Part shown: positions 1-5,010 of the stretch, piece after piece | Layout of the letters: each line of letters opens with the position of its first letter | Position numbering within the stretch: position 1 is the stretch's first letter | Assembly: GCA_016840425.1 (NCBI GenBank) | Contig: JAEOSI010000171.1 | Span: 1-5,010 of the forward strand | DNA from: Candidatus Wukongarchaeum yapensis | GTDB taxonomy: Archaea; Asgardarchaeota; Wukongarchaeia; Wukongarchaeales; Wukongarchaeaceae | Length of the DNA: 5,010 nt | Direction of reading: 5' to 3' | Translations under genes and position numbers: made by a program | The notes under the pieces: generated by a model | The model's input: only the letters and a program-made list of their open reading frames with translations | Told to the model about the DNA's origin: nothing | The model's database searches: none

Positions 1-1
1 T

Positions 2-394
2 CTCCGTCTCGGTTTCTTTAGGTACTTCAGGTATTTCTCTTTTTAGAAAGCTTAAAATAGCGACACGGATTGCTTCACTTTTACTTGGATAAAACCCTTG
101 ATTAACGAGCCTTTCAAGCTCTTTTTTCAATTCTTTTGGCGCTTTTAGGCTGATACGGAAGGCGGAGCTTCTCACGTTTTTATTGTAATGATGGTGGTTA
201 TGAGGATGATGATAATAATAATATTTTCTTATATCTTCTATGGATTCGAATGGCGGTTTACGATCCTTTAAAAGATCTCTTATTGCTATTCTTATTATTT
301 TAGACCGGTCGGGATAGTCCTCATTTCTAACCAATGTGTCAAGCTGTTCTAGAAGCCCGACGGGGATTATGAAACTCATAGTTATCATTACCAT
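2..394 (-). CDS. Tandem (double) ribbon-helix-helix CopG/Arc/MetJ-family DNA-binding protein with Tyr/His-rich linker; 3'-partial, runs off the left edge
   Basis: Manual translation from ATG at 394 gives 131 codons with no stop: MVMITMSFIIPVGLLEQLDTLVRNEDYPDRSKIIRIAIRDLLKDRKPPFESIEDIRKYYYYHHPHNHHHYNKNVRSSAFRISLKAPKELKKELERLVNQGFYPSKSEAIRVAILSFLKREIPEVPKETETE. There are two copies of the archaeal RHH pattern (beta strand - L.xLV..xYPxRS/KSxxIRxAI..LL), at residues ~3-42 and ~79-117. An SD-like GGGGGA lies 6 nt upstream and TTTATAAA boxes lie further upstream. It is absent from the ORF track because its stop is outside the window. The start could be M1, M3 or M6. Confidence 0.88.
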   Translation of the reverse strand, partial: MVMITMSFIIPVGLLEQLDTLVRNEDYPDRSKIIRIAIRDLLKDRKPPFESIEDIRKYYYYHHPHNHHHYNKNVRSSAFRISLKAPKELKKELERLVNQGFYPSKSEAIRVAILSFLKREIPEVPKETETE

Positions 395-400
395 AAAACG

Positions 401-439
401 TCCCCCTGCTCTATGTATTTATAAATGCCTTTATAAATG
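401..439 (-). promoter_or_regulatory. Candidate promoter of the RHH gene: two TTTATAAA TATA-like boxes plus an SD-like GGGGGA
   Basis: TTTATAAATG occurs at 418-427 and 430-439 (12-bp period). The self-complementary TTTATAAA matches the archaeal TATA consensus and lies 24 and 36 nt upstream of the ATG at 394. The minus strand reads GGGGGA at 406-401. Confidence 0.55.
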
Positions 440-575
440 GTGAATAAGTGAAGTGATATTACTCGGATGAAAATAGTCTTTTTTTATTTTCAACTTTTTG
501 CAAAAGTAATACTTGATTGTTGACAAAATTACTTATTTTTAATTTAACATTTTTAACTTAAACCTGAATGATTGT

Positions 576-625
576 AAAAAATGTTTATTAGACCGCCTTT
601 CACCTGCTTGAAAACAATGAAAAAA
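576..625 (-). terminator. Candidate oligo-T terminator(s) downstream of alaS
   Basis: T6 runs on the minus strand at 625-620 and 581-576, about 85 and 130 nt after the alaS stop. Archaeal intrinsic terminators are oligo-U tracts, but the region is AT-rich, so specificity is low. Confidence 0.3.
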
Positions 626-708
626 CTTGTTTTTAGGGGGATGGCCTTTCACAATAACCTATCCAGTTTATACCTTACCTCTTTACATGCGAAGTCAAGT
701 AGGCAATC

Positions 709-3501
709 CTAATTTTTCTCTGTCGAATTTTTTATCAATATTCCTTTCACTTTTTCTCTCAAAAATTCTAACGCTTCGTTTACCTTATCTTTTCGAGTTC
801 CACCGCCTATGATGAGGCCTTTCTTACCGCCCGCTCCTCCACCAACCATTCTCGACGCTTCATTCATAACCTTTCTTAAGCCTTTTTCCAACTCTGGAGG
901 GCTTGTTCCCACGAGGATAATATTACCGTTTTCTATCCCTAATAAAACCAATAAGAAGTTCTTCTTCCCGCCTAGCCTACTGCATATCATAATCATTTCA
1001 TCTTTTCCAATATCCTGTTCTAAGTTTACGTATGTTTTTATACCATCAACCTCTTCCGCTTCAGCTTCTATCTTTTCTAAGTAAATATTTGCTATTTTTT
1101 CTCGGAGTTTTTCAACATCTTTTCCCCTCTGTTTCCACTCATTGAAAAACCTCTCAGAAGTGGCAATTACCTGATCTATTGGAACTCTAAGAGTTTGTGC
1201 TGTTTCTTCTAACAGTTTCTCTCTCTCTTGAATATACTCTATTGCAGGTTCTCCCGCGTAAAACTCAAACCTGACAACCCCGTCCGAAATACGTTCTACC
1301 TTACTTATCTTTATCAACCCAGCCTCTCCTGTCTGTGAAAGATGCACGCCACCGCAAGCCTCTACATCCCAGTCCTCAATATCTACTATGCGCAAAATCT
1401 TTCCAGGCACCGCTCCACCTTGATAGATAACGAAACCATGCTGTTCTTCAGCCTTATTCCGCTCCATCTCGCTTATAGTAACTTTTAAATTTTTCATAAC
1501 TGCTTCATTTGCCAGTCTCTCTATCTTTTCTATCTCTTCTGGAGTAGGACGCTTAAAGTGGGAAACATCCAAACGAGCTTTTTTAGGCGTTTTATCAGCT
1601 CCCACCTGCCAGATGTGCTCGCCTAAAACTAGCTTTGCAGCCCCGTTTAAAATATGGGTTCCTGTATGATGTCTCATAAGAGCTATTCGCCTCTTCCAGT
1701 CAATCTCTCCTTCGACTACATCACCTTCCTTTAAGCCTGAAACATCGCTTAACTGATGGAAGACGATCTTCCCCACTTTAAACACTTCTTCAACCTCCCT
1801 ACCGTTAATTAATCCGGTATCGTAAAGCTGCCCCCCGCCTATCGGGTAAAAAATCGTTTTATCAAGGACTACGTACTTATCGTTTATAATCTTCAAAATT
1901 TTAGCTTTTAATTTCCACCTATATCTCTCCTCATAATACAGGGGTTGAGTAGACGGTAATCCCTTGACTTTAGGGGCCAGATCCTCCACCTCTTTCTCTT
2001 CTTCCTCTATTTTAGTCGCGGCGACCGGTTCTGTTATCGTGGCCCTTGCGTAAAAATCTCCTGGAATCGATACCGCTTCTCCCTTCCCTTCTAATTCGGC
2101 TATCTCTTTAACCATTTCAGGCGTTATTCCCCTAGAACGATACATCTCATATAACATATCTTCTGTTACCTTTTCCTTTTTTTCTAGTAATCGTTTAACA
2201 TACTTTCTGCCCTTTCCCATGGTCCCCCGATAACTGTTTTTTTCAACCTCAAAAAGCTCCGCTATGATACTTGAAGCCTTTTTAAGCCTTGGATAAGTTT
2301 TACTAAAATACTCTATCTGCTTATGCATAAGTTCTAACAAGTCAATGTTCAGGTTAAAAGTCTCATTAAGACTTACAGCCCTTCTAAGTATAGTTCTAAG
2401 GTTATAACCCCCACCAACATTAGAAGGTATAGCGCCATCAGCTACTGCGGAAACAAGAGCCCGCGTATGATCAGCTATAGCATAAATAGCCTCTATAGGA
2501 CCAAGACGCTCTTCAAGCACTTCATAAGTCATTCCAAGATTTACAGCGACATCTTTCCTCACCTCAGAAATATTCCTCACTTCATCGACGTTTAACAAGC
2601 CAGCTAAGACAGAATATCTTGATAAAAGGTCCCCATCTACTTCGACTCCTGCCTCCTCTATCATCCATTCTAAAACAGGACCGAACGTTGCTTCATATAT
2701 CGTGGGAGTACCCTGAGTGAACCACGCAATACGCTCTAATCCCCAACCCACATCTATCACGGTCATATCCATCTCCCTGTAAGACCCATCGGGAAGGATC
2801 TCATACTGGGTAAATACACTGTTAACGATCTCATTTCCCCTGCTAAAGCTTTCTAAACTTGGACCAAAGTTTCCTCCCCCCACCCAAACGCTCGGCATGT
2901 AAATTATCTCTTCCTTCGGTATCTGCATATCTTCCGTTAGGAACTTGAAGTTAAGCTCAATGCAGCGGTCCATCCAGTAACCTGTGATAAGTCTTTTAGA
3001 ATTAAAAGCATGCTGACCTCCCATTATAAAACAGGTAAGATGCCTCCCCGTCTTACCAATATTATCTATATCACTAAACTCCCCCCCAAACCTCAAACAA
3101 GGCTGGGGTACAACTAAAGGATTGCCGGGAGGATCAATAGTGCCGTTAAGAACCCAAGGCTGAAAATCAGCAATAGAAGCTATGGTGAAATCCATATCGT
3201 CCCTCCAACGCGACACAATAGGATACTCTTTAACCCTTAAATGGCCATTCCTCTCAAAAAAGTCGCACCAACGCTCTATAGACTCATGAAAATCCCATCC
3301 TCCCGCAACCTTTTTCCCTAAGAATTTATAACCTCCCTCGCAAACAGTTTCCCCACAAATATCCCTGTCCATATCAAGGGTCCAAAAATTGTGACCACAC
3401 CTCTTACAAGTCTTCCATAAAAAGCCTTCTTCTTCAAAAAGCTTTACTGTATACTGTTCCTTACCAAATATTTGCATCAATTTCCCTTTAGATAGAGACA
3501 T
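709..3501 (-). CDS. alaS: Alanine--tRNA ligase (archaeal-type AlaRS, full length with editing and C-Ala domains), 930 aa
   Basis: N-terminal archaeal Cys cluster (CKRC...CGETVC); FTIASIADFQPWV; QPCLRF...DIDNIGKTGRHLTCF; WVGGGNFGP; motif 3 DVGWGLERIAW; IADHTRAL...DGAIPSNVGGGYNLRTILRRA; editing Zn motifs HTGTH (H612/H616) and CGGVH (C716/H720); Gly-rich C-Ala end GGGAGGKKGLIIGGG. GGTGA SD lies 6 nt upstream of the ATG at 3501, supporting M1 over M9. Confidence 0.98.
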   Translation of the reverse strand: MSLSKGKLMQIFGKEQYTVKLFEEEGFLWKTCKRCGHNFWTLDMDRDICGETVCEGGYKFLGKKVAGGWDFHESIERWCDFFERNGHLRVKEYPIVSRWRDDMDFTIASIADFQPWVLNGTIDPPGNPLVVPQPCLRFGGEFSDIDNIGKTGRHLTCFIMGGQHAFNSKRLITGYWMDRCIELNFKFLTEDMQIPKEEIIYMPSVWVGGGNFGPSLESFSRGNEIVNSVFTQYEILPDGSYREMDMTVIDVGWGLERIAWFTQGTPTIYEATFGPVLEWMIEEAGVEVDGDLLSRYSVLAGLLNVDEVRNISEVRKDVAVNLGMTYEVLEERLGPIEAIYAIADHTRALVSAVADGAIPSNVGGGYNLRTILRRAVSLNETFNLNIDLLELMHKQIEYFSKTYPRLKKASSIIAELFEVEKNSYRGTMGKGRKYVKRLLEKKEKVTEDMLYEMYRSRGITPEMVKEIAELEGKGEAVSIPGDFYARATITEPVAATKIEEEEKEVEDLAPKVKGLPSTQPLYYEERYRWKLKAKILKIINDKYVVLDKTIFYPIGGGQLYDTGLINGREVEEVFKVGKIVFHQLSDVSGLKEGDVVEGEIDWKRRIALMRHHTGTHILNGAAKLVLGEHIWQVGADKTPKKARLDVSHFKRPTPEEIEKIERLANEAVMKNLKVTISEMERNKAEEQHGFVIYQGGAVPGKILRIVDIEDWDVEACGGVHLSQTGEAGLIKISKVERISDGVVRFEFYAGEPAIEYIQEREKLLEETAQTLRVPIDQVIATSERFFNEWKQRGKDVEKLREKIANIYLEKIEAEAEEVDGIKTYVNLEQDIGKDEMIMICSRLGGKKNFLLVLLGIENGNIILVGTSPPELEKGLRKVMNEASRMVGGGAGGKKGLIIGGGTRKDKVNEALEFLREKVKGILIKNSTEKN

Positions 3502-3506
3502 CTCAA

Positions 3507-3578
3507 GTCACCAATACTACCCAAAAACTACTTTCCCACAAAAAACCTTGGATAGGATAGACCACAAAAAACTATAAA
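3507..3578 (-). promoter_or_regulatory. Candidate alaS promoter/5' UTR: TATA-like TTTATAGT (3578-3571) and SD GGTGA (3512-3508)
   Basis: The minus strand reads CAAGG-TTTATAG-TTTTTT...GGTGA-CTTGAG-ATG. The SD is clear. The TATA call is the best candidate between the IS end and alaS but is not proven. Confidence 0.45.
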
Positions 3579-3584
3579 CCTTGG
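3536..3584. repeat. Imperfect tandem duplication CCACAAAAAA[CTATAAA]CCTTGG
   Basis: 3536-3551 reads CCACAAAAAACCTTGG. 3562-3584 reads CCACAAAAAACTATAAACCTTGG, the same sequence with a 7-nt insertion. Confidence 0.7.
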
Positions 3585-3700
3585 TGAACTGCTCCTACCT
3601 ATTGGAGAGAGCTTCCTGATTCAACGACTGAACATGCCGAGATTTCTCTCGGTAGAGGTTCTATCTCCGCAGGCGTAAATTCGGACAGTCCCTGCCCTAC
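3564..3700 (-). ncRNA. Predicted TnpB omega-RNA (right-end RNA): scaffold about 3700-3584 plus flank-derived guide about 3583-3564
   Basis: Hairpins overlapping the tnpB 3' end on the minus strand: GGGCAG-GGA-CTGTCC (3697-3683); CCGAGA-GAAA-TCTCGG with a GNRA loop (3652-3637); CCTG (3673-3670)/CAGG (3618-3615) long-range pairing; terminal hairpin 3611-3592; possible TGAA (3623-3620)/TTCA (3588-3585) pseudoknot. It is established that TnpB omega-RNA overlaps the tnpB 3' end and takes its guide from the right flank. The 5' and 3' limits are approximate. Confidence 0.72.
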
Positions 3701-4802
3701 CAGTTTTAAACCTCTTTTTAAGACTACAAACGAGGAGTTGTAGTCTCTGTCTATTTCTAACCCACAGTAAGGACATCTGTGGGTTCTTATAGATAAGCTT
3801 TTTTTTACTTCTTCGCCGCACTTATAACATTCTTGTGTAGTTCCTCTCGGGCTCACTTCTATAACCATCTTACCAGCTCTCTCAGCCTTGTAAGACAGAA
3901 ATTGCGTGAATCTGTTCCAAGAGGAATCCATTATATTTCTAGCATTATAACTTAATCCCTATTAAACCTTTTATGTTTAATTTCTCAACAGCTATAAAAC
4001 CATAGTTGTTGACATAAAACCTCGACAGTTTGTGTAAGAAATCATCCCTTTGGTTTTTGATCTTTTCATGGATTTTTGTAACCTTTATTTTCTGTTTATT
4101 ATAATTACCAGAACCCTTCTTTTTCTTGGATAGTTTCTGTTGTTTTCTTCTCAAACTTTTCAAAGATTTACTCAGATAAAGAGGATGTTCTACTTTTCTA
4201 CCATCAGTATCGGTAACATAGTAGAGTATACCCATATCAATTCCTACAACTTTTCCTATCTCCTTTTTATTGGAGATACGCTGTTCACAATAAAGAAAAG
4301 CATACCATTTACCAGAACTATACCTCTTTACTGTTACTTGTTTTATCTTCCCTTCCTTTACTTTTCTATGCATCCTGATCTTTATATCCCCGATTTTCGA
4401 TAAGTGTAACAAGTCATGTCTATTACCCGTTTCTATGATTTTGAACCCGTTCTGGTTATACGTAAAAGTTTTGAACCAGCTTTTACCCTTAAACCTAAGC
4501 CTCCCTACTTTTTTACCGTTCTTCTTAAGCCTTGCCAAACCTCTAAGATTTGAGAACAACCTGTATGATTCGTATTGGAGGACTTTAGAATATATTTCTT
4601 TCAGCTCTGGATACTTTTCTTTCAGCTCTGGAATAGAGTTTTGTAACTCTAACCAACTCGGTTTATCTTGTTTGTTCAAACCTTCTAACATTTTGTTGTA
4701 GACAAACCTACACCTATCAAGGACTTCCAACAACTTTTCTTCCTGCTCTTTAGTCGGATACAGCCTGAATTTATAACTTATCACTTGATAACCGATCTTC
4801 AT
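3599..4802 (-). pseudogene. tnpB: TnpB RNA-guided endonuclease, frameshifted by one extra base at about 3952-3955 (ORF-track pieces 3945..4802 and 3599..3931)
   Basis: N-terminal YKFRLYPTKEQ...CRFVYN; RuvC-I VVGIDMG; RDDFLHKLS; RuvC-II IAVEKL; then in the second frame MDSSWNRF..LSYKAERAG, Zn finger CYKC...CPYC and RuvC-III DRDYNS. The span is 1204 nt. Removing one base in ATTAAGT gives a continuous 400-aa frame reading ...KGLIGISYNARNIMDSSW... Confidence 0.92.
4595..4632. repeat. Perfect 17-bp direct repeat inside tnpB
   Basis: TTTCTTTCAGCTCTGGA at 4595-4611 and 4616-4632 (21-bp period), encoding IPELKEK-YPELKEI. Confidence 0.9.
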
Positions 4803-4816
4803 ACTCCTTACCTTAC

Positions 4817-4858
4817 TATATTAAATACGTATAACATATAATATATTCCATATATAAA
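4817..4858 (-). promoter_or_regulatory. Candidate IS left-end hairpin plus TATA box (TTTATATA) for tnpB
   Basis: Minus strand: ATAAAG-TTTATATA (4858-4851), then TGGAA, then hairpin 4845-4817, then GTAAGGTAAGGAGT-ATG (4802). Confidence 0.5.
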
Positions 4859-4904
4859 CTTTATGGAGAGGGGCGTAAAAGTGAATATATAGGCTTTCAA
4901 ACGA

Positions 4905-5010
4905 ATAAAAAAAGAAAAACTAAAAACAACCCGTTTTCCAAGCAGAAAAAAAGAAACAAAGAGATTAAAAAAGAGCAAAAAACGAGAAAAAAATCAAAAA
5001 AACAAGAAAT
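4905..5010. other. Low-complexity A-tract-rich intergenic DNA (oligo-T tracts on the minus strand)
   Basis: A6-A7 runs at 4907, 4946, 4967, 4977, 4987 and 4996; no supported start codon. Confidence 0.6.

Follow-up and report, generated by a model that had tools for sequence, protein, structure and literature searches.

The alanyl-tRNA synthetase (AlaRS) of this Asgard archaeon has an arginine, Arg455, in its minor-groove loop, at the position where Archaeoglobus fulgidus AlaRS has Asp450. All three tRNA-Ala genes found in the genome keep the G3:U70 pair. We consider it most likely that the enzyme is an ordinary AlaRS, which still chooses tRNA-Ala via G3:U70 and reads the pair with its backbone, the shape of the groove and Asn361, while residue 455 is labile. 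A different or relaxed mode of tRNA-Ala recognition, which a preliminary description of this DNA had suggested from the Arg, is not needed to explain the data.

The window, that is, the whole stretch of 5,010 nucleotides that was analysed, is part of contig C180, which belongs to a metagenome-assembled genome (MAG) of 2.16 Mb (277 contigs, 92% complete). Its alaS product, P0001, has the class IIc catalytic and tRNA-recognition domain (Pfam PF01411, tRNA-synt_2c, E = 1.4e-104, residues 76-604), the editing domain (PF07973, tRNA_SAD) and the C-terminal C-Ala/DHHA1 domain (PF02272, residues 828-919). Every invariant column of 61 homologues is kept. The catalytic and editing motifs had been described as intact, and they are; H612, H616, C716 and H720 are all present. 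The nearest solved structures were the AlaRS of P. horikoshii (2ZZE, E = 9e-204) and that of A. fulgidus (3WQY, E = 2e-192). An AlphaFold2 model of P0001, built with 61 homologues as input, had a mean pLDDT of 86 and aligned to full-length 3WQY; in a Foldseek search, it matched the tRNA-bound chain 3wqy_A with a TMq of 0.82 and 2zze with a TMt of 0.90. Proteins 90% identical to P0001 are named Candidatus Hodarchaeota at NCBI, and the next-best matches, at 53-55% identity, belong to other Asgard classes. The preliminary description had proposed a search for a second alaS or AlaX. By tblastn, we found no second full-length alaS in this 92%-complete genome, and the sole further match beside alaS was an AlaX-like editing-domain gene on contig C115. 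P0001 serves this Asgard archaeon as its one housekeeping AlaRS.

Table 1. Features of the alaS gene in the window (positions are those of the window; codons are given in reading direction).
Feature	Positions	Strand	Basis
alaS (P0001), complete archaeal-type alanyl-tRNA synthetase, 930 aa	709..3501	(-)	Largest ORF, Pfam and PDB matches
Editing-site CxxxH (C716 ... H720), intact	1342..1356	(-)	C716 invariant and H720 nearly so in alignment A2
Editing-site HxxxH (H611, H612 ... H616), intact	1654..1671	(-)	H612 and H616 invariant in alignment A2
MYRSRG, minor-groove G3:U70 loop (Y-x-S-x-G), R455 in place of A. fulgidus Asp450	2128..2145	(-)	Translation, HMMER alignment
M453	2145-2143	(-)	
Y454	2142-2140	(-)	
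R455 (CGT)	2139-2137	(-)	
S456	2136-2134	(-)	
R457 (AGG)	2133-2131	(-)	
G458	2130-2128	(-)	
Ser423 (AGT), elsewhere Lys/Arg; A. fulgidus Arg418 by +5 offset	2233..2235	(-)	Archaeal representatives
Asn361 (AAT) in PSNVGGGY, major-groove partner, A. fulgidus Asn359/E. coli Asn303	2419..2421	(-)	PDB alignment

In the translation of P0001, the loop lies in the segment LYEMYRSRGITPE, whose first residue is number 450. The HMMER alignment against 3WQY and 2ZZE was free of gaps over the motif (lyemyRsrg versus lielyDshg in A. fulgidus and lvtfyEshg in P. horikoshii). Because Y454, G458 and P461 were invariant in an alignment of 121 homologues, the register is fixed. Judged from these alignments, Arg455 occupies the acidic, G3-reading position, that of Asp450 in A. 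fulgidus and of the Glu in P. horikoshii. The residue numbering and alignment of the preliminary description were therefore correct, and so was its statement that the partner Asn is intact: Asn361 aligns to Asn359, and 142 of 148 archaeal representatives have Asn in this column. In the model, the motif closes a helix (residues 447-457), which is followed by the Gly loop. We also asked whether Glu452 could stand in as a displaced acidic residue, and rejected this. Glu452 aligns to Glu447 of A. fulgidus, not to Asp450, and an acidic residue is common in its column also in homologues with Glu or Asp at 455. Arg457 had been flagged as well; among Asgard sequences, Arg is more frequent in this column than any other residue. 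At 455, Arg cannot form the hydrogen bond that an Asp makes to G3's 2-amino group.

Close relatives share the Arg. The sister species (G001, 90% identity) also has CGT at codon 455, with a synonymous change in the adjoining Ser codon (TCT/TCG). The gene is under purifying selection: between the two alaS genes, dS was 0.62 and dN 0.053 (dN/dS = 0.085), and R455 was retained. Each of the 16 distinct members of the 90% cluster, which come from independent assemblies (NCBI, ENA, Logan and JGI), contained the string LYEMYRSRG. Three unrelated studies, of marine sediment, seawater and marsh, provided contigs that span positions 1800-2500; these showed no difference from 2062 to 2347, the motif included. 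A contig from an RNA library spans only 1800-2111, outside the motif.

The preliminary description took the acidic residue to be conserved, in line with Zeng et al. (PMC6451123), who stated that the acidic residue of Y-(D/E)-(S/T)-(H/Y)-G, which binds the 2-amino group of G3, is always present. This premise failed in Asgard archaea and DPANN, and the published statement fails around this genome. Among the 121 best homologues, almost all of them from Asgard archaea, column 455 contained E (54), Q (49), T (9), R (3), I (3), D (2) and L (1). Across 30 genomes from this phylum, V, T, Q and L were seen as well, and the only genome of the same order (G002) has Val. With an entropy of 1.75 bits, the column ranked 491st of 930; Y454 and G458 beside it are invariant. 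Residue 455 is thus of median variability in Asgard AlaRS, with the states E, Q, T, V, I, L, D and R. An exhaustive HMMER search over 50%-identity representatives yielded 148 motif-spanning archaeal sequences, in which the column contained D85, E30, T7, Q7, V4, K4, N3, S2, I2, R1, H1, G1 and A1. A set of 46 mostly DPANN genome loci had D20, T15, Q6, E2, K1 and N1. Of the 121 Asgard-dominated homologues, 54% lack an acidic residue here, as do 22% of the 148 archaeal representatives, so it is not family-defining in these lineages. Lys was found at 455 in four other archaeal lineages, P0195 (a Nanohalarchaeota MAG, LYKSRG), P0186, P0215 and P0253. A basic residue at this position is rare, but not unique. 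In the literature that we searched, neither variants with Arg, Lys, Gln, Thr or Val nor the pattern seen in Asgard archaea had been described.

We also built a maximum-likelihood tree from a 61-sequence subset, with the motif columns left out. At least 12 state changes at 455 were required on this tree. The Arg clade was sister to a clade with LY[I/V]SQG (SH-aLRT 96), and the branch of the genus was long (0.42). As the sister clade carries Ile or Val, the acidic residue may already have been gone before the Arg arose.

tRNA genes were searched for with Rfam RF00005, and their acceptor stems were read by hand. We found 25 tRNA genes, most of them intron-bearing. Three were tRNA-Ala genes, with anticodons CGC, UGC and GGC (G000:C110:6980-7123(-), C16:1191-1323(-) and C174:4789-4925(+)). 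All three had the same acceptor stem, GGGCCCG/CGGGUCC (G1-C72, G2-C71, G3-U70), and A73 as the discriminator. G3:U70 was absent from the other 22 tRNAs found. The sister species had the same three tRNA-Ala genes, also with G3:U70 and A73. Two other tRNAs of this genome, tRNA-Ile(GAU) (C110:10490-10638) and a CAU tRNA (C120:367-459), had the acceptor stem and A73 of tRNA-Ala save for C70. Because these near-cognate tRNAs differ in the acceptor stem only by C70, the cell still depends on discrimination between G:U and G:C at 3:70. In the Nanohalarchaeota MAG, the only Lys455 lineage that was checked, tRNA-Ala(UGC), (GGC) and (CGC) all had G3:U70 and A73. A genome with Gln at 455 (G025) gave no tRNA 3′ end in GGTCCA with a T-loop pattern, which is a narrow one. 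ARAGORN without its intron mode recovered just four tRNAs; with introns it mislabelled some of them, for example an A1:U72 tRNA on contig C118 as Ala(GGC), and its results were set aside.

Chong et al. (2018, PMC6055181) described contacts of both the Asp450 carboxylate and that residue's backbone carbonyl to G3's 2-amino group; the Tyr and Asp main chain and the Gly amide also bind the ribose of U70. In the same paper, D400A and D400N caused an approximately 25-fold loss in kcat/Km in the E. coli enzyme, while D416A and D416N barely altered the activity of human AlaRS, so the human enzyme does not rely on the side chain for a positive contact. Human AlaRS without Asp416 had lower specificity against G3:C70. 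According to the same paper (PMC6055181), N359A or D450A did not disrupt the charging of wild-type tRNA-Ala by A. fulgidus AlaRS; Naganuma 2014 is cited there for reduced discrimination against G3:C70 upon Asp450 substitution. Arutaki et al. (2020, PMC11392972) reported that AlaRS-beta of N. equitans has Ile at this position (LYISKG) and that the alpha and beta subunits together are strongly G3:U70-specific in vitro.

In the ordinary AlaRS that we favor, recognition would rest on the unvarying parts of the site. Backbone groups, namely the carbonyls of Tyr454 and of residue 455 and the Gly458 amide, would match the wobble pair's minor groove, with Asn361 acting from the major groove. Positive recognition in archaeal/eukaryotic-type enzymes would not require the residue 455 side chain, which has drifted repeatedly. 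Arg is then one more state, fixed in the genus, whose sister clade already had Ile or Val. It probably faces the sugar-phosphate backbone or the solvent and would make a non-specific contact at most. The weakened G3:C70 discrimination of A. fulgidus Asp450 substitutions, as cited in PMC6055181, speaks against this reading; given that tRNA-Ile(GAU) and the CAU tRNA match tRNA-Ala except for C70, discrimination would have to stay tight here without the carboxylate. Arg also takes up more room than the other natural states, and it places a hydrogen-bond donor beside the amino donor of G3, so some local rearrangement is likely.

A further change in the same genus, from Lys/Arg423 to Ser, hints that the replacement at 455 may be non-neutral. 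Among 149 other archaeal representatives, column 423 contained K85, R63 and A1, that is, a basic residue in 148 of 149, and Ser was seen only in this genus; P. horikoshii has Lys and Aquifex Arg. Possibly, though we think it unlikely, a basic charge was relocated, being lost at 423 in the long Mid2 helix and gained at 455 in the next helix as compensation that keeps the grip on the acceptor-stem backbone. Arg455 would then be adaptive for affinity, not for G:U readout. The uniqueness of Ser423 argues for such a relocation, as do the fixation of both Ser423 and Arg455 in 16 of 16 cluster members and the location of both sites in a single helical subdomain for tRNA recognition (helices 413-441 and 447-457). 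However, the helix geometry suggests that 423 and 455 may be more than 10 Å apart, and the four Lys455 lineages retain Lys or Arg at 423, which argues against a general coupling of the two changes. One lineage is also a single event and has no statistical weight. Moreover, the genus departs from strongly conserved columns elsewhere in the protein (R29W, A126G, E203P and Q739S), and these substitutions, together with the branch length of 0.42, fit a general burst of divergence that was followed by the present purifying selection.

The main reading of the preliminary description was that the identity rule is altered or relaxed, with 3:70 read less strictly against G:C or through new contacts of the Arg to U70 O2 or G3 N3. 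Accuracy would then lean more on other elements or on editing. We regard this as rather improbable. The inability of Arg to accept a hydrogen bond from the 2-amino group of G3 is in its favor, and so are the lower specificity of A. fulgidus Asp450 mutants against G3:C70 (PMC6055181) and the free-standing AlaX-like gene. Nevertheless, G3:U70 and A73 are strict in all tRNA-Ala genes and G3:U70 is absent from the other tRNAs found, and a relaxed rule would be costly with near-cognate tRNAs that differ only at C70. A natural Ile variant is G:U-specific in vitro (PMC11392972), and the site is labile in many lineages, all of which keep G3:U70. In sum, the alignment, the numbering and the intact Asn and motifs of the preliminary description stood, but the conserved acidic residue and a co-evolved tRNA did not.

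It is unlikely that the readout was re-wired such that the guanidinium of Arg455 instead of a carboxylate, perhaps with Ser423, contacts G3:U70 (for example, at U70 O2, G3 N3 or the C71 ribose). If this were true, the alanine identity pair could be read by a second kind of chemistry, with the charge reversed.

A co-evolved tRNA-Ala without G3:U70, which had also been proposed, is refuted for the tRNA genes found because all three isoacceptors of this genome retain the pair, as do those of the sister species; only another tRNA-Ala gene, undetected in the missing 8% of the genome, could bring it back. Equally, the idea that Arg455 is a sequencing or assembly error or belongs to a decaying gene copy was rejected: CGT in the sister species, the 16 cluster members, the contigs of three studies and the dN/dS of 0.085 in the sole alaS of the genome leave it practically no chance, and a single miscall had rightly been called unlikely.

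Reviews and primary papers treat the Asp or Glu of the Y-D-S-H-G loop as never absent and assign it the reading of G3. Yet Asgard archaea and DPANN have exchanged it repeatedly, for Gln, Thr, Val, Ile, Leu, Lys and, in this genome, Arg, with G3:U70 remaining fixed. This pattern fits the published view that archaeal/eukaryotic-type enzymes pick G:U through shape and exclusion, not through this hydrogen bond. These variants are natural test cases for whether archaeal/eukaryotic-type enzymes read G:U without this side chain. The Arg455 enzyme is the extreme, charge-reversed member of the series, in a host whose tRNA-Ile acceptor stem differs from that of tRNA-Ala only at position 70. It adds a natural variant to a well-known enzyme, in a lineage where the residue said to be invariant does vary; its function is most probably ordinary.

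Compared with A. fulgidus AlaRS, the enzyme shares the fold and its four-domain layout (37% identity, TMq 0.82), the Asn (359/361), the loop Tyr and Gly of Y-x-S-x-G, and a substrate with G3:U70 and A73; it differs in Arg455 for Asp450, Arg457 for His452 and Ser423 for Arg418. The split AlaRS of N. equitans (LYISKG; PMC11392972) is likewise a natural archaeal AlaRS without the acidic residue, and its alpha and beta subunits together are G3:U70-specific. However, its residue is Ile and not a basic one, and it is encoded by two genes, whereas P0001 is a single chain. In human cytoplasmic AlaRS (Asp416; PMC6055181), positive recognition is independent of the side chain, and by analogy Asgard AlaRS may behave in the same way, although the human enzyme keeps its Asp and loses specificity against G3:C70 without it. 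Parallels at the position itself are the archaeal enzymes P0195, P0186, P0215 and P0253, which also have a basic residue in place of Asp450. Unlike the present enzyme, these uncharacterised proteins from unrelated lineages, DPANN among them, have Lys rather than Arg and keep Lys or Arg at 423.

The alanyl-tRNA synthetase (AlaRS) encoded by alaS carries a second unusual residue besides Arg455. At residue 423, within an E-x-x-[KR]-[YF]-x-x-T motif of the long Mid2 helix, it has Ser; of 149 other archaeal representatives of AlaRS, 148 have Lys or Arg there. All 16 distinct sequences of the 90% cluster have Ser423, and this change is rarer than that at Arg455. Further genus-specific changes were found at four residues (29, 126, 203 and 739), whose columns are at least 77% conserved across the archaeal AlaRS representatives; for R29W and E203P the conservation is at least 95%. 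In the AlaRS tree, a long branch (0.42) leads to the genus.

Features of the alaS region and of related genes (G000, source genome; G021, same-phylum genome; G041, Nanohalarchaeota MAG JAFCCC01)
Feature	Location	Strand	Remark
alaS	window 709-3501	-	
Ser423	window 2233-2235	-	
R29W	residue 29		N-terminal Cys-rich region of AlaRS
A126G	residue 126		in PPANP of AlaRS
E203P	residue 203		AlaRS
Q739S	residue 739		ERIQDG, editing domain of AlaRS
TnpB / IS605 OrfB-like gene	window 3599-4802	-	directly upstream of alaS
Ribbon-helix-helix protein, CopG-type (PF01402)	window 2-394	-	downstream of alaS
AlaX-like editing-domain gene, free-standing	G000:C115:4325-5029	-	same genome as alaS
alaS as two adjacent ORFs	G021:C10:52888-55460	-	same-phylum genome
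tRNA-Ala gene	G000:C110:6980-7123	-	
tRNA-Ala gene	G000:C16:1191-1323	-	
tRNA-Ala gene	G000:C174:4789-4925	+	
tRNA(CCU) (Arg), locus L137	G041:C11:33508-33581	-	

AlaRS may also take other forms in the phylum. The two alaS ORFs of G021 comprise 597 aa (query residues 16-578) and 349 aa (query 578-868). Their junction at query position 578 falls between the part for tRNA recognition and the one for editing; either a split gene or a frameshift could account for it. Genomes G006, G016, G026, G036, G012, G032 and G022 (families f6 and f12 of the same phylum) gave no match to a full-length AlaRS of archaeal type. Only ORFs about 600 aa long were present there; their similarity to the catalytic, recognition and editing parts is weak and piecewise (27-42%), and they may encode a different short AlaRS, possibly bacterial-type. 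The AlaX-like gene of the source genome encodes about 235 aa, with 33-34% identity to AlaRS residues 518-749.

The TnpB-like gene is broken into an ORF of 285 aa (HTH_OrfB and OrfB_IS605) and another, in a different frame, of 110 aa (Cas12f1-like TNB zinc ribbon); it is probably a frameshifted pseudogene. The CopG-type ORF extends past the window end. Metagenome runs of 11 studies, which sampled marine sediment, seawater, marsh, mangrove and soil, contained DNA nearly identical to window 1800-2500; a contig from a metatranscriptome spanned window 1800-2111 only.

The tRNA(CCU) of the Nanohalarchaeota MAG has G3:U70 in its acceptor stem and discriminator G73. As the AlaRS of this genome has Lys in place of Asp450, it might mischarge this tRNA.

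With lengths of 90-150 nt, most of the 25 detected tRNA genes of the source genome are likely to contain introns. The three tRNA-Ala genes are each interrupted twice, by an intron at the canonical 37/38 site and by another in the T-arm, which follows the 5′ strand of the T-stem. Unlike these genes, the tRNA-Ala(GGC) of the sister species is without the T-arm intron.
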